From Candidatus Omnitrophota bacterium (GTDB lineage: Bacteria > Omnitrophota > Gorgyraeia > Gygaellales > Profunditerraquicolaceae), in the NCBI GenBank assembly GCA_041308845.1, contig JBFZAT010000011.1:9540-73539 (forward strand): a DNA stretch of 64,000 nucleotides. Direction: 5' to 3'. Of this stretch, positions 1 through 64,000 are shown piece after piece. The translations under genes and the position numbers were made by a program. The stretch's first letter is position 1; the number at the start of each line of letters is the position of its first letter. The notes below the pieces were generated by a model, which saw only the letters and a program-made list of their open reading frames with translations, was not told where the DNA came from and did no database searches.

Positions 1-76
1 TGGAAAAATTTCCGTATTTAAAGAAGCAGCGGTACCCAAAAACGAAGAACAGTTAAATTTGTTTTAATCTAGATTT

Positions 77-148
77 GCCCCTGTAGCGCAATGGATAGCG
101 CACTAGCCTCCGGAGCTAGTGGTACAGGTTCGACTCCTGTCAGGGGCA
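77..148 (+). tRNA. tRNA-Arg (anticodon CCG)
   Basis: Cloverleaf read by eye: acceptor GCCCCTG/CAGGGGC, D-stem GCGC/GCGC, anticodon stem CTAGC/GCTAG with loop CTCCGGA (anticodon CCG), T-arm ACAGG-TTCGACT-CCTGT, discriminator A. CCA is not encoded. Confidence 0.8.
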
Positions 149-296
149 TAAATATGGTCAATATTCGCTTTAGTCATTTCCCACTATTTATCTTTAAATT
201 GAGCTAAAGTGGCTTGGTTTAACCTTATTTATAGCGTTTTTAAGATGAATGTGGAGGCAATTTATTAATAGTTTCTTAGAATAGGAGCATCGCCAC

Positions 297-1367
297 ATGA
301 AAGCAGTATTATTTCTAGAAGACGGGAAAAGTTTTGATGGCCAGAGCAATGATAGCCAGGAGTGTTTGGGAGAAATAGTGATTAATACTGCGGTAGTCGG
401 CTACCAGGAAATGATCACTGATCCGGTTAATATCGGTAAGATCCTGGTCTTTACTTATCCTTTAATCGGTAACTACGGGTGCGCTGCTAAATTTAACGAA
501 TCCTCGAAAATCTGGGTCAACGGTTTGGTGATGAAAGAGAAAAGCCGAATGTTTTCAAACTGGCAGGCGCAAATGAGTTTGGATGATTTGCTCAAAGAAC
601 ATAAAAAATCCGCAATTTATAATTTAGATACACGTAGTCTTACTGTGCACTTACGGGAGAAAGGGCCCTTAATCGGGATTATTTCAACAGTAGAATTTGA
701 GCCTAAAAAATTATTGGAAAAGATTAGTCAATTTAAACAACAAGCAGTCCAGACCCTATTGCCGATTGTTTCTATGCAAAAAATGCTTACCTTGGGGAAG
801 GCCAGGGGTAAAAAAATTGCAGTTTTAGATTTGGGGGTCAATACTGGCCTGCTGCGACAACTGCAAGCATTAGGTTTTATGCTTAAAGTGTTTCCTTATA
901 ATGCCAGCGCCAAACAAATTTTAGCAGTTAAACCCAAAGGCTTAGTATTATCTAGCGGACCAGAAAACGACTGCGGCTTAGTCAAGGTAGCCGAAAATAT
1001 AAAACCACTATTGGGAAGGTTGCCGATTTTAGGGGTCGCCACCGGAGGCCAGGTGATTGCGATGGCTTTAGGTGCGCAGCTGACCCGTTTAAAGCTTGGG
1101 CACCGAGGCGCCAATTATCCGATTGCCCGGCCGGGGACCTTTAAAGGCGAAATTACAACGCAGAATCACGGGTATACTATTGATAATAATTCATTACGTA
1201 AAATTAAAACCGTTAAAGTCACTGCTTACAATCTGAATGACCATACTATCGAGGAGATAGAAAGTAAAAAATTAAAACTTATGGCGATTCAGTATAATCC
1301 GGTGAGTCCGGGTTTAAATCAAGTTCACCCCATGCTTATAAAATTCAGCAAACTATTGAAGGAGTAA
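297..1367 (+). CDS. carA: Carbamoyl-phosphate synthase small (glutamine amidotransferase) subunit
   Basis: CarA-like N-terminus (LFLEDGKSFDG), class I GATase region with GHRGANYPI, 356 aa, directly followed by carB. Confidence 0.9.
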   Translation: MKAVLFLEDGKSFDGQSNDSQECLGEIVINTAVVGYQEMITDPVNIGKILVFTYPLIGNYGCAAKFNESSKIWVNGLVMKEKSRMFSNWQAQMSLDDLLKEHKKSAIYNLDTRSLTVHLREKGPLIGIISTVEFEPKKLLEKISQFKQQAVQTLLPIVSMQKMLTLGKARGKKIAVLDLGVNTGLLRQLQALGFMLKVFPYNASAKQILAVKPKGLVLSSGPENDCGLVKVAENIKPLLGRLPILGVATGGQVIAMALGAQLTRLKLGHRGANYPIARPGTFKGEITTQNHGYTIDNNSLRKIKTVKVTAYNLNDHTIEEIESKKLKLMAIQYNPVSPGLNQVHPMLIKFSKLLKE

Positions 1368-1369
1368 AC

Positions 1370-4300
1370 ATGCCCAGACGTAAAGATTTTAAAAAAGTTT
1401 TAATGATTGGTTCCGGGCCGATAGTCATTGGTCAAGCCTGCGAGTTCGATTATTCTGGTAGTCAAGCTTGCAAGGCCTTAAGAGAGGAAGGCTATTTTAC
1501 AATTTTGGTAAATTCTAATCCAGCGACCATTATGACTGACCCGGGGATGGCGGATGTTACCTATATTGAACCTTTAAATATCGAGGCCTTAACTAAAATT
1601 ATCGCCAAAGAAAGACCAGATGTACTTTTGCCGACTCTGGGCGGACAAACTGGTTTAAATTTAGCCTTTTTTCTGATGAAACAAGGAGTCCTTAAAAAAT
1701 ACGGGGTGGAATCTATCGGTGCTTCGGTAGAAGCGATTGCCTGTGCTGAAGACCGGGATCTTTTTAAGCAGGCGATGCAAGAAATAGGGGTGGATGTCCC
1801 TAAAAGCGGAATTGCCCGTTCAGTTAAAGAAGGTATGCGTATTGGCCTGGGGATAGGGTTCCCGTTAATTTTACGTCCGGCTTACTGTTTAGGCGGCAGC
1901 GGTGGTGGCATTGCTTACAATAAAGAGGAGTTGGAAATGTTGTTGGCCAAAGGTATCGAAACTAGCCCTGTGCACCAGGTATTAGTTGAGCAGTCAGTGT
2001 TAGGCTGGAAGGAGATTGAATTTGAGGTAATGCGTGATTGCGCGGATAATGTGATTATGATTACGTCTATGGAAAACGTCGATCCGATGGGGGTGCATAC
2101 TGGAGATAGTATTGTGGTGGCTCCGGCTCAGACCTTGACCCCGCAGGAATATAATGATTTTGTTTGTTTGTGTAAAAAGATTATTCGTAAAATCAATATC
2201 TCCGGGGGAGGTGCCAATATACAGTTCGGCCAAAATCCGGATAACGGTAAGATTGTGATTATTGAAGTTAACCCGCGACTTTCCCGATCTTCAGCCCTGG
2301 CCTCTAAAGCTACCGGTTTTCCGATCGCCCGGGTGGCGACTAAATTAGCTGTAGGTTTAACTCTGCCGGAAGTGATGAACCAGGTGACCGGAAAAACTAC
2401 CTCATTTTTTGAGCCGACTATTGATTATTGTGTGTTTAAGATTTGTCGTTTTACTTTTGAAAAATTTCCGCACGCAGAAAAAACATTGAATACGTCTATG
2501 AAAGCGGTAGGTGAAGCCATGTCGATCGGGAGAAATTTTAAAGAAGCCCTGCAAAAAGGCATGCGTTCGATAGAGATTAAGCGTTTTGGTTTTGGCGCGG
2601 ACGGCCAGGATAAAATTACTGATGCAATGCTCAAAAATCCGGATCCGCTATTACTCAAGCAGATTAAAGACAAAATCCGTATACCCAACGACCAGCGGCT
2701 GTTTTATTTACGCTATGCCTTAAAAGCCGGTTTAAGCCTAGATGAAATTTTTACACTCAGCCGGATCGACCGTTGGTTTCTGCATAATATGCAGGAGTTA
2801 GTGGAGTTGGAAGATGAAATTAAGCAATACAGAAAAGAATCGGTAGAGGAGGAGCTTAAGCTTCCGGTAGAATTATTGGCACGCGCCAAGGCCGATGGAT
2901 TTTCTGATACTCAGTTGGCTTTTCTGTTGAATACCAAGGAGGCTAAGGTGAAGCAGCTACGCAAAAAAAGTAATTCAAAAGCCGCATATAAATTAGTAGA
3001 TACCTGCGCCGGGGAATTTAATGCCCGCCAGCCGTATTTTTATTCAACTTACGAAACTAAAGATGAAGCTCGCCCCAGTCAGAAGAAAAAAGTGGTCATT
3101 TTGGGGGGAGGGCCAAATAGGATCGGCCAAGGTATCGAGTTTGATTATTGCTGTTGCCATGCAGCGTATGCTTTAAAAGAAGAAAAAGTGGATAGTATTA
3201 TGGTTAATTGTAACCCGGAGACAGTCTCTACGGATTATGATACATCGGACCGGCTATATTTTGAACCGTTGACCTTTGAAGACATTATGAATATTATCGA
3301 AGTGGAAAAGCCCTTGGGGGTGATTGTGCAATTCGGAGGGCAGACCCCGATTAATTTAGCGGTAGCTTTGCGCCAGGCAGGCGTAAATATCTTAGGCACC
3401 AGCTCTGAAAATATCGATATTGCCGAAGATCGTAAACGCTTTAAACAGATGATCGATAAATTAGGCCTATTACAGCCGGCCAGTGGCACAGTGTTTACTT
3501 TTGCCGAGGCCCAGAAAGTTGCTGACAATATCGGTTATCCGGTGTTGGTGAGACCGTCATATGTTTTGGGTGGCCGGGCCATGGAGATTGTTTATGACCA
3601 AGAGTTATTAGAAAGATTTATTCAGGAAGCTTCTGAGGTTTCCGGGGAACATCCGATATTAATTGATAAATTCCTGGAGGATGCGATTGAAGTGGATGTA
3701 GATTTAATCGGAGATGGAGAAACTTTTGTGATCGGCGGGATTATGGAACATATTGAACAGGCCGGTGTGCATTCCGGCGATGCGGCAATGTCTTTGCCGA
3801 CCTATACTTTGAGCCCAGAAATTTTAAAAAAATTAAGAGAAGCGACTTATTGTTTAGCCAAAGAGTTGAATATTATTGGTTTAATGAATGTGCAATATGC
3901 GGTTAAAGATGCCAGAATTTATGTATTAGAGGTTAATCCCCGCGCCTCTCGTACGATACCCTTAGTGTCTAAAGTAATCGGAGTACCTTTAGCTAAGCTG
4001 GCCACTAAAGTTATGTTGGGCAAAAAATTGAAGGATTTGGGATTTACCGCCGAGGTAATTCCGCCGTATGTAGCGGTTAAGGAATCAGTGTTTCCTTTTA
4101 ATCGTTTCCCGGGCATCGATGTCATGTTGGGGCCGGAAATGAAATCTACTGGCGAGGTTATGGGAATCGATATGGATTTTGCCAGCGCTTATATTAAAAG
4201 CCAGATTGCTGCCGGGCAAAAAGTGCCCAAGAGCGGTAATGTTTTTATTTCGGTGCACGACCGGGATAAAAGAGACATTGTGTTTATTGCCAAAAAATTA

Positions 4301-4648
4301 AAAGATTTGGGTTTTAATCTACTAGCTTCTAGCGGCACCGCCTCGGTTTTAGAAAAAAATAATATCTGCGCTAAAGTTTTGCCGAAAATTAGCGAAGGCC
4401 GCCCGAATATTTTGGATTTAATGAAAGACGGCAAGATCCAGATGGTGATTAATACTCCTTCCGGCCGGATTCCCCGCCAGGATGAAGTTAAAATTCGTTC
4501 CCAGGTTATTCTTTATAATATACCTTATACTACCACAATTTTCGGAGCGCAGGCGACAGTGAACGGGATCGAAATGTTGATGAAAAAAGATTTAGGCGTA
4601 AAATCATTGCAAGAGTATCATAAAATGAAATGTAAGCAGGTTAAATAG
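1370..4648 (+). CDS. carB: Carbamoyl-phosphate synthase large subunit
   Basis: 1092 aa with duplicated ATP-grasp halves (KVLMIGSGPIVIGQACEFDYSG; KVVILGGGPNRIGQGIEFDYC) and a C-terminal MGS-like domain. Confidence 0.95.
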   Translation: MPRRKDFKKVLMIGSGPIVIGQACEFDYSGSQACKALREEGYFTILVNSNPATIMTDPGMADVTYIEPLNIEALTKIIAKERPDVLLPTLGGQTGLNLAFFLMKQGVLKKYGVESIGASVEAIACAEDRDLFKQAMQEIGVDVPKSGIARSVKEGMRIGLGIGFPLILRPAYCLGGSGGGIAYNKEELEMLLAKGIETSPVHQVLVEQSVLGWKEIEFEVMRDCADNVIMITSMENVDPMGVHTGDSIVVAPAQTLTPQEYNDFVCLCKKIIRKINISGGGANIQFGQNPDNGKIVIIEVNPRLSRSSALASKATGFPIARVATKLAVGLTLPEVMNQVTGKTTSFFEPTIDYCVFKICRFTFEKFPHAEKTLNTSMKAVGEAMSIGRNFKEALQKGMRSIEIKRFGFGADGQDKITDAMLKNPDPLLLKQIKDKIRIPNDQRLFYLRYALKAGLSLDEIFTLSRIDRWFLHNMQELVELEDEIKQYRKESVEEELKLPVELLARAKADGFSDTQLAFLLNTKEAKVKQLRKKSNSKAAYKLVDTCAGEFNARQPYFYSTYETKDEARPSQKKKVVILGGGPNRIGQGIEFDYCCCHAAYALKEEKVDSIMVNCNPETVSTDYDTSDRLYFEPLTFEDIMNIIEVEKPLGVIVQFGGQTPINLAVALRQAGVNILGTSSENIDIAEDRKRFKQMIDKLGLLQPASGTVFTFAEAQKVADNIGYPVLVRPSYVLGGRAMEIVYDQELLERFIQEASEVSGEHPILIDKFLEDAIEVDVDLIGDGETFVIGGIMEHIEQAGVHSGDAAMSLPTYTLSPEILKKLREATYCLAKELNIIGLMNVQYAVKDARIYVLEVNPRASRTIPLVSKVIGVPLAKLATKVMLGKKLKDLGFTAEVIPPYVAVKESVFPFNRFPGIDVMLGPEMKSTGEVMGIDMDFASAYIKSQIAAGQKVPKSGNVFISVHDRDKRDIVFIAKKLKDLGFNLLASSGTASVLEKNNICAKVLPKISEGRPNILDLMKDGKIQMVINTPSGRIPRQDEVKIRSQVILYNIPYTTTIFGAQATVNGIEMLMKKDLGVKSLQEYHKMKCKQVK

Positions 4649-4658
4649 GGCCACGCAG

Positions 4659-5459
4659 ATGCCGGAATTGCCGGAAGTAGAAACTATTAAAACCGACCTA
4701 CAGAAAAGGATCTTAGGTAAAAAGATTGCTCGAGTAGATATACGCAATGCTAAAGTAATTCGGGAGCCCCGGCCGGCGGTTTTTAAAAAGCGGCTGATAG
4801 GTTTAAGTATTAAGGATATTTTGCGTCGGGGTAAACTCTTGGTTTTTAGTTTATCTAACGGCCAATTTTTAACGGTGCATTTAAAAATGACCGGCCAATT
4901 AGTGATCCCCGGAGGGTCGGCCAAGAGCCGGCTGGCTTTTGTGTTTGATAATGGCAAGATTCTGGATTTTAATGATCAGCGCCTATTCGGAGAGTTACGC
5001 CTGGTTGCGGATTGGAAGCAATTGAGATTTGTCCAACGCTTAGGGCCAGAACCTTTTGATTTGACCGGAAGAGTTTTTAAAGATATGTTAGCAAAAAGAA
5101 AAACCGAAATTAAACCCCTGCTGTTGGACCAGTCATTTATTGCCGGCATTGGCAATATTTATGCTTCAGAGATTTTATTCCGGGCCAGGATTAATCCTCT
5201 GCGCCGGGGGCAAAGTTTATCAGGCGAGGAGGGGCAGGTGCTTTATCAAGCAATAAAAAAGGTATTAAAGAGCGCCATTAAACACGGTGGTTCTTCGGTG
5301 GATGATTATGTGCGGGGCTCCGGAGAAAACGGCGATTATGCGCGTTTCCATCGGGTTTATTGCCGAGCTGGTAAAGCTTGTTTTATTTGCTCAAGGCCAA
5401 TTAAGCGGATAGCTCAGGGTGGCCGGGGGACTTATTTTTGCCCGCAGTGCCAATCTTAA
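4659..5459 (+). CDS. mutM: Formamidopyrimidine-DNA glycosylase (Fpg/MutM)
   Basis: N-terminal MPELPEVE catalytic Pro, H2TH region, C-terminal zinc finger (CRAGKACFICSRP...CPQCQ), 266 aa. Confidence 0.85.
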   Translation: MPELPEVETIKTDLQKRILGKKIARVDIRNAKVIREPRPAVFKKRLIGLSIKDILRRGKLLVFSLSNGQFLTVHLKMTGQLVIPGGSAKSRLAFVFDNGKILDFNDQRLFGELRLVADWKQLRFVQRLGPEPFDLTGRVFKDMLAKRKTEIKPLLLDQSFIAGIGNIYASEILFRARINPLRRGQSLSGEEGQVLYQAIKKVLKSAIKHGGSSVDDYVRGSGENGDYARFHRVYCRAGKACFICSRPIKRIAQGGRGTYFCPQCQS

Positions 5460-5480
5460 CTTAATACGCAGGGAGAATAA

Positions 5481-6257
5481 ATGAGTATAGGGCAGTTGCA
5501 AGCTAAGATAATTTCAAATCAAAAGCTGGCCGGTCACTACGGACATTTAGAATTTGATTCCGCTTTGATTGCCCAACAGGCAACACCCGGGCAATTTATT
5601 AATATCCGGGTTAGCGATGCTGTGGAGCCGCTTTTAAGAAGACCGTTGAGTATCCATAATGTTCAAGGTTCCAAAGTAAAAATTATTTATAAAATCATCG
5701 GCCAGGGCACGCAAATGCTCTCCGCTAAACAACCCGGTGAATTTCTAGATATTATTGGGCCGCTGGGCAACGGTTTTGCTTATCAGAACCTTGTGCAATC
5801 TAAAAAAGCCAAAAGTGTTTTAATTGCCGGTGGGATGGGGGTGGCCCCGCTGGTTTTTTTAGCCGAAAAATTAAAAAGTAGCCAGCCTTTAGTTTTAATC
5901 GGAGCCAAGACAAAAAATGAAATTTTATGTTTACAAGAATTTAAACGCTTAAATTGTAAGTTGGCTTTAGCTACAGAAGACGGCTCGCTGGGCTTCAAGG
6001 GCCGAGTCACGGATTTATTAAAAACGATTCTTGAAAAAACTTACCCGGAAGTTATATTTTCCTGCGGGCCGCAGGCAATGCTTAAAGCGGTTGCCAGTTT
6101 GGCGCTTAAAAACGGAATTGATACGCAACTTTCTCTGGAGGAACATATGGCCTGCGGGCTGGGGGCTTGTTTAGGTTGTGTAGTTTTAACCAAGAACGGC
6201 TATAAAACTGTGTGTAAAGACGGACCGGTTTTTGCCGGAGGAGAATTAATATGGTAA
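5481..6257 (+). CDS. pyrK: Dihydroorotate dehydrogenase electron-transfer subunit
   Basis: FAD/NAD-binding ferredoxin-reductase-like fold and C-terminal 2Fe-2S motif CGLGACLGC; lies upstream of and overlaps pyrD. Confidence 0.8.
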   Translation: MSIGQLQAKIISNQKLAGHYGHLEFDSALIAQQATPGQFINIRVSDAVEPLLRRPLSIHNVQGSKVKIIYKIIGQGTQMLSAKQPGEFLDIIGPLGNGFAYQNLVQSKKAKSVLIAGGMGVAPLVFLAEKLKSSQPLVLIGAKTKNEILCLQEFKRLNCKLALATEDGSLGFKGRVTDLLKTILEKTYPEVIFSCGPQAMLKAVASLALKNGIDTQLSLEEHMACGLGACLGCVVLTKNGYKTVCKDGPVFAGGELIW

Positions 6258-7186
6258 AACCGATTAAACCTAACTTAAGTATAAAATTAGGCGCTTTAGA
6301 TTTAAAGAATCCGGTGATGGTGGCTTCTGGGACATTTGGTTATGCGCAAGAATTCAAGGATTTTATGGATTTAAAAAAACTGGGTGCGTTGGTTACCAAA
6401 ACCATTACCGTTAAGCCTCGCCAAGGTAATATTGCCCCACGGACCTGCGAGACTCCAGCTGGGATGTTAAATTCTATCGGCCTGGAAAATCCCGGCGTTG
6501 AAAGGTTCCTCCAGGAGAAGCTCCCTTTTCTGCGTAAACTTAATATCCCGGTTATTGTCAGTATTGCTGCTGAGGAGGCAGCGGAAGAATTTGTTGATTT
6601 AGCACAGCAATTAGATCAATTGCCAGAAGTATCTGCAATTGAATTAAATATTTCTTGTCCTAATCTGGACAAAAGCAGGCTTATTTCTCAGGATGCCGAT
6701 AACACCTTGGAGGTGATCAGTGCCGTGCGCAAAGTTACTACTAAGTGTTTAATTGCTAAATTATCGCCTAATGTTACTTCTATCGTAGATATCGCTTTAG
6801 CGGCGCAAAATGCCGGAGCGGATGCTTTGGCGTTAATTAATACGCTTGGCGGCATGAGCATTGATGTACACAAGCGCATTCCTAAGCTAGGTTCTTGGGT
6901 CGGCGGCTTAAGCGGCCCGGCCATCCGGCCGGTAGCTATAAAGATGGTCTGGGAGGTTTACAACAAGATTAAGATTCCTATTATTGGGATGGGTGGTATA
7001 ATAGATTTAGACAGCGCTTTAGAATTTTTCATTGCCGGCTCAACCGCAATTAGCGTAGGTACGGCGAATTTCATTAATCCTAAAACCAGCCTGGAAATTA
7101 TTTCCGGATTAGAGCAGTATATGACCGAGCACAATATTCAGAATTTAAATAATATTACTGGAAGATTAAAGGCGTGCAAAGATTAA
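6251..7186 (+). CDS. pyrD: Dihydroorotate dehydrogenase (class 1B) catalytic subunit
   Basis: LKNPVMVASGTFGY and NSIGLENPG motifs, TIM-barrel DHODH, 311 aa. Confidence 0.85.
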   Translation: MVKPIKPNLSIKLGALDLKNPVMVASGTFGYAQEFKDFMDLKKLGALVTKTITVKPRQGNIAPRTCETPAGMLNSIGLENPGVERFLQEKLPFLRKLNIPVIVSIAAEEAAEEFVDLAQQLDQLPEVSAIELNISCPNLDKSRLISQDADNTLEVISAVRKVTTKCLIAKLSPNVTSIVDIALAAQNAGADALALINTLGGMSIDVHKRIPKLGSWVGGLSGPAIRPVAIKMVWEVYNKIKIPIIGMGGIIDLDSALEFFIAGSTAISVGTANFINPKTSLEIISGLEQYMTEHNIQNLNNITGRLKACKD

Positions 7187-7887
7187 ATCCTGCGCAGATA
7201 ATATTGGCTTTGGACGTAGAGACATTAGACAGCGCTACGGCATGGGTGGACAGACTGTCTCCTCAAATTAAAATCTTTAAAGTGGGCAGCTATTTGTTTA
7301 CTGCCTATGGCCCGGCGATTGTTGAAATGTTGCATAAGAAAGGGGCGCAAGTATTTTTAGACCTCAAGTATTTTGATATTCCTAATACCGTTTCCGGCGC
7401 GGTGGCTGCCGCAGTCAGATTAAAGGTTAAGATGCTGACCCTGCATATTGCTGGGGGCCGAGCGATGCTTACATCTGCTGTATCTTCCGCCAAAGCACAA
7501 GCTCAAGCCTTGAATTTACCCCGGCCTTTATTAATCGGGATTACCGTATTGACCAGCCAGAAGAGTAGCCCCGGCGCAGTTTTAGGCCTAGCTAAGCAGG
7601 GAATTGAGTGTGGATTAGATGGGGTAGTATGTTCTGCGCAAGAGGCAATAATGCTGCGTCAGAAGATAAAAAAAGAGTTTGTTATCGTGACCCCGGGGAT
7701 TCGGATGGATCAAGCGGATAAAAATGATCAGCAAAGGACTGTTACGGCTGCTCAAGCCCAGCAAGCCGGGAGTGATTTTTTGGTCATCGGACGTCCGATT
7801 TTACACGCGTCTGACCCGGTGCGGTTGACTCAAGAACTTTTAGCAGATTTATCTAGTCTGTCACCGCGGGTAAACCCGGTTAATTAA
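7174..7887 (+). CDS. pyrF: Orotidine-5'-phosphate decarboxylase
   Basis: ILALDV...FLDLKYFDIPNTV motif (catalytic Asp-Lys-x-x-Asp-Ile), 237 aa, end of the pyr cluster. Confidence 0.85.
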   Translation: MQRLNPAQIILALDVETLDSATAWVDRLSPQIKIFKVGSYLFTAYGPAIVEMLHKKGAQVFLDLKYFDIPNTVSGAVAAAVRLKVKMLTLHIAGGRAMLTSAVSSAKAQAQALNLPRPLLIGITVLTSQKSSPGAVLGLAKQGIECGLDGVVCSAQEAIMLRQKIKKEFVIVTPGIRMDQADKNDQQRTVTAAQAQQAGSDFLVIGRPILHASDPVRLTQELLADLSSLSPRVNPVN

Positions 7888-7934
7888 AGAAACTTGCGGA
7901 TGGGAATAAATATTTGGTAGGAGGGGTGTTACAT

Positions 7935-8537
7935 ATGACCGAAGAAATTAAAGACTTAATTAGCAAAATTAAACAAGAAGGGGTTCAGGCAGCTGAAATG
8001 GAGGCTGTGCAGATTAAAACTGAGGCACAAGAGGCTGCTTTAAGAATCATTGCTCAGGCTAAAAAAGAATCTCAAATGATTATTGAACAGGCTCATATTC
8101 AGGCGCAAAGGCTGAATGATTCTACCCAGGCAGTCTTACAACAGGCCGGCCGGGATCTGTTGATTAATTTAAGACAAGAAATTATTAATATTTTAGGCCG
8201 GTTAATCAAGCTGGAGTTAAAACAAGCCATGAGTGCGGCAGAGCTAGCCAAGATCATCTTGGTCCTGATTAAGAATGCTCCCTTATCTTTAGGTTCACAG
8301 ATCATTGTTTCTTTAAATACGCAAGATAAAGAAAAATTAGAGCAGGGTTTTTTAAAGCAGTTGATAGAAGAAATTAAAAGGCCGATAATGCTTAAGTCTG
8401 CAGAAGGAATGCAAAGCGGGTTTATCATTAGTTTTGATGGCGGCCGATCGATTTTTGATTTTAGCGACCAGGCGCTTAGTGAATATATCTCTGGTTATTT
8501 AAGGCCGGAGTTAAGAAAAATTTTAAATCTGGAATAA
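7935..8537 (+). CDS. ntpE: V/A-type ATPase subunit E
   Basis: Long N-terminal charged helix (AEMEAVQIKTEAQEAALRIIAQAKKESQ), ~200 aa, first gene of the V-ATPase operon. Start moved to the ATG after a GGAGG RBS. Confidence 0.65.
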   Translation: MTEEIKDLISKIKQEGVQAAEMEAVQIKTEAQEAALRIIAQAKKESQMIIEQAHIQAQRLNDSTQAVLQQAGRDLLINLRQEIINILGRLIKLELKQAMSAAELAKIILVLIKNAPLSLGSQIIVSLNTQDKEKLEQGFLKQLIEEIKRPIMLKSAEGMQSGFIISFDGGRSIFDFSDQALSEYISGYLRPELRKILNLE

Positions 8538-9089
8538 ATGGCTGCTTATTATACGTATTTAATTGCTAGTTTACCGATGCTTAATTTTTCTTCTGGTTTG
8601 CCGTTAAGCTTGGAAAATTTTCTGGCCCGTTGTCAAAATTTAATTCCGAAAAAAGCAGCAGAAATTTTACTGCGGGTCTGCCGGCAGGATGTGGAGAATT
8701 TATCTCTGCAGGGGCCGGCCAGCTTGAGGTCTTGGGTAAGTTTTGAGACGACTTTGAGAAATGAATTGGTGCGCTCTCGCTCCGCGCGTAAAAAAATTGA
8801 TGCTTTAAAATTCCTGCGGCTGCCGGATGCCCCGCAGGTTGAAGTTAGCCATTTAGCCGCGGCTGCCTACCGCAGTACTTCTGCCCTGGAGGCGGAGAAA
8901 ATTTTAGATCAGGCCCGCTGGAATTTTCTGGAGGCTTTAAGCCGTGGGCATTATTTCGATCTTGATTATCTATTGATTTATGGATTAAAACTGAAAATTC
9001 TTGAACGTTGGGATATAATCTACAAAGCAGATAAAGAAAATTTGTTAAAAGCAGCGGTGGCTAACCAGTTTAATTATGGACAAAATTAG
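8538..9089 (+). CDS. Hypothetical protein in the V-ATPase operon (possible divergent C/d-like or accessory subunit)
   Basis: 183-aa ORF translationally coupled between subunits E and A. Its size fits neither canonical C (~320 aa) nor F (~100 aa). Confidence 0.35.
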   Translation: MAAYYTYLIASLPMLNFSSGLPLSLENFLARCQNLIPKKAAEILLRVCRQDVENLSLQGPASLRSWVSFETTLRNELVRSRSARKKIDALKFLRLPDAPQVEVSHLAAAAYRSTSALEAEKILDQARWNFLEALSRGHYFDLDYLLIYGLKLKILERWDIIYKADKENLLKAAVANQFNYGQN

Positions 9090-10818
9090 AAGCGGTCAAA
9101 TAGTTAAAGTAAACGCAAATATGGTTACTGCCGAAGTATCAGGGCAGATTATTCAAAATGAGGTAGCTTATATTGTTCGCGGGACTGAGCGCCTGAAAGC
9201 TGAAGTGATTCGCGTACGCCAAAATCGTGCGGAGATGCAGGTATATGAAAGTACGCAGGGTTTAAAAGCCGGCGATCAGGTAGAATTTAGCAATGAACTG
9301 CTTTCCGTAGAATTGGGCCCGGGGCTGTTGGGCCAGATTTTTGATGGCTTACAAAATCCGCTTCCGGCATTAGCCGAAAAATGCGGTTTTTTCCTTGAAC
9401 GCGGGGTTTATTTGGAGGCTTTAGCTGATACAGCAGAATGGGATTTTACTCCTTTGGTTAAAACCGGAGATCAAGTTTTAGCCGGTAGCTGGTTGGGGTT
9501 TGTACCCGAAAAAATTTTTAAACACTATATTATGGCCCCTTTTGCTTTGAGTGGAGGTTTAGAAGTAGTGCAAATTGCTGATGCCGGAAGATATAATTTA
9601 AAACAAACGATTGCTCAGCTTCAAGATAGCGCCGGAGTAATCCATAATGTATATTTACAACAGATCTGGCCGGTAAAAATACCTATTTGTGCTTATGCGG
9701 AAAAATTAAGGCCGGCTGAGCCGTTGGTGACTAAGATGCGCCTGATTGATTCGTTGTTCCCGGTTAACCGCGGAGGCACTTATTGTATCCCCGGGCCTTT
9801 TGGTGCGGGCAAGACGGTTTTACAACAATTAATTAGTCGGCACGCAGAAGTAGATATTGTCATTATCGCTGCCTGTGGAGAACGTGCCGGGGAGGTGGTG
9901 GAAACTTTAAAAACTTTTCCGGAATTAATTGATCCGCGGACCCAAAAGCCTTTGATCGACCGTACCGTGATTATTTGCAATACCAGTTCAATGCCGGTGG
10001 CTGCCCGTGAATCTAGCGTTTATACGGCGGTGACTATGGCGGAATATTATCGGCAAATGGGCTTAAATGTTTTGTTGTTGGCTGATTCAACTTCGCGCTG
10101 GGCTCAGGCAATGCGCGAAATGAGTGGTCGTTTAGAGGAGATCCCGGGAGAGGAAGCTTTTCCGGCATATCTGGAAAGTCGTATCGCTGCTTTCTATGAG
10201 CGGGCCGGGGTGGTGCGGTTACATGGAGGGATAACCGGTTCAGTAACTATCGGGGGCGCGGTGAGCCCAGCCGGAGGTAATTTCGAAGAACCGGTGACCC
10301 AAGCAACCCTAAAAGTTGTGGGGGCTTTCCATGGGCTTTCGCGGGAGCGTTCAGATGCCCGCAAATATCCGGCTATTGATCCTTTGATCAGCTGGAGCAA
10401 ATATTCTGGTTTTGTCGAGCCCGCCCGCCAGGAAAAATTACGCCTGGTTCTCTATCGCAGTAATGAAATTGCCCAGATGATGAAAGTGATCGGTGAAGAA
10501 GGAACCTCACTGAAAGATTACGTCGAATATCTGAAAGGAGAGTTTTTCGATTTTGTGTATTTACAGCAGAATGCTTTCGATGCCGTAGATGAAGCCAGCT
10601 CCCAAGAACGGCAAATTTATCTGCTGGATTTTATTTGTAAAATATTAGATGCCCAATATAGCCTGCCGGATAAAGCAATGGCGTTGCATTTTTTCCAAAG
10701 TTTACGTCAACTGATGCGTACTTGGAATTCTACCGAATATAGCAGCCCCAAGTTTAAAGATACCGAATCTCAGATTGTAAAATTTTTAGAAAGCAAAACT
10801 GCGCAGAAAGACAGTTAA
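9076..10818 (+). CDS. ntpA: V/A-type ATPase catalytic subunit A
   Basis: Walker [10 protein letters not shown], 580 aa, A-subunit non-homologous insert region. Confidence 0.9.
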
Positions 10819-10820
10819 AT

Positions 10821-12116
10821 ATGCAAAAAGCTTATACCAACATTATACAAATTGCCGGAGATGTAATTACGGTTGAAGCCGAAGGAGTGGGTTATTTAGA
10901 TATTGCCCAGATTAGTACCCGCCGGGGAGTATCTTTAGCACAGGTGATTCGGATTGATGCCAAAAAAATATCGCTGCAGGTTTTCGCGGGCACCCGCGGG
11001 GTAGCCACTGGAGATAAGGTGCGTTTTCTGGGCCATCCTATGCGCGTGGCCACTGGTGAGAATCTGCTCGGACGGATCTTTAATGGTAGCGGTATGCCTT
11101 TAGACCGGGGGCCTGCACTTACCGAAAACCTGGCGGATATTGGCGCTCCGGCGGTCAACCCGGTAAAAAGAATCATCCCGAATAAAATTATCCGCACCGG
11201 CATTCCGATGATCGACGTTTTTAATTCTCTGGTAGAGTCCCAGAAATTACCGGTTTTTTCTATTGCCGGCGAACCTTATAACGCACTCCTGGCGCGTATC
11301 GCTATCCAGGCGCAAGTGGATATGATTATCGTCGGAGGAATGGGGCTGAAATATGATGACTACCTTTTTTTTAAAGAGACTTTAAATGCGCAGGGAGCGC
11401 TTGCCCGCTGCGTATTCTTCATCCACACCGCCGCTGACCCGACCGTAGAGTGCTTGCTGGTCCCGGATGTCAGCTTGGCGGTAGCGGAAGATTTTGCCTT
11501 AAAAGGTAAACGGGTTTTGGTTTTATTAACGGATATGACTAATTTCGCAGATTCCTTGAAAGAAATTTCTATTACCATGGAACAAGTTCCTTCTAATCGC
11601 GGTTATCCCGGAGATCTCTATAGCCAACTGGCTGCCCGCTATGAAAAAGCTGTAGATTTTGAAGGCGCCGGATCAATTACTATCCTTTCTGCAACAACCA
11701 TGCCTGGCGATGATGTAACACATCCGGTTCCGGATAATACTGGATATATTACTGAAGGGCAGTTTTATTTAAAAGGCGGAGTGATCGAGCCTTTTGGCTC
11801 GTTGAGCCGCCTAAAACAGCAGGTTAACGGAAAGACTCGCGCTGATCATCGCACGATTATGGATACAATGATTCAACTTTTTGCTAATTACCGGGAAACC
11901 CTGGAAAAGCAATCTATGGGTTTTCAAATGAGCGCCTGGGATCAGAAGCTGTTGAAGTACGGAGCGCTTTTTGAAGAAAACATGATGTCGCTTAAAGTCA
12001 ATATTGCTCTGGAGAAAGCGCTGGATTTAGGCTGGCAGATCCTGAGTGATTGTTTTACTCCTGAAGAAACCGGGATTAAGCTTGCGATAATCCAGCAGTT
12101 TTGGCCGAAAAAATAA
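10821..12116 (+). CDS. ntpB: V/A-type ATPase subunit B
   Basis: 431 aa, A/B-family nucleotide-binding fold without a canonical P-loop, follows subunit A. Confidence 0.85.
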
Positions 12117-12733
12117 TGTCAAAGCTCAAACTTACCAAAGGCGAATTAAAAAAACAACGCGATGCTTTAAAACAATTTCAGCGTTATCTTCCTACCCTGC
12201 AATTAAAAAAACAGCAGCTACAATTAGAAATTCTACAGCAGAATCTCATTTTACAGAATACCCAAGCCGCCCTGGCCAAGAAAAAACAGTCGATTGATCC
12301 TTGGGCAGGTTTATTAGCCGAGCCAGGAATAGACATACAGTTATATTTAAAACCGGAGAAGCCCGCCCAGGAGTCTAAAAATATCGCCGGAGTAGATATT
12401 CCGGTGTTTAAAGGCAGCGGTTTTAAAGAATCAAGTTATGATTTATTCCGTATGCCATTGTGGCTGGACACAGCAATTCAGTCTCTTAGAGAAGTCATCT
12501 TACTCAACCAGGAAATTCTAGTGCTCCAGGAAGGAATTGATATTTTGCGGCAAGAATTAAGGGTGACAACGCAAAGGGTTAATCTCTTTGAGAAAGTCAA
12601 AATCCCGCTGGCTGAAGAAAATATCCGCTTGATTAAAATTTATATCGGAGATCAGCTAGCCAACGCCGTAGGCCGCAGCAAAATTGCCAAAAGAAAGATC
12701 GAAGAGCTTATTTTAGAAGAGGTGTCGGCATGA
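12101..12733 (+). CDS. ntpD: V/A-type ATPase subunit D
   Basis: 210 aa coiled-coil protein ([31 protein letters not shown]), follows subunit B. Confidence 0.75.
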
Positions 12734-14520
12734 TTGTCCCGATGAAAAAAGCCTATCTGTTTTTACAGAAAAAGCATGCTCCCGAAGCGCTTAAGGATTT
12801 AGCGGTTTTGGGATTATTGCATATTGAGCATCAACAACTTCCTGGTAGTGAAGAAATTAATGTGCTTAATGAACAAATAGCTTTACTGCAGCAAGCTAAT
12901 TTAATTTTAGCTGCGTTTAGAGTTTCCGCAGCTCCCTCTCCGGCTCGCCCCCCGGAAGATTTGCTGGCGGTTTGCCGCCATATTATCGATTTGGAAAAAA
13001 GATTAGGGCAACTTAAAGAATATGCTGTGACTTTAAGTGCCGGAATTGATCAGTGGAGTTCCTGGGGAGATTTTGATCCCCAGGAAATCACAAAGTTAGC
13101 CCAGAACAGTATTTATATCAAGCTTTATCAGATTCCCCGGGAGCAATTTAAAAATTTACCCCCCCAGATCAGCGTAAAAAAAATCTTTTCAGCCGGAGGG
13201 GTAGAAAATTGCATAGTGATCAGCCGGCAGAATATTCAATTAAATTTTAAAGAACTGGAATTACCCAAAATGTCTTTAAGTCTGATGCGCCAAAGGTTAG
13301 CCGAAGATGCACAACTTATCCGGGAGCTTAAAAAACAACTTAGCCAGCAGGTGCCTTATCAGCAGGTGTTGGCTGCGCAAAAAGAATCTTTAATGTATCG
13401 AAAAAGTTTTTTGGAAGCTTTACAGGGGATGGGCCAGGCAGAACAAATAGTTTATCTGAAAGGCTATGTTCCGGTTGAGGTTGAGCAGCAGTTGGTGGGG
13501 CAAGCCAAGAGCAGGGGGTGGGGAATTTTTACCACAGTGCCGCAACCTCAAGATCAGGTACCGACTTTATTGCGTAATCCGGCCTGGGTTTCGCTGATTA
13601 GGCCTTTGTTAAAACTCCTAGAGTTGGTCCCCGGCTACCGCGAATTGGATATTAGTCCGTTGTTTATTGTTTTTTTTAGTCTTTTTTTTGGCATACTCAT
13701 CGGTGATGCCGGTTACGGTTTAGTGTACTTATTAATTAATTTTTGGTTACACAAAAGATTCCGACACAAGATTAAGGAGCATAGCGTGTTTTTTCTCTTT
13801 TATACCTTAAGTTTATGCGCTATTATATGGGGATTATTGACGGGTACTTTTTTTGGGCAGGCCTGGTTATTGGGGTTAGGTTTTAAACCCCCGGTGCCGG
13901 TTTTGACTAATACGGTTTTTATTCAGAAGCTTTGTTTTTTTCTGGGTGCGTTGCATTTATCTCTTGCCCATGGCTGGCGGGCGATTTTGAAGGCCCCGTC
14001 TTTAGCGGCTTTAGCGGAATTAGGTTGGATTGCTATTATTTGGACAGCCTTTTTTCTGGCTAAAAATTTAATTTTAGGGGAGAATTTTCCGGCCCTTGTT
14101 AATCCGTTGCTTTTGGGCGGTTTAATTTTGGTTATATTTTTTACTCATCCCCAAAAAAACTTATTTAGAACTTTCGGTGCCGGCTTAGGAACTATCGCTT
14201 TAGGTTTAGTCAATAATTTTACGGACGTAGTTTCCTATATCAGACTTTTTGCCGTCGGGCTTGCTGGAGTAGCTATCGCTGATGCGTTTAATGTGATGGC
14301 CGGCGGGATAGTGAAAAAGGGGGATTTATTTACTATTTTTGCTGCTGCGTTGGTAGTGATCTGCGGGCACTTGTTAAATATTATTCTCGGGCCGATGTCG
14401 GTTCTGGTACACGGAGTGCGGCTTAATGTTTTAGAATTTTGTGGGCATTTAGGGGTAACTTGGAATGGCTTTGATTATAAGCCGTTTTCTAATCAACAGA
14501 TCTTAAACAAGGAGAATTAA
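12730..14520 (+). CDS. ntpI: V/A-type ATPase subunit I (a-subunit, membrane)
   Basis: 596 aa with a soluble N-terminal half and a polytopic C-terminal half; position in the operon. Confidence 0.75.
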   Translation: MIVPMKKAYLFLQKKHAPEALKDLAVLGLLHIEHQQLPGSEEINVLNEQIALLQQANLILAAFRVSAAPSPARPPEDLLAVCRHIIDLEKRLGQLKEYAVTLSAGIDQWSSWGDFDPQEITKLAQNSIYIKLYQIPREQFKNLPPQISVKKIFSAGGVENCIVISRQNIQLNFKELELPKMSLSLMRQRLAEDAQLIRELKKQLSQQVPYQQVLAAQKESLMYRKSFLEALQGMGQAEQIVYLKGYVPVEVEQQLVGQAKSRGWGIFTTVPQPQDQVPTLLRNPAWVSLIRPLLKLLELVPGYRELDISPLFIVFFSLFFGILIGDAGYGLVYLLINFWLHKRFRHKIKEHSVFFLFYTLSLCAIIWGLLTGTFFGQAWLLGLGFKPPVPVLTNTVFIQKLCFFLGALHLSLAHGWRAILKAPSLAALAELGWIAIIWTAFFLAKNLILGENFPALVNPLLLGGLILVIFFTHPQKNLFRTFGAGLGTIALGLVNNFTDVVSYIRLFAVGLAGVAIADAFNVMAGGIVKKGDLFTIFAAALVVICGHLLNIILGPMSVLVHGVRLNVLEFCGHLGVTWNGFDYKPFSNQQILNKEN

Positions 14521-14521
14521 T

Positions 14522-14980
14522 ATGGACACCGGAGTTGTTGTACAGTTCAAGGATTTAGGATTAATTCTGGTCTTTGCTTTGGCTGCTTGTGGTTCTGCTG
14601 CCGGAGCCGGAGCTGCTGGAATGGCGGCAATTGGGGCCTGGAAAAAGAATTTCGGGCAGAATAAAACCGCCTCTTTTTTATTGGTTGCTCTAGTCGGGGC
14701 GCCCTTAACTCAGACTATTTACGGTAATATTGTTATGACTAAAATGTTTGAGCTGGCGGCTAAGGGGCACTATCTTTGGGGCATCGGAGCTTTCTCTGGC
14801 CTGGCGATCGGGTTATCGGCATATTATCAAGGCAAATGCGCTGCTTGTGCTTGTGATGCGATGGGTGAAACCGGGAAAGGCTTTGGTAATTATCTGGCGG
14901 TTCTAGGGATTGTGGAAACCGTGGCACTTTTTGTGATGGTTTTTACCCTGATTATTCTGGGACAATTTTCCGGGGTTTAA
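14522..14980 (+). CDS. ntpK: V/A-type ATPase proteolipid subunit K (c-subunit)
   Basis: 152 aa, Gly/Ala-rich helical hairpins, conserved Glu in IVETVALF. Confidence 0.8.
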   Translation: MDTGVVVQFKDLGLILVFALAACGSAAGAGAAGMAAIGAWKKNFGQNKTASFLLVALVGAPLTQTIYGNIVMTKMFELAAKGHYLWGIGAFSGLAIGLSAYYQGKCAACACDAMGETGKGFGNYLAVLGIVETVALFVMVFTLIILGQFSGV

Positions 14981-15063
14981 TTCCACAAGAGAGTTTTACT
15001 GAGGTCATTGATTGTTAAAATTGCCGTTGTCCAAACGCAGTTTTTGATAACATTATTTTAACC

Positions 15064-16512
15064 GTGGAAGATATGGGTTTTCGGAAGTATAAAACCTGTT
15101 TTATCAATTTCTTTTTTGTCCCGCTGGTTATTTTTATCATTACCTATTTTGCTTTTCCTAAATTTACCAAGCTCGGCTTTATAATTGATGATATAGATTA
15201 TTTAATGCATCTGGTAATTAGTAGAAGTGATTCTTTAAGCTTTATACATTCATATGCTTTGCGGGGTTTAAGTTTTAAGCCCATGTCTTTAGGGTTGAAC
15301 TGGGTAATTAATTTTTATTTATTTGGGACAAACCCGCACAACTACTATTTATTTAATATAGCAGTACATGCAATTAATTCCTTCCTGGTTTACCTCTTAC
15401 TTAATCTAATATTTAAATTCAGAATGTTAAGTTTTATGGTTAGTCTGTATTATTTAATGCATCCTTTTAATCTAGAAGGCTTAAGCTGGATTAGCGCAGG
15501 TTTTACTTCTCAAAACGTGGTCTTTTTTTCATGCCTTACGCTTATTACCTATTATTTATACATTAAGGGAGCTAAGAAGATTTTTATAGTTTTGTCGTAT
15601 TTATTATACTTCTGTGCTTTCCTATCGAGAGAAGATGTAATTTTATTGCCAGTTTTAATTATTATTCTTTTAATTTTTATTAGGAGGTTGGCTAGAACTA
15701 GAATTCTAGAAGTTTCGGTTTATGCGGGCATAGCTTTGCTTGTATTACTAGGCAGATTTTTATTCCTGTACCCGAATCCCTTTCAACTCTACCGATGGGA
15801 TTTCTTAAATATACAAAATGCACTCTTGAGAAATGAATATTATTTGAATTTGGCCTTCGGTCCATTTATCAAACTTTTCAGTGGGCCAGCGTTTTTAGAG
15901 AACAATATAATCTTGTCAATTATATTGAAACTATCCTTATTTCTATTCCTAGCTGTTTTTGTCGGCCGTAAAATTTATACACATTGGAATTCTGATGAGT
16001 TTGATGAGGCAAAATTACTAGTTTTCGGACTCATTTGGTATCTGGTGCTCGCTGTTCCTTTCAATTTTATGATCGGAGCAGAGTTCTGGCAGAAGCGGTA
16101 TCTATCTTTGTCGATTGTCGGGATACTGATAGCTCAGATCGCGGCAATCGCCATCGTCTGTAAGCCAATCCTAAAATCAATGTTCTACGCCAGTAAATTT
16201 TTATTTCTGTGTTTTTCTTCTAGCCTAATATTAATTTCTCATTATATGATTATTGCGGGGTTCAGTGAGAGCATAATTTCTAAGCATGTTTTGAATTACC
16301 AATATTATGCTGAAAAAATACATTTAGCTTTAAAAAGAAACCCCGGGATTCAAAATATTCAACTAGTCGGATTCCCGGGAGAAGAAAGAGCCTCACAATT
16401 TTTTAAGTTTTTTCCGGAATTTAAGAATATAGAATTTACGGTTATTGAAAATCTGGAAGATGATTCTGATGATAGAGAGGCAGATTTAACCATTGAGCAT
16501 CGAGAGATATAA
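15064..16512 (+). CDS. GT-C-fold integral membrane glycosyltransferase (PMT/ArnT-like), paralog A1
   Basis: Polytopic; first-loop acidic motif (IIDDIDYLMHLV), FG.NP..Y....N...H motif, HPFNLE. Paralog of 21973..23553. Confidence 0.55.
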   Translation: MEDMGFRKYKTCFINFFFVPLVIFIITYFAFPKFTKLGFIIDDIDYLMHLVISRSDSLSFIHSYALRGLSFKPMSLGLNWVINFYLFGTNPHNYYLFNIAVHAINSFLVYLLLNLIFKFRMLSFMVSLYYLMHPFNLEGLSWISAGFTSQNVVFFSCLTLITYYLYIKGAKKIFIVLSYLLYFCAFLSREDVILLPVLIIILLIFIRRLARTRILEVSVYAGIALLVLLGRFLFLYPNPFQLYRWDFLNIQNALLRNEYYLNLAFGPFIKLFSGPAFLENNIILSIILKLSLFLFLAVFVGRKIYTHWNSDEFDEAKLLVFGLIWYLVLAVPFNFMIGAEFWQKRYLSLSIVGILIAQIAAIAIVCKPILKSMFYASKFLFLCFSSSLILISHYMIIAGFSESIISKHVLNYQYYAEKIHLALKRNPGIQNIQLVGFPGEERASQFFKFFPEFKNIEFTVIENLEDDSDDREADLTIEHREI

Positions 16513-16542
16513 TTATTAGAGAAGTTATACAGCATTATTAAA

Positions 16543-18051
16543 GTGGAGTCCGGGGTGGATCAGCTAGGCAGCGGCCGAAATATAAGACTGTGGCTTACAA
16601 GTAAAATGAGCAGCGCGCATATGTTTATCGGCTTTCTTATTTGTTCTTTTATTGCTTTTTTTGCTTGGTTTATTCTACGTAAATTGGCACAAGGGGTATG
16701 GTGTGGTTATGATGGAGCGACATATTCCCAGATTCTTTGGACTACCCTAAACGGGAAGCTGCTGTGGTGTAGTTTTACCGGACTTTCCGGGCTATGCGAT
16801 TTAGGGGTGCATCTTAATTTAACAATATTATTACTTTTACCGTTCTATGCGCTTTTCCCTTTTCCGGCCACATTGGGTATACTTCAGGTATTCTTTTTAG
16901 GCATCGCGGCTATCCCGGTTTATTTAATAGCTAAAGAGAAAATCAATCTGCGAGCTGGCAGATTATTCACGATTTTTTATCTTACCAATAATTTTACGGT
17001 GCAGTCCATTATCGAGGGGTTTCAAACCCGTACTTCAAGTGTGCCGTTTTATTTTTTTGCTTTCTATTTTCTTATTAAGAAAAAATATCTTTGGTTTAAT
17101 TTATTCGTGTTATTATTATGTTTTACCCATGAAATAAATACCCTGTTGGTTTTTATGCTAGGGCTTTATATCGTTTTTGTGCTCCGTAAAATTACTCTGG
17201 GTTTAATAATTTCAATTTTTAGTTTAAGCTGGTTTTTATTAACGATTAAATTTATACAGCCGTTTTTGGGATACGCGGCGCCTTTAGGGGCTTTGCATTT
17301 TCTTGTAGACGGGAAAGTATTATCCGAACCGCTGCAAATCATGCAATATGGTTTTACTCATCCGTTCGATATTTTAGGCAGGGCGTTTTCTTATCCTAAG
17401 CTAGACCATCTCATTAGGTTATTGGGGCCGTTGGGATTTTTACCTTTATTGAGCTTAAAAGAACTTTTAATTGGGCTACCGTTCTTTTTACAAAATTTTA
17501 TCTTAAGCGAACATCTAGTTGGGGTTGAAGTTCCTCGGTACACCATGCCGCTGATTCCTTTTGTGTTTATCTCGGCTATTTACTCAGCAGCCTATCTTTT
17601 CAGGAAACTGAAGACCCGCTGGCTATATTTTGAAATATTGATGGTTGTCTGTTGGGCGTTGTCTACCTATAAGTTTGTTTGGGATCCTACTTATAATCCA
17701 CGGTTTTTACAAGTGCTTGCTCCCTTGGCGATGGAAACTAAAATACATACCGAGGCCCTGAAAGATATTGCCGGATTGGTTCCCGGGGATGCCAGTGTCA
17801 GCGCGGATATCAAAGCTTTCCCTTTTTTAGCCAACCGTTTTCAGCTCTATGATTTACCGTTACACACAGAACAAGCCGAATATATCTTAATCGATCAGAA
17901 ATGCCCAGTGTTTTCGCCAAAACCTTTATTCACACAGGAGCAAGCCCTTGGACATGTTAATCATATATTAATTTCTTCTGATTATGAAATAATTAAAAAA
18001 CAGGATAAGGTGATTTTATTAAAAAGAAAGCAACAAAATAAAATCCCTTAA
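16543..18051 (+). CDS. DUF2079-family integral membrane protein (GT-C-like), paralog B1
   Basis: Motifs GYDGATYSQILWTTLNGKLLW...LGVHLNLTILLLLPFYALFPFPATLGILQV...IAAIPVYLIAKEK fit DUF2079. Close paralog of 23819..25297. Confidence 0.55.
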   Translation: MESGVDQLGSGRNIRLWLTSKMSSAHMFIGFLICSFIAFFAWFILRKLAQGVWCGYDGATYSQILWTTLNGKLLWCSFTGLSGLCDLGVHLNLTILLLLPFYALFPFPATLGILQVFFLGIAAIPVYLIAKEKINLRAGRLFTIFYLTNNFTVQSIIEGFQTRTSSVPFYFFAFYFLIKKKYLWFNLFVLLLCFTHEINTLLVFMLGLYIVFVLRKITLGLIISIFSLSWFLLTIKFIQPFLGYAAPLGALHFLVDGKVLSEPLQIMQYGFTHPFDILGRAFSYPKLDHLIRLLGPLGFLPLLSLKELLIGLPFFLQNFILSEHLVGVEVPRYTMPLIPFVFISAIYSAAYLFRKLKTRWLYFEILMVVCWALSTYKFVWDPTYNPRFLQVLAPLAMETKIHTEALKDIAGLVPGDASVSADIKAFPFLANRFQLYDLPLHTEQAEYILIDQKCPVFSPKPLFTQEQALGHVNHILISSDYEIIKKQDKVILLKRKQQNKIP

Positions 18052-18060
18052 ATAACTAAA

Positions 18061-19167
18061 ATGACTTACGCCAATGACAATACTTTGTATTTAATAAACT
18101 TACTTCAGCAAAAAAAAGACTACCGGAGACTGAACAATTATTTAACGGTTTTAAATGAATTAAAACACAAAATGGTTGTCTGCAAAGGGTACCCGGTTTG
18201 GCTGACCATCGACCCCACTAATATTTGCACGCTTAAATGCCCTTTTTGTTCTACTGGCGCCGGTTTGATTAAACGCGCCCCAGGCATGATGAGTTTTGAA
18301 AATTTTGAAAAAATCATGGATATTCTAGGACCTTACCTTTTGCATATAGATATGCAGAATTGGGGAGAACCCCTGTTGAATAAAGATATCTACCGGATGA
18401 TTGCCCGTGCTAAGCGTTTTGATATTAATATTACTTTAAGCACTAACTTTCAAAATTTTGATGAGCAGGCAGCGGTGGAGATGATTGAATCCGGACTGGA
18501 TAGGTTAATCCTTTCTATTGACGGGGCAAGCCAGGAAACCTATGAAAAACATAAAAGGGGCGGAGACTTTTCTAAGGCCATTAGTAATATAAAAACCCTG
18601 ATTAGCCAGAAAAAACACTTAAAAAGTTTTCTGCCACACGTGATCTGGCAATTCTTAGTTTTTAGGCATAATGAGCATGAGATTGAAATCGCAAAGAAAA
18701 TGGGGGCGGAATTAGGCGTAGATGCAGTAGGAATTAATTCGGCATTTATTGCGGTTAACTCACCAGAATTTAGTGACTGGATCCCGCTGAATAATCAATA
18801 TAGTAAATATGACCTGTCCGGGACTGCACAAACCAACGCAGGTTCAGAGGATTTTCTTAAACCGATTAACCAGGCGGTTTGCAATTGGCTGTGGGAAGGA
18901 ATCGCGATCAATTGGGATATGACCGTTGCTCCTTGTTGTGGAGTCTTTTTGGAACAGGAAGACTTCGGGAGGATTACTGATGCATCTCAATTCCAGCAGC
19001 TCTGGAATAATCAACACTATAAAGTTGCGCGGGAATTTATGCAAAGCAGGCAGACAAAAGATCCGGAAATAAACAATACCTGTGTTCATTGTAATAAAAT
19101 TGGACAGATTAATCTGGATCTCAACCGAGATTTTTGGGCGCAGAGCTTAAAAAGCACAGCGATTTAA
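18061..19167 (+). CDS. Radical SAM protein with Cys-rich SPASM/twitch-like C-terminus
   Basis: CTLKCPFC (CxxxCxxC) at residue ~56, GEPLL, C-terminal APCCG...CVHCNK cysteine cluster. Confidence 0.75.
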   Translation: MTYANDNTLYLINLLQQKKDYRRLNNYLTVLNELKHKMVVCKGYPVWLTIDPTNICTLKCPFCSTGAGLIKRAPGMMSFENFEKIMDILGPYLLHIDMQNWGEPLLNKDIYRMIARAKRFDINITLSTNFQNFDEQAAVEMIESGLDRLILSIDGASQETYEKHKRGGDFSKAISNIKTLISQKKHLKSFLPHVIWQFLVFRHNEHEIEIAKKMGAELGVDAVGINSAFIAVNSPEFSDWIPLNNQYSKYDLSGTAQTNAGSEDFLKPINQAVCNWLWEGIAINWDMTVAPCCGVFLEQEDFGRITDASQFQQLWNNQHYKVAREFMQSRQTKDPEINNTCVHCNKIGQINLDLNRDFWAQSLKSTAI

Positions 19168-19206
19168 ATTTAGCATAGCTTAGTCATCTAAATGAGGTAA
19201 CTTAGA

Positions 19207-20547
19207 ATGAAAATTGTACTGGTTACTTGTCCGGCATACGGCCGTCTGCATCCGCCTTTATCCTTGGCTTGTTTAACCGCAGCTTTAAGACATTGCAGTT
19301 ACCAAGTTACAGCTTTGGATTTAAATATTCAACTTTATAACGAATTTTCGAAAGAACAAAGAGATGTCTACTGGGATTTATTTAACTCACAGCTTTGGCG
19401 GGATAGCAGTATCGTTGAGAGGATAATCTCTAAAGAAAGATTAGAAGCTTGGGTGGAAACTATCTTACAAAAGAATCCACAGGCCGTAGGGTTTTCTGTA
19501 TATAGTTCTAATGAAATTGTCTCTTTAATGCTGGCAGAAAAAATAAAGAAAAAAAATAATGGAATTCAGATTATATTCGGTGGCCCTTTTATCCGTAGGG
19601 ATAATGGAGTTGCCCAATCGATTATTAACAATGCTTATGTTGATTTAGTGGTGATTGGTGAGGGGGAAGGTGCTTTACAGGAAATAGCGCAAGCTTATGA
19701 AGCAAAGAAAGAAATTATGCATTGCCCGGGAGTGCTGCTAAAGTCTGGCGGTCAGATAGTAGACTGCGGTCAGCGGGAGCCGGTTCATGATCTGGACAGC
19801 TTGCCTTTTTCTGATTTTTCAGACTTCCGATTTGAGGACTACGCAGAACCACTAGTGCCTTTGTTGTCTAGCCGGGGTTGTCTTTACAATTGTGGTTTCT
19901 GTAACGAAAAGACCTTCTGGCAAAGTTATCGCTGCCGAAGCGCAGCCAATGTTACCGAGGAAATAAAGCAGCAAATTTTAAAATACGGGATTAATAAGTT
20001 TAGATTTAATGATCTTATGTTAAACGGCAATTTGGAAGAGTTAGAAAAATTTTGTGATTTGATCATTCAGAGTGGGCTTAAAATAACCTGGGGTGGCTAC
20101 ATTTCAGTCCGAAAGATGGGTAGCCAACTGATTAAAAAAATGAAAGAATCTGGGTGCGATTTTCTCTTTATGGGGATTGAAAGCGGTTCACAAAGCATCT
20201 TGAATAAATTTAAGAAAGGCATACAAATAGAAGTAGCCGAAGAGCTATTGCGGGGCTTAAGCCGGGCAGGTATTTCTGCTCACACCGGTTGGATCGTCGG
20301 ATTCCCAGATGAGAGTTCTGTAGATTTTCAACAAACCTTAGATTTTATAAAAAGAAACAGAAGTTATATGAGTTATATTGCCCCCGCCAATATTATGTCG
20401 ATCCAACCCGGGTCTCCGGTTTATCAAGATCCGGTTAAGTTCGGCGTAAAACAAATTATTCATGCTGGGAATTGGGTGGATAATATTACGACTTTAGAAA
20501 TTCGGCAATCCAGGATTAAATATTTCAATAAATATATAGCTTCATAG
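19207..20547 (+). CDS. B12-binding-domain radical SAM enzyme (class B, COG1032-like)
   Basis: N-terminal Rossmann-like B12-binding domain (MKIVLVTCPAYGRL...VGFSVY...IIFGGP), then SSRGCLYNCGFCNE radical SAM motif. Confidence 0.8.
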   Translation: MKIVLVTCPAYGRLHPPLSLACLTAALRHCSYQVTALDLNIQLYNEFSKEQRDVYWDLFNSQLWRDSSIVERIISKERLEAWVETILQKNPQAVGFSVYSSNEIVSLMLAEKIKKKNNGIQIIFGGPFIRRDNGVAQSIINNAYVDLVVIGEGEGALQEIAQAYEAKKEIMHCPGVLLKSGGQIVDCGQREPVHDLDSLPFSDFSDFRFEDYAEPLVPLLSSRGCLYNCGFCNEKTFWQSYRCRSAANVTEEIKQQILKYGINKFRFNDLMLNGNLEELEKFCDLIIQSGLKITWGGYISVRKMGSQLIKKMKESGCDFLFMGIESGSQSILNKFKKGIQIEVAEELLRGLSRAGISAHTGWIVGFPDESSVDFQQTLDFIKRNRSYMSYIAPANIMSIQPGSPVYQDPVKFGVKQIIHAGNWVDNITTLEIRQSRIKYFNKYIAS

Positions 20548-20563
20548 GAAGGTAGAATTAAGA

Positions 20564-21967
20564 ATGAAAATAGCTTTAGTTCAATGTCCGGCCTGGGGCA
20601 GGCTGAATCCTCCATTAGCTTTATCGATGTTGGCTGCTTATTTACGTAGCCAGGGTAAAGAGGTGCTGCTCTTTGATTTAAATAATGATTTATTTCACAA
20701 GGTAAAAGAAGAGGACCGAGCATTGTGGCATTTAGGTAGCGAGTCATTCTGGGAAAATAAGGCTAGTGTTGCCAAATTCGTTTCCGATTATAAAGAATTG
20801 TTGGAAGATTTTGTTAATCAAATCCTGCAGACGGAAACCGGACTTATCGGGTTTTCTATATTTAACAGCTCGACAGAATTAAGTTTATTTATTGCCGAGA
20901 AAATTAAAAAATTAGCTCCTAACAAAACAATAATTTTTGGTGGGCCTAATTGCGCTCCGCATATAAACGGCACCGAAGTGATCAAATCTAGCGCAGTGGA
21001 CATTATGGTGATTGGCGAGGGAGAGTTAGTATTAAATGAAATAATCAACTTGTTTGATAAATATGGTAAGGTCGATTTTTGTAAGGGAACCTGGTTAAAG
21101 AAAGAGGGTAAAGTTATTGATTGCGGGACCGGAGATCTGATTGAAGATTTAAATCTTCTTCCCTTTGCGGATTTTGGAGATTTTTCGTTATCGGCATATA
21201 CTGCTCCATATAGGCTACCAATTTATTTAAGCCGGGGATGTCCGAATCGGTGCGTATATTGCAACGAATCAGTTTTTTGGCGTGGGTATAGACATAGAAG
21301 CGGAGCAAGAGTGTTTCAGGAGTTAAAACACCAGACTGATAAGCATAAAGGAGTGACTCATTTCGATTTCTCCGATTCATTGGTGAATGCTAACCTGAAG
21401 GAATTATCGATTATGGCTGATTTAATTATCGATAACGGCCTTAAAATAACCTGGGGTGGTCAAGCTGTAATTCGTCCTTATATGACTTCTGATTTATTGG
21501 CCAAGCTTAAACAATCTGGTTGTTTGGCTTTAGGTTACGGAATTGAGAGTGGTTCTCAGAAAGTATTAAGCTTGATGCGCAAAGGTTTCACAGTAGAAGA
21601 AGCAGAGCGTGTCATCCGGGATACGCATAAAGCAGGGATAGATGTCGTGACTAATTTTATGTTTGGTTTTCCCGGGGAGACAGATGAAAATTTCGAGGAG
21701 ACACTCCAATTTGTTGCTAAAAATAAAGAGTATATTTCTACCTTAAACCCCAGCCTGGCTTATACAGCTATTGGGGTGGGAACATATCTGCATGCGCATC
21801 CTGAAGAATACGGGATTGATTTAAGCGCCGGTTATCTCTATTGGAGGACCAAAGACGGACAGAATACCTATGAAAAACGGAAAATAAGGTATGAAAGATT
21901 TTGCCGGCAAGCTCTATCTTTGAACATAAATATTAGTTATCCCGTTGATCTTTCAAAGGAAAAATAG
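20564..21967 (+). CDS. B12-binding-domain radical SAM enzyme (class B), tandem paralog
   Basis: MKIALVQCPAWGRLNPPLALSMLAAYL...IIFGGPN...LSRGCPNRCVYCNE; paralog of 19207..20547. Confidence 0.8.
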   Translation: MKIALVQCPAWGRLNPPLALSMLAAYLRSQGKEVLLFDLNNDLFHKVKEEDRALWHLGSESFWENKASVAKFVSDYKELLEDFVNQILQTETGLIGFSIFNSSTELSLFIAEKIKKLAPNKTIIFGGPNCAPHINGTEVIKSSAVDIMVIGEGELVLNEIINLFDKYGKVDFCKGTWLKKEGKVIDCGTGDLIEDLNLLPFADFGDFSLSAYTAPYRLPIYLSRGCPNRCVYCNESVFWRGYRHRSGARVFQELKHQTDKHKGVTHFDFSDSLVNANLKELSIMADLIIDNGLKITWGGQAVIRPYMTSDLLAKLKQSGCLALGYGIESGSQKVLSLMRKGFTVEEAERVIRDTHKAGIDVVTNFMFGFPGETDENFEETLQFVAKNKEYISTLNPSLAYTAIGVGTYLHAHPEEYGIDLSAGYLYWRTKDGQNTYEKRKIRYERFCRQALSLNINISYPVDLSKEK

Positions 21968-21972
21968 ATAAT

Positions 21973-23553
21973 TTGACTATGAATCCAATCATGAAAAACA
22001 GGGTTTCTGTTTATTTATATGTTTGGTTAGGTTTTTTTGTATTGTTTTATGGTGGTTGTTTGATTTATTCAACTTATTTTGGAGGTTTTTTTGTATTTGA
22101 TTATGGCAACTATTTACATGCATTAGTCAATAGAAATAATATTACAACCGTTTTTAGTTCACTTTTTTTGACGCCCTGGAGCTTTAGGATTATAGAAAAT
22201 TTACAATTTTTTCTATGCTTCAATCTATTCGGCCTTAATCCAACAGGATATCTGGCAGTGGGAATGTTGACTTTTGCCGCAGGGATCGTTCTTGTATATT
22301 ATTGCGTATTTACTCTTTCTAAGAGCAGGGCGATAAGTTTTATCAGCTCTTTTTTGATGGTTATCCATCCACTAAATTTAGAAAAATTTGGGTTGATTTG
22401 CCCGGCCCATCTAGAATTTGTTTTTTTCGCAGCCGCACTTCTATCTTATTCATTATCTTTACTCAAAAATAGAAAAGTAAATATTTTTTATATTCTTGCT
22501 TTGGTGTTTTATATTGCCGCTATTTTTACAAGGGTGAATACTCTCATCTTTCCATTATTTATTGTAGCTTATTGTATGTTATTTGAACGGCCTTTAAGTT
22601 TAATAAAAATCATCAAAAGTACAGCAGGATTCTTTATTATTACAGGTGTGTATTTGTGGCTGCGTTTATTTGTCTTGAGCTTAACGCCCGCTCAACAGAC
22701 GCTTTATACTTTTGACTTTTTTAATTTAAGCAATATATTGCATAACTATAAGATGTTTAGTATCTTGGCACTTAAAATAGTTACTAATCCATATAAAATA
22801 ATCTGCACTTGGGATATCTATCTGCATAATCTGTTAAGTGCAGATAAAGCAGTAGTTCTATTTTTTGTGATCATAATTTTATATTTTTCTATATTAGTAA
22901 GAAAAAAAGATTTTTTCGGTCCCGCGTTAGTTAAGACCCGGTTTAAATTATTTTTGCTAGGGTGTTTATGGTATTCGTTAGGGTTATTGCCTTTTTTATT
23001 TTTTGCGGATGATTCGCACACTGCGATTCGTCATTTAGCGCTGTCGACTATTGGTTCGTCAATGGCTATTGCGATAGTGGTGATCGAAGTTTATCGCAGG
23101 ATTTATGCTGCTAGTAGGTATCTGGCCAATGGCATTATATTTCTTTTTCTAATTAATTTTTTTTATTCTACCTACCTGATCTCCAGGAATGTCTTTATAG
23201 ATAGAAATTATGATTATACTTATATAATTCGACATGGTTTTTTTAATAAGTCAAAACTAGAGGCCATCAATAAAACTTATCCTATTTTTCCTCCCCGAAG
23301 CAAAATATATTTTATTAACTTTCATTGGGCCTCAAGGATACCAGAATTTATAAAAATATTTTATAAAGATGAGTCTTTTAAAACATTTTTGTTGACTGAG
23401 CAAAAATTGAAAGAAGTAAGCTTAAACAGTGGGGAGAATATATTTGTATTTATGTCGCTTAAGAATGGCCAGGTATCTGATTTAACCGCTGAATATAATC
23501 TTCAAACCGGATTTATACCTTTAAGTCAGTTCAAAGCAGAGCTGGAGCAATGA
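21973..23553 (+). CDS. GT-C-fold integral membrane glycosyltransferase (PMT/ArnT-like), paralog A2
   Basis: FDYGNYLHALV, NLFGLNPTGY, VIHPLNLEKFGL motifs shared with 15064..16512; polytopic. Confidence 0.55.
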   Translation: MTMNPIMKNRVSVYLYVWLGFFVLFYGGCLIYSTYFGGFFVFDYGNYLHALVNRNNITTVFSSLFLTPWSFRIIENLQFFLCFNLFGLNPTGYLAVGMLTFAAGIVLVYYCVFTLSKSRAISFISSFLMVIHPLNLEKFGLICPAHLEFVFFAAALLSYSLSLLKNRKVNIFYILALVFYIAAIFTRVNTLIFPLFIVAYCMLFERPLSLIKIIKSTAGFFIITGVYLWLRLFVLSLTPAQQTLYTFDFFNLSNILHNYKMFSILALKIVTNPYKIICTWDIYLHNLLSADKAVVLFFVIIILYFSILVRKKDFFGPALVKTRFKLFLLGCLWYSLGLLPFLFFADDSHTAIRHLALSTIGSSMAIAIVVIEVYRRIYAASRYLANGIIFLFLINFFYSTYLISRNVFIDRNYDYTYIIRHGFFNKSKLEAINKTYPIFPPRSKIYFINFHWASRIPEFIKIFYKDESFKTFLLTEQKLKEVSLNSGENIFVFMSLKNGQVSDLTAEYNLQTGFIPLSQFKAELEQ

Positions 23554-23818
23554 TTTTTCACCAAGTGCGCGCCAGTATTAGTTAAAAAATTTAATCAAAT
23601 GATTACCGCATTAAGCTCCCTTTAGTAGGGATTTAATGCTTAGTTTAATTTCTTGTGAGCTATTAATCCTGATTTTAAAACTTATAGATTGAGAAAAAAG
23701 CAACTAAATAAACGTAAAGCGGCTATAGATATTTCTGGCGATAAAATGATTCACTTCTCTCAGTAAGAATATTTACTAATATAATAAAGATAAGGATAAC
23801 GATTACAAGGTAGTCGTA

Positions 23819-25297
23819 ATGGCAAGTAAACTAGAGGGGCTTGAGATGAGCAGAAGTGCTTGTGATAAAAACATGGTATTGCTTATTGTCTTTATTTTTG
23901 CTTTTATTGTATTTTCTTCCTGGCTCACTTTTAATAAGTTTGAGCACAATATGTGGGACGGCCATGATCAAGGAGCGTATTGTCAAATGTTATGGACCAC
24001 TATGCATGGAAAATTATTCTGGTGTAGCGTAACCGGAATTAATGGAGCCTGTGACCTAGCGATACATATGAATGTTTTGATGTTTTTGTTAATTCCTGTT
24101 TATTGGATTTTTAATTTTCCCGTTACGCTTAACATTATCCAGGTGCTTTATCTTGGTATAGCAGCTATCCCGGTTTATCTTATCGCTAAAGAAAAAATGA
24201 GTAGTAAGGTAGGCCTGTTGTTTGCTGTTTTCTATCTTACCAATAATTTTACGATACAATCAATAATTGAAGGTTTTCAACCCAGGAGCATGGCTGTTCC
24301 GCTTTCGCTATTTGGATTTTATTTCCTCATCAAAAATAAATACTTTCTTACTAGTTTATTTATGTGTCTATTAGCCCTTTCCCAGGAGTCAAACAGCATG
24401 TTATTAATTACCTTCGGTATTTACATAATTTTGATTCAAAGACAAATATTACTCGGAGCGCTCATTTCATTTTTTGGTCTGGGATGGTTCATGCTTACAA
24501 TAAACATATTACAGCCCCATTTTGGTGTTTCCAACCCGTTAGGGGTTTTACAATTTGACGCGGCAGGAACAATTTTAGTTTCACCGCTCGAGATTATTCG
24601 CTATTTTATCTTTCATCCAATAGAATTTTTTCAGCGGGCGCTTTCTTATCCGAAGCTGGATTATTTTGTTAGATTGTTTGCGCCATTAGCCTTCCTGTCT
24701 TTATTTAGCTTAAAAGAACTTTTAATCGCTCTGCCGGTTTTTTTACAGAACTTTATTCTCGGTGGAGACCGTTTTATTAGACCTGAAAACCCCAGGCATA
24801 CAATGCCGTTACTTCCTTTTATCTTAATCTCGGCGATTTATTCGGCCAGCTATTTTTATAGTAAACCAAAGTTACGCTGGAAATATATCTGGGTCTTCTT
24901 AGTAATTTGCTGGGGAATATCCACATACAAATTTGTTTGGGATTATAACTATAACCAGCGTTTTTTAAAAGCTTTGGCCCCCGTGACCCAAGAAGAGAAA
25001 ATTCATAGGCAAGCATTAAGGAAAATTGTAAAACTTGTCCCTGCAGACGCAAGTATCTGCGGCGATTTAAAAGCATTTCCCTTTCTGGCCAATCGTTTCA
25101 CTTTTTACGATATCCCCTTTCATATAGAAGATACCGACTATGTTTTAATTGATACTAAAGATCCTAATTTTTCTGCGAAACCAATAAAATCAAGAGAAGA
25201 GTGTCTTGAAATTATAGCAGAAACTTTACGCTCCACCGATTATACGGTTATTAAAGAGGAAGATGGCCTAGTCCTCTTAAAAAGAATAATTAGATAG
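23819..25297 (+). CDS. DUF2079-family integral membrane protein (GT-C-like), paralog B2
   Basis: WDGHDQGAYCQMLWTTMHGKLFWCSVTG...IAAIPVYLIAKEK...FYLTNNFTIQSIIEGFQPRS, near-identical blocks to 16543..18051. Confidence 0.55.
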   Translation: MASKLEGLEMSRSACDKNMVLLIVFIFAFIVFSSWLTFNKFEHNMWDGHDQGAYCQMLWTTMHGKLFWCSVTGINGACDLAIHMNVLMFLLIPVYWIFNFPVTLNIIQVLYLGIAAIPVYLIAKEKMSSKVGLLFAVFYLTNNFTIQSIIEGFQPRSMAVPLSLFGFYFLIKNKYFLTSLFMCLLALSQESNSMLLITFGIYIILIQRQILLGALISFFGLGWFMLTINILQPHFGVSNPLGVLQFDAAGTILVSPLEIIRYFIFHPIEFFQRALSYPKLDYFVRLFAPLAFLSLFSLKELLIALPVFLQNFILGGDRFIRPENPRHTMPLLPFILISAIYSASYFYSKPKLRWKYIWVFLVICWGISTYKFVWDYNYNQRFLKALAPVTQEEKIHRQALRKIVKLVPADASICGDLKAFPFLANRFTFYDIPFHIEDTDYVLIDTKDPNFSAKPIKSREECLEIIAETLRSTDYTVIKEEDGLVLLKRIIR

Positions 25298-25633
25298 GTA
25301 TTTTTATTTACGGCACAGGTTTTAAATATTAAAGATTCAATATTTTTTTATTCCCCCGTAATTATCAGTAACCGGTTCCAAGTTTATTATTTAAGTTAAC
25401 TAGATTGTAGCCTGGGATATACCTAATTTTACCGAGAAAAGTATTGTAGAGTGATATGGTGCTAAACAGCTAAGCACTTTTACAGCTATCCTTTATAGGG
25501 GCAGGTCAGTATTGAGGCTAATGTATTAAATAATGGAATGAACAAAATTCCGGAAAAAACAATTTTACTATTTATTCCCAATTGGGTCAGCAGCTAATAT
25601 TTCGCGCTCGGATTTCTATTCTAGGCTGAGTAA

Positions 25634-26150
25634 AAAGGAATTTAAGATAATTACCTTGAGCCCTCAGGAGAACAGATATATTGAATCGTTTAACGGCAAA
25701 TTATGGGATGAATTGTTGAGCAGAGAGATCTTTGAAACATGCGTGAGGGCGAGGTTTTGGAGCTTAAGTGGCAGGATATTGACATTAGGAGAAATATAAC
25801 TACCCATATGGCACTAAGAACGTAGAGAAACGAGAGGTTCCTATGGATGAAGTTGTCCAGAAGGTTATTATAGGCGTTCTTAAACATCCAGATTCGTAAT
25901 ATATCTTCTGCAACAATGATGAAAACCATATTGAGATATTAATAAATCATTCTTTACAGCTGTTAAGAAAGCGGGTATAATTGACTTCCGCATACATAGT
26001 CTTCGCCATACTTTATTTCGTATTTGGTGATGTCTGGCGTTGGCTTTAATGCGATGAGAGAATTGTTAAGGCACAAGTTACCGTAATGACTCTATGGCAT
26101 AGCCATTTAAAAACGAGCGGTTGATGTTTTAGGACAGCGGGTAGTCTTCG
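25634..26150 (+). pseudogene. Degraded mobile-element remnants: DDE transposase (rve) C-terminal fragment plus frameshifted phage-type tyrosine integrase
   Basis: Translation of 25634-25739 gives ...SPQENRYIESFNGKLWDELLSREIFET, the conserved rve-family C-terminal motif. Downstream frames give ELKWQDIDI..., REVPMDEVVQKVI, IDFRIHSLRHTLF and ELLRHKLP, which are integrase box I/II-like. They are interrupted by stops and frameshifts. Confidence 0.6.
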
Positions 26151-26233
26151 GTTGGTCCCTAGTGGGTATTATAAAGTAAAAACAAAAGAAGTTAATTTCT
26201 GCAACTTTTTGATAATTCTATAATTCTGATATA

Positions 26234-26310
26234 TGGGCGATTAGCTCAGTTGGTTAGAGCGTCTGATTTACATTCAGAAGGTCAGGGGTTCAACTCCTCT
26301 ATCGCCCACC
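26234..26310 (+). tRNA. tRNA-Val (anticodon TAC), CCA encoded
   Basis: GGGCGAT...ATCGCCC acceptor, D-arm AGCTCAGTTGGTTAGAGC, anticodon stem TCTGA/TCAGA with loop TTTACAT, T-loop GGTTCAACTCC, terminal ACCA. Confidence 0.8.
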
Positions 26311-26386
26311 ATTAAATACTTAATAAATAGTAGACTTTTTTGAGATAAGAAAGTATAATAAGTTCCAAAAATTTTCAATAGGTTTT

Positions 26387-26465
26387 GGGGTCGTAGCTTA
26401 GCCTGGCTTAAAGCGCCTCCCTGTCACGGAGGAGATCGCGAGTCCGAATCTCGTCGGCCCCGCCA
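26387..26465 (+). tRNA. tRNA-Asp (anticodon GTC), CCA encoded
   Basis: Acceptor GGGGTCG/CGGCCCC (one G-U pair), anticodon stem CCTCC/GGAGG with loop CTGTCAC, T-arm GCGAG-TCCGAAT-CTCGT, terminal GCCA. Confidence 0.7.
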
Positions 26466-26473
26466 GTAATCTA

Positions 26474-26505
26474 AACGCCATAATTAACTTATGGCGTTTT
26501 TATTT
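26474..26505 (+). terminator. Rho-independent terminator after the tRNA pair
   Basis: Perfect 10-bp stem AACGCCATAA/TTATGGCGTT with a 5-nt loop, followed by TTTTTATTT. Confidence 0.7.
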
Positions 26506-26518
26506 GTGTTGCTGATAG

Positions 26519-26575
26519 AGTGATTTACCTTGAGTTTTGCCTTCCCGGGTGTTAATATAGCATTGAATTTATCCT
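26519..26575 (+). promoter_or_regulatory. Sigma70-like promoter (TTGAGT-N17-TAATAT) inside a ~55-bp element that is duplicated at 37483-37537
   Basis: GATTTACCTTGAGTTTTGCCTTCCCGGGTGTTAATATAGCATTGAATTTA is ~80% identical to the element upstream of 37562; the -35/-10 spacing of 17 is conserved in both. Confidence 0.5.
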
Positions 26576-26663
26576 CTAGATAAACAAGCAAACCCAAAAC
26601 ATGACAAAATTAATCGGCGGTAGGATAAACTTTACTGACTTTCAAAGCAAAGAAAGGTTCTAA

Positions 26664-27389
26664 GTGAAGACTTATGTTCTTATTCCGACGTTCAATGAGA
26701 TTGAGAACATCGTAAGATTAATAAACGAAATTCTGGATTTAGGCATCGAAGGCCTATATATTCTTATCGTAGATGATGATTCTCCTGATGGTACCGGGAA
26801 ATTGACCCAGGAGTTATTCAAAAATGATTCCCGAGTTGAGGTGATGATTAGAGCCGGCCAGCGCGGTAGAGGAGAGGCCGGGGTATTCGGGTTCCGGCAG
26901 GCTTTAAATAAAGGAGCAGATTATATTATTGAAATGGACGCTGATTTTTCCCATCAGCCTAGGCATATCCCGCAATTTCTAGCGGCAATAAAGCAAAATG
27001 ATGTAGTTATAGGGTCGCGTTTTATACTCGGAGGGGAGGATCGCGACCGGGGTTGGCTTCGGCAAACCATTACGAAACTAGCCGGAGTTTACACAAGATC
27101 AATCTTGGGCTTAAGAATACACGATGTATCTTCGGGTTTTCGCTGTTTTAGAAAAGCAGCGTTAGAAAAGGTTGATTTAAGCAGTTTGGTTTCTACGGGG
27201 CCTTCTATTGTTTTAGAATTACTGTATAGGATTATTTTAAGCGGAGCTCGAGTTAAGGAGATACCGATTATTTTTGCCGATAGGAGGCAAGGTAAAACCA
27301 AATTGAAATATGTTATTCTATTTGAAACCTTGATTATGGTATTAAGGTTAAAAAAGCTGAAGGGCACAAAACAGTTACTCAAGCAATGA
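26664..27389 (+). CDS. GT2 polyprenol-phosphate sugar synthase (DPM1/ArnC-like), short form
   Basis: VLIPTFNEIENI...LYILIVDDDSPDGT...IEMDADFSH; GT2 DxD architecture, 241 aa, GTG start. Confidence 0.7.
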   Translation: MKTYVLIPTFNEIENIVRLINEILDLGIEGLYILIVDDDSPDGTGKLTQELFKNDSRVEVMIRAGQRGRGEAGVFGFRQALNKGADYIIEMDADFSHQPRHIPQFLAAIKQNDVVIGSRFILGGEDRDRGWLRQTITKLAGVYTRSILGLRIHDVSSGFRCFRKAALEKVDLSSLVSTGPSIVLELLYRIILSGARVKEIPIIFADRRQGKTKLKYVILFETLIMVLRLKKLKGTKQLLKQ

Positions 27390-27426
27390 TCTTTTAGGAT
27401 AGTTTTGCCCACAAGTTAATTAAAAA

Positions 27427-29052
27427 ATGCAAACCCGAATTAATAGTTTATTAAAGTTTTTGGTGGGGTGCTTGACCATCCAACGGGTTGTTTTTGTATT
27501 GATCTTAATATATTTTTTGCTAGCCGCTTTGACCGGAATTACCACTTTAGGCTTAAGCCATGATGAAGGGCAAAGAGGGTTAGAAACTATAGAGATACTC
27601 GAATTTAAACATTTCCCCCTGATGAGAGAATTCTACTGCGGGGCAGTAATCTCCTATCTACAAATTCCATTATTTTTAATCTTCGGCGCTACGGTATTTG
27701 CCATTAGGTTTACCCAGGTCATCTTTTCATTGGGGAGTATTGTTTGTCTTTATTATGTGGGGCAAAGATGGTTCAACCATTATATAGGTCTTCTTGCCGC
27801 CTTACTGTTGAGCTTAAATCCTGTTTTTATCTGGGCGACCAGATTGGGAGCAGAAAGAGAAGAAATACTCCAGATTTTTCTTTTTTGGTTGGGCTTAGCG
27901 TTAGTCCAACTTTACCTAGATAAAAAAAGAAAAAAGTATTTATACTCTGGTTTTTTTACCTTCGGGTTGGCTTTAAGCGCAAAAATCATGTTTTTAGGAT
28001 ATGCCCTGGGGATGATTGCTACTTTACTTTTTATGGGTAAACCGGCCGCTAATTTTATTAAAAATAAAATCTTTTATAAAAAATATACATTATTAGTTTC
28101 CGGAATAATGTTTTTAGCCGGTAGCTCCTTAGTTATCATTTACAATATCGCCTCCGGAGGCCAAACAATAACTAAATTATGGAACAGTTTATTTATTAAG
28201 GGCGCCGGAGCAGTGCGCGGGGCTAATTTTGGCATTAATAACTTGGATTTTATTAATAATCTTGCCCACAGATTATCGGACTTTAAGTCACTGGTCACCG
28301 GTGGGATTTTTAGTAATTACCATAATTTTTTTAATCTGGTAATTTTGGGTTTTTCTTTATTAATAGTTATAGGTTATTTACTGCTCACTAAACAAAAACT
28401 GTTATCCCAAAAGAAAATTATTTTTTTACTGGGGACCTACTTTTTTTTATTTTTGGGGACCTCCTTTACGCCTAGAGAGTATGACCACGCAAACATTATA
28501 ATTTTGCTGCCGGTAACCCAGATTATCGTAGCGATCGCAATATTTTCTTTAAAAAACATCTTGGCAAAAAATGTATTATTATCAATGCTCGTTCCCCTCT
28601 GTGCCTTATTACCGCTAGTTTCCAATGAAGTCGGCGCCTATGGCCGTTATTTACTTACTTTGGAAAACACTGGCGGTAGAGGCCAATCTGCTTGTGCGGT
28701 ATATGAGCTGGTGGATTATATTAATAGAAATAATATTAAGAAAAATGTATTTTCGGTAGGAGAATGGGGGCCAATCGGAAATGTTAATTTTCTGCTCAAG
28801 CGCAGAGTGGTTCTGCCACTTCCTTATTTTCGGTATTGGCAGGAAGAACCGGATATAAAATTTGAAACTTTTATTAAACAGTACCCGAAAGCTTATTTTA
28901 TCAGGGTGATTGGTTTTGATTCCGAAAACGGCAACTGCGATTTTAAGTTCCTTTCGGAATCGGCATTGAGAAAAAATAAGAAAATATCTGAAGTGAGGGT
29001 ATTTAAGAACCGGGCAGGCGAGGCCTGCTACGGGCTTTATCAATTAGAGTAA
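27427..29052 (+). CDS. GT-C-fold membrane glycosyltransferase (ArnT/PMT-like, polyprenol-P-sugar dependent), paralog C1
   Basis: Polytopic; LSHDEGQRG first-loop motif, REEILQIFLFW, conserved C-terminal globular region; paralog of 32935..34584. Confidence 0.55.
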   Translation: MQTRINSLLKFLVGCLTIQRVVFVLILIYFLLAALTGITTLGLSHDEGQRGLETIEILEFKHFPLMREFYCGAVISYLQIPLFLIFGATVFAIRFTQVIFSLGSIVCLYYVGQRWFNHYIGLLAALLLSLNPVFIWATRLGAEREEILQIFLFWLGLALVQLYLDKKRKKYLYSGFFTFGLALSAKIMFLGYALGMIATLLFMGKPAANFIKNKIFYKKYTLLVSGIMFLAGSSLVIIYNIASGGQTITKLWNSLFIKGAGAVRGANFGINNLDFINNLAHRLSDFKSLVTGGIFSNYHNFFNLVILGFSLLIVIGYLLLTKQKLLSQKKIIFLLGTYFFLFLGTSFTPREYDHANIIILLPVTQIIVAIAIFSLKNILAKNVLLSMLVPLCALLPLVSNEVGAYGRYLLTLENTGGRGQSACAVYELVDYINRNNIKKNVFSVGEWGPIGNVNFLLKRRVVLPLPYFRYWQEEPDIKFETFIKQYPKAYFIRVIGFDSENGNCDFKFLSESALRKNKKISEVRVFKNRAGEACYGLYQLE

Positions 29053-29091
29053 TCCGTTAAGAATATTGAAAGATATCGCCGCAGGGGGAGC

Positions 29092-30555
29092 TTGATGGCA
29101 GAGTTAAAGAATAAAAAAATCCTTCTCATTTTTCCTGACAACAGCCCATTTCCTTACCATATCGCCACGCCGCTAAATATTTTCTGCTTGGGAACGTATT
29201 TAAACAACCAAGGTTATCAAGTGTTTTACTATGATGAACGGGTGGAATCCTTAAAGCAGCTTTATGCCAGGCTGGAGGAGAAGCCGTTTCTGGTGGGCTT
29301 AACTACGATGACCTCGCATCAAATCAAGCGTGCTATTGCTATCGCTGCCAGGATTAAAAAAGTTTTTCCCCGTATACCGCTGGTTTGGGGAGGTGTTCAT
29401 CCTAGCATGTGTCCGGAACAGACCTTGAAATCAGATTGGGTGGATTTTGTAATTATCGGCGAAGGGGAAGAAACTCTGCTAGCTTTAGCCGATAAGCTTC
29501 AAGAAGGAATTCAAGATTTTAGCCAAATAGCAGGTTTAGCTTGGAAAAAAGGCAGTGCAATCCATATAAATCAGCAGAGAGAATTTATGGATATAGAGAC
29601 ATTGCCGTTTCCCTATCCAGACCAGGCAGCCAGTAGGCTTGCTTTATATCTTAAACATGAGACTACTCTACCGGTAGTCGGTTATCAGCTTTCCCGGGGG
29701 TGCCGTTTCCGGTGCCGTTTTTGTTACAGCACTTTTTTCCATAAGGGGATCTGCAGGACAAAAAGCAAAGAAAAGATTAAAGATGAGCTGACAAAAATTC
29801 AAGGTTTGGGCGTAAAGAAAATAATTTTTTATGATGATAGCCTGGGGCCGGACAGGCAGATGTTATACGCATTAACCGAAATTATGGGCGGGCTTAAAAT
29901 GCGTTGGACTGCTTCCCCGCGCCTAGAATTTTTCGATCAAGATTTGTTGGAAAGATTTCAAGAGAGCGGTTGTGAACATTTATGTTTTGGCATTGAATCG
30001 TTTTCAGATGAGAGGCTGGGTTATCTGGGTAAAGGGCTTACTCGGAAGCAGATTTTAGCCGGGGTTAAAGTTATGGCCCAGGCTCAAAACCGAGTTACTT
30101 ATCTATTGATGTTTGGCTTTCCCGATGAATCCGTCGAGGATTTAAAAGAAATGTTGGATTTCGTTGATGAACTAAGACGGTTGCATAAAAATGCCGAGGT
30201 CGCCTTGCAGCCATATGCTCCGTTTCCGGGTACGCCGCTTTATGAGCAGGCGGTAAAAAATGGATTTCAGCCTCCCCTTCAACTAGCAGGCTGGAGCAGA
30301 TTTACCATGGATGACGTGCACACCCCTTGGGTTAAGAATAAGGCCCAGTTAAGAAACTTATATTTAATTTCATTTATGGCTTTTAGGTATGATTGGTTGC
30401 TTAGTGGGTTTAAGTTAAAATATTTTTATTATTTACTGCACAAAATAGCGCTTTGGAGATGGAAAAAAAGATTTTTTGGCTTTTGTGTTGAGTCTTGGTT
30501 ATATCGGCAGTATAAAAGAGCCTGGATTATTTATCAAAAAATAACCAAAGGTTAA
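29092..30555 (+). CDS. B12-binding-domain radical SAM enzyme (class B), third paralog
   Basis: N-terminal B12-like Rossmann domain (KKILLIFPDN...VGLTTMTSH...LVWGGVHPS) and LSRGCRFRCRFCYS. Confidence 0.75.
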   Translation: MMAELKNKKILLIFPDNSPFPYHIATPLNIFCLGTYLNNQGYQVFYYDERVESLKQLYARLEEKPFLVGLTTMTSHQIKRAIAIAARIKKVFPRIPLVWGGVHPSMCPEQTLKSDWVDFVIIGEGEETLLALADKLQEGIQDFSQIAGLAWKKGSAIHINQQREFMDIETLPFPYPDQAASRLALYLKHETTLPVVGYQLSRGCRFRCRFCYSTFFHKGICRTKSKEKIKDELTKIQGLGVKKIIFYDDSLGPDRQMLYALTEIMGGLKMRWTASPRLEFFDQDLLERFQESGCEHLCFGIESFSDERLGYLGKGLTRKQILAGVKVMAQAQNRVTYLLMFGFPDESVEDLKEMLDFVDELRRLHKNAEVALQPYAPFPGTPLYEQAVKNGFQPPLQLAGWSRFTMDDVHTPWVKNKAQLRNLYLISFMAFRYDWLLSGFKLKYFYYLLHKIALWRWKKRFFGFCVESWLYRQYKRAWIIYQKITKG

Positions 30556-31562
30556 TTAAGTGGCTTTTTAGTGCTATCCGGTAAGAGCATTCTTAAAACC
30601 CCGCAAATAAAGCCTATACCGATAGTCAGATGCATGAGGTGTACAGCAAGGTAAACTCTTCCTGTAAAAAACAGGCCTTCCTTTAAATAAACATAGCGCA
30701 GGAATTTTATTTCTAATAAAAATTGGGAAAAAAGCATTACCAGGGAAATAATCAAAAGATTATAATGCAGGAAAGAGCATAAAAAGCAACTTATGCCCCA
30801 GAAAGAAAAAACAGCAGATAAGCTCTCTTGGGCAGTGGCCAAGGCGCCCGGGGATTCGAATTTTATTCTTTTTATAAATACGGGGGCCCAGGTGGCGCTT
30901 CTGGTTAATAGTGTTTTTAGACGTTGTGGGAAATTTTTACACCGGCGTTCAAATTGGATGTTTTGCAGGATAACGTTCCGGTAAACATTAGATAGCCGAT
31001 GGCCGAATTCATATTCTTCAATGCCGGCCCCTTTAAAACTTGGATTAAATCCTCCTAACTGTTTAAAAGCCTTTGTTCTAATTGCTCCGCATTGGGATTG
31101 GAAAATCGTATAATTTCTATAAACTTCGTTTTTTATCCACCGGTAATAGTAATATGTTCTTAAGGAGATAAACTTTGCGCCAAAGGTTTCAGAACAGTAC
31201 TTAGGCGACATCGTACAAGCAATAGCGGTAATTTCCTGTTTTTGGTTAAAAAATTCCCAGATCTGATCCAAGGTATCCTTTTTAATGAATACGTCAGCAT
31301 CAATAAATAACAGAATGTCTCCTTGGGCTTTTTCTGCGCCATCATTGCGAGAAGCTGCAGCGCCTCGGTTTAGCGCATGTTTTATAATTTTTACCGGGAA
31401 GTTATGAGCGATTTCAGCAGTCGCATCTTGGCTGCAGTCTTCCACTACGATCACTTCAAAATCTTTAAAATCCGAGGCAAAAACTGCTTTAAGGCAGTCT
31501 TTCAGGGTATCTGCAGCATTAAAGGCCGGGACGATTATAGAAATTTTAAAGTTATCAGGCAT
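30552..31562 (-). CDS. GT2 glycosyltransferase with C-terminal membrane anchor
   Basis: ISIIVPAFNAADTL...FEVIVVEDCSQDAT...LFIDADV (DxD), C-terminal hydrophobic helices. It is the only minus-strand gene in the island. Confidence 0.7.
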   Translation of the reverse strand: MPDNFKISIIVPAFNAADTLKDCLKAVFASDFKDFEVIVVEDCSQDATAEIAHNFPVKIIKHALNRGAAASRNDGAEKAQGDILLFIDADVFIKKDTLDQIWEFFNQKQEITAIACTMSPKYCSETFGAKFISLRTYYYYRWIKNEVYRNYTIFQSQCGAIRTKAFKQLGGFNPSFKGAGIEEYEFGHRLSNVYRNVILQNIQFERRCKNFPQRLKTLLTRSATWAPVFIKRIKFESPGALATAQESLSAVFSFWGISCFLCSFLHYNLLIISLVMLFSQFLLEIKFLRYVYLKEGLFFTGRVYLAVHLMHLTIGIGFICGVLRMLLPDSTKKPLN

Positions 31563-31760
31563 AGTCTAGTTAGTTGGTTTATAGAAACTCTGGGCTTTTA
31601 TTATTCTCCATATTCAGCTAGTTTTCAAGTGAAATTTAAGCATATATTTTATAAATGTTTTTAGAGTAGGGTTGAAATGCCGATTGTAAAATATATACAC
31701 TACAGCTATAATAAAACTAAAGTTTACCTCGGAAGAGATATGAGCTAGAGTAAAAGCTAA

Positions 31761-32900
31761 ATGAATTTGATATTGGACCTTTGTAAAAAATTCAAGCGCC
31801 AACTTATTAATATTAAGACTCTCAAGGCAGTGTCTGTGCGCGGTTATTTGCTGCATCTATTCGGTTCTCTGCGTCTGATTTTTAACGGGCAGAAAGCGAT
31901 CTTCCCGCTTAACATTACGCTAGATTTGACTTATGATTGTAATCTTCTTTGTGAATTTTGTTTCTTGAATTTTCTGCCAAATTTTAGAAAGGAGAACAAA
32001 GGGGAGTTGTTAGGCTTCGAGGAAATCTCCGGCCTGATTAAATCGATAGGTACAAAAAATACATCATTTCTTTTAACCGGAGGTGAGCCGTTATTGAGGA
32101 AAGATTTGCTCAAGATTATAAATACGATTAACCAAAGCGGTTTTCATTGCGGTTTATTCACTAACGCTACCCTGCTTAGTCCGGATATTTCCGAAAAAAT
32201 AATTGCAGCTGGCTTAAGCTATTTGCTCTTCTCTCTAGACGGGCCAGAAAAAATTCATGATGCATTACGGGGTGTGCCTGGAAGCTTTAAGAAAACCTAC
32301 GGAAATATCGAGTATTTAATTAACAAACGAAAGAATTCCACACCGCGCGTAATTATGAACAGCTTAATTTTAGATAAAAATCAGTCAGGTTTATTAGAAA
32401 TGGTGGACATCGCAAAGGGCTTAAAGGTTGATTGTATTGCCTTTGATTTTTTGACTTTTCTTACTACCGATGACTTCGAAGCTCACCGTGTTAATTTTAA
32501 TAATTTTTCTCCCCAGGATAATTTCAAAAGTTTGGTTTTAGTCAAAGATTTTAAAAACGCAGATTTTCAGGATTTGACCAAAAAGATTGAAGCCGTAAAA
32601 AAATATGCCCGCAGTCAAAAAGTAAGGATCTTCTTTAAACCGGATTTAAGTAAAAAAGAATTACAGGGATGGTTTAAACAGGGATTTAGATTTATCCGTA
32701 GATGCATCTACCCCTGGAATGTGATGAGAGTGTCTCCTTACGGAGACGTTTATCCTTGCGCCGCTTTTTATATTAAGATGGGTAATATCCGGCAGACTCC
32801 GGTCGGGGAGCTTTGGAATAATCGGAAATTTAGAGATTTTCGCAAGTTGCTCCGGGGCAGAAATCAGCTCTCTGGATGCAACCGCTGTGTGAAGTTATAA
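31761..32900 (+). CDS. Radical SAM protein with Cys-rich C-terminus (SPASM/twitch-like)
   Basis: LTYDCNLLCEFCF (CxxxCxxC), TGGEPLL, C-terminal CAAFY...CNRC cysteines. Confidence 0.7.
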   Translation: MNLILDLCKKFKRQLINIKTLKAVSVRGYLLHLFGSLRLIFNGQKAIFPLNITLDLTYDCNLLCEFCFLNFLPNFRKENKGELLGFEEISGLIKSIGTKNTSFLLTGGEPLLRKDLLKIINTINQSGFHCGLFTNATLLSPDISEKIIAAGLSYLLFSLDGPEKIHDALRGVPGSFKKTYGNIEYLINKRKNSTPRVIMNSLILDKNQSGLLEMVDIAKGLKVDCIAFDFLTFLTTDDFEAHRVNFNNFSPQDNFKSLVLVKDFKNADFQDLTKKIEAVKKYARSQKVRIFFKPDLSKKELQGWFKQGFRFIRRCIYPWNVMRVSPYGDVYPCAAFYIKMGNIRQTPVGELWNNRKFRDFRKLLRGRNQLSGCNRCVKL

Positions 32901-32934
32901 AATTAAGGTTTAAGAAATTAGCCAGTGGAGTTCG

Positions 32935-34584
32935 ATGCTCATGGCAGTAAAAGAAAGATTAATTCTCTATTTAATCGCGTTACTATTTTTGATTTTAGCG
33001 CTGCCTAATTTAAATTATCCGGGGTTAAGCATCGATGAAGCCGGAGACGGGATTGTGAGTGGGTATATTTTTAAGAATTTACCTGCGGAGAGTAAAAACT
33101 TATCAAGCATTATTGGGGCCGATAGGGTTGTTCTATTCAATAAGTTAATCCCGATTATGACCGGAGAATATCATGCTTCGGTTAATTCTTATATAATCTT
33201 GCCGTTTTTACGCTTTTTCGGTTTTAATGTATTTGCCCTCCGTTTGGCTTCGCTTTTGATTGCCCTGTTTTCCGTATTTTTAATCTATTTTGTTTGTAAG
33301 ATTTGGTTTAGTCGCAGAATAGCCTGGGTGGTTAGCTTATTGTCTGCCAGCAATTTAGGTTTTGTTCAATATAGCCGAGTGGGTTTATTCCGGGAAGAAA
33401 TATTTATAATCTTTTTTTTCTGGATTACTATTTTTCTGTTTTTGAAATATTTTGAACAAAAGAAGCTCGGGTTTGTTTACGCCGGTTTTTATTGTTTGGG
33501 TTTAGGTGTAAGTAATAAAGTTACATTTCTTTGGTATGCGGCCGGCCTGCTGCTGGCTTATTTTTCTTTGAGAAGGAAACTCGGCCTTTCGTTATTGCTT
33601 AGCCTAAAGCAGAAATTAATCTGTTTAACCGGGTTTTGTTTAGGTTCGGTTTTTTTGATAATTTATAATGTTAGACAACCGGGGATAAGCTTTAGAATAC
33701 TGCTGCAGTCTTTATTTTTCTATCCGGTAATCAAAAACAATACGCAAATTAGTAATTTGCACTATTGGGAAAATTTAAAAATAAGAATTTCGCATTTAAT
33801 CATGTTTCTGAAAGAAAATATTACCGAACGCTGTGATTGGGGTGTTCAGCAGGCAGGCTGGCTTGAACACTGGTCTTTTATGATTATGCTTTTGAGCGTA
33901 ATAACTTTTAGCGGGACGTTAATCTGCGTATTATTATCCAAAAATCATCAGCAGAAATATCGGATATTATTTTTTTATGTTGTATTTATAACGGTATTTG
34001 CTTTAACGCCATTTACGGTGAGCGGATTTGACCCGGGGCACCTTTTAGTTTTATTTCCCTTTACCCAGATTGTATTGGCTTTATTTTTAGATTATATTTG
34101 GCAATCCGCTGGCCAGCATAAGAAGTTTATCGCGGCAGTTTATCCTGTTTTTTTAATACCGGTGTTGACATTTCATATTTTGATGAATATTCACTTCCAT
34201 CAAGCAATGCGGGAAAACGGCGGGTATCGGAGATGGTCAACGGCTATCTACGAATTGGCCGATTACTTGGATAAAAACAAGATTCAGCCGGTAACTTTTG
34301 GCTGGGGTTTAAAAGAAAACCTGGCTTTTTTGACCGATCAGAGGGTAGTGCCTATACAATTTGACGAATTTAATTTTTCGCAAGCAGCACTGATTAAAGA
34401 ATATGACCGTTTAGCGGTTAAAAAAGAGCCGTTTTTCTATCTGACCATGATGGCTGAGGAGAATACTTCTTTTTTAGAGCTTTTTATGAATTTGGCGGCA
34501 GAAGACGGAAAAAATAAAGTATTAGAAAAGATATTTTTTAATCAGGCTGGTGATCAGGTTTACTGGTTGTATAAAATTTATTAG
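32935..34584 (+). CDS. GT-C-fold membrane glycosyltransferase (ArnT/PMT-like), paralog C2
   Basis: LSIDEAGDG, REEIFIIFFFW and AIYELADYLDKNKI blocks align with 27427..29052. Confidence 0.55.
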   Translation: MLMAVKERLILYLIALLFLILALPNLNYPGLSIDEAGDGIVSGYIFKNLPAESKNLSSIIGADRVVLFNKLIPIMTGEYHASVNSYIILPFLRFFGFNVFALRLASLLIALFSVFLIYFVCKIWFSRRIAWVVSLLSASNLGFVQYSRVGLFREEIFIIFFFWITIFLFLKYFEQKKLGFVYAGFYCLGLGVSNKVTFLWYAAGLLLAYFSLRRKLGLSLLLSLKQKLICLTGFCLGSVFLIIYNVRQPGISFRILLQSLFFYPVIKNNTQISNLHYWENLKIRISHLIMFLKENITERCDWGVQQAGWLEHWSFMIMLLSVITFSGTLICVLLSKNHQQKYRILFFYVVFITVFALTPFTVSGFDPGHLLVLFPFTQIVLALFLDYIWQSAGQHKKFIAAVYPVFLIPVLTFHILMNIHFHQAMRENGGYRRWSTAIYELADYLDKNKIQPVTFGWGLKENLAFLTDQRVVPIQFDEFNFSQAALIKEYDRLAVKKEPFFYLTMMAEENTSFLELFMNLAAEDGKNKVLEKIFFNQAGDQVYWLYKIY

Positions 34585-34598
34585 GGTGCAATGCTAAA

Positions 34599-35519
34599 AT
34601 GATCGAAATTTCAGTTGTGGTGCCGATTCTCAACGAAGAGGGGAGCCTGCGGCTTTTAAACGGTGCTTTGTGTCGGGTGCTAGAAGAAAGCGGGAAAAAG
34701 TTCGAGGTCGTTTTTGTTGATGACGGCAGTACTGATAGTAGTTTTGCCATTTTGTCGCAATTAGCCCAGCATGACCATCGGCTGAAGGTAATTAAATTTA
34801 CTAAAAATTTTGGCCAAACCCCAGCGATTGCCGCTGGAGTTCGTTATGCCCAGGGGCGAATTATTATATTGATGGACGGAGATTTACAGAATGACCCTGC
34901 CGATATACCTGGTTTATTGTATAAATTAGATGACGGTTTCGATGTTGCTAGCGGATGGCGTAGAAAACGCCAGGATCCTTTTTTATCGAAAAGAATACCT
35001 TCTTATCTGGCCAACAAATTAATTTCCCTGTTGACCGGCATAAAGCTTCATGATTTCGGTTGTACCTTTAAGGCTTACCGTAGTGAGGTGATTAAAGAGA
35101 TCCGGTTGCAAGGTGAAATGCATCGGTTTTTGCCGGTTTTTGCTGTCCGGGCCGGCTACCGAGTTAGCGAAGTGGAGGTGGCCCATTCTAAGCGGTCACA
35201 GGGAAAGTCTAAATATGGGTTAAACCGGATTTTGAAAGTCCTACTGGACCTACCCGGATTAGTATTTTTGCACAATTATTCTATCAGGCCTAATTACATC
35301 TTTGGCGGGTGGGGGCTATTTTTGATTTTTATTGCCATTCTATTTTTCTTAGGTGCTGTTTTGTTTCATATCTTACGTGGCATTCTGCTTTCAGGTATTA
35401 TTCTGGCGATCGGGATCCAGTTGGTTATACTGGGTTTAGTTATTGAAATGTTCACCCGGGTATATAATGACATTACTTCCAAGCAGCCGTATATAATTAA
35501 AACCTTAATCAATTTTTAA
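34599..35519 (+). CDS. GT2 polyprenol-phosphate glycosyltransferase (ArnC/GtrB-like) with two C-terminal TM helices
   Basis: VVVPILNEEGSL...VVFVDDGSTDSS...ILMDGDLQNDP, C-terminal hydrophobic pair; paralog of 26664..27389. Confidence 0.75.
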   Translation: MIEISVVVPILNEEGSLRLLNGALCRVLEESGKKFEVVFVDDGSTDSSFAILSQLAQHDHRLKVIKFTKNFGQTPAIAAGVRYAQGRIIILMDGDLQNDPADIPGLLYKLDDGFDVASGWRRKRQDPFLSKRIPSYLANKLISLLTGIKLHDFGCTFKAYRSEVIKEIRLQGEMHRFLPVFAVRAGYRVSEVEVAHSKRSQGKSKYGLNRILKVLLDLPGLVFLHNYSIRPNYIFGGWGLFLIFIAILFFLGAVLFHILRGILLSGIILAIGIQLVILGLVIEMFTRVYNDITSKQPYIIKTLINF

Positions 35520-35542
35520 TAAAAGAAAGGCTGAGCTGTTAG

Positions 35543-37438
35543 ATGTGTGGTATTTGTGGTATTGTTGCGACTAATCGAACAAGCCCGATCAAGCGGGAAG
35601 ACTTTCAGTCTATGGTGAATGTTTTATATCATCGTGGTCCCGATGATCAAGGAGTTTTTTTTGACCATAACATAGCCTTAGGCCTGAGGCGTTTAAGCGT
35701 AATTGATTTAAAGACAGGGCACCAGCCGATGCCTAACGAAAATAAAACCCTGTGGATTGTTTTTAACGGTATGATTTATAATTATTTAGAATTACGACGG
35801 CATTTAGAAGCTAAGGGTTATTTTTTCCGCACCCAGAGCGACACCGAGGTTATTCTCCATCTTTATGAAGAATATGGGGCAGATTGTGTCTTGTGGTTAA
35901 ATGGGATGTTTGCTTTTGCCATTTGGGAAGCTAAGCAACAAAAACTGTTTCTTGCCCGAGACCGTTTAGGCGTAAAACCTTTGTATTATACTAGTTTTGG
36001 CGGATATTTCCTTTTTGCCTCCGAAATCAAAGCGTTATTAAAGTTTCCTGGGATAAAAAAAGAGATGAACCTGCGTTCTGTATCAGAGTATTTGGCTTTG
36101 GAATATGTTCCCACGGCGGATTCGATGTTTGAAGATATCAAAAAATTGCTGCCGGCGCACACTTTAATTTATGCCCATGGGCAGCTTTCTGTTCAGCGCT
36201 ATTGGGATATCGTTATCCACCAAAATTGCCCCGCAAAAAATAATTTGGATGAGGCGCTTAGCCGGTTGTCGGAGTTGCTTAAAGATGCGGTAAGAATTAG
36301 GTTGATTAGCGATGTGCCGGTAGGCGTATTTTTAAGCGGGGGATTGGATTCTAGCCTAGTGACTGCCCTTTGTGGGTCTCTTGGCAGTAGTAAAATTAAA
36401 ACTTTTTCTATAGGTTTTGACAAACCATCCTTTGATGAAAGTCATTTTTCCCGGCGAGTCGCTGGTTATTTCCATACCCAACATTATGAAAAGATGTGCA
36501 CCCATCGAGAAGTGCTGAATCTTATACCGGCATTAGTTGAGTCTTTAGATGAACCCTTCGCGGATGCCTCAATCCTGCCAACTTATCTTTTATCTAAATT
36601 TGCTAAGGAACAAATTACGGTAGCTTTAAGCGGTGACGGAGGCGATGAATTATTTGCCGGATACTCTACTTATATTGCCCATCGCATCGCAAATTATTTT
36701 TCCTTGTTGCCTGCCGCAGTCAGCCGGGGGATGCTTGGTTTGGCTAAATGGATGCTGCCCGTATCGATGCAGTATATGAGTTTTGATTTCCGTTTTAAGA
36801 AATTCTTTGCCCACTTGCATAACCCCGCTTATATCCGTCACCATCTTTGGCTGGGATCGTTTTCTCCTCAGGAACAAAAACAACTATTTTGCCCCTGGGT
36901 CAACGCCGGGCTGAACAATTATGATATCTTTAATGCCTCTCAGAACCATTTCTATAAGCTTAATAACGGTAAACTTTTGGATCAGTTACAATATTTAGAC
37001 CTGCAGACTTATCTTCCGGGCATTGGTTTAGCTAGAGTTGATGCTGCCAGCATGGCTAATTCACTAGAAGTACGTTCTCCGTTTTTGGATTACCGTTTAA
37101 TGGAATTTGTTTTAAACTTACCCCAGAAATTTAGACTTCATCATTTTACCCGAAAATATATTTTGAAAAAATACGCTCAACAGATGATCCCTAAAAGAAT
37201 TATTCATCGGTATAAAAAAGGTTTCGGGGTGCCCGTCTCCTTATGGATTGGCAGAGAACTGAAAAATTTTGTTTTGGAGATATTATCCGAAGAAAATATA
37301 AACCGCCAGGGCCTTTTTCATTATCCCTATATAAAAAGGCTCCTGGAGGAACATTTTAACCGGCAAGTGGATAATCATAAAAAAATTTGGACGCTTTTAA
37401 TGTTTGAGCTGTGGCGGAAAAAGATTTGGCCAGCTTAA
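35543..37438 (+). CDS. asnB: Asparagine synthetase B-family glutamine-dependent amidotransferase (AsnB, or WbpS-like glycan amidotransferase)
   Basis: MCGICGIV N-terminal nucleophile Cys, SGGLDSS PP-loop, 631 aa. Confidence 0.8.
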   Translation: MCGICGIVATNRTSPIKREDFQSMVNVLYHRGPDDQGVFFDHNIALGLRRLSVIDLKTGHQPMPNENKTLWIVFNGMIYNYLELRRHLEAKGYFFRTQSDTEVILHLYEEYGADCVLWLNGMFAFAIWEAKQQKLFLARDRLGVKPLYYTSFGGYFLFASEIKALLKFPGIKKEMNLRSVSEYLALEYVPTADSMFEDIKKLLPAHTLIYAHGQLSVQRYWDIVIHQNCPAKNNLDEALSRLSELLKDAVRIRLISDVPVGVFLSGGLDSSLVTALCGSLGSSKIKTFSIGFDKPSFDESHFSRRVAGYFHTQHYEKMCTHREVLNLIPALVESLDEPFADASILPTYLLSKFAKEQITVALSGDGGDELFAGYSTYIAHRIANYFSLLPAAVSRGMLGLAKWMLPVSMQYMSFDFRFKKFFAHLHNPAYIRHHLWLGSFSPQEQKQLFCPWVNAGLNNYDIFNASQNHFYKLNNGKLLDQLQYLDLQTYLPGIGLARVDAASMANSLEVRSPFLDYRLMEFVLNLPQKFRLHHFTRKYILKKYAQQMIPKRIIHRYKKGFGVPVSLWIGRELKNFVLEILSEENINRQGLFHYPYIKRLLEEHFNRQVDNHKKIWTLLMFELWRKKIWPA

Positions 37439-37482
37439 TCTTCTAAACAGGCCGCGTAGCTTAAGTTAGTCTAGGATTATCG

Positions 37483-37537
37483 CTGATTTGCCTTGAGTTT
37501 TACCTGCCCGAATGTTATTATAGCAATAAGTTTTACC
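37483..37537 (+). promoter_or_regulatory. Second copy of the duplicated promoter element (TTGAGT-N17-TATTAT)
   Basis: GATTTGCCTTGAGTTTTACCTGCCCGAATGTTATTATAGCAATAAGTTTTA; paralogous to 26519-26575. Confidence 0.5.
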
Positions 37538-37561
37538 TGCTGTATATAATTACACATAAAA

Positions 37562-39076
37562 ATGCCTAAAAAGAGCTGTATTTTGTTAATTTTGGCCCTA
37601 AGTTTTACCTCTTTGGCACAGAGTTATGAGTTGGTCAACACTGACCAACTAACAGTACAGCTGGATACCTATCTGCGCACAGATTTAGTTACTTTTAAAA
37701 ATGTTGTGGATCTAGATCGGCGTAATCATGATGATCAGGTAACTTATTACGGGCTGGATTATAGTTTTGCTTTCAGCGCCGATTTTAAAAATTCAGGAAA
37801 TAAGATTTACCTTAAAGTTGAACGCAATGGCCCTTATGATTATAGCGCTCCGCTTTTCGTCCATAATACATTGGTTACTTCCGGTGGAAGCATTGAGGGT
37901 TACCGTAACCAAGAATTGCTGCCGCAAGTGGAAGAATTTTGGCTGGATAATAAGTTCTGGGGTGATTTTGGGCTTAAGACCGGTTTGTATATTTATGCAG
38001 TAGGCAATGGTTTCAGTTTAAACGGCGGATATGAGAATTACGGAGTGACTTTATACCGGCAAGCGGAAAACAGCTTTGGGCGTTTGTATTATTGCCGGCC
38101 GGATTTAGTGTATAAAAATCGTTTAGGCCCGCATGTGCAGCAGGAAGAAGATCAGGGGGAAGAGTACGAAACGAATGCGGCTAATTTTTTTGCCGCAGAT
38201 ATTAAAATTTCCGCGGGTCCGCAAACCTTTTGGCCTTATGTCGGAGTATTAGCTGATTATACTTCTGCCGGCAAAAGGGATAATTTTTATGCTGCTTTGG
38301 TAAAAAGGGATTTATTGGGTACATTTGGCGTTGCCTGGGAATATGCAGCAGAAAGTTTTACCTTTAAATTAGAAGCGGCGCGTAATTTTGGGTATGCGCA
38401 AAGCCAAAATAGTGATTATAAGGATATTCAACACACCGGCTATCTGGTTTACTCCGGGATTAACTATGTTTTAGGTAAATTTATCCCGGAATTACATTTT
38501 TTATTCTGTTCGGGGAATAATGCTACTTTGGATCTGGCCGGCAAATCCGATGAGCCGTATGTTTCGGGGAAGAACCGGGCTTTTAGTTATTCTTCAGTGA
38601 CCAACCGGAATTTAAGCGATACGGTCAGCAGCAGCAATGTTGATATGTTGCCAATTGTGGCGATGGGCGGCGGGTATGGTTTAAATTACGGCGTACCCCG
38701 GCCGGGGACATTTTCATCAGCCGATTTCGATAATTTGATTTTACCGGTTATCGGTTTTACTTATAATTTTACAGATAAACTTTGCCTAAGCTTATACGGA
38801 TATTATCTAAGGGCGGCGAGCCGGCCGGTAGGGAGGTTAAACGGGCAAGGCAGGTATCTTGCCCGGGAATTAGGGACAGAGGCGGATTTGTTTATCGACT
38901 ACCAAATTACAAAAAATATTAACTTAGGTTTTTTAGGTGGATGTTTTTTCCCAGGAAAATATTATAAAGAAGAGCGCGATGATTATGACGGCAGCATATT
39001 TAGCCCCTATGTGCGAGGAGATGGCCGCGCGGACAATGCTTATCAGCTTGAATTCTATGTAGAGTTGAAGTTTTAA
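37562..39076 (+). CDS. Secreted outer-membrane beta-barrel candidate (porin-like)
   Basis: Signal peptide MPKKSCILLILALSFTSLAQS, many alternating aromatic/Gly strands, C-terminal ...YVELKF ending in Phe, which is typical of OM beta-barrels. Confidence 0.5.
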   Translation: MPKKSCILLILALSFTSLAQSYELVNTDQLTVQLDTYLRTDLVTFKNVVDLDRRNHDDQVTYYGLDYSFAFSADFKNSGNKIYLKVERNGPYDYSAPLFVHNTLVTSGGSIEGYRNQELLPQVEEFWLDNKFWGDFGLKTGLYIYAVGNGFSLNGGYENYGVTLYRQAENSFGRLYYCRPDLVYKNRLGPHVQQEEDQGEEYETNAANFFAADIKISAGPQTFWPYVGVLADYTSAGKRDNFYAALVKRDLLGTFGVAWEYAAESFTFKLEAARNFGYAQSQNSDYKDIQHTGYLVYSGINYVLGKFIPELHFLFCSGNNATLDLAGKSDEPYVSGKNRAFSYSSVTNRNLSDTVSSSNVDMLPIVAMGGGYGLNYGVPRPGTFSSADFDNLILPVIGFTYNFTDKLCLSLYGYYLRAASRPVGRLNGQGRYLARELGTEADLFIDYQITKNINLGFLGGCFFPGKYYKEERDDYDGSIFSPYVRGDGRADNAYQLEFYVELKF

Positions 39077-39177
39077 GTCGTGTCCTATCTTGAGCTTTGG
39101 GCGCAGCGTTATTTGCCTTGCCTGCGCTTATCGCGGATAAAAAACTAATTCAGGCGCAGCTAGCAGGAGGAAGATTA

Positions 39178-39498
39178 ATGGCCAGCATTGATGATTTCAG
39201 GAAATTAGAGTTGAGAGTAGCGGAAATTAAGGAGGTTAATGATCATCCGAATGCCGATAGATTAATTATTTTAACTCTGGATTTAGGAGATCGGCAGAAA
39301 CAGGTGGTGGCGGGAATTAAAAATTTCTATTCTCCGCAAGAGCTGATTGGCAAACAGGTGGTTTTGGTGGATAATTTAGATCCAGTGTTTTTGCGCGGGG
39401 TAGAAAGCCAGGGGATGATTTTAGCCGGTAGCGATGAAAATACCCTGGCTTTGCTTAGCCCGGAAAAACCCCTGAAATTAGGGAGCATTGTAAAGTGA
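39178..39498 (+). CDS. tRNA-binding domain protein (CsaA/Trbp111/EMAP-II-like OB fold)
   Basis: LRVAEIKEVNDHPNADRLIILTLDLGD...QVVAGIKNFY...GMILA. Start placed at the ATG after AGGAGG rather than the ORF-track start. Confidence 0.65.
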   Translation: MASIDDFRKLELRVAEIKEVNDHPNADRLIILTLDLGDRQKQVVAGIKNFYSPQELIGKQVVLVDNLDPVFLRGVESQGMILAGSDENTLALLSPEKPLKLGSIVK

Positions 39499-40004
39499 TA
39501 AAACAGTTTGTCCCGCAGGAGTTCTGTCTGAAATGCCGAGGATGCTGCCGGTTTAAAGAAGAAAATTCCGTTTGGAGCCCTTGTCTTTTAGATGAGGAGA
39601 TTCAAAAGTTACTTGAAAAAAAAGGAATTCCGGTTGCCTTGATTTCCATTGATCGCCGGATACAGCCGGTCGTAAACCCTCAAGGGGAAAATTTTATTTG
39701 CCCGTTTTTAAAAATACAAGATAATTACTGTCAGATTTATGATCTGCGGCCGTTTGAATGCCAACTGTACCCTTTCTTGATTAATTTGCGTAATGGCAAG
39801 GTTTTGTTAACGGTAGATTTAAATTGCCCTTATGTCTATGAGCAAATTAATAGCCAGTTGGCCAAAGATTATATTGCTTATTTGACAAGTTATCTTAATT
39901 CAGCACCGTTACGGCGGATGCTCAAAGATAATCCTCAGATTATTCAGGCTTATGAAGAAGTGAGAGAAGTCGCGGAGTTAGGCTTGCCTGATGAAACTAA
40001 ATAA
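39495..40004 (+). CDS. YkgJ-family CxxCxxCC (putative Fe-S/Zn) domain protein
   Basis: CLKCRGCCRF near the N-terminus plus additional Cys (CPF, CQ, CPY); 169 aa; overlaps both neighbours. Confidence 0.5.
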   Translation: MIKQFVPQEFCLKCRGCCRFKEENSVWSPCLLDEEIQKLLEKKGIPVALISIDRRIQPVVNPQGENFICPFLKIQDNYCQIYDLRPFECQLYPFLINLRNGKVLLTVDLNCPYVYEQINSQLAKDYIAYLTSYLNSAPLRRMLKDNPQIIQAYEEVREVAELGLPDETK

Positions 40005-40896
40005 ACTATCTTTAGACAATCAAGGGTTATTTAAGCGCTACTTGGGTCGCTTTCCTTGTGAATTAGCGGCATATTCTTTTGCCAATATCTATCTTTGGCA
40101 ACCGCTTTATAATGTTCATTGGGCAGTTAGCGAGGATAGTTTATGCGTATTTTTCCGCGATCGATTAGGTTGTTTTATGTATCTGCCCCCCTTAACGACA
40201 GCTCCGACTGCGCAGCTTATCCAACAAGTTTTTGCCGTGATGGACAAAGTTAATAAAAATCAGAATATTTCGCGCATCGAAAATATCCAAGCTCATCAAT
40301 TAGACTATTTTCGTTCTCTAGGGTATTTATGTTATGAGAAATATCCGGATTATTTGTGCCTGCGCAGCGATTTAGCGAATTTGAGGGGCAACCAATTTAA
40401 ATCTCAACGTGCCGCTTATAATTATTTTATCAAACACTACGACTATAAGCTCGCCCGTTTAGCATTGACCGATCAGCAGGAATGTTTAAGTTTGTTTGCT
40501 GCCTGGGCGCAAGAACGAAAAGCCAGACGTAATGATGATGTCTATTGTGGTATGCTTGAAGATAATCGTAGAATAATCCGGGAGGTTTTCGCTGATTACC
40601 AAAAATTGCGCTTGATAGGATTGGTGGTTAGATTGAACAATGAAATTAAGGCTTTTAGTTTCGGCTATCAACTTAATGCTGATACCTTTTGCATACTTTA
40701 TGAAATCACGGATTTATCGGCGAAAGGGTTAGCCCAGTTTATTTTCAGACGGTTTAGCCAGGAGTTAAAAAAATACAAATTTATCAATATAATGGATGAT
40801 TCTGGCCTGGAAAATTTACGCAGGAGTAAATTAGCTTATCACCCTCAGCGTTTAATTCCAGCTTATATCGCGATTAGGGATGAACGAAAATATTGA
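39991..40896 (+). CDS. DUF2156-family protein (homologous to the MprF/LysPGS C-terminal aminoacyl-tRNA transferase domain)
   Basis: AAYSFANIYLW, DYLCLRSDLANLRGNQFKSQRAAYNYF, AFSFGYQLNADTFCILYEITD..KGL fit the DUF2156 consensus; ~300 aa. Confidence 0.55.
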   Translation: MKLNKLSLDNQGLFKRYLGRFPCELAAYSFANIYLWQPLYNVHWAVSEDSLCVFFRDRLGCFMYLPPLTTAPTAQLIQQVFAVMDKVNKNQNISRIENIQAHQLDYFRSLGYLCYEKYPDYLCLRSDLANLRGNQFKSQRAAYNYFIKHYDYKLARLALTDQQECLSLFAAWAQERKARRNDDVYCGMLEDNRRIIREVFADYQKLRLIGLVVRLNNEIKAFSFGYQLNADTFCILYEITDLSAKGLAQFIFRRFSQELKKYKFINIMDDSGLENLRRSKLAYHPQRLIPAYIAIRDERKY

Positions 40897-41701
40897 AGAA
40901 TTAGAATTGACTATATTTGATACCGAGACCACTGGCCTTCATCCTTCTGCCGGAGACCGCATCGTAGAATTAGCCGGGCTTAGAGTGAAAGGCCGGGAAA
41001 GAATCGCTCAGTTTGATGTTTTAGTTAATCCGCAACGTTTAATCTCTCCCGGGGCTTTTGCGGTTAATAAAATTACTCCGGAAATGCTGGCTGATGCCCC
41101 GAGTATAGAAAAAATTATGCCTGCGTTTTTAGAATTTATCCAAGGCAGCTGCCTGTGTTCTTATAATGCAGAGTTTGATTTGGGTTTTTTAAACCAGGAG
41201 CTTAAGCTGCTCGGCCGGCCGCCGGTTACCGGAGTTTTGGTTTTAGATGTTTTAAAAATGGCCAAAAGACTACTGCCTGGCTTGGCGCGTTATGCGCTTT
41301 GGTTCGTCGCTGAAAAACTGGGAGTAGCATTGATTCAAACTCACCGGGCTTTTTCGGATGTGGAGATGACTTGGGAAGTTTTTATAAAATTAAAGGCGAT
41401 CTGTCAAAAGCAGGGGATTCAAGGCATAACTAATTTTTCCAACCTTTTTGCTTATAATGCGGAGCTGTTAGAAAGCTCGAATATGGAAAAAACTGTTTTA
41501 ATCCAGAAATATATTGAAACGCAAAGGATTCTACGGTTTCGTTATATTTCCAGTTATAATGCTGAAGTTTCTTTACGCGAGATTATTCCTCAACAGATCC
41601 GCCAGGATAAACAATACCGGTATTTAATCGGCTATTGTTGTGCGAAAAAGGAACAACGCATTTTCCGTCTGGATAATATTTTAAATTTAGAAACCGATTA
41701 A
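40880..41701 (+). CDS. DnaQ/DEDDh-family 3'-5' exonuclease with a C-terminal extension
   Basis: IFDTETTGL (Exo I), SYNAEFDLGFL (Exo II), HRAFSDVEMT (Exo III), plus ~100 extra C-terminal residues. Confidence 0.7.
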   Translation: MNENIEELELTIFDTETTGLHPSAGDRIVELAGLRVKGRERIAQFDVLVNPQRLISPGAFAVNKITPEMLADAPSIEKIMPAFLEFIQGSCLCSYNAEFDLGFLNQELKLLGRPPVTGVLVLDVLKMAKRLLPGLARYALWFVAEKLGVALIQTHRAFSDVEMTWEVFIKLKAICQKQGIQGITNFSNLFAYNAELLESSNMEKTVLIQKYIETQRILRFRYISSYNAEVSLREIIPQQIRQDKQYRYLIGYCCAKKEQRIFRLDNILNLETD

Positions 41702-41774
41702 TAATATTTAAGATTGCCTTAGTAAAGATTTAGTATAGAATAGATTCCCAGGCAGTTTTAATTAAGATAACCCG

Positions 41775-43712
41775 ATGAAAATCAAAGAACAAAAGATGGT
41801 TTCGGCAGAGCAAAGGAAATATTTACGTTTAGATACGGTTTTCCCAGTGCAATTCCGCTTGGAAGAACAGACGAAAGAAGTTTTGCTGAGTGGTTGGCTA
41901 CAGGGATTTACCAACAATATCAGCCGGGGTGGGATATGCCTGACGATTAATAACCTGGATCCGCAGTTGGGCAAGCTGCTCAGGCAGAAAGATGTGAAAT
42001 TATCATTAGAGATCGATATTCCGACCAGTCGGAAATCTATCCCTGCCCGAGGAGGGATAGTTTGGGTGAGGGATGTTCCGGGCGAGAAACCCCAGTATGT
42101 CGTGGGGGTTAACTATGACTATATTTTGGTTCAACACAATAATCAGCTCATGCGCTATGCTTGGTTTAGAAAACTATTTGCCCCGTTAATTTTAGCTGTA
42201 GTAATAGTGCTCGCCTCAGGGTTGAGCATCAATAGTTATCTGAATTTTAAATTGACCCAAGGTAATAAGCTATTAATTGAAAAACTAAGCGGGGTCTTGC
42301 AAGATTCAGAGTTGGCCAGACAAAGAATTGAAAAGGCAGTCGCCCAAGGGGAAAATTTTCAGTCTCAGCTCAACCAGCTGCAGGCGCGTATCAAATTCCT
42401 GGAAGCTGAGAAGCTAGAGATTCAGGCCGGAGATGCAATCCAGATTGGAGAACTCAATGATTTAATCGCTGGTTTGACCAAAGAAAAAAAGAATTTAGAA
42501 GAAACGCTGGCAGAGATTAAACGTGATGAAAGCCAGGCGGTTCAAGAATTAGTGCAGTTGGATGACCGGAAACTGGTTTTGGAAAAAGCTAATTTTGACA
42601 GGATGTACCAATGGTTAAAGCTTCATCAAAATCAGCGTTCCGGATTAGTGGCTAGTTTTGAAGGGGATAAGGAAATTACCAGCTGGTCTTTTACTTATGA
42701 CCTGGCTTTATTAGTGCAGGCTTATGCCAAATTTGGAGATTTTGACCGAGCTAAAAAAATTCTGGATTTTTTTAACCATGGAGCCAAAAGAGAAAACGGC
42801 TGGTTTTTGAATGCCTATTATGTAGATGATGGTGCTCCGGCAGAGTTTATTATGCATAGCGGGCCCAACCTGTGGGTGGGATTAGCAATTCTACAGTATA
42901 TGCAAGCTACGCAGGATAAAAGTTATTTAGAGTTAGCCGAAAGTATTGCCCAGACAATTATGGATTTACAGCGGCAAGATGCTTTTGGCGGTATCCGCGG
43001 CGGTCCCCACATGGAATGGTATGCTACCGAACATAATTTGGACGCCTACGCATTTTTTAATATGCTGGCTGAGGTGACCCAAAAACCGGTTTATGCCCAA
43101 GCCGCCCAGAAAACTATAGACTGGATGGTTAGTAATACCTATGCTCCTCCGGATTTACCAGTTAAACGCGGTAAGGGGGATGCTACAATTGCCACCGATA
43201 CTTATGCCTGGAGTATTGCGGCGGTGGGTCCGGAAAAATTGTTTGCTTTAGGCATGGATCCTGATCAGATCCTGGAATTCGTAGAAGAAAATTGCAGCGT
43301 GGAAGTTGTTTTTAAACGTTCCGATCAAGAGAGCGTAAGAATTAAAGGGTTTGATTTTGCCCCACAGCGACATACTGCCCGGGGCGGGGTAGTTTCTTCT
43401 GAATGGACAGCCCAGATGATTGTGGCTTATAAAATTATGGATGAGTTTTATACCGAAAGAGGAGATTTGACTAAAGCCGCCGGTTACGCTAAGAAAGCCC
43501 AGATCTATTTAAATGAATTAGGCAAGATGATTATTTCTAGCTCCTCGGCTTCCGGGCAAGGACAGGGCTGCCTGCCTTACGCTACTTTAGACCAAGTAGA
43601 TACCGGCCATGGCTGGATGACCCCTAAGGGCAGCCACACAGGTTCGGCCTCTGGTACCGCCTATGCCCTTTTTGCTTATTACGGTTTTAATCCTTTAAAG
43701 TTAAAAAAATGA
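41775..43712 (+). CDS. PilZ-domain protein with TM helix, coiled coil and a C-terminal alpha/alpha-toroid-like domain
   Basis: QRKYLRLD...NNISRGGICL (RxxxR...DxSxGG PilZ signature), one TM (LFAPLILAVVIVLASGL), ~100-aa heptad region, then repeated helical-hairpin blocks (YDLALLVQAY, NLWVGLAILQY, NLDAYAFFNML, DTYAWSIAAV). Confidence 0.6.
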   Translation: MKIKEQKMVSAEQRKYLRLDTVFPVQFRLEEQTKEVLLSGWLQGFTNNISRGGICLTINNLDPQLGKLLRQKDVKLSLEIDIPTSRKSIPARGGIVWVRDVPGEKPQYVVGVNYDYILVQHNNQLMRYAWFRKLFAPLILAVVIVLASGLSINSYLNFKLTQGNKLLIEKLSGVLQDSELARQRIEKAVAQGENFQSQLNQLQARIKFLEAEKLEIQAGDAIQIGELNDLIAGLTKEKKNLEETLAEIKRDESQAVQELVQLDDRKLVLEKANFDRMYQWLKLHQNQRSGLVASFEGDKEITSWSFTYDLALLVQAYAKFGDFDRAKKILDFFNHGAKRENGWFLNAYYVDDGAPAEFIMHSGPNLWVGLAILQYMQATQDKSYLELAESIAQTIMDLQRQDAFGGIRGGPHMEWYATEHNLDAYAFFNMLAEVTQKPVYAQAAQKTIDWMVSNTYAPPDLPVKRGKGDATIATDTYAWSIAAVGPEKLFALGMDPDQILEFVEENCSVEVVFKRSDQESVRIKGFDFAPQRHTARGGVVSSEWTAQMIVAYKIMDEFYTERGDLTKAAGYAKKAQIYLNELGKMIISSSSASGQGQGCLPYATLDQVDTGHGWMTPKGSHTGSASGTAYALFAYYGFNPLKLKK

Positions 43713-44356
43713 AACGTAAATTAAGCAGGATATTTAAACATCTCTACTCTGATTTAGGGCCGCAACACTGGTGGCCGGCAGATAGTGTTCTGGAAATTAT
43801 GGTCGGGGCGATTCTTGCACAAAATACCAGCTGGTCCAATGTGCAGAAAGCGATTTTGAATCTTAAGCAAAAAAAACTTCTAAATGTCCGCCGGTTATCC
43901 CGGGTAAAAACTGATAATTTGGCTGCTTTGATTAAAAGCGCAGGCTGTTATAATCTTAAGGCTGCTCGACTAAAAAACTTTCTTAAATTCTTTATCGATG
44001 GCTATCGCGGGCAAAGCAAGCTATTGGGTGCCCAAGATTGGAAAATTTTACGTAAACAATTGTTAGAAGTCAAAGGCATTGGGCCGGAAACCGCGGATTC
44101 TATTCTGCTCTATGCTTTAAATAAGCCAGTTTTTGTAGTGGATGCGTATACTCAGAGGATATTGCTGCGGCATGGATTAATTAATAAACCAATAGATTAT
44201 TATTCATTGCAGGATATTTTTATGCGCCACCTCAAGCCTGATGCGTGGATGTTTAACGAATATCATGCTTTATTGGTTAAAATAGGCAAGGATTACTGCC
44301 GCAAACAAAATCCTAAATGCGAGGTTTGCCCTTTATGGTCGATAAGAAACGCCTAA
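43709..44356 (+). CDS. HhH-GPD superfamily base-excision DNA glycosylase (EndoIII-related) with a C-terminal 4Fe-4S Cys cluster
   Basis: ILAQNTSW...VKGIGPETADSILLYAL...VVDAYTQRI, C-terminal CRKQNPKCEVCP. Confidence 0.65.
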   Translation: MKRKLSRIFKHLYSDLGPQHWWPADSVLEIMVGAILAQNTSWSNVQKAILNLKQKKLLNVRRLSRVKTDNLAALIKSAGCYNLKAARLKNFLKFFIDGYRGQSKLLGAQDWKILRKQLLEVKGIGPETADSILLYALNKPVFVVDAYTQRILLRHGLINKPIDYYSLQDIFMRHLKPDAWMFNEYHALLVKIGKDYCRKQNPKCEVCPLWSIRNA

Positions 44357-45462
44357 TCAAGACACTCCAACAATTGATTGCTTTGGATTCGCAAAATCCT
44401 CCCGGTGATGAACGGAGTATTGCCGGGTTTGTCAGTAGTTATTTAAAAAAAATAGGATTTAAGGTCCGGCTGCATACATTTAAAGCCAAAAGAATTAATG
44501 TAGTAGGAGTTTGGGAAGGTAGAAAACGCGAAAAATCGCTGTTAATTACTCCGCATTTAGATACGGTTCCGGCCGGAACCAACTGGAAAACTCCGCCGCT
44601 AGAGGCCAGAATCATCGGTAACCGCATTTATGGTTTAGGGGCTACCGATTGTAAAGGGAACCTGGCCTGTGCTTTAGAAGCGATGAGCGCTTTGGCACAG
44701 AAAAAAGTTAGGCTTAACTATGATTTAGTGTTGGCTGCGACTGCCGATGAAGAAAGCGGGTCGGCTTGGGGACTGATTCCTTTGCTTAAACGTAAGCTTT
44801 TAAAAGTTGATGCGGCGGTAGTTTTGGATGCCGATGATTTCGAGATTGTCATTACGCAAAAAGGGCTGATGCATTTAACGCTGAGCCTAAAAGGAAAAAA
44901 AGCGCACGGTGCATATCCTTGGTTAGGAGTGAATGCCATAGAGCTAGCAGCTAAGATTATCGGCGACCTTAAAAGTAAGCATCAGGATTATATTAAAAAT
45001 AAATATTTGCGGCCACCTAGCGTTAATGTCGGGACGATTAAAGGCGGAGACAAGGTGAATGTTGTCAGTGACTGGTGCGAATTGGAATTGGATTTCCGAT
45101 TTCTGCCTGGCTCAACCGCAATCGAAATATTACGCTCTTTGAAAACAATTATTAACAGATATACTAGAGATTATAAAATTCAAATTCAAGGTATACAACC
45201 GCCTTATTATATCGCCCCAAATCATTCTTTAGTTCGTAGCTTGGCTCTAGCGATGCAAAGCTTAAAAATTAAACCGCGAATCAGCGGTTCAGAAGGAGCA
45301 ACCGTGATAACTTTCTTTAAAGCGCTGGGTATCCCGGCGATTGCCACAGGTTTTGGTTCTGAAGGTTGTGCGCATATCGCCGACGAATATGCCCGTTTAG
45401 ATAATTTATATAAGGGGGCGCAAGTTTTAGTAACTTTTTTGCAACAATATAGGTTTAGTTAA
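44335..45462 (+). CDS. M20-family metallopeptidase (ArgE/DapE-like deacylase)
   Basis: ITPHLDTVP, GLGATDCKG and ATADEESG metal-ligand motifs plus a dimerisation insert. Confidence 0.7.
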   Translation: MVDKKRLIKTLQQLIALDSQNPPGDERSIAGFVSSYLKKIGFKVRLHTFKAKRINVVGVWEGRKREKSLLITPHLDTVPAGTNWKTPPLEARIIGNRIYGLGATDCKGNLACALEAMSALAQKKVRLNYDLVLAATADEESGSAWGLIPLLKRKLLKVDAAVVLDADDFEIVITQKGLMHLTLSLKGKKAHGAYPWLGVNAIELAAKIIGDLKSKHQDYIKNKYLRPPSVNVGTIKGGDKVNVVSDWCELELDFRFLPGSTAIEILRSLKTIINRYTRDYKIQIQGIQPPYYIAPNHSLVRSLALAMQSLKIKPRISGSEGATVITFFKALGIPAIATGFGSEGCAHIADEYARLDNLYKGAQVLVTFLQQYRFS

Positions 45463-45484
45463 TTATAAAATATAAGGAGATGCT

Positions 45485-46474
45485 ATGGATGCTTTAATGA
45501 TGAAGAAAAAACCGCGCCTGAAAAAGCCTTATCTGATTGTGGCTTGGCCGGGGATGGGGGAGGTAGCTTTTAAGGCCGCAGAATATTTAATTCAAGCACT
45601 CAAGGCGCAGGAATTTGCTCGGATTATGCCGGACGATTTTTTTTATCTTTCCGGCAGTGTTATTTCAAAAGGGGTATTAGAGGTGCCGCTACTTCCCCAA
45701 GGGAAATTTTATTATTGGAAAAATATGGCAACTAAAGGCAGTAGCGCAAGCAAAAATGATCTAATAATTTTCTTAAGCAATGCCCAGCCGGATCTTTCCA
45801 AGGCGGATAGTTATGCCAAAGTGATTATCGGGCTTGCTAAAGATTTAGGTGTAGAATCAGTGGTGAGCTTTGCCTCAATGCCTCAGGCCACTGACCATAC
45901 TCAGGATCCCGCTGTATGGTTTGCCGCTACCGATCTGAACATCAAAGAGAGTTTTAAAAAATATAATTTTACGGCTTTAGTTGATGGGCAGATCAGTGGG
46001 ATGAACGGTTTATTTTTAGGTATGGCCAAGAAAGCCGGATTAAATGGATTTTGCCTTTTAGGGGAGATACCCCTTTACACTATCCAGATTGAAAATCCTA
46101 AAGCCTCCGCTGCTGTATTAACGGCTTTGGCAGCGATCTTGAATATCCAGATTGATGTCGAGCCCTTAAAAGAACAAGGCCGAATGATGGAGAATGAAAT
46201 TAATAAATTGCTGGAGTATTTAAAGGTAGGTAGCAGCGGGATTTCCGGGCCGATTGGCGAAGAAGAGGTAGAGTTAATTAAAAAAAGCCTTGGACAGCTT
46301 ACTAAGCTGCCTGTTTCGGTAAAAGAAAGAATCGAGAAGTTATTCGAAGAAAGCCGCCTGAATATATCTAAGGCCAAAGAATTAAAAATCGAGCTGGATA
46401 AATGGAATGTTTATAAAGAATACGAAGATAAATTTTTAGATCTTTTCAGAAAGAATATTGATCAGGGGAATTAG
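45485..46474 (+). CDS. PAC2-family protein (proteasome-assembly-chaperone-like fold)
   Basis: PYLIVAWPGMGEVAFKAAEYL N-terminal block and overall ~330 aa resemble PAC2/DUF75. Confidence 0.4.
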   Translation: MDALMMKKKPRLKKPYLIVAWPGMGEVAFKAAEYLIQALKAQEFARIMPDDFFYLSGSVISKGVLEVPLLPQGKFYYWKNMATKGSSASKNDLIIFLSNAQPDLSKADSYAKVIIGLAKDLGVESVVSFASMPQATDHTQDPAVWFAATDLNIKESFKKYNFTALVDGQISGMNGLFLGMAKKAGLNGFCLLGEIPLYTIQIENPKASAAVLTALAAILNIQIDVEPLKEQGRMMENEINKLLEYLKVGSSGISGPIGEEEVELIKKSLGQLTKLPVSVKERIEKLFEESRLNISKAKELKIELDKWNVYKEYEDKFLDLFRKNIDQGN

Positions 46475-46479
46475 TTTTT

Positions 46480-47121
46480 ATGCACTCAGGGGTTAAGGTC
46501 CTACTTTTTGATTTAGGCAGAGTATTGGTAGATTTTGATCATTTAAGATCAGCCGCCAGGATAGCGGCTTTTTGCGATAAAACCCCGCGTCAGATCTATG
46601 CTTTATTTTTTGAGTCTCCGGAAACCGTGGCTTTTGAGGCGGGGAAGATTACCCCAGAAGATTTTTATCTGCGGGTGAAAACAAAACTGGATTTAAAGTT
46701 AAGTTACGATTCTTTTGTGCCGATCTGGAACGATATTTTTTTTCTCAGCCCTAAAAACCGCTCAGTTTTCGGATTGCTTAATGCATTGCGTGCGCACTAT
46801 AAAATCGCGCTGCTTTCTAATATTAATATTCTGCATTATGAATATTTAAATAAAAATTTCCCGGTGTTTGGAGTTTTCGATAAAATTTTTCTTTCTTTTC
46901 AAGCGGGTTTCATCAAACCGGACCAGGCAATATATAATTTAGTAATCCGGGAGTTGGGAGTTAACCCGGAGGAGATATTTTATACTGATGATCGTCCAGA
47001 ATTAATTGCTAGCGCTAAAGTTTTGGGGTTAAACGGTTGTGTTTTTACGGATTTTGAGCGATTAATCAGCGATTTGGTAAAATTGGGTATAATTCTCCCC
47101 CGCGGGATTCCGCGGGAATAA
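46480..47121 (+). CDS. HAD-superfamily hydrolase
   Basis: VLLFDLGRVL (motif I DxG), SN motif II, FTDDRPE motif IV. Confidence 0.65.
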   Translation: MHSGVKVLLFDLGRVLVDFDHLRSAARIAAFCDKTPRQIYALFFESPETVAFEAGKITPEDFYLRVKTKLDLKLSYDSFVPIWNDIFFLSPKNRSVFGLLNALRAHYKIALLSNINILHYEYLNKNFPVFGVFDKIFLSFQAGFIKPDQAIYNLVIRELGVNPEEIFYTDDRPELIASAKVLGLNGCVFTDFERLISDLVKLGIILPRGIPRE

Positions 47122-47365
47122 AATCTCACGAAATTAATTTCGGATTTCTGGAGTTGGCCCCAATAAAAATTGTTTTTCTCGACGATAAAATCAAAGTTTT
47201 ACTCCTTTTAGCTAACCAAAAAATACTTGACAATGCCAAGATATTGTGGTAAAAAAATAACATAGCTACTACATTTTGCGTTGATTAACGGAGGCTTATA
47301 ACTAAGTTGGAAAAAATTGGATAAACCTTAAGGGCTCAGGCAAGATAATTCAAAGCGGGCCCTTA

Positions 47366-47440
47366 TTTTTTTGCCGCACTAGCGGCACACCGGCGTAATT
47401 CCAATAAACGCCGGGTGTAAACCGCACCAGCGGCAGAGAA
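47366..47440 (+). promoter_or_regulatory. Structured 5' leader: direct repeat CCGCAC(T/C)AGCGGCA flanking a CCGGCG...CGCCGG hairpin, upstream of the ATP-grasp/KamA operon
   Basis: Repeat copies at 47374-47387 and 47422-47435; hairpin 47390-47414; preceded by a terminator-like AAGGGC...GCCCTT-T7 and a TTGACA-N17-TAAAAA promoter near 47228-47256. Confidence 0.35.
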
Positions 47441-47477
47441 TAAAAGTGGTTAACTTTAAAATATAGGCAGATAAACA

Positions 47478-48467
47478 ATGAAAATAGTCGGGTTGACCTA
47501 TGATTTAAAAAGCGATTACAAGTTTAAAGAAGGAGATCCTCTAGATGCCAACGCAGAATTCGATTCTTTGTCTACAGTGGATGTGATCGCGGAGGCTATT
47601 TCGGCCAACGGCTTTAAGGTTAAAAAAATCGGTAATGCCGCTAATCTGTTGGAAAAAATCGATCATTTAGGGGTAGATATTGTATTTAATATATCTGAAG
47701 GTTTAAGCGGGAGAAACCGGGAATCTCAGGTTCCGATTTTGTTGGAAATGGCGAGTATTCCTTTTGTCGGCGCAGATGCATTGACTTTAGGATTAACCTT
47801 GGATAAAGTCATGGCTAAAAAAATTTTTATTGCCGAAAAAATCCCTACGCCTAAATTTTTCGAAGTTGGATCTGTAGAAAGCTTGATTGATCAGGATCAC
47901 TGTCAGTTTCCGTTGATTGTTAAACCGCGCTTTGAAGGTTCCTCTAAGGGGTTAACGGAAAATTCACGCGTGGAGAATACCGATGAGCTTAAGAGGCAGG
48001 TTGAATTTATCGTTAAAACCTATAAGCAGCCGGCTCTGGTCGAAGAATTTATTTCTGGCCAGGAGTTTACTGTAGCGATTGTGGGCAATGAAAATCCCGA
48101 GGTGATGCCGGTAGTGCAGATTAAGATCGACGGGAAATTGAAATTAAACGATAAATTCTACACCTTTGCGCGGATCACTTCTGATCGTTTGGAATATATC
48201 TGCCCGGCTAAAATTTCCAGCGAGCTCAAGAAAAGACTAGATGAAATAGCTTTAAAGGTTTACCGAGCGGTAGAGTGTCGGGATTTCGGCCGAGTGGACT
48301 TCCGGGTGGATAATAACGGGAATCCTTATGTTTTAGAGATCAATCCATTGCCATCTTTATCGACCGAAGATGTTTTTATGCTGGTGGCTAAAAATATCGG
48401 CATTACCTATGAGCAGATGGTAGGCAAGATCTTAACCAGCGCGATGCTTAGAAACGGATTAAATTAA
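47478..48467 (+). CDS. D-Ala-D-Ala-ligase-family ATP-grasp enzyme, paralog 1
   Basis: Ddl-like N-domain (IVGLTYDLKSD...VFNISEG), ATP-grasp core (FPLIVKPRFEGSSKG...LVEEFI.GQEFTV..VG...EINPLPSL). Confidence 0.7.
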   Translation: MKIVGLTYDLKSDYKFKEGDPLDANAEFDSLSTVDVIAEAISANGFKVKKIGNAANLLEKIDHLGVDIVFNISEGLSGRNRESQVPILLEMASIPFVGADALTLGLTLDKVMAKKIFIAEKIPTPKFFEVGSVESLIDQDHCQFPLIVKPRFEGSSKGLTENSRVENTDELKRQVEFIVKTYKQPALVEEFISGQEFTVAIVGNENPEVMPVVQIKIDGKLKLNDKFYTFARITSDRLEYICPAKISSELKKRLDEIALKVYRAVECRDFGRVDFRVDNNGNPYVLEINPLPSLSTEDVFMLVAKNIGITYEQMVGKILTSAMLRNGLN

Positions 48468-49472
48468 ATGCGTGTAGCCTTGACTTATAATTTGAAAAAG
48501 AAGGATCCTCTGAAACCGGCGGATTATTTTTCTGAATGTGATTCTGAAGAAACGATTAATTCTGTAGTCTCCGCGCTTAAAACTAAAGGGCATTCGGTTG
48601 AAGCGATTGACGTGGAATATCCGGCTTTGTTTTCCTATTTCAAGAATAATCGCGTGGATATGGTATTTAATATTGCTGAAGGTAAACACGGGCGTTTCCG
48701 CGAAAGCGAAGTTCCGGCAGTTCTAGATTATTTAAATATTCCCTACACCGGCTCCAGTACATTTTCTTTAGCCTTGGCTTTAAACAAAGCCTTGACTAAA
48801 AAAATCCTAAAAGCAGAGAGTATCCCCACCCCCAATTTTCAGCTTTTTGTCAAAGGAGATGAAGCCTTAGATGCGGACCTGAAGTTTCCTTTGATTGTTA
48901 AGCCTAACTGTGAAGGTTCAGCTAAGGGCATTAATAAAACAAATGTCGTGTATAATTCCAGTGATCTCCGGGTCAAGGTCAAGGAGTGTTTGTATGTTTA
49001 TCGCCAAGAGGCTTTGGTAGAAGAGTTTATTGAGGGTAAAGAATTGACTGTGGGCATTTTAGAAAACGGTAAAACCCGAGTGCTGCCGATTTTAGAGATT
49101 GATTTTTCTAGTTGCCAGAAAAGCGGTGAATATTTTTATTCTTGGAAAATGAAAGAGTTTCAGGGGAATCGCGAGTTAGGATTGGTGCCGGAATTCCACT
49201 GTCCGGCCCGGCTGGATAAAGATATCGAACAGAAAGTTAAAGACACTGCGCTACGTACGCATCGGGCAGTCGGCTGTCTAGATATTTCGCGCACGGATAT
49301 CCGTTTGGATAAATTTAATGTGCCCTATGTGCTTGAAATTAATCCTTTACCGGGGCTAGATCCCAAAGAATCGAATTTTCCTATTATGGCCTATGCTGCC
49401 GGGATGACTTATGAAGATCTTATTGAGGCAATACTGCTAAGCGCCTCGGAAAGGAAAAAGGGCTTAAATTGA
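48468..49472 (+). CDS. D-Ala-D-Ala-ligase-family ATP-grasp enzyme, paralog 2
   Basis: VALTYNLKKKD...VFNIAEG...FPLIVKPNCEGSAKG...LVEEFIEGKELTVG...EINPLPGL. Confidence 0.7.
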   Translation: MRVALTYNLKKKDPLKPADYFSECDSEETINSVVSALKTKGHSVEAIDVEYPALFSYFKNNRVDMVFNIAEGKHGRFRESEVPAVLDYLNIPYTGSSTFSLALALNKALTKKILKAESIPTPNFQLFVKGDEALDADLKFPLIVKPNCEGSAKGINKTNVVYNSSDLRVKVKECLYVYRQEALVEEFIEGKELTVGILENGKTRVLPILEIDFSSCQKSGEYFYSWKMKEFQGNRELGLVPEFHCPARLDKDIEQKVKDTALRTHRAVGCLDISRTDIRLDKFNVPYVLEINPLPGLDPKESNFPIMAYAAGMTYEDLIEAILLSASERKKGLN

Positions 49473-50656
49473 ATAATCCCGCAAGTGTAGAAAATCAAAA
49501 AACTCAGATCGAAACTCCTGTTCTTTACCGGCCCGCCAAACGCGCGCGCGATTATCAGCAGCTTTCTCTTTATAAGGATGTTAACCCTTTAGATTGGGAG
49601 GATTGGCATTGGCAGCTTAAACATAGAATCCGCACCAAGGAAGAGTTAATGCAGATTATTAAACTTACTCCGGAAGAGGAGAAAGGCATTGATAAAGCTA
49701 AAGGTAGGCTGGCCATGGCAATTACTCCTTATTGGGCCAGTCAAATTGATGCTGAAGACCCGAATTGTCCGATCCGCCGGCAATCCGTTCCGGTGAATGA
49801 TGAGTTTTCAATTTCTCCGCATGAGATGGCTGATCCTTGCGCCGAAGACCGAGATTCTCCCGCTCCGCATTTAGTGCATCGTTATCCGGACCGGGTCCTG
49901 TTATTATCTACTGAGCATTGCGCAATGTACTGCCGGCATTGTACTCGTCGGCGCTTAGTTGGCGATCATGAAGAGAAAGATCTTAATCCGGAAACTAAAT
50001 TTGACGCAGCGATTGAATATATTAAAGCTAACCGCAAGATTCGGGATGTTTTAATTTCTGGTGGTGATCCGTTGACTTTGGAGGATGCGGCGCTGGAGTC
50101 TTTAATTTCTAAAATCCGCGCTATATCGCATGTAGAATTGCTGAGGATCGGTACGCGCATCCCCGTAACTTTGCCGCAACGCATCACCGAAAATTTAGTG
50201 CAAATGCTTAAAAAATATTCTCCGATCTGGATGAGTATCCATTTCAATCATCCTAAAGAAATTACCAAGCGTTGTCAGAACGCTTGTGATTTACTGGCAG
50301 AAAGCGGCATACCTTTAGGCAGCCAATCCGTGTTGCTCAAAGGGATTAATGACCGGCCTTTTATTATGAAACGTTTGGTACATGACCTGCTGCAGATTAG
50401 GGTCAGGCCATATTACATTTACCAGTGTGATCCGGTTAGGGGCACGCAACATTTTCGTACCCCGGTAGCTACTGGGATAAATATTATCGAAAAATTACGC
50501 GGTCATACCTCCGGTTATGCTGTCCCGACTTATGTGATTGACGGCCCCGGCGGCGGCGGCAAAATCCCTGTGGGGCCGAATTATATTCTTTCTCAGGCCA
50601 AGGGTAAATATGTTTTGCGTAATTATAAAGGCAAGATCTATACCTACCTGGAATAA
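49469..50656 (+). CDS. kamA: KamA-family radical SAM aminomutase (lysine 2,3-aminomutase-like)
   Basis: CAMYCRHCTRRR (CxxxCxxC KamA signature), GGDPL, C-terminal DGPGGGGKIP. Confidence 0.8.
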   Translation: MNNPASVENQKTQIETPVLYRPAKRARDYQQLSLYKDVNPLDWEDWHWQLKHRIRTKEELMQIIKLTPEEEKGIDKAKGRLAMAITPYWASQIDAEDPNCPIRRQSVPVNDEFSISPHEMADPCAEDRDSPAPHLVHRYPDRVLLLSTEHCAMYCRHCTRRRLVGDHEEKDLNPETKFDAAIEYIKANRKIRDVLISGGDPLTLEDAALESLISKIRAISHVELLRIGTRIPVTLPQRITENLVQMLKKYSPIWMSIHFNHPKEITKRCQNACDLLAESGIPLGSQSVLLKGINDRPFIMKRLVHDLLQIRVRPYYIYQCDPVRGTQHFRTPVATGINIIEKLRGHTSGYAVPTYVIDGPGGGGKIPVGPNYILSQAKGKYVLRNYKGKIYTYLE

Positions 50657-50717
50657 TTTTAATTAATCATCGAGACGGAGATAACGCAGGAGAGTTAATT
50701 TCTAACTTAATGTATTT

Positions 50718-51419
50718 ATGAAAATAAGCGCATTTGGTTTTGGCCAGATTCTTTTAGGCAAGCAGAATATTAAGGAATCCAGGTTAGACCAAGCCGATAA
50801 ATTAGTCAAGGCCAAGAAGAAAACTTATCCACAAGTGGAATTAGTCGGTCCGCAGGAGGCTTTGGAAGCTGAGATTATTCTGGTGAGCGAAGATGCCCAA
50901 ATGGATCTGATACTGAAGGACCTGGATTTTGTGGAGACGCGTTTGGCTAAAGCTCCGGCGGAGAATGAAAAAACAGTTTTAAATAAGATTAAAACTGCCC
51001 TGGAGAAAGAAGAGTTTATTTCCGGGTTGGGATTAAGCGCTGCGGAAAAAGAGATTATTTCTGGATATGGGTTATTTACTCAAAAGCTAATAGTGGCGGT
51101 TAAACCGGAAGAATTAGAAGATTTAGGCAGCCTGTTGGCCAGAGTTTTAGCTCAAAGCGGATTTATTTGTTTTTTAACCGTAGGAGACAAAGAGAATCGT
51201 GCCTGGTTAATTAAAAAAGGCACTACCGCCTGGGAAGCTGCCGGAGTTATTCATTCCGATATCCAGCAGGGATTTATCCGTGCTGAAATTATAAGTTTCG
51301 CTGATTTTATTGCCTGCGCAGGAGAAACTCAGGCTAAACAGGCAGGCAAGATGCGCCTGGAACAAAAAGATTATATTATGCAGGATGCGGATCTGGCTAA
51401 TTTTCGGTTCAACAAATAG
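50718..51419 (+). CDS. Standalone YchF C-terminal (TGS/DUF933-like) domain protein lacking the G domain
   Basis: C-terminal ...AWLIKKGTTAWEAAGVIHSDIQQGFIRAEII... matches the YchF TGS block; the N-terminal 150 aa have no Walker A/G motifs. Confidence 0.5.
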   Translation: MKISAFGFGQILLGKQNIKESRLDQADKLVKAKKKTYPQVELVGPQEALEAEIILVSEDAQMDLILKDLDFVETRLAKAPAENEKTVLNKIKTALEKEEFISGLGLSAAEKEIISGYGLFTQKLIVAVKPEELEDLGSLLARVLAQSGFICFLTVGDKENRAWLIKKGTTAWEAAGVIHSDIQQGFIRAEIISFADFIACAGETQAKQAGKMRLEQKDYIMQDADLANFRFNK

Positions 51420-51442
51420 CGTTAGATTAATAGCGATAAACC

Positions 51443-52999
51443 ATGGTTAAAATAAAACGGGCATTAATTAGTTTGTCAGATAAAGAGGGGATTGTCGGGT
51501 TTGCCCAGGAATTGATGAGTTTCGGCATAGAGATTATTTCTACCGGGGGGACAGCTAAACTTTTGCGTGAAAATAATATTGCTGTTACGGAAGTAGCTGA
51601 TTATACGGGTTTTCCGGAGATACTCGATGGGAGAGTAAAAACTTTGCATCCTAAGATTCACGCCGGGCTGCTGGCTTTACGCAATAATGTTGAGCATTTG
51701 CATAAATTAAGCGATTACGGTATTGGTTTAATCGATATGTTAGTGGTGAATTTGTATCCTTTCCAGCAGGTGATTAGTAAGCCCCGAGTGGATTTCAAGG
51801 AAGCGATTGAAAATGTTGATATCGGCGGTCCGGCGATGCTACGTTCGGGGGCTAAAAACTATCAGTCGGTGGCGGTGGTTTGTAACCCCCAGCGTTACCC
51901 GCAGGTAATTGCTCAATTAAAAGCAAATAACGGTTGCCTGCCGGAAGAGTTAATGCAGCAATTAGGGGCAGAGGTTTATGGTTATACCAGTGCGTATGAT
52001 GCGACAATTTATAATTATTTAAATGATCATTTCCAGGCTAATCGGGCCAATAAAAAATTTCCGGAAAAATTGCTTTTAGCCTTTGAAAAAATTCAGGATC
52101 TACGCTATGGGGAAAATCCCCATCAACAGGCGGCTTTCTATAAAGAAAGTGGGCATTCTGCCGGCCTGATTAATTTCAATCAACTGCAAGGCAAAGAACT
52201 TTCTTTTAACAATATTTTAGATCTTAATTCCGCGGTGGAGCTAGTCAAGGAATTTAAACATCCGGCGGCAGTAATTATTAAGCATAATAACCCTTGCGGG
52301 GTGGCGGAAGATAAAAGTTTAGCCCAAGCCTTTCGGCGGGCCTGGGAAACAGATAAACTTTCAGCTTTTGGCGGGATTGTTGCTTTGAACAGGAAAATAG
52401 ATTTGCCGGTTGCTAAGTTGATAAAAAAAAGCGGGTTTTTAGAATGTATTATTGCCCCGGGATTTGCCCGGCCGGCCAGAGAGTTGTTTAAAGAAAAGAA
52501 GAATTTACGACTTTTGGAATTGCCGGATTGGCGGATAGTTAATGATTTACAAATCAAGCCGGTTAGCGGGGGTATACTTTTAGAAACTAATGATGCGCTT
52601 ACCCTGCAGATCAAAAATCTTAAAGTGGTTACTAAGAAAAAGCCCAGCCCGGCGCAGATGCAAAGTTTAATTTTTGCCTGGAAAGTAGCAAAGCATGTAA
52701 AATCTAATGCTATTGTTTTAGCTGTGGGGACTAAAACCACCGGTATCGGGGCTGGGCAGATGTCCCGCGTAGACTCAGTGATAATTGCCGCACATAAATC
52801 TGCTAAAACCAATCAAGGCTGCTGTTTGGCTTCGGATGCCTTCTTCCCTAAGGCGGATGCTATATCTTGGGCGCATAAGGCGGGGGCTAAAGCCATCATT
52901 CAACCAGGCGGATCGATTGCCGATCAAGAGATTATTGCCGCCTGTGATAAATATAAAATTGCTATGGTAATTACAGGTATTCGGCATTTTAAGCATTAA
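51443..52999 (+). CDS. purH: Bifunctional AICAR transformylase/IMP cyclohydrolase
   Basis: MGS-like N-domain (ALISLSDKEGIVGFAQEL...IISTGGTAK), 518 aa, conserved PurH C-terminus. Confidence 0.9.
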   Translation: MVKIKRALISLSDKEGIVGFAQELMSFGIEIISTGGTAKLLRENNIAVTEVADYTGFPEILDGRVKTLHPKIHAGLLALRNNVEHLHKLSDYGIGLIDMLVVNLYPFQQVISKPRVDFKEAIENVDIGGPAMLRSGAKNYQSVAVVCNPQRYPQVIAQLKANNGCLPEELMQQLGAEVYGYTSAYDATIYNYLNDHFQANRANKKFPEKLLLAFEKIQDLRYGENPHQQAAFYKESGHSAGLINFNQLQGKELSFNNILDLNSAVELVKEFKHPAAVIIKHNNPCGVAEDKSLAQAFRRAWETDKLSAFGGIVALNRKIDLPVAKLIKKSGFLECIIAPGFARPARELFKEKKNLRLLELPDWRIVNDLQIKPVSGGILLETNDALTLQIKNLKVVTKKKPSPAQMQSLIFAWKVAKHVKSNAIVLAVGTKTTGIGAGQMSRVDSVIIAAHKSAKTNQGCCLASDAFFPKADAISWAHKAGAKAIIQPGGSIADQEIIAACDKYKIAMVITGIRHFKH

Positions 53000-53002
53000 T
53001 GT

Positions 53003-54337
53003 ATGACCTATCCGGCCATTAAGCAATATCTAAACTCTCTGGCCAATTATGAAAAAAACACCAGTTATTCTTACCAAAAAGCGCTGAAACTACAGCGGCT
53101 ACGGAATTTTCTAAAAATTCTCGGTGATCCTCAAAAAAGCTTACGCATAATCCACGTTGCCGGCTCAAAAGGCAAGGGTTCAACTTGTGCCATGGTGGCT
53201 TATATACTAAGAGAAGCTGGTTTTAGAGTCGGCCTCTATACTTCTCCGCACCTTAAAGATTTTAGGGAAAGAGTGCGCATTCTTTGCCCCTATTCGGGCG
53301 CCTCTGCTAAAAAATATGCAGATTTTGAAGGCATGATTTCCCGGGGCGTTTTGACAGACTTAGTGCAAGAGCTTAAACTGCGGATAAATAAGTACAACTG
53401 CAACTTAAGGCAAGGGCAACTTTCTTTTTTTGAGGTTTACACGGCGTTGGCTTTTTTATATTTCAAGCGCTCCCAGGTGGATTTTGTCGTTCTAGAGACT
53501 GGGATGGGCGGCAGGTTAGATGCGACTAATACTGCTGATGCGTTGGTTTGCGGGATCAGCTCTTTAAGTTTTGAACATGTTCAAAAATTAGGGAAAACTT
53601 TATCTAAAATCGCAGCGGAAAAAGCAGGAATAATCAAGAAAAAAGGCGCGATTGTTATTTCGGCTCCGCAGGCGCTAAAGGCACAAAAAATTATCCGGAA
53701 GCGATGTAAAATTTTTCAAGCCCGGCTTTATGAAGTAGGCAAGCAGATACAATATTCTGGTTCCCAGAAAAAATTAGAGATAAAAGGCATTAAAAATAAT
53801 TACCAGAATTTGCAGCTTAATCTTTTTGGCCAGCATCAGCTGATTAATGCGGCTGTAGCCGTCGGCTTGGTGGAAGGCTTAAGTTTTTATGGAGTAGATA
53901 TTGCGCCCCGGGCAATCCGCGCTGGGTTAGGCAATACCATTTGGCCGGGCAGATGTGAATTAATACAAAGTAGCCCGCTGACTATTTTAGACGGGGCGCA
54001 AAATTTAGCCTCGGCACAGGCTTTGAAAAAAACCATTCAGGATAATTTTAAATACCGGGAACTTATTTTAGTTTTAGGGATCTCTTCTGATAAAGACATC
54101 CAGGGAATTTGCAAAACCTTGAATCCTTTGGCTGATAAAATTATTCTTACCCGGGCTTCTACCGCCCGGGCCGCCGATCCGGCCGAATTAGCCGGATATT
54201 GCAATAAGAAACTGTATTTGACGCAAAGTGTAAAAGAAGCTAAACTTTTAGCCAGGAGTCTGGCGGATAGACGGGATTTAATTTTAGTGACCGGTTCACT
54301 ATTTGTGGTGGGAGAATTTAGAGATGCTGCAAAATGA
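53003..54337 (+). CDS. folC: Folylpolyglutamate synthase/dihydrofolate synthase
   Basis: HVAGSKGKGST P-loop, Mur-ligase fold, 444 aa. Confidence 0.85.
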   Translation: MTYPAIKQYLNSLANYEKNTSYSYQKALKLQRLRNFLKILGDPQKSLRIIHVAGSKGKGSTCAMVAYILREAGFRVGLYTSPHLKDFRERVRILCPYSGASAKKYADFEGMISRGVLTDLVQELKLRINKYNCNLRQGQLSFFEVYTALAFLYFKRSQVDFVVLETGMGGRLDATNTADALVCGISSLSFEHVQKLGKTLSKIAAEKAGIIKKKGAIVISAPQALKAQKIIRKRCKIFQARLYEVGKQIQYSGSQKKLEIKGIKNNYQNLQLNLFGQHQLINAAVAVGLVEGLSFYGVDIAPRAIRAGLGNTIWPGRCELIQSSPLTILDGAQNLASAQALKKTIQDNFKYRELILVLGISSDKDIQGICKTLNPLADKIILTRASTARAADPAELAGYCNKKLYLTQSVKEAKLLARSLADRRDLILVTGSLFVVGEFRDAAK

Positions 54338-55703
54338 TTTGCAAGATACCATTGCTGCGATTTCAACTGCCCCCGGAGAGGGAGGCATCGGGATTGTCCG
54401 CCTAAGCGGTAAAAAATCATTAGCGATTGCTAGTAAGATCTTTATTGCTAGGGATAAAAAAAAGCCGCAGAATTTTAGAAACTATTCGTTGCATTACGGA
54501 AAGATTGTTGACCAGTCAAGAGTGATTGATGAAGTTCTTTTATCAGTAATGCGGGCTCCGAAATCATATACCCGCCAGGATGTTGTAGAGATAAATTGCC
54601 ACGGAGGGATGTTGGCTTTAGGCCAGATTTTAGATCTAACTTTAAGATCCGGTTGCCGTTTGGCTACCCCGGGTGAGTTTACCAAGCGAGCTTTTCTTAA
54701 TGGCAGATTAGATTTAGCCCAGTGTGAAGCGGTAATTGATATCATCCGCGCTAAAACCGATACGGAATTGAAAATAAGCCTGGGCCAATTAAACGGCCGG
54801 CTATCTTTGGAGATTAATAGAATCCGTCAACAGCTCTTAAATGTTTTAGTAAGCCTGGAGGCACACATTGATTTCCCCGAAGAAGATTTGGCGCCTGATC
54901 TTGCCAGGATTTCTCCGGCTCTGACAGTAGCCGAGCAGCAGTTAAACACATTATTAAGCAATGCTTTAGGCGGAAGGATTTTACGCGATGGCTTGCGTGT
55001 AGTAATTTGCGGTAAGCCTAACGTGGGAAAATCATCGCTTTTGAATGCTTTAGTTAAAAAAGAGCGTTCAATCGTTACTGCGGTTGCCGGCACTACTCGG
55101 GATACCATTGAAGAGTTTATAGAGATTAAGGGAATTCCGGTTAGAATCGTGGATACTGCCGGCATTCTTAAACCGCGTAATTTGATTGAACAGAAAGCAG
55201 TGCAATTAGCTCGTCGTCAAATTAAGCTAGCGGATCTGACGGTTATTTTATTTGACGCTCAGTATAAACTAAATCAGCAGGACCGGGAATTGATGCAGGA
55301 AGTCAAGGGTAGAAACGCGATCGCCGTGATTAATAAAATAGATTTAAAAGAGCGGATTGAAAAAAATGAAATTGCCCGGGTTTTTCCTAAGCTCATCCGG
55401 CTGGCAGCTAAATCCGGGAAAAACTTGAATTTATTGGAAAATGCTATTTATGAATTTGTTTATCAGGGGAAGTTAGCTAACCCGGAATCTATCCTGGTCA
55501 GCAATTTAAGGCATATCCAAGCTTTAAGGGAGGCCCGGAAACTAGTTAACCAGGCTCAGGAGATTCTAACTGATCAATTACCGGTAGAACTCATTGCTCA
55601 GAATTTAAAAGATGCTTGCGTATATCTGGATCAGATTTTAGGTAAGGATTTTTCCGCCGATCTTCTGGATAGAATTTTTAAAGATTTCTGTATTGGGAAG
55701 TAG
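54324..55703 (+). CDS. mnmE: tRNA modification GTPase MnmE
   Basis: DTIAAISTAPGEGGIGIVRLSG, G-domain GKPNVGKSSLLN...DTAG, C-terminal CIGK. Confidence 0.9.
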   Translation: MLQNDLQDTIAAISTAPGEGGIGIVRLSGKKSLAIASKIFIARDKKKPQNFRNYSLHYGKIVDQSRVIDEVLLSVMRAPKSYTRQDVVEINCHGGMLALGQILDLTLRSGCRLATPGEFTKRAFLNGRLDLAQCEAVIDIIRAKTDTELKISLGQLNGRLSLEINRIRQQLLNVLVSLEAHIDFPEEDLAPDLARISPALTVAEQQLNTLLSNALGGRILRDGLRVVICGKPNVGKSSLLNALVKKERSIVTAVAGTTRDTIEEFIEIKGIPVRIVDTAGILKPRNLIEQKAVQLARRQIKLADLTVILFDAQYKLNQQDRELMQEVKGRNAIAVINKIDLKERIEKNEIARVFPKLIRLAAKSGKNLNLLENAIYEFVYQGKLANPESILVSNLRHIQALREARKLVNQAQEILTDQLPVELIAQNLKDACVYLDQILGKDFSADLLDRIFKDFCIGK

Positions 55704-55805
55704 ATAAAAAATGTTCAAGCTAAGCGTTTATTAAAAAACGCCTTGCAGAAATCAGGTTTTCATTAGATAATACCCTATACAATTTAGCGTTAATCGAGAA
55801 TCTAG

Positions 55806-56363
55806 ATGAATAAAGTTAAAATTGAAAAAGCAGTACGTCAAATTTTAGAGGCTATCGGCGAGGACCCCCGGAGAAAGGACCTTTTGGAGACGCCGCGCCG
55901 CTATGCTCAGATGTGTGAGGAGATATTTTCGGGGATTAAACAAGACCCGCAAAAAGAGCTCGAGGTTATTTTAGATCAAAAACACCATGAAATTATTCTG
56001 TTGCGCGGGATACCGATATATTCTGTTTGCGAGCATCACCTCTTGCCTTTTTTGGGTAAAGTTAGCATTGCCTATATCCCTAAAAACGGCAGGGTCACCG
56101 GGTTAAGCAAGTTGGCCCGAGTGGTGGATATCCTTGCCCGCCGGCCGCAGGTCCAAGAAAGGTTGACTACTCAAATTGCCGAAATCGTGATGGGCAAATT
56201 AAGACCTTTGGGAGTAATGGTTGTGATCGAAGCAGAGCATTTGTGTATGTCGATGCGGGGAGTAAGAAAACCTGGAACGATGACAGTGACTAGCGCGGTG
56301 CGCGGGATCTTTAAAGAAAACGAAAAAACCCGCTCGGAGGCTTTAGCCTTAATCCGGCAATAA
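55806..56363 (+). CDS. folE: GTP cyclohydrolase I
   Basis: [10 protein letters not shown]...AYIP...RPQVQERLT, 185 aa. Confidence 0.9.
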
Positions 56364-56398
56364 ACGGCTAAGACGAAAAAAGGGAAAGGAAAAGAATT

Positions 56399-57331
56399 TT
56401 GAAAAAAACCTTAACATTTTTATTCTTGGTTTGTATTGTATCCGGTTGCGCTACTTATAAATTTCAGAAACCGGATGCCTCTGCCGAACAGGGTTATTTA
56501 GCTTATTATGATGGTAAGCCTATCGCTGAATATACGGTTGGGGAAAATAAATCTCTTCCGGATTTGGCCTTGGCTAAAAAAAGGTTTAAGCGCCGCCGCT
56601 TCAGCGTCGAACGGCATTATAAACAAACCGGAGAAATCCAATCACGTTTAAGGAGCTATTTATGGGATCCGCCGGCGATGGTTATTGGTTTTATCGGAGG
56701 AGTTCTACGCTGGCCGCTAATTGCCGCGGCAGATTACAAATATCACCGTTCTCCTGCATATAAGGCCAGAGTGGATAAACTGGAAGAGGAAAAAGAAAAC
56801 CGAGAAACAGCGCGCTTGAATGCTTTACGGCAGAAACTTGATAGCTATATTGCCGAAGATTTAACTCAGGAAGAATTGTCTGTGGAAGATAAAATGCTAC
56901 CCGGGAATCCAGCGCCAAAAACTCGTTTAGTTCGGGCGGATAAAAAAATAGCTAAGCCGGCCGCGGATCTAGCCAAGGCTTCTTCGGTCGGGGCAAAACA
57001 AAAAGTTGCAGATCGGCCGGTGGCGGTAACTGTTCCGTTAGTCCAGGAGGAATCTGCTTTAGCTGTAGCTGTAATTTCTGCTCAACCGGTTAAAGGCTAT
57101 TCTCCGCTGAAAGTCAAATTTTCCGGTCAGCGATCGCATTCTAAATCTGCTAAAATTGTTTCTTATCTATGGGATTTCGGAGATGGAGATACTTCTACCC
57201 AGAAAAACCCGGAGAATACCTATTGGAGTACTACTTTTGGTGCGCGTAATTTTACGGTTACCTTGACTGTTAGAGATCAGACAGGTGCGTTCTCCAGCGC
57301 TAGCTGCGTAATTGAAGTGATTACCCGCTAA
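56399..57331 (+). CDS. Lipoprotein with C-terminal PKD domain
   Basis: Lipobox LVCIVSGC after a TTG start; C-terminal VSYLWDFGDGDTSTQKNPENTY...FTVTLTVRD. Confidence 0.6.
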   Translation: MKKTLTFLFLVCIVSGCATYKFQKPDASAEQGYLAYYDGKPIAEYTVGENKSLPDLALAKKRFKRRRFSVERHYKQTGEIQSRLRSYLWDPPAMVIGFIGGVLRWPLIAAADYKYHRSPAYKARVDKLEEEKENRETARLNALRQKLDSYIAEDLTQEELSVEDKMLPGNPAPKTRLVRADKKIAKPAADLAKASSVGAKQKVADRPVAVTVPLVQEESALAVAVISAQPVKGYSPLKVKFSGQRSHSKSAKIVSYLWDFGDGDTSTQKNPENTYWSTTFGARNFTVTLTVRDQTGAFSSASCVIEVITR

Positions 57332-57367
57332 ATGATTTAGTAGAATTAGCCGGTAATATTATTATGT

Positions 57368-58888
57368 TTAACGGTCGAGGTTACGGTATTGAATTGCTTC
57401 TGAGAGATGTTCTGCCAGAATGTTTTCAGAGCCAGCCCAGTCTGCGATTGTCCGGGAGACTCTGAGAATCTTATCATAAGCCCGGGCAGAAAACCCTAAT
57501 TCTGTCATCGCCAACCTGAGTAATTCTTTGGCTTTTTCTTCAAGCTGACAATATTTTCTAATTAATTTTGGATTCATTTGGGCGTTGTAAAAGATATTTT
57601 CTGTTTTAAAGCGTTCTCTTTGCCTGTGCCGGGTTTTTTCTACTCGATTTTTAATCGTAGAGGAGGATTCAGCGTCTTGCCGGTCAGCCAGCTCCTGGTA
57701 TTTTATTGAAGGCAACTCAAGGTGTATATCAATCCTATCTAAAAGCGGCCCAGAAATTTTGCCCATATAACTGGCAATTTTATTTGGGTTACAACGGCAG
57801 GGTTTATGCGGATCTGTATAGTATCCACACGGGCAAGGATTCATTGCCCCGACTAGCATAAAAGCGGCAGGAAAAGCAAAAGATTTCATGATGCGGCAGA
57901 TGCGGATATGACCGTCTTCCAGGGGTTGCCGCAGTGCTTCCAGGCAATCTCGATGGAATTCCGGTAGTTCATCTAAAAAAATTACCCCCTGATGGCTTAA
58001 AGATATCTCTCCGGGGCGCGGGATAGAACCTCCGCCTACCATTGCCACGCTAGAAATAGTATGGTGTGGGCTACGAAACGGCCGGGTTGCCAGCAGTCCT
58101 TCTTTCATCAGCAGGGTGCCGGCAACAGAATGTATCCTGGTTATTTCTAGGGCTTCTTCTAGAATTAGATCTGGCATAATGGTGGGGATTCTTTTGGCGA
58201 GCATAGTCTTGCCGCTGCCTGGAGGGCCGATCATTAGGATGTTATGGCCTCCGGATACGGCCACTTCAATTGCTCTTTTAGCAAAAAATTGGCCTTTGAC
58301 TTCAGAAAAATCTAAGGAGTATGCGGAGTTATTCTGGAGTATTTGATTAGCTTCTAATCTAAAGGGTTGTTGTAAGCCAGGTTCAGCTAAAAATTGGACT
58401 ACTGCTTGTAGATTCTTAAGTGGCCAAACCGATATTTCTGGAATAATGCCTGCCTCCTGCGCATTTTCTCCGGGGAGAACAAGATTCTTGAGGCAAGATC
58501 CAGCTAAAGCTAGCCCTATCGCTAAAACTCCGCGTACCGGCCGCAGTCTTCCTTCAAGAGACAATTCTCCTAAGAAACAATAATCTTTCATTTGATTATT
58601 GGTTAGCTGTCCGCTGGCCGCCAAGATACCTAGGGCAATCGCTAAATCAAAGGCTGATCCCTCTTTTTTAATATTGGAGGGAGACAAGTTAACAGTTATC
58701 CTCTGGGCCGGCCAAGTCAACCCCGAATTTTTTATTGCCGAACGTACCCGCTCTTTGCTTTCTTTAACTGCAGTATCTGCTAAGCCGACTAGGTTTACCG
58801 CCGGTAGGCCGTTAGAGATGTCCACTTCGATTTCCACTGGATAAGCTTCTAGCCCCATCAGACCAAAACTGTAAGTTTTTGAGATCAT
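57368..58888 (-). CDS. comM: YifB/ComM-family Mg-chelatase-like AAA+ ATPase
   Basis: N-terminal Lon-protease-like domain (FGLMGLEAYPVEIEVDISNGLP), Walker A GPPGSGKT, 506 aa. Confidence 0.85.
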   Translation of the reverse strand: MISKTYSFGLMGLEAYPVEIEVDISNGLPAVNLVGLADTAVKESKERVRSAIKNSGLTWPAQRITVNLSPSNIKKEGSAFDLAIALGILAASGQLTNNQMKDYCFLGELSLEGRLRPVRGVLAIGLALAGSCLKNLVLPGENAQEAGIIPEISVWPLKNLQAVVQFLAEPGLQQPFRLEANQILQNNSAYSLDFSEVKGQFFAKRAIEVAVSGGHNILMIGPPGSGKTMLAKRIPTIMPDLILEEALEITRIHSVAGTLLMKEGLLATRPFRSPHHTISSVAMVGGGSIPRPGEISLSHQGVIFLDELPEFHRDCLEALRQPLEDGHIRICRIMKSFAFPAAFMLVGAMNPCPCGYYTDPHKPCRCNPNKIASYMGKISGPLLDRIDIHLELPSIKYQELADRQDAESSSTIKNRVEKTRHRQRERFKTENIFYNAQMNPKLIRKYCQLEEKAKELLRLAMTELGFSARAYDKILRVSRTIADWAGSENILAEHLSEAIQYRNLDR

Positions 58889-58990
58889 CTGTTCTCCTTT
58901 TAAGCTAATAGACGCAAGGCAAGGGTTAATCTAACGGGTTTTAACTAAAATAGCTTGCTTTTTAAGTAGGGAATTATATAATATAAACTT

Positions 58991-59560
58991 ATGAATAGAG
59001 GAGTAGTCAAGAACTTGATACTGTTTTTGCTATTGGGGGTGACGTTGGCCAGCGTGTTTAGTTATATAAGCGAGCTCAAGGCCCGATTTAGCCTTCAAGA
59101 TAGCTTGGCTCAGACACAAATCAAGTTGACTTTGTTAACTCAAGAGCAGCAAAACTTATTGCAAGAATTAAAGAAAGAAAAAGAGTTTAGTCTAAGCCTG
59201 TTAAAGAAAAATTACGATCTTAAGGTTTATTTAAAGGCTAGTCAGATCAGGCTGGGGAACCTTTTGCGGGAAAACGCCGAAACCCAGCAAGATCTGGCTG
59301 AAATAAATACCCGTTTTGCGGTTTTAAAAGCCGAAAATCGGGCCTTGATTGAAAGCCATAAGCGCGGTTATATAGAAAACCAGCAATTAAAGCTAAAATT
59401 GAGTTCAGTGCGCGAGCTGAAAAAAGCTATCCGAGCATTGCGGACCCGAAGAGCCCCGGTTTACAACTTAGATACAGAAAAAAATCAGGGATTTATGACT
59501 AAGGACGGCTGGCCAACTTTAGATAGAATCAAGATTGAAGTCCTGCCCGCGAAAAATTAA
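58991..59560 (+). CDS. Membrane-anchored coiled-coil protein (septation/division-like), function unknown
   Basis: One N-terminal TM helix, then a Leu/Gln/Lys heptad-rich ~150 aa. Confidence 0.35.
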   Translation: MNRGVVKNLILFLLLGVTLASVFSYISELKARFSLQDSLAQTQIKLTLLTQEQQNLLQELKKEKEFSLSLLKKNYDLKVYLKASQIRLGNLLRENAETQQDLAEINTRFAVLKAENRALIESHKRGYIENQQLKLKLSSVRELKKAIRALRTRRAPVYNLDTEKNQGFMTKDGWPTLDRIKIEVLPAKN

Positions 59561-59566
59561 AAGAAA

Positions 59567-60016
59567 ATGAAAGAATTTTTTATAGAGGTATATCGCAATA
59601 AGATTCTGATGGCGACTATTTCTGCTTGGTTAATCGCTCAGACGATTAAAGTGATGGTCGGTATATTTTATAAAAAGAAATTTGATTTTCGCTTATTTAT
59701 CGGTAGCGGAGGCATGCCTTCTGCGCACGCTGCCGGAGCAGCTTGTTTAGGAACGAGCATAGGTTTTGAATGTGGATTTGACAGTGTTTATTTCGCCTTA
59801 GCTTTTGTATTTGCGATTGTAGTCATGTTTGATGCGCAGGGAGTACGGCGCTCCACAGGCAAACAAGCGGGTATCTTAAATACGATTATGGAGGATATTT
59901 ACTGGCGGGGCAAAATTCAGCAGATGCGTTTGCGTGAGCTTATCGGCCACACTCCGGTGGAAGTCATCGCCGGTCTATTGCTGGGGATTGCGGTGGCTTT
60001 ACTGGCGAGGGCCTAG
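59567..60016 (+). CDS. Divergent PAP2-family (DUF212) membrane protein
   Basis: GGMPSAHAA...MFDAQGVRR...GHTPVEV blocks, 149 aa. Confidence 0.65.
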   Translation: MKEFFIEVYRNKILMATISAWLIAQTIKVMVGIFYKKKFDFRLFIGSGGMPSAHAAGAACLGTSIGFECGFDSVYFALAFVFAIVVMFDAQGVRRSTGKQAGILNTIMEDIYWRGKIQQMRLRELIGHTPVEVIAGLLLGIAVALLARA

Positions 60017-60038
60017 CCAGGCGAACAGGGAGGTTCTA

Positions 60039-60848
60039 GTGAAAAAAAGATTAACACTTATAATTATAGCCGTGGTGGCAATTGGCAGCATTGCTATCTT
60101 TTGGGGCAGTAAAAGAATTACCAAAACCGTTAAAAAGACTGAACATGTTTCAGCGCGTTCTTTGGCTAATCAAGCGCGGAATCTGGAGGCTCAGGGTAAT
60201 TTATTGGAGGCTAAGTTATTATACCAAAAGATGGTGAACGACTTTCCGGAATCTTCCGAGGTAGCGAGTTGGCAAAAAAGAACCGAAGAGATAAATCTTA
60301 GGTTGCTTTTTTCTTCGCTGGAAACCCCCAAAAGTATAATTTATCAGATCCGGCCGGGAGATACTTTGTATAAAATTGCCCGAGAGCATAAGACGACCAC
60401 TGAGCTGATTATGAAAAGCAACAATATTAATGATGCTTTGATTATTCCCGGACGCAAGATTAAGATTTGGACCGCGCCTTTTAATATTTTAGTGGATAAA
60501 TCTCAGAATATTTTGATGTTAAAAGATAACGAAGAGATCATTAAAACTTATATTGTATCTACAGGCAAAAACAATTGCACTCCGGTTGGGGTGTTTAAAA
60601 TTGTGAATAAACTAGTTAATCCTACCTGGTTTAAGGCTGGGGCAGTAGTGCCGGCGCAAAGCCCGGAAAATGTTTTGGGCACGCGTTGGATGGGTTTTGA
60701 TCTGGCTGGTTATGGCATTCATGGGACGACTGAGCCAAAAGAGTTGGGTAAACAAGTAACCCAGGGCTGCGTGCGCTTGAGTAATACCGATGTTGAAGAG
60801 CTTTACAGTATTGTCCCGGTCGGAACGGAAGTTACCGTAATTGAATAA
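60039..60848 (+). CDS. LysM-domain L,D-transpeptidase (YkuD family)
   Basis: GTG start after a GGGAGG RBS; signal anchor; LysM ([19 protein letters not shown]...IIPGRKI); catalytic HGT...GCVRLSN. Confidence 0.75.
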
Positions 60849-60853
60849 AGAAT

Positions 60854-61801
60854 ATGGCCGCGCTAGAGTTTGAAAAACCGATTGTAGAGTTAGAGAAGAA
60901 AATTCAAGAGCTCAAATCTTTTATGGCGGAGAAAAAGATTGATTTATCCGCTGAGATTAAAAAGCTTGATGATAAGCTCGAGCATTTAAAAAAAGACACT
61001 TATATTAATCTTTCCGCTTGGCAGAAAGTGCAGTTAGCCCGCCATCCTTTAAGGCCGTATACCTTAGATTATATTCATATAATTATGTCGGATTTCGTGG
61101 AGTTGCACGGTGACCGTTTGTTTAGCGACGATAAGGCGATGATTTGCGGCCTGGCTAAAATAGATAAAAAGAAAGTCTTAGTGATTGGTCATCAAAAAGG
61201 CCGGGATACTAAAGAAAACTTAAAACGTAATTTCGGCTGCGCGCATCCTGAAGGGTATCGTAAAGCTTTGCGCCTGATGCAACTAGCTGAAGAATTCGAC
61301 TTGCCGGTGGTAGTGTTTATCGATACGCCCGGGGCCTATCCGGGTATCGGTGCCGAAGAACGCGGACAGTCTCATGCTATTGCACTTAATTTAAGGGAGA
61401 TGATGAGTTTTGCTGTACCGATCGTGGCTGTGGTGATTGGAGAAGGTGGTTCTGGAGGGGCTTTAGGGGTAGGGGTGGCTGACCGGCTGGCAGTCTTAGA
61501 AAATTCATATTATTCTGTTATTTCACCGGAAGGCTGTGCGGCAATTCTCTGGAAGGACGGAGCTAAAGCTCCTCAGGCAGCAGAAGTTTTAAAACTCACC
61601 GGTCCGGATCTTTTAAGAATGGGGTTGATTGATGAAGTAATCCCTGAGCCACTCGGCGGAGCCCACCGTGACGTACAAAAAATCGCTGCTAACATTAAAG
61701 AAGCAATTTTAAGGAACCTTAAAGAATTAGAATCTTTAGATAAGCCAGAGCTGCTTAAAACACGGTATAAGAAGTTTAGGTCTATGGGCGTTACTGGATG
61801 A
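60854..61801 (+). CDS. accA: Acetyl-CoA carboxylase carboxyltransferase alpha subunit
   Basis: [14 protein letters not shown]..., GGSGGALG..., 315 aa. Confidence 0.9.
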
Positions 61802-62313
61802 TTGACCAGGAGCTAATTTTACTAGGTTTATTGCGTCAAAGCCCCAAGCACGGCTATGAAATTAAAGTTAAAGTCCGCGAAATCCTCTCCTTATTTGCCG
61901 GCGTAGAGCTAAAATCGATCTATTATCCCTTAAAAATTTTAGAAAAAAAAGGCTTGCTTGTCAAATCTGCGGTTAAAAAGGGCAAGCGGCCTTTGCGTTT
62001 CGTTTATTGCCTTACCCCCCGGGGCAAAAAACGATTTGAGATGCTGCTCAATAAGAACTTGTTGGATTTTAAGCGGCCGCAGTTTACCCTGGATTTAAGC
62101 CTGTATTTTTTGGGTTTTATGAAACCGGTGCAGGCCCGGCGCAGGCTGAAGAAAAGGCTAGAAATTTTAGACAAGATCCTCTCCGGCATAAAACGGATGT
62201 CTAATTCCGGGCAGCTAAAACATTCCTTGCCCCTGCAGCGGATTATGGAACATAATCTTTGTCTTTTACGCGCCGAAGCCGCTTTCCTAAGCTCACTGCT
62301 TAAAAAAATTTAG
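61798..62313 (+). CDS. PadR-family transcriptional regulator
   Basis: [15 protein letters not shown]...[15 protein letters not shown] winged-helix region. Confidence 0.65.
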
Positions 62314-62408
62314 GATTTTTGTAGATAATTACTTGACAAGAAATATCTTCTTGGCTAAAATATAGTAAAATTTTACTATATTCGGGGAGTTGAAAAGTCA
62401 GCATTACT

Positions 62409-62678
62409 ATGATTTGGGAAGTCGAAACCGAGAGAAAATTTAAAACCCTAATTTCCAAGATCCCGGTCTTTCATCGGCATATTACGGAATCCGTGGTCCG
62501 GCGTCAAGCTGAAATTGTCGCCGCCGCCCGGAATGCCCCCGTCGTCGGCGAGCAGGATGTGGTGGCGGCTTTTTTTTCGGATGTCCCCTCCCCGTTTTAC
62601 AGTATGATGGTTCGCCTGCTTGGGCAGAACGGGTTTGATTATAAAAAATACGGCTTTCCAAAAAACATTAAACCATAA
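62409..62678 (+). CDS. Small PCP_red-like domain protein
   Basis: WEVETERKFKTLISKIPVFHRHITESVVRRQAEIVAAARNAPVV resembles the PF08369 consensus (W..eAe..l.kiP.fvR..vr...E..A...G). Confidence 0.4.
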   Translation: MIWEVETERKFKTLISKIPVFHRHITESVVRRQAEIVAAARNAPVVGEQDVVAAFFSDVPSPFYSMMVRLLGQNGFDYKKYGFPKNIKP

Positions 62679-63682
62679 TGCGCATTGCAGTCATCGGGGC
62701 CGGAGCCATCGGTTGTTTAGTAGCCGGCTATCTTAAAGAAAAGGGTGAAGAGGTGACTTTAGTCGGTCACGGCCCGAGCGTGAGCGCCATTAATGACCGC
62801 GGTATCGTTATCTCCGGGGTCAGGGGGAACTTAGCGGTACGGCTGAACATTACCGAATCCCTGAATTATACCCCGGATTTAGTAATTTTAACTACCAAAA
62901 CTCAAGATATTGACAGTGCCCTGGCTGATAGCATTCATTTAATCCGGAATGCTTTAATGCTCACCACGCAAAACGGGGTTCAAGCAGACCAACTGGTGGC
63001 CGGCTATATGCCGGTTGAGAAAATTATTTCCAGCATCGTGATGTTTGGGGCTACTTATCTTGAGCCTGGTCGGGTAGTGCATAATTTTGAAGGTAGTTGG
63101 ATTTTAGGCAGTATTTTTAATCCTCACCCGACTGAAGCCCTGCTGGCTTTAAGCCTGGTTTTGAATAAGGCCTTCCCGGCGGTGATCAGCCAGCAGATCA
63201 AGGGGATGAAATACCTGAAGATCTTTGTGAATGCCAATAATTGCCTGCCGGCTATCCTGGGTAAGAGTATGCAAGAGGTTTTTAGCGACCTGACCGTCAG
63301 CCGGATCAGTATTGCTATTTGGAAAGAAGCTTTTGAGGTTTTTAATAAAATCGGAATTGACCTGGTTTCTCTGCCAGGATTTCCGGTTGAGAACTTGACG
63401 AAGTTTACGAATATGCCTAGCGTTCATGCGGCGGAGATTTTTTCTGGGCTGATGAGAAATTTAAGCAAGGATCCGCTGTACGGCTCAATCTTACAAAGTA
63501 TCATGCGGGGCAAGCTTTCTGAGATCGATTATATTAACGGTGAGTTTGTGCGTTTGGCCGAAAAAAATAATCTGCAGGCGCCTTTAAACAAAGCTTTGGT
63601 TGAGATGGTGCATGAGGTTGAAACGAGTTGTCAGTTTTTCAGCAAAGAAGATCTTATCCAGAGGACCAAGGAGTTTATTTAA
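62678..63682 (+). CDS. Ketopantoate reductase PanE/ApbA-family NAD(P)-dependent oxidoreductase
   Basis: MRIAVIGAGAIGCLVAGYL Rossmann motif, 334 aa, C-terminal PanE-like helical domain. Confidence 0.6.
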   Translation: MRIAVIGAGAIGCLVAGYLKEKGEEVTLVGHGPSVSAINDRGIVISGVRGNLAVRLNITESLNYTPDLVILTTKTQDIDSALADSIHLIRNALMLTTQNGVQADQLVAGYMPVEKIISSIVMFGATYLEPGRVVHNFEGSWILGSIFNPHPTEALLALSLVLNKAFPAVISQQIKGMKYLKIFVNANNCLPAILGKSMQEVFSDLTVSRISIAIWKEAFEVFNKIGIDLVSLPGFPVENLTKFTNMPSVHAAEIFSGLMRNLSKDPLYGSILQSIMRGKLSEIDYINGEFVRLAEKNNLQAPLNKALVEMVHEVETSCQFFSKEDLIQRTKEFI

Positions 63683-64000
63683 TGTCTGAAATCAATTCCC
63701 CTTTTTGCCGCCTCAAACTTACAGTAACCCAGGTTTTAGGTGAGTGTTACCACGGCTATAAAATCGGAGACGAGCTTATTTTAGAGGATTTTACGCATGG
63801 CCCTAAACATTTCTGTTTAGGGTTAGCGCATGCTTTATTCCCGGTGATTTACGCTTTAAGCTTCGGGGCGAAATTCGGGTTTCGGGATAATCAGCGTTCA
63901 TTACTGGTGACCTGTCCTGACGGAGGCAAACTGGAATTTAAAGCGGAAATTTTAGATAAACAGGGTAAAGTAGAAGTTCTTCCGCGCGACCCGGAGCATA
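63682..64000 (+). CDS. Small Cys/His-containing protein, TIGR04076-like, 3' partial at the window edge
   Basis: ATG overlaps the stop of the upstream gene; the open frame MSEINSPFCRLKLTVTQVLGECYHGYKIGDEL...HFCLGLAHALFPVIYAL runs to the window end. Confidence 0.35.
   Translation, partial: MSEINSPFCRLKLTVTQVLGECYHGYKIGDELILEDFTHGPKHFCLGLAHALFPVIYALSFGAKFGFRDNQRSLLVTCPDGGKLEFKAEILDKQGKVEVLPRDPEH

Follow-up and report, generated by a model that had tools for sequence, protein, structure and literature searches.

Two tandem genes for ligases resembling D-alanine-D-alanine ligase (Ddl) stand directly upstream of a gene for a radical-SAM aminomutase on a contig of an uncultured Omnitrophota bacterium, which raises the question of what the three enzymes make together. 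The genes were analyzed within a 64-kb stretch of DNA, referred to as the window, and the name LigA is used for the Ddl-derived ligase family containing Lig1 and Lig2.

Lig1: 47478-48467, + strand, 329 aa, start ATG; LigA-type Ddl-fold ATP-grasp ligase
Lig2: 48468-49472, + strand, 334 aa, start ATG; paralogous LigA-type ATP-grasp ligase
KamA: 49469-50656, + strand, 395 aa, start TTG; member of the radical-SAM, PLP-dependent lysine 2,3-aminomutase family

Organization and conservation of the locus

The first-pass annotation had described reading frames with abutting and overlapping ends, and this layout was borne out. The TAA stop codon of Lig1 (48465-48467) directly abuts the ATG of Lig2, while the TTG of KamA and the TGA of Lig2 overlap by 4 nt and are read as TTGA. 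Both motifs that had been quoted for the aminomutase, HCAMYCRHCTRRR and GPGGGGK, were found in the KamA translation. Among 80 related Omnitrophota loci, the order Lig1-Lig2-KamA was kept in every one whose contig extends far enough, demonstrating that the trio is not a chance arrangement. Across the 51 Omnitrophota loci with all three genes, the median identity was 84-88% for the trio, compared to 57-70% for the neighbors purH, folC and mnmE. Such very strong conservation points to a product that matters to Omnitrophota cells. An anti-phage defence system was rejected, as PADLOC returned no match. The window contains no homolog of the GNAT acetyltransferases described below (tblastn, best E 0.12), and no transporter was found in it.

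The 356-bp gap upstream of Lig1 carries three candidate regulatory features:

47227-47255, + strand: candidate promoter, with -35 element TTGACA at 47227-47232, a 17-nt spacer and extended -10 element TGgTAAAAA at 47247-47255
47290-47324, + strand: GGAGG (47290-47294) followed by a candidate mini-ORF, TTG GAA AAA ATT GGA TAA (47307-47324; MEKIG)
47330-47372, + strand: intrinsic-terminator-like hairpin with U-tract, AAGGGCUC...GGGCCCUU; candidate attenuator before Lig1

TTGACA is present at the equivalent place in 76 of 79 Omnitrophota loci, and we infer from its sequence that the first element is the promoter of the trio. The primary sequence of the box GGAGG...TTGGAAAAA is likewise kept across the Omnitrophota loci; the candidate peptide reads MEKIG in 29 of them and MEK, MKK or longer elsewhere. 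The hairpin was matched by a regular expression in 72/79 loci and was the only structure supported by RNAalifold (6 pairs, 2 covarying). As the T-tract ends 0-11 nt 5' of the Lig1 ATG in about 25 loci, read-through is needed to reach Lig1. A known riboswitch was rejected, since the gap gave no Rfam match at E <= 1, sub-threshold matches to whalefall-1 were located elsewhere, and RNAalifold backed the terminator hairpin and no aptamer. Expression in Omnitrophota thus appears to proceed from a conserved promoter through a putative leader of mini-ORF and terminator into the trio.

Properties of the aminomutase and the two ligases

KamA harbors the Pfam domains Radical_SAM and LAM_C and aligned to Clostridium lysine 2,3-aminomutase (LAM, PDB 2A5H) with 485 bits (residues 32-395 against 6-367). 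In this alignment the radical-SAM motif CxxxCxxC (CAMYCRHC) and the lysine of GGGGK are identical, and both D293 and D330 of LAM are kept. Asp293 and Asp330 are presumably the residues with which the C. subterminale enzyme binds the epsilon-amine of lysine, Lys and Asn taking their places in glutamate mutase; both were retained in 51-52 of 54 ligase-linked KamAs. KamA scored 362.8 against the family model TIGR00238 (cut-off 199) and 528.5 against the AblA model TIGR03820, marginally above the cut-off of 525.4, which the KamA homolog of locus L092 did not reach (475.6). The protein is a short form that stops at LAM residue 367 of 416, without the C-terminal ~50 residues. The Cys-rich zinc-site domain at the C-terminus is therefore absent, and Cys268, which we take to be a zinc ligand of Clostridium LAM, is replaced by Arg. 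This domain is a feature of clostridial LAM and not of the whole family. Judged by its sequence, KamA is an aminomutase of the lysine-2,3 type.

Both beta-lysine and beta-glutamate had been proposed as products of KamA. The LAM-type scores and the presence of both Asp residues support the former, whereas glutamate 2,3-aminomutase is disfavored by a score of 469 (cut-off 650), as is arginine 2,3-aminomutase by a score of 421 (cut-off 600). KamA was also rejected as an EpmB: its score against the EpmB model was 259.1 with a cut-off of 369.3, and efp genes were absent from the window and from the 7-8 kb around each of 173 loci. The earlier separation of the trio from the EpmA/EpmB route is supported by these results.

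Lig1 and Lig2 are paralogs with 39% identity (BLASTP 5e-74), and both matched the Pfam domain Dala_Dala_lig_C (PF07478; 3.7e-40 and 1.9e-35, respectively). The AF2 model of Lig1 (pLDDT 89) gave TM values of 0.78-0.85 to Ddl structures. DdlA, DdlB and VanA share the three-domain ATP-grasp fold and are the closest sequence relatives (LigA profile E 1e-52). The DdlB residues for ATP, Mg2+ and acyl phosphate (K97, K144, E180, E187, R255, D257, E270, N272) are identical in both ligases. The Lig1 catalytic residues K110, K149, E189, E196, R272, D274, E287 and N289 were invariant in 77 orthologs and those of Lig2 in 68. Because these residues are the same as in Ddl, the same chemistry is expected, namely formation of an acyl phosphate followed by attack of an amine.

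The residues that we take to bind D-Ala in DdlB (His63, Tyr216, Gly276 and Ser281/Leu282) are different. His63 is replaced by Glu in both proteins (E74 in Lig1, E71 in Lig2), Tyr216 by I233 in Lig1 and Lys in Lig2, Gly276 by Ser in Lig1, and Leu282 by Val in Lig1 and Asn in Lig2. Ser281 is D298 in Lig1, which falls in a clade with Asp at this position, and is retained in Lig2 as S302. These replacements were invariant in the 77 Lig1 and 68 Lig2 orthologs. The motifs of the family diverge as well: instead of the N-terminal GG-x-S-x-E-x-E-V-S of Ddl, LigA has Y-[DN]-L-K...A-E-F-D-S, and instead of H-G-x-x-G-E-D it has E-G-x-x-G-R-x-R-E, within the signature N-x-x-E-G-x-x-G-R-x-R-E carried by both Lig1 and Lig2. 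With the best NCBIfam Ddl model, PRK01372, Lig1 scored 192.0 and Lig2 198.7, both below the cut-off of 243, and all Ddl/Van equivalog models were far from their cut-offs. Neither the window nor the labelled genes of 80 Omnitrophota and 80 metagenomic loci showed mur, fts or ddl neighbors; in contrast to Ddl, LigA lies there outside cell-wall gene clusters and is fused to or adjoins KamA. A bona fide Ddl or VanA pair, which would have contradicted the first-pass reading, was rejected on the missed cut-offs, the replaced D-Ala residues, the missing dcw context and the existence of KamA fusions. As far as their residues tell, Lig1 and Lig2 are catalytically intact Ddl-fold enzymes distinct from Ddl and VanA.

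A function in peptidoglycan would nevertheless fit part of these data. The ligases could be divergent D-Ala-D-X ligases, or they could attach beta-lysine to the stem peptide as a substituent or bridge, in the manner of the ATP-grasp D-aspartate ligase of enterococci. The Ddl fold and Ddl as the closest sequence relatives, the Ser281 retained in Lig2, and the high conservation, which an envelope role would suit, are in its favor. According to the supplement of a study on a Nostoc lichen symbiont, an operon of LAM, SET and 'D-Ala-D-Ala ligase 3' is sparse and horizontally acquired, and a peptidoglycan role was put forward there, as an untested suggestion, from nearby murein genes (Gagunashvili and Andresson, 2018, PMC5987646). 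As described in that supplement, it resembles the trio in that a lysine 2,3-aminomutase is co-operonic with a Ddl-like ligase, and differs in having a single ligase and a SET methyltransferase instead of two ligases. However, the sub-threshold scores of both ligases in every NCBIfam Ddl/Van model, the replacement of His63 and Tyr216 (and in Lig1 also of Gly276 and Ser281) and the missing mur, fts and ddl neighbors argue against a peptidoglycan function, and fusions to KamA and GNAT are atypical of cell-wall genes. We consider it improbable.

Relation to a wider module and to known systems

Fusion proteins were collected by an exhaustive search of representatives of 50%-identity clusters, from which the best 150 were taken, and 80 diverse metagenomic loci were examined after a scan with a profile built from an alignment of 11 sequences. 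Ligase and aminomutase were fused in both orders, as Lig-KamA (P0187, L086) and as KamA-Lig (P0243, P0265), and KamA adjoined a ligase in 58/80 metagenomic loci. Together, these fusions and this adjacency indicate functional coupling of ligase and aminomutase. Among the 150 best representatives, 26 were two-domain Lig-Lig fusions, and fusions of a divergent ligase, LigB, to GNAT were also present. KamA-Lig-Lig-GNAT, with GNAT separate or fused, was found in 33 metagenomic loci, KamA-LigA-LigB-GNAT being the commonest arrangement with KamA. In about 18 of the 80 loci the ligase stood alone, mostly on short contigs or in a type with KamA about 3.6 kb downstream. The module occurs in Omnitrophota, Elusimicrobiota, Zixiibacteriota, Thermoanaerobaculia (Acidobacteriota), KSB1, Chloroflexota and others; ligase-KamA coupling itself was also seen in Elusimicrobiota, Anaerolineae and a Zixiibacteriota-like contig. 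Lig2 was rejected as the counterpart of LigB, since Lig1 and Lig2 both bear the LigA signature and score similarly against LigA. The trio is thus a variant without GNAT of the much wider KamA-LigA-LigB-GNAT module. KamA is absent from the 8 kb around two family members, L089 and L091, so use of beta-lysine need not extend to all LigA-type ligases.

In sister systems, fused Lig-Lig genes are followed by a Peptidase_S58 gene in two independent clusters. S58, the DmpA/BapA family, has beta-peptidyl aminopeptidases among its members. This arrangement raises the possibility that beta-lysine is polymerized by the enzymes, by itself or together with another residue, to an oligo- or poly-beta-peptide, which might serve as a cyanophycin-like reserve or a polycation and later be degraded by S58 beta-aminopeptidases. 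By analogy, the paired or fused non-identical ligase domains resemble the two active sites of cyanophycin synthetase, and Asp at the Ser281 position of Lig1 would match an acceptor that carries an amine, for instance an elongating beta-lysine chain. On the other hand, an S58 gene was found neither in the window nor in the Omnitrophota loci. The Lig-Lig fusions linked to S58 also have no KamA next to them, so that they may act on a D-amino acid and not on a beta-amino acid. A defined small product fits GNAT capping in other phyla better, and iterative action is not known for Ddl-type enzymes. Polymerization by the trio is therefore doubtful. Its broadest form, in which LigA and LigB are a natural beta-peptide machinery (oligo-beta-lysine or mixed beta/alpha) that gives many uncultured phyla a reserve or a polyamine-like polycation and is essential in Omnitrophota, is a long shot worth stating. 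If true, the S58 (BapA/DmpA) enzymes after Lig-Lig genes would be dedicated degraders of such beta-peptides, and BapA-type beta-aminopeptidases, which to our knowledge have been characterized mainly on synthetic beta-peptides, would be supplied with a natural substrate.

Beta-lysine is also the modifier of EF-P in the EpmAB system, where, as proposed here, a KamA-family enzyme yields beta-lysine that is then ligated at the expense of ATP. The ligases could accordingly attach it to a protein such as EF-P or a ribosomal protein, ATP-grasp chemistry replacing the LysRS-like EpmA; RimK or tubulin-tyrosine ligase acting on proteins would be the analogous models. Most module-bearing phyla are without known EF-P modification, and a core function would suit the very high conservation. 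Translation-related genes neighbor the Omnitrophota loci (a YchF-C-like protein and MnmE, an EF-G-like gene in relatives), S21 lies near L085, the module GNAT has weak similarity to RimI in NCBIfam, and L092 additionally encodes a RimK-like ATP-grasp protein. Against this, KamA is of the LAM/AblA type and not of the EpmB type, efp is missing from the 173 loci and the window, and the nearest relative of the ligases, Ddl, acts on small molecules. Furthermore, the two to three ligases, the acetyltransferase and, in the neighborhood of relatives, a GNAT-HDAC deacetylase fusion, an MFS transporter and peptidases resemble metabolite chemistry. Attachment to protein is, in our view, quite improbable.

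Other known systems share single aspects with the trio. AblA and AblB make N-epsilon-acetyl-beta-lysine, which methanogens and some bacteria use as a compatible solute. The aminomutase of the trio reaches the AblA cut-off and the module elsewhere includes a GNAT, but this GNAT has no AblB-family match, the window has none, and the one to three ATP-grasp ligases are without counterpart in the Abl pathway, so that the trio is distinct from AblA/AblB, as first supposed. In the pyrrolysine route, an unusual amino acid comes from a radical-SAM lysine mutase (PylB), and the carboxylate of this amino acid is joined to the N-epsilon of lysine by an ATP-grasp ligase (PylC). The likeness lies in pathway logic alone: PylB is neither KamA-family nor a PLP-dependent aminomutase, PylC did not appear among the 60 PDB entries listed, out of 96 that matched the LigA profile at E <= 0.01, and the trio has no PylD and a product that is not genetically encoded. 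The LigB-GNAT fusions resemble, by description, the Ngg/AsnO system, in which an ATP-grasp dipeptide ligase with a fused GNAT domain leads to the N-acetylated dipeptide solute N-acetylglutaminylglutamine amide; that system belongs to another ATP-grasp clade and has no aminomutase. In the full texts searched, a scope outside which the ATP-grasp survey of Iyer and Aravind (2009) lies, the supplement on the Nostoc operon was the sole trace of an aminomutase-ligase module, and no characterized one was found.

Proposed pathway and its significance

We favor, as the reading that is probably correct, that the trio is a self-contained cytoplasmic unit that builds a small peptide or amide containing beta-lysine and two amide bonds. 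Homology and specificity residues suggest that KamA would convert L-lysine to beta-lysine. In the steps that we infer to follow, Lig1 and Lig2 would each activate a carboxylate to an acyl phosphate with ATP and make a single amide bond in which beta-lysine takes part. The family-invariant Glu at the position of Ddl His63 is a candidate partner for the ammonium group of beta-lysine. Lig2 probably adds an amino acid, because it retains the Ser with which Ddl binds the carboxylate of the amino acid that comes in, and the invariant Asp at this position suggests that Lig1 probably accepts a cationic amine, for which a second beta-lysine, a lysine side chain or a polyamine are candidates. In other phyla the KamA-LigA core would be extended by LigB and the GNAT, and the final product there is probably N-acetylated. 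The small-molecule flavor of relatives and sister systems (GNAT, GNAT-HDAC fusion, MFS transporter, S58 peptidase) counts for this pathway, while the absence of a GNAT and a transporter from the window counts against it. Conceivable roles of the product are those of a solute, a polyamine-like cation or a building block of the envelope; it counts against an osmolyte that a nanobacterium living in fresh water or groundwater would not obviously need one.

Taken together, the trio most likely belongs to a widespread, uncharacterized pathway that joins beta-lysine into a small peptide-like molecule. The original idea of a beta-amino acid that is made and then ligated is supported, as each testable element held: a LAM-type KamA, ligases that are not Ddl, fusion or adjacency of the two activities, and the lack of an EF-P gene near any of the 173 loci and of an AblB-type GNAT in the window. 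Thousands of proteins of this family are annotated as 'D-alanine--D-alanine ligase' or 'ATP-grasp domain-containing protein'. Recognizing a separate family wired to beta-lysine synthesis would correct this annotation, which matters for cell-wall inference in uncultured phyla. The prediction, lysine to beta-lysine to an ATP-dependent amide product, involves three small soluble genes. Since the trio ranks with the best-conserved genes of the Omnitrophota neighborhood, it probably makes a metabolite central to these nanobacteria, and the pay-off could be a new class of beta-amino-acid metabolites, possibly including natural substrates of beta-aminopeptidases.

Layout and conservation of the trio

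The trio consists of two paralogous Ddl-fold ATP-grasp ligases, Lig1 and Lig2 (39% identical), and the radical-SAM aminomutase KamA. Its three open reading frames lie exactly where the first-pass annotation had placed them, and the junctions described there were borne out in the sequence: the Lig1 stop codon and the Lig2 ATG abut, and in the string TTGA the start codon of KamA (TTG) overlaps the stop codon of Lig2 (TGA). The trio and all surrounding genes share one strand, with a gap of 356 bp 5' of Lig1. No terminator-like site was found in the interval between KamA and the next gene, so that transcription may run on into the downstream genes.

Features in and around the trio (window coordinates; all genes on the same strand)
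44317-45462, M20 ArgE/DapE-type deacylase
45485-46474, PAC2 (proteasome-assembly-chaperone-like) family protein
46480-47121, HAD phosphatase
47227-47232, TTGACA of the conserved leader
47247-47255, extended -10 of the conserved leader
47290-47294, GGAGG of the conserved leader
47307-47324, candidate mini-ORF, opened by the box TTGGAAAAA
47330-47372, GC-rich hairpin and U-tract, intrinsic-terminator-like
47373-47440, GC-rich nested hairpins
47478-48467, Lig1, 329 aa
48468-49472, Lig2, 334 aa
49469-50656, KamA, 395 aa, TTG start
50718-51419, YchF-C-like protein, 233 aa

The window stems from an uncultured Candidatus Omnitrophota bacterium. Close relatives of Lig1 were all found in Omnitrophota MAGs, some of which carry the label 'uncultured Planctomycetales'. 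Across 80 Omnitrophota genome loci the order Lig1-Lig2-KamA was constant wherever the contig allowed it to be read, while the flanks varied, with genes inserted on either side. Measured against the window at the 51 loci where all genes are present, median identity was 84% for Lig1, 85.5% for Lig2 and 87.6% for KamA, whereas PurH reached 70%, FolC 57%, MnmE 67% and the YchF-C-like protein 69%. This argues that the trio is under unusually strong purifying selection. On a more distant Omnitrophota-like contig a lone Lig1-type ligase is directly followed by KamA, again in a purH-folC-mnmE neighbourhood.

The genes for the M20 deacylase, the PAC2 protein and the HAD phosphatase are syntenic 5' of the trio in most, not all, Omnitrophota loci. 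At the related locus L042 (6104-7850) and in some relatives, two extra genes, which by eye only resemble AIR-synthase/HypE-like and UPF0280/ApbE-like genes, separate the HAD gene from the leader and Lig1. In every Omnitrophota locus the YchF-C-like gene is kept 3' of the trio; its product in the window comprises the C-terminal YchF domain (DUF933) only, with an N-terminus that has no P-loop. A gene for a 651-aa EF-G-like GTPase, missing from the window, intervenes between KamA and the YchF-C-like gene in many Omnitrophota loci, L042 (11232-13187) among them. The whalefall-1 RNA model gave weak matches on either strand of 42012-42073 (22.9 and 19.3 bits, gathering score 37); they fall inside a PilZ-domain ORF and are probably due to chance.

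Of 79 Omnitrophota loci, 72 carry upstream of Lig1 a conserved unit of putative promoter, GGAGG, mini-ORF and terminator-like hairpin (47227-47372 in the window). The mini-ORF would encode MEKIG in 29 loci and a shorter or longer peptide elsewhere. The whole leader folds with z = -3.8, and RNAalifold support within it was confined to the hairpin. In about 25 loci 0-11 nt separate the end of the U-tract from the Lig1 ATG, too few to accommodate another promoter, so that Lig1 must be transcribed by read-through. No Rfam family matched the leader, which we read as a candidate attenuator-type element. The nested hairpins between terminator and Lig1 (GCCGCACUAGCGGCA, CACCGGCG...CGCCGGGUG) are present in few relatives only (loci L004, L021, L022, L032 and L033) and therefore look like an inserted repeat element.

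Predicted specificities of KamA and the two ligases

KamA residues 32-395 align to residues 6-367 of Clostridium subterminale lysine 2,3-aminomutase (LAM, PDB 2A5H) with 485 bits. KamA and LAM share the CxxxCxxC cluster motif, the lysine of GGGGK, and Asp293 and Asp330 (LAM numbering). From the LAM structure and work on the glutamate mutase, we take the two aspartates to hold the epsilon-ammonium group of lysine; glutamate 2,3-aminomutase has Lys and Asn in their place. Among NCBIfam models, KamA scored barely over the cut-off for AblA lysine-2,3-aminomutase (528.5, cut-off 525.4) and far under those for glutamate (469 vs 650), arginine (421 vs 600) and EpmB (259 vs 369). The lysine-specific aspartates were kept in 51 and 52, respectively, of 54 ligase-linked KamAs. 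KamA is thus predicted to be a lysine-type 2,3-aminomutase forming beta-lysine. It ends at the position of LAM residue 367 of 416, about 50 residues short, and carries Arg in place of Cys268. It would therefore lack the inter-subunit zinc site of LAM. Among ligase-linked KamAs, the C-terminal stretch beyond GGGGK can be as short as 30 or as long as about 100 residues.

Lig1 and Lig2 both contain the C-terminal ATP-grasp domain of Ddl. All PDB sequence matches at E <= 1e-5 were Ddl or Van ligases, and a profile built on the ligase family matched Ddl at 1e-52, the next family being L-amino-acid ligase at only 1e-16. An AlphaFold model of Lig1 (pLDDT 89, pTM 0.88), in which the omega-loop is the sole disordered part, superimposed on Ddl structures with TM 0.78-0.85 at 20-27% identity. 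The first-pass annotation had itself named a bona fide Ddl pair next to murF/ftsQ-type genes as the case that would speak against its reading. The chemistry is indeed alike and the ATP, Mg and catalytic residues K97, K144, E180, E187, R255, D257, E270 and N272 (E. coli DdlB numbering) are the same in Lig1, Lig2 and DdlB, but every curated Ddl/Van cut-off was missed (Lig1 192, Lig2 199 vs 243) and the substrate side is altered. His63 is replaced by Glu, Glu68 by Arg or Lys, Val152 by Lys and Tyr216 by Ile or Lys; specific to Lig1 are Gly276 to Ser and Ser281 to Asp, Ser281 being retained in Lig2. Shared and replaced residues alike were invariant across 77 orthologs of Lig1 and 68 of Lig2. The family also has a signature of its own, made up of an N-terminal Y-[DN]-L-K...A-E-F-D-S and of D-x-V-F-N-I-A-E-G-x-x-G-R-x-R-E-S-x-V-P. 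No cell-wall gene context was seen for the ligases in the window or among the labelled genes of 160 related loci. A Ddl identity was therefore rejected on the missed cut-offs and replaced substrate residues; with the catalytic residues intact, Lig1 and Lig2 are predicted to be active ATP-grasp amide ligases with new specificities rather than pseudo-enzymes.

From the active-site differences, substrates can be tentatively assigned. The invariant Glu at the His63 position would help to bind an ammonium group of beta-lysine; Lig2, with Ser281 kept, would take an amino-acid acceptor, and Lig1, with Asp at this position, a cationic one.

Coupling of ligase and KamA across phyla

Representatives of clusters at 50% identity were searched exhaustively, which yielded 1,153 clusters at E <= 1e-30. 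Fusions confirmed by Pfam comprised one Lig-KamA protein (representative P0187) and two KamA-Lig proteins (P0243, P0265). Two-domain Lig-Lig proteins of about 650-720 aa accounted for 26 of the best 150 of the 1,153 representatives, and their N- and C-domains belong to different clades. Gene contexts included Lig, an LRR protein, an HTH protein and then KamA in Elusimicrobiota, overlapping Lig and KamA in Anaerolineae, KamA-LigA-LigB-GNAT followed by a RimK-like ATP-grasp protein on a Zixiibacteriota-like contig, and on one contig a LigB-GNAT fusion downstream of a KamA-LigA fusion. LigA denotes the signature-bearing class, fused to or adjoining KamA, and LigB the divergent class without the signature, which is the one fused to GNAT.

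A metagenome scan with the family profile gave 80 loci with 41-49% identity to P0317, the first sequence of the query alignment. KamA stood beside a ligase in 58 of them and two ligases were present in 49; KamA-Lig-Lig-GNAT, with GNAT separate or fused, was found in 33/80 and KamA-Lig alone in 12/80. In five of the 80 loci (L093 8003-11269, L095, L096, L103 and L108) LigA comes first, then genes for a PAS-domain histidine kinase, a sigma-54 response regulator and a receiver protein, and last KamA with a second ligase. Ligase-only loci were mostly short contigs or contigs of this LigA-PAS kinase type that end too early. Both window ligases are of the LigA type, and no GNAT was found in the 64-kb window. 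Since LigA is the class linked to KamA and LigB goes with GNAT, the minimal conserved core is KamA plus LigA; LigA was duplicated in Omnitrophota, and LigB and GNAT were added in other phyla.

Predicted product and relation to known systems

No NCBIfam equivalog exists for LigA, LigB or the module GNAT, the latter matching RimI weakly. In six loci (L172 9224-11476, L148 and four more) a GNAT-related gene following KamA-LigA-LigB is fused to a histone-deacetylase/acetylpolyamine-amidohydrolase-type domain (750 aa and Pfam-checked for L172). An MFS transporter gene lies 3' of one KamA-LigA pair. In a sister system with no KamA nearby, found in two independent clusters, a Peptidase_S58 gene follows a fused Lig-Lig gene (L083 8001-11432, 724 aa fusion; L173 676-3811, 675 aa fusion); D- and beta-aminopeptidases are known members of S58, the DmpA/BapA family. 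None of the 173 loci examined has an efp gene nearby, and no defence-system match was obtained. Taken together, these observations suggest as product a small peptide or amide that is not of the alpha-L type and is probably cationic or N-acetylated, rather than a modified protein or cell wall.

The proposal that the trio makes a beta-amino acid and then ligates it gains support from the LAM-type scores and Asp pair, the KamA-ligase fusions and the frequent adjacency of the two genes. Its separation from known routes also held. The EpmA/EpmB pathway was rejected in view of the low EpmB score and the lack of an efp gene nearby. The window aminomutase belongs to the LAM/AblA group, but as ligases come in addition and an AblB-type GNAT is missing from the window, the AblA/AblB pathway was likewise rejected. 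PylB/PylC, with a lysine mutase and an ATP-grasp ligase, is the nearest analogue in logic, but ligase homology was absent among the PDB matches listed.

Full-text literature searches brought up no characterisation of the module, the sole trace being a supplementary note on lichen-symbiotic Nostoc. This note describes a LAM-SET-'Ddl type 3' operon, for which its authors suggest transfer of methyl-beta-lysine to an acceptor (PMC5987646). The finding is stronger and broader than a reading of the sequence by itself could see: the trio represents, in Omnitrophota, a predicted module for beta-lysine ligation that is widespread, mis-annotated and uncharacterised.
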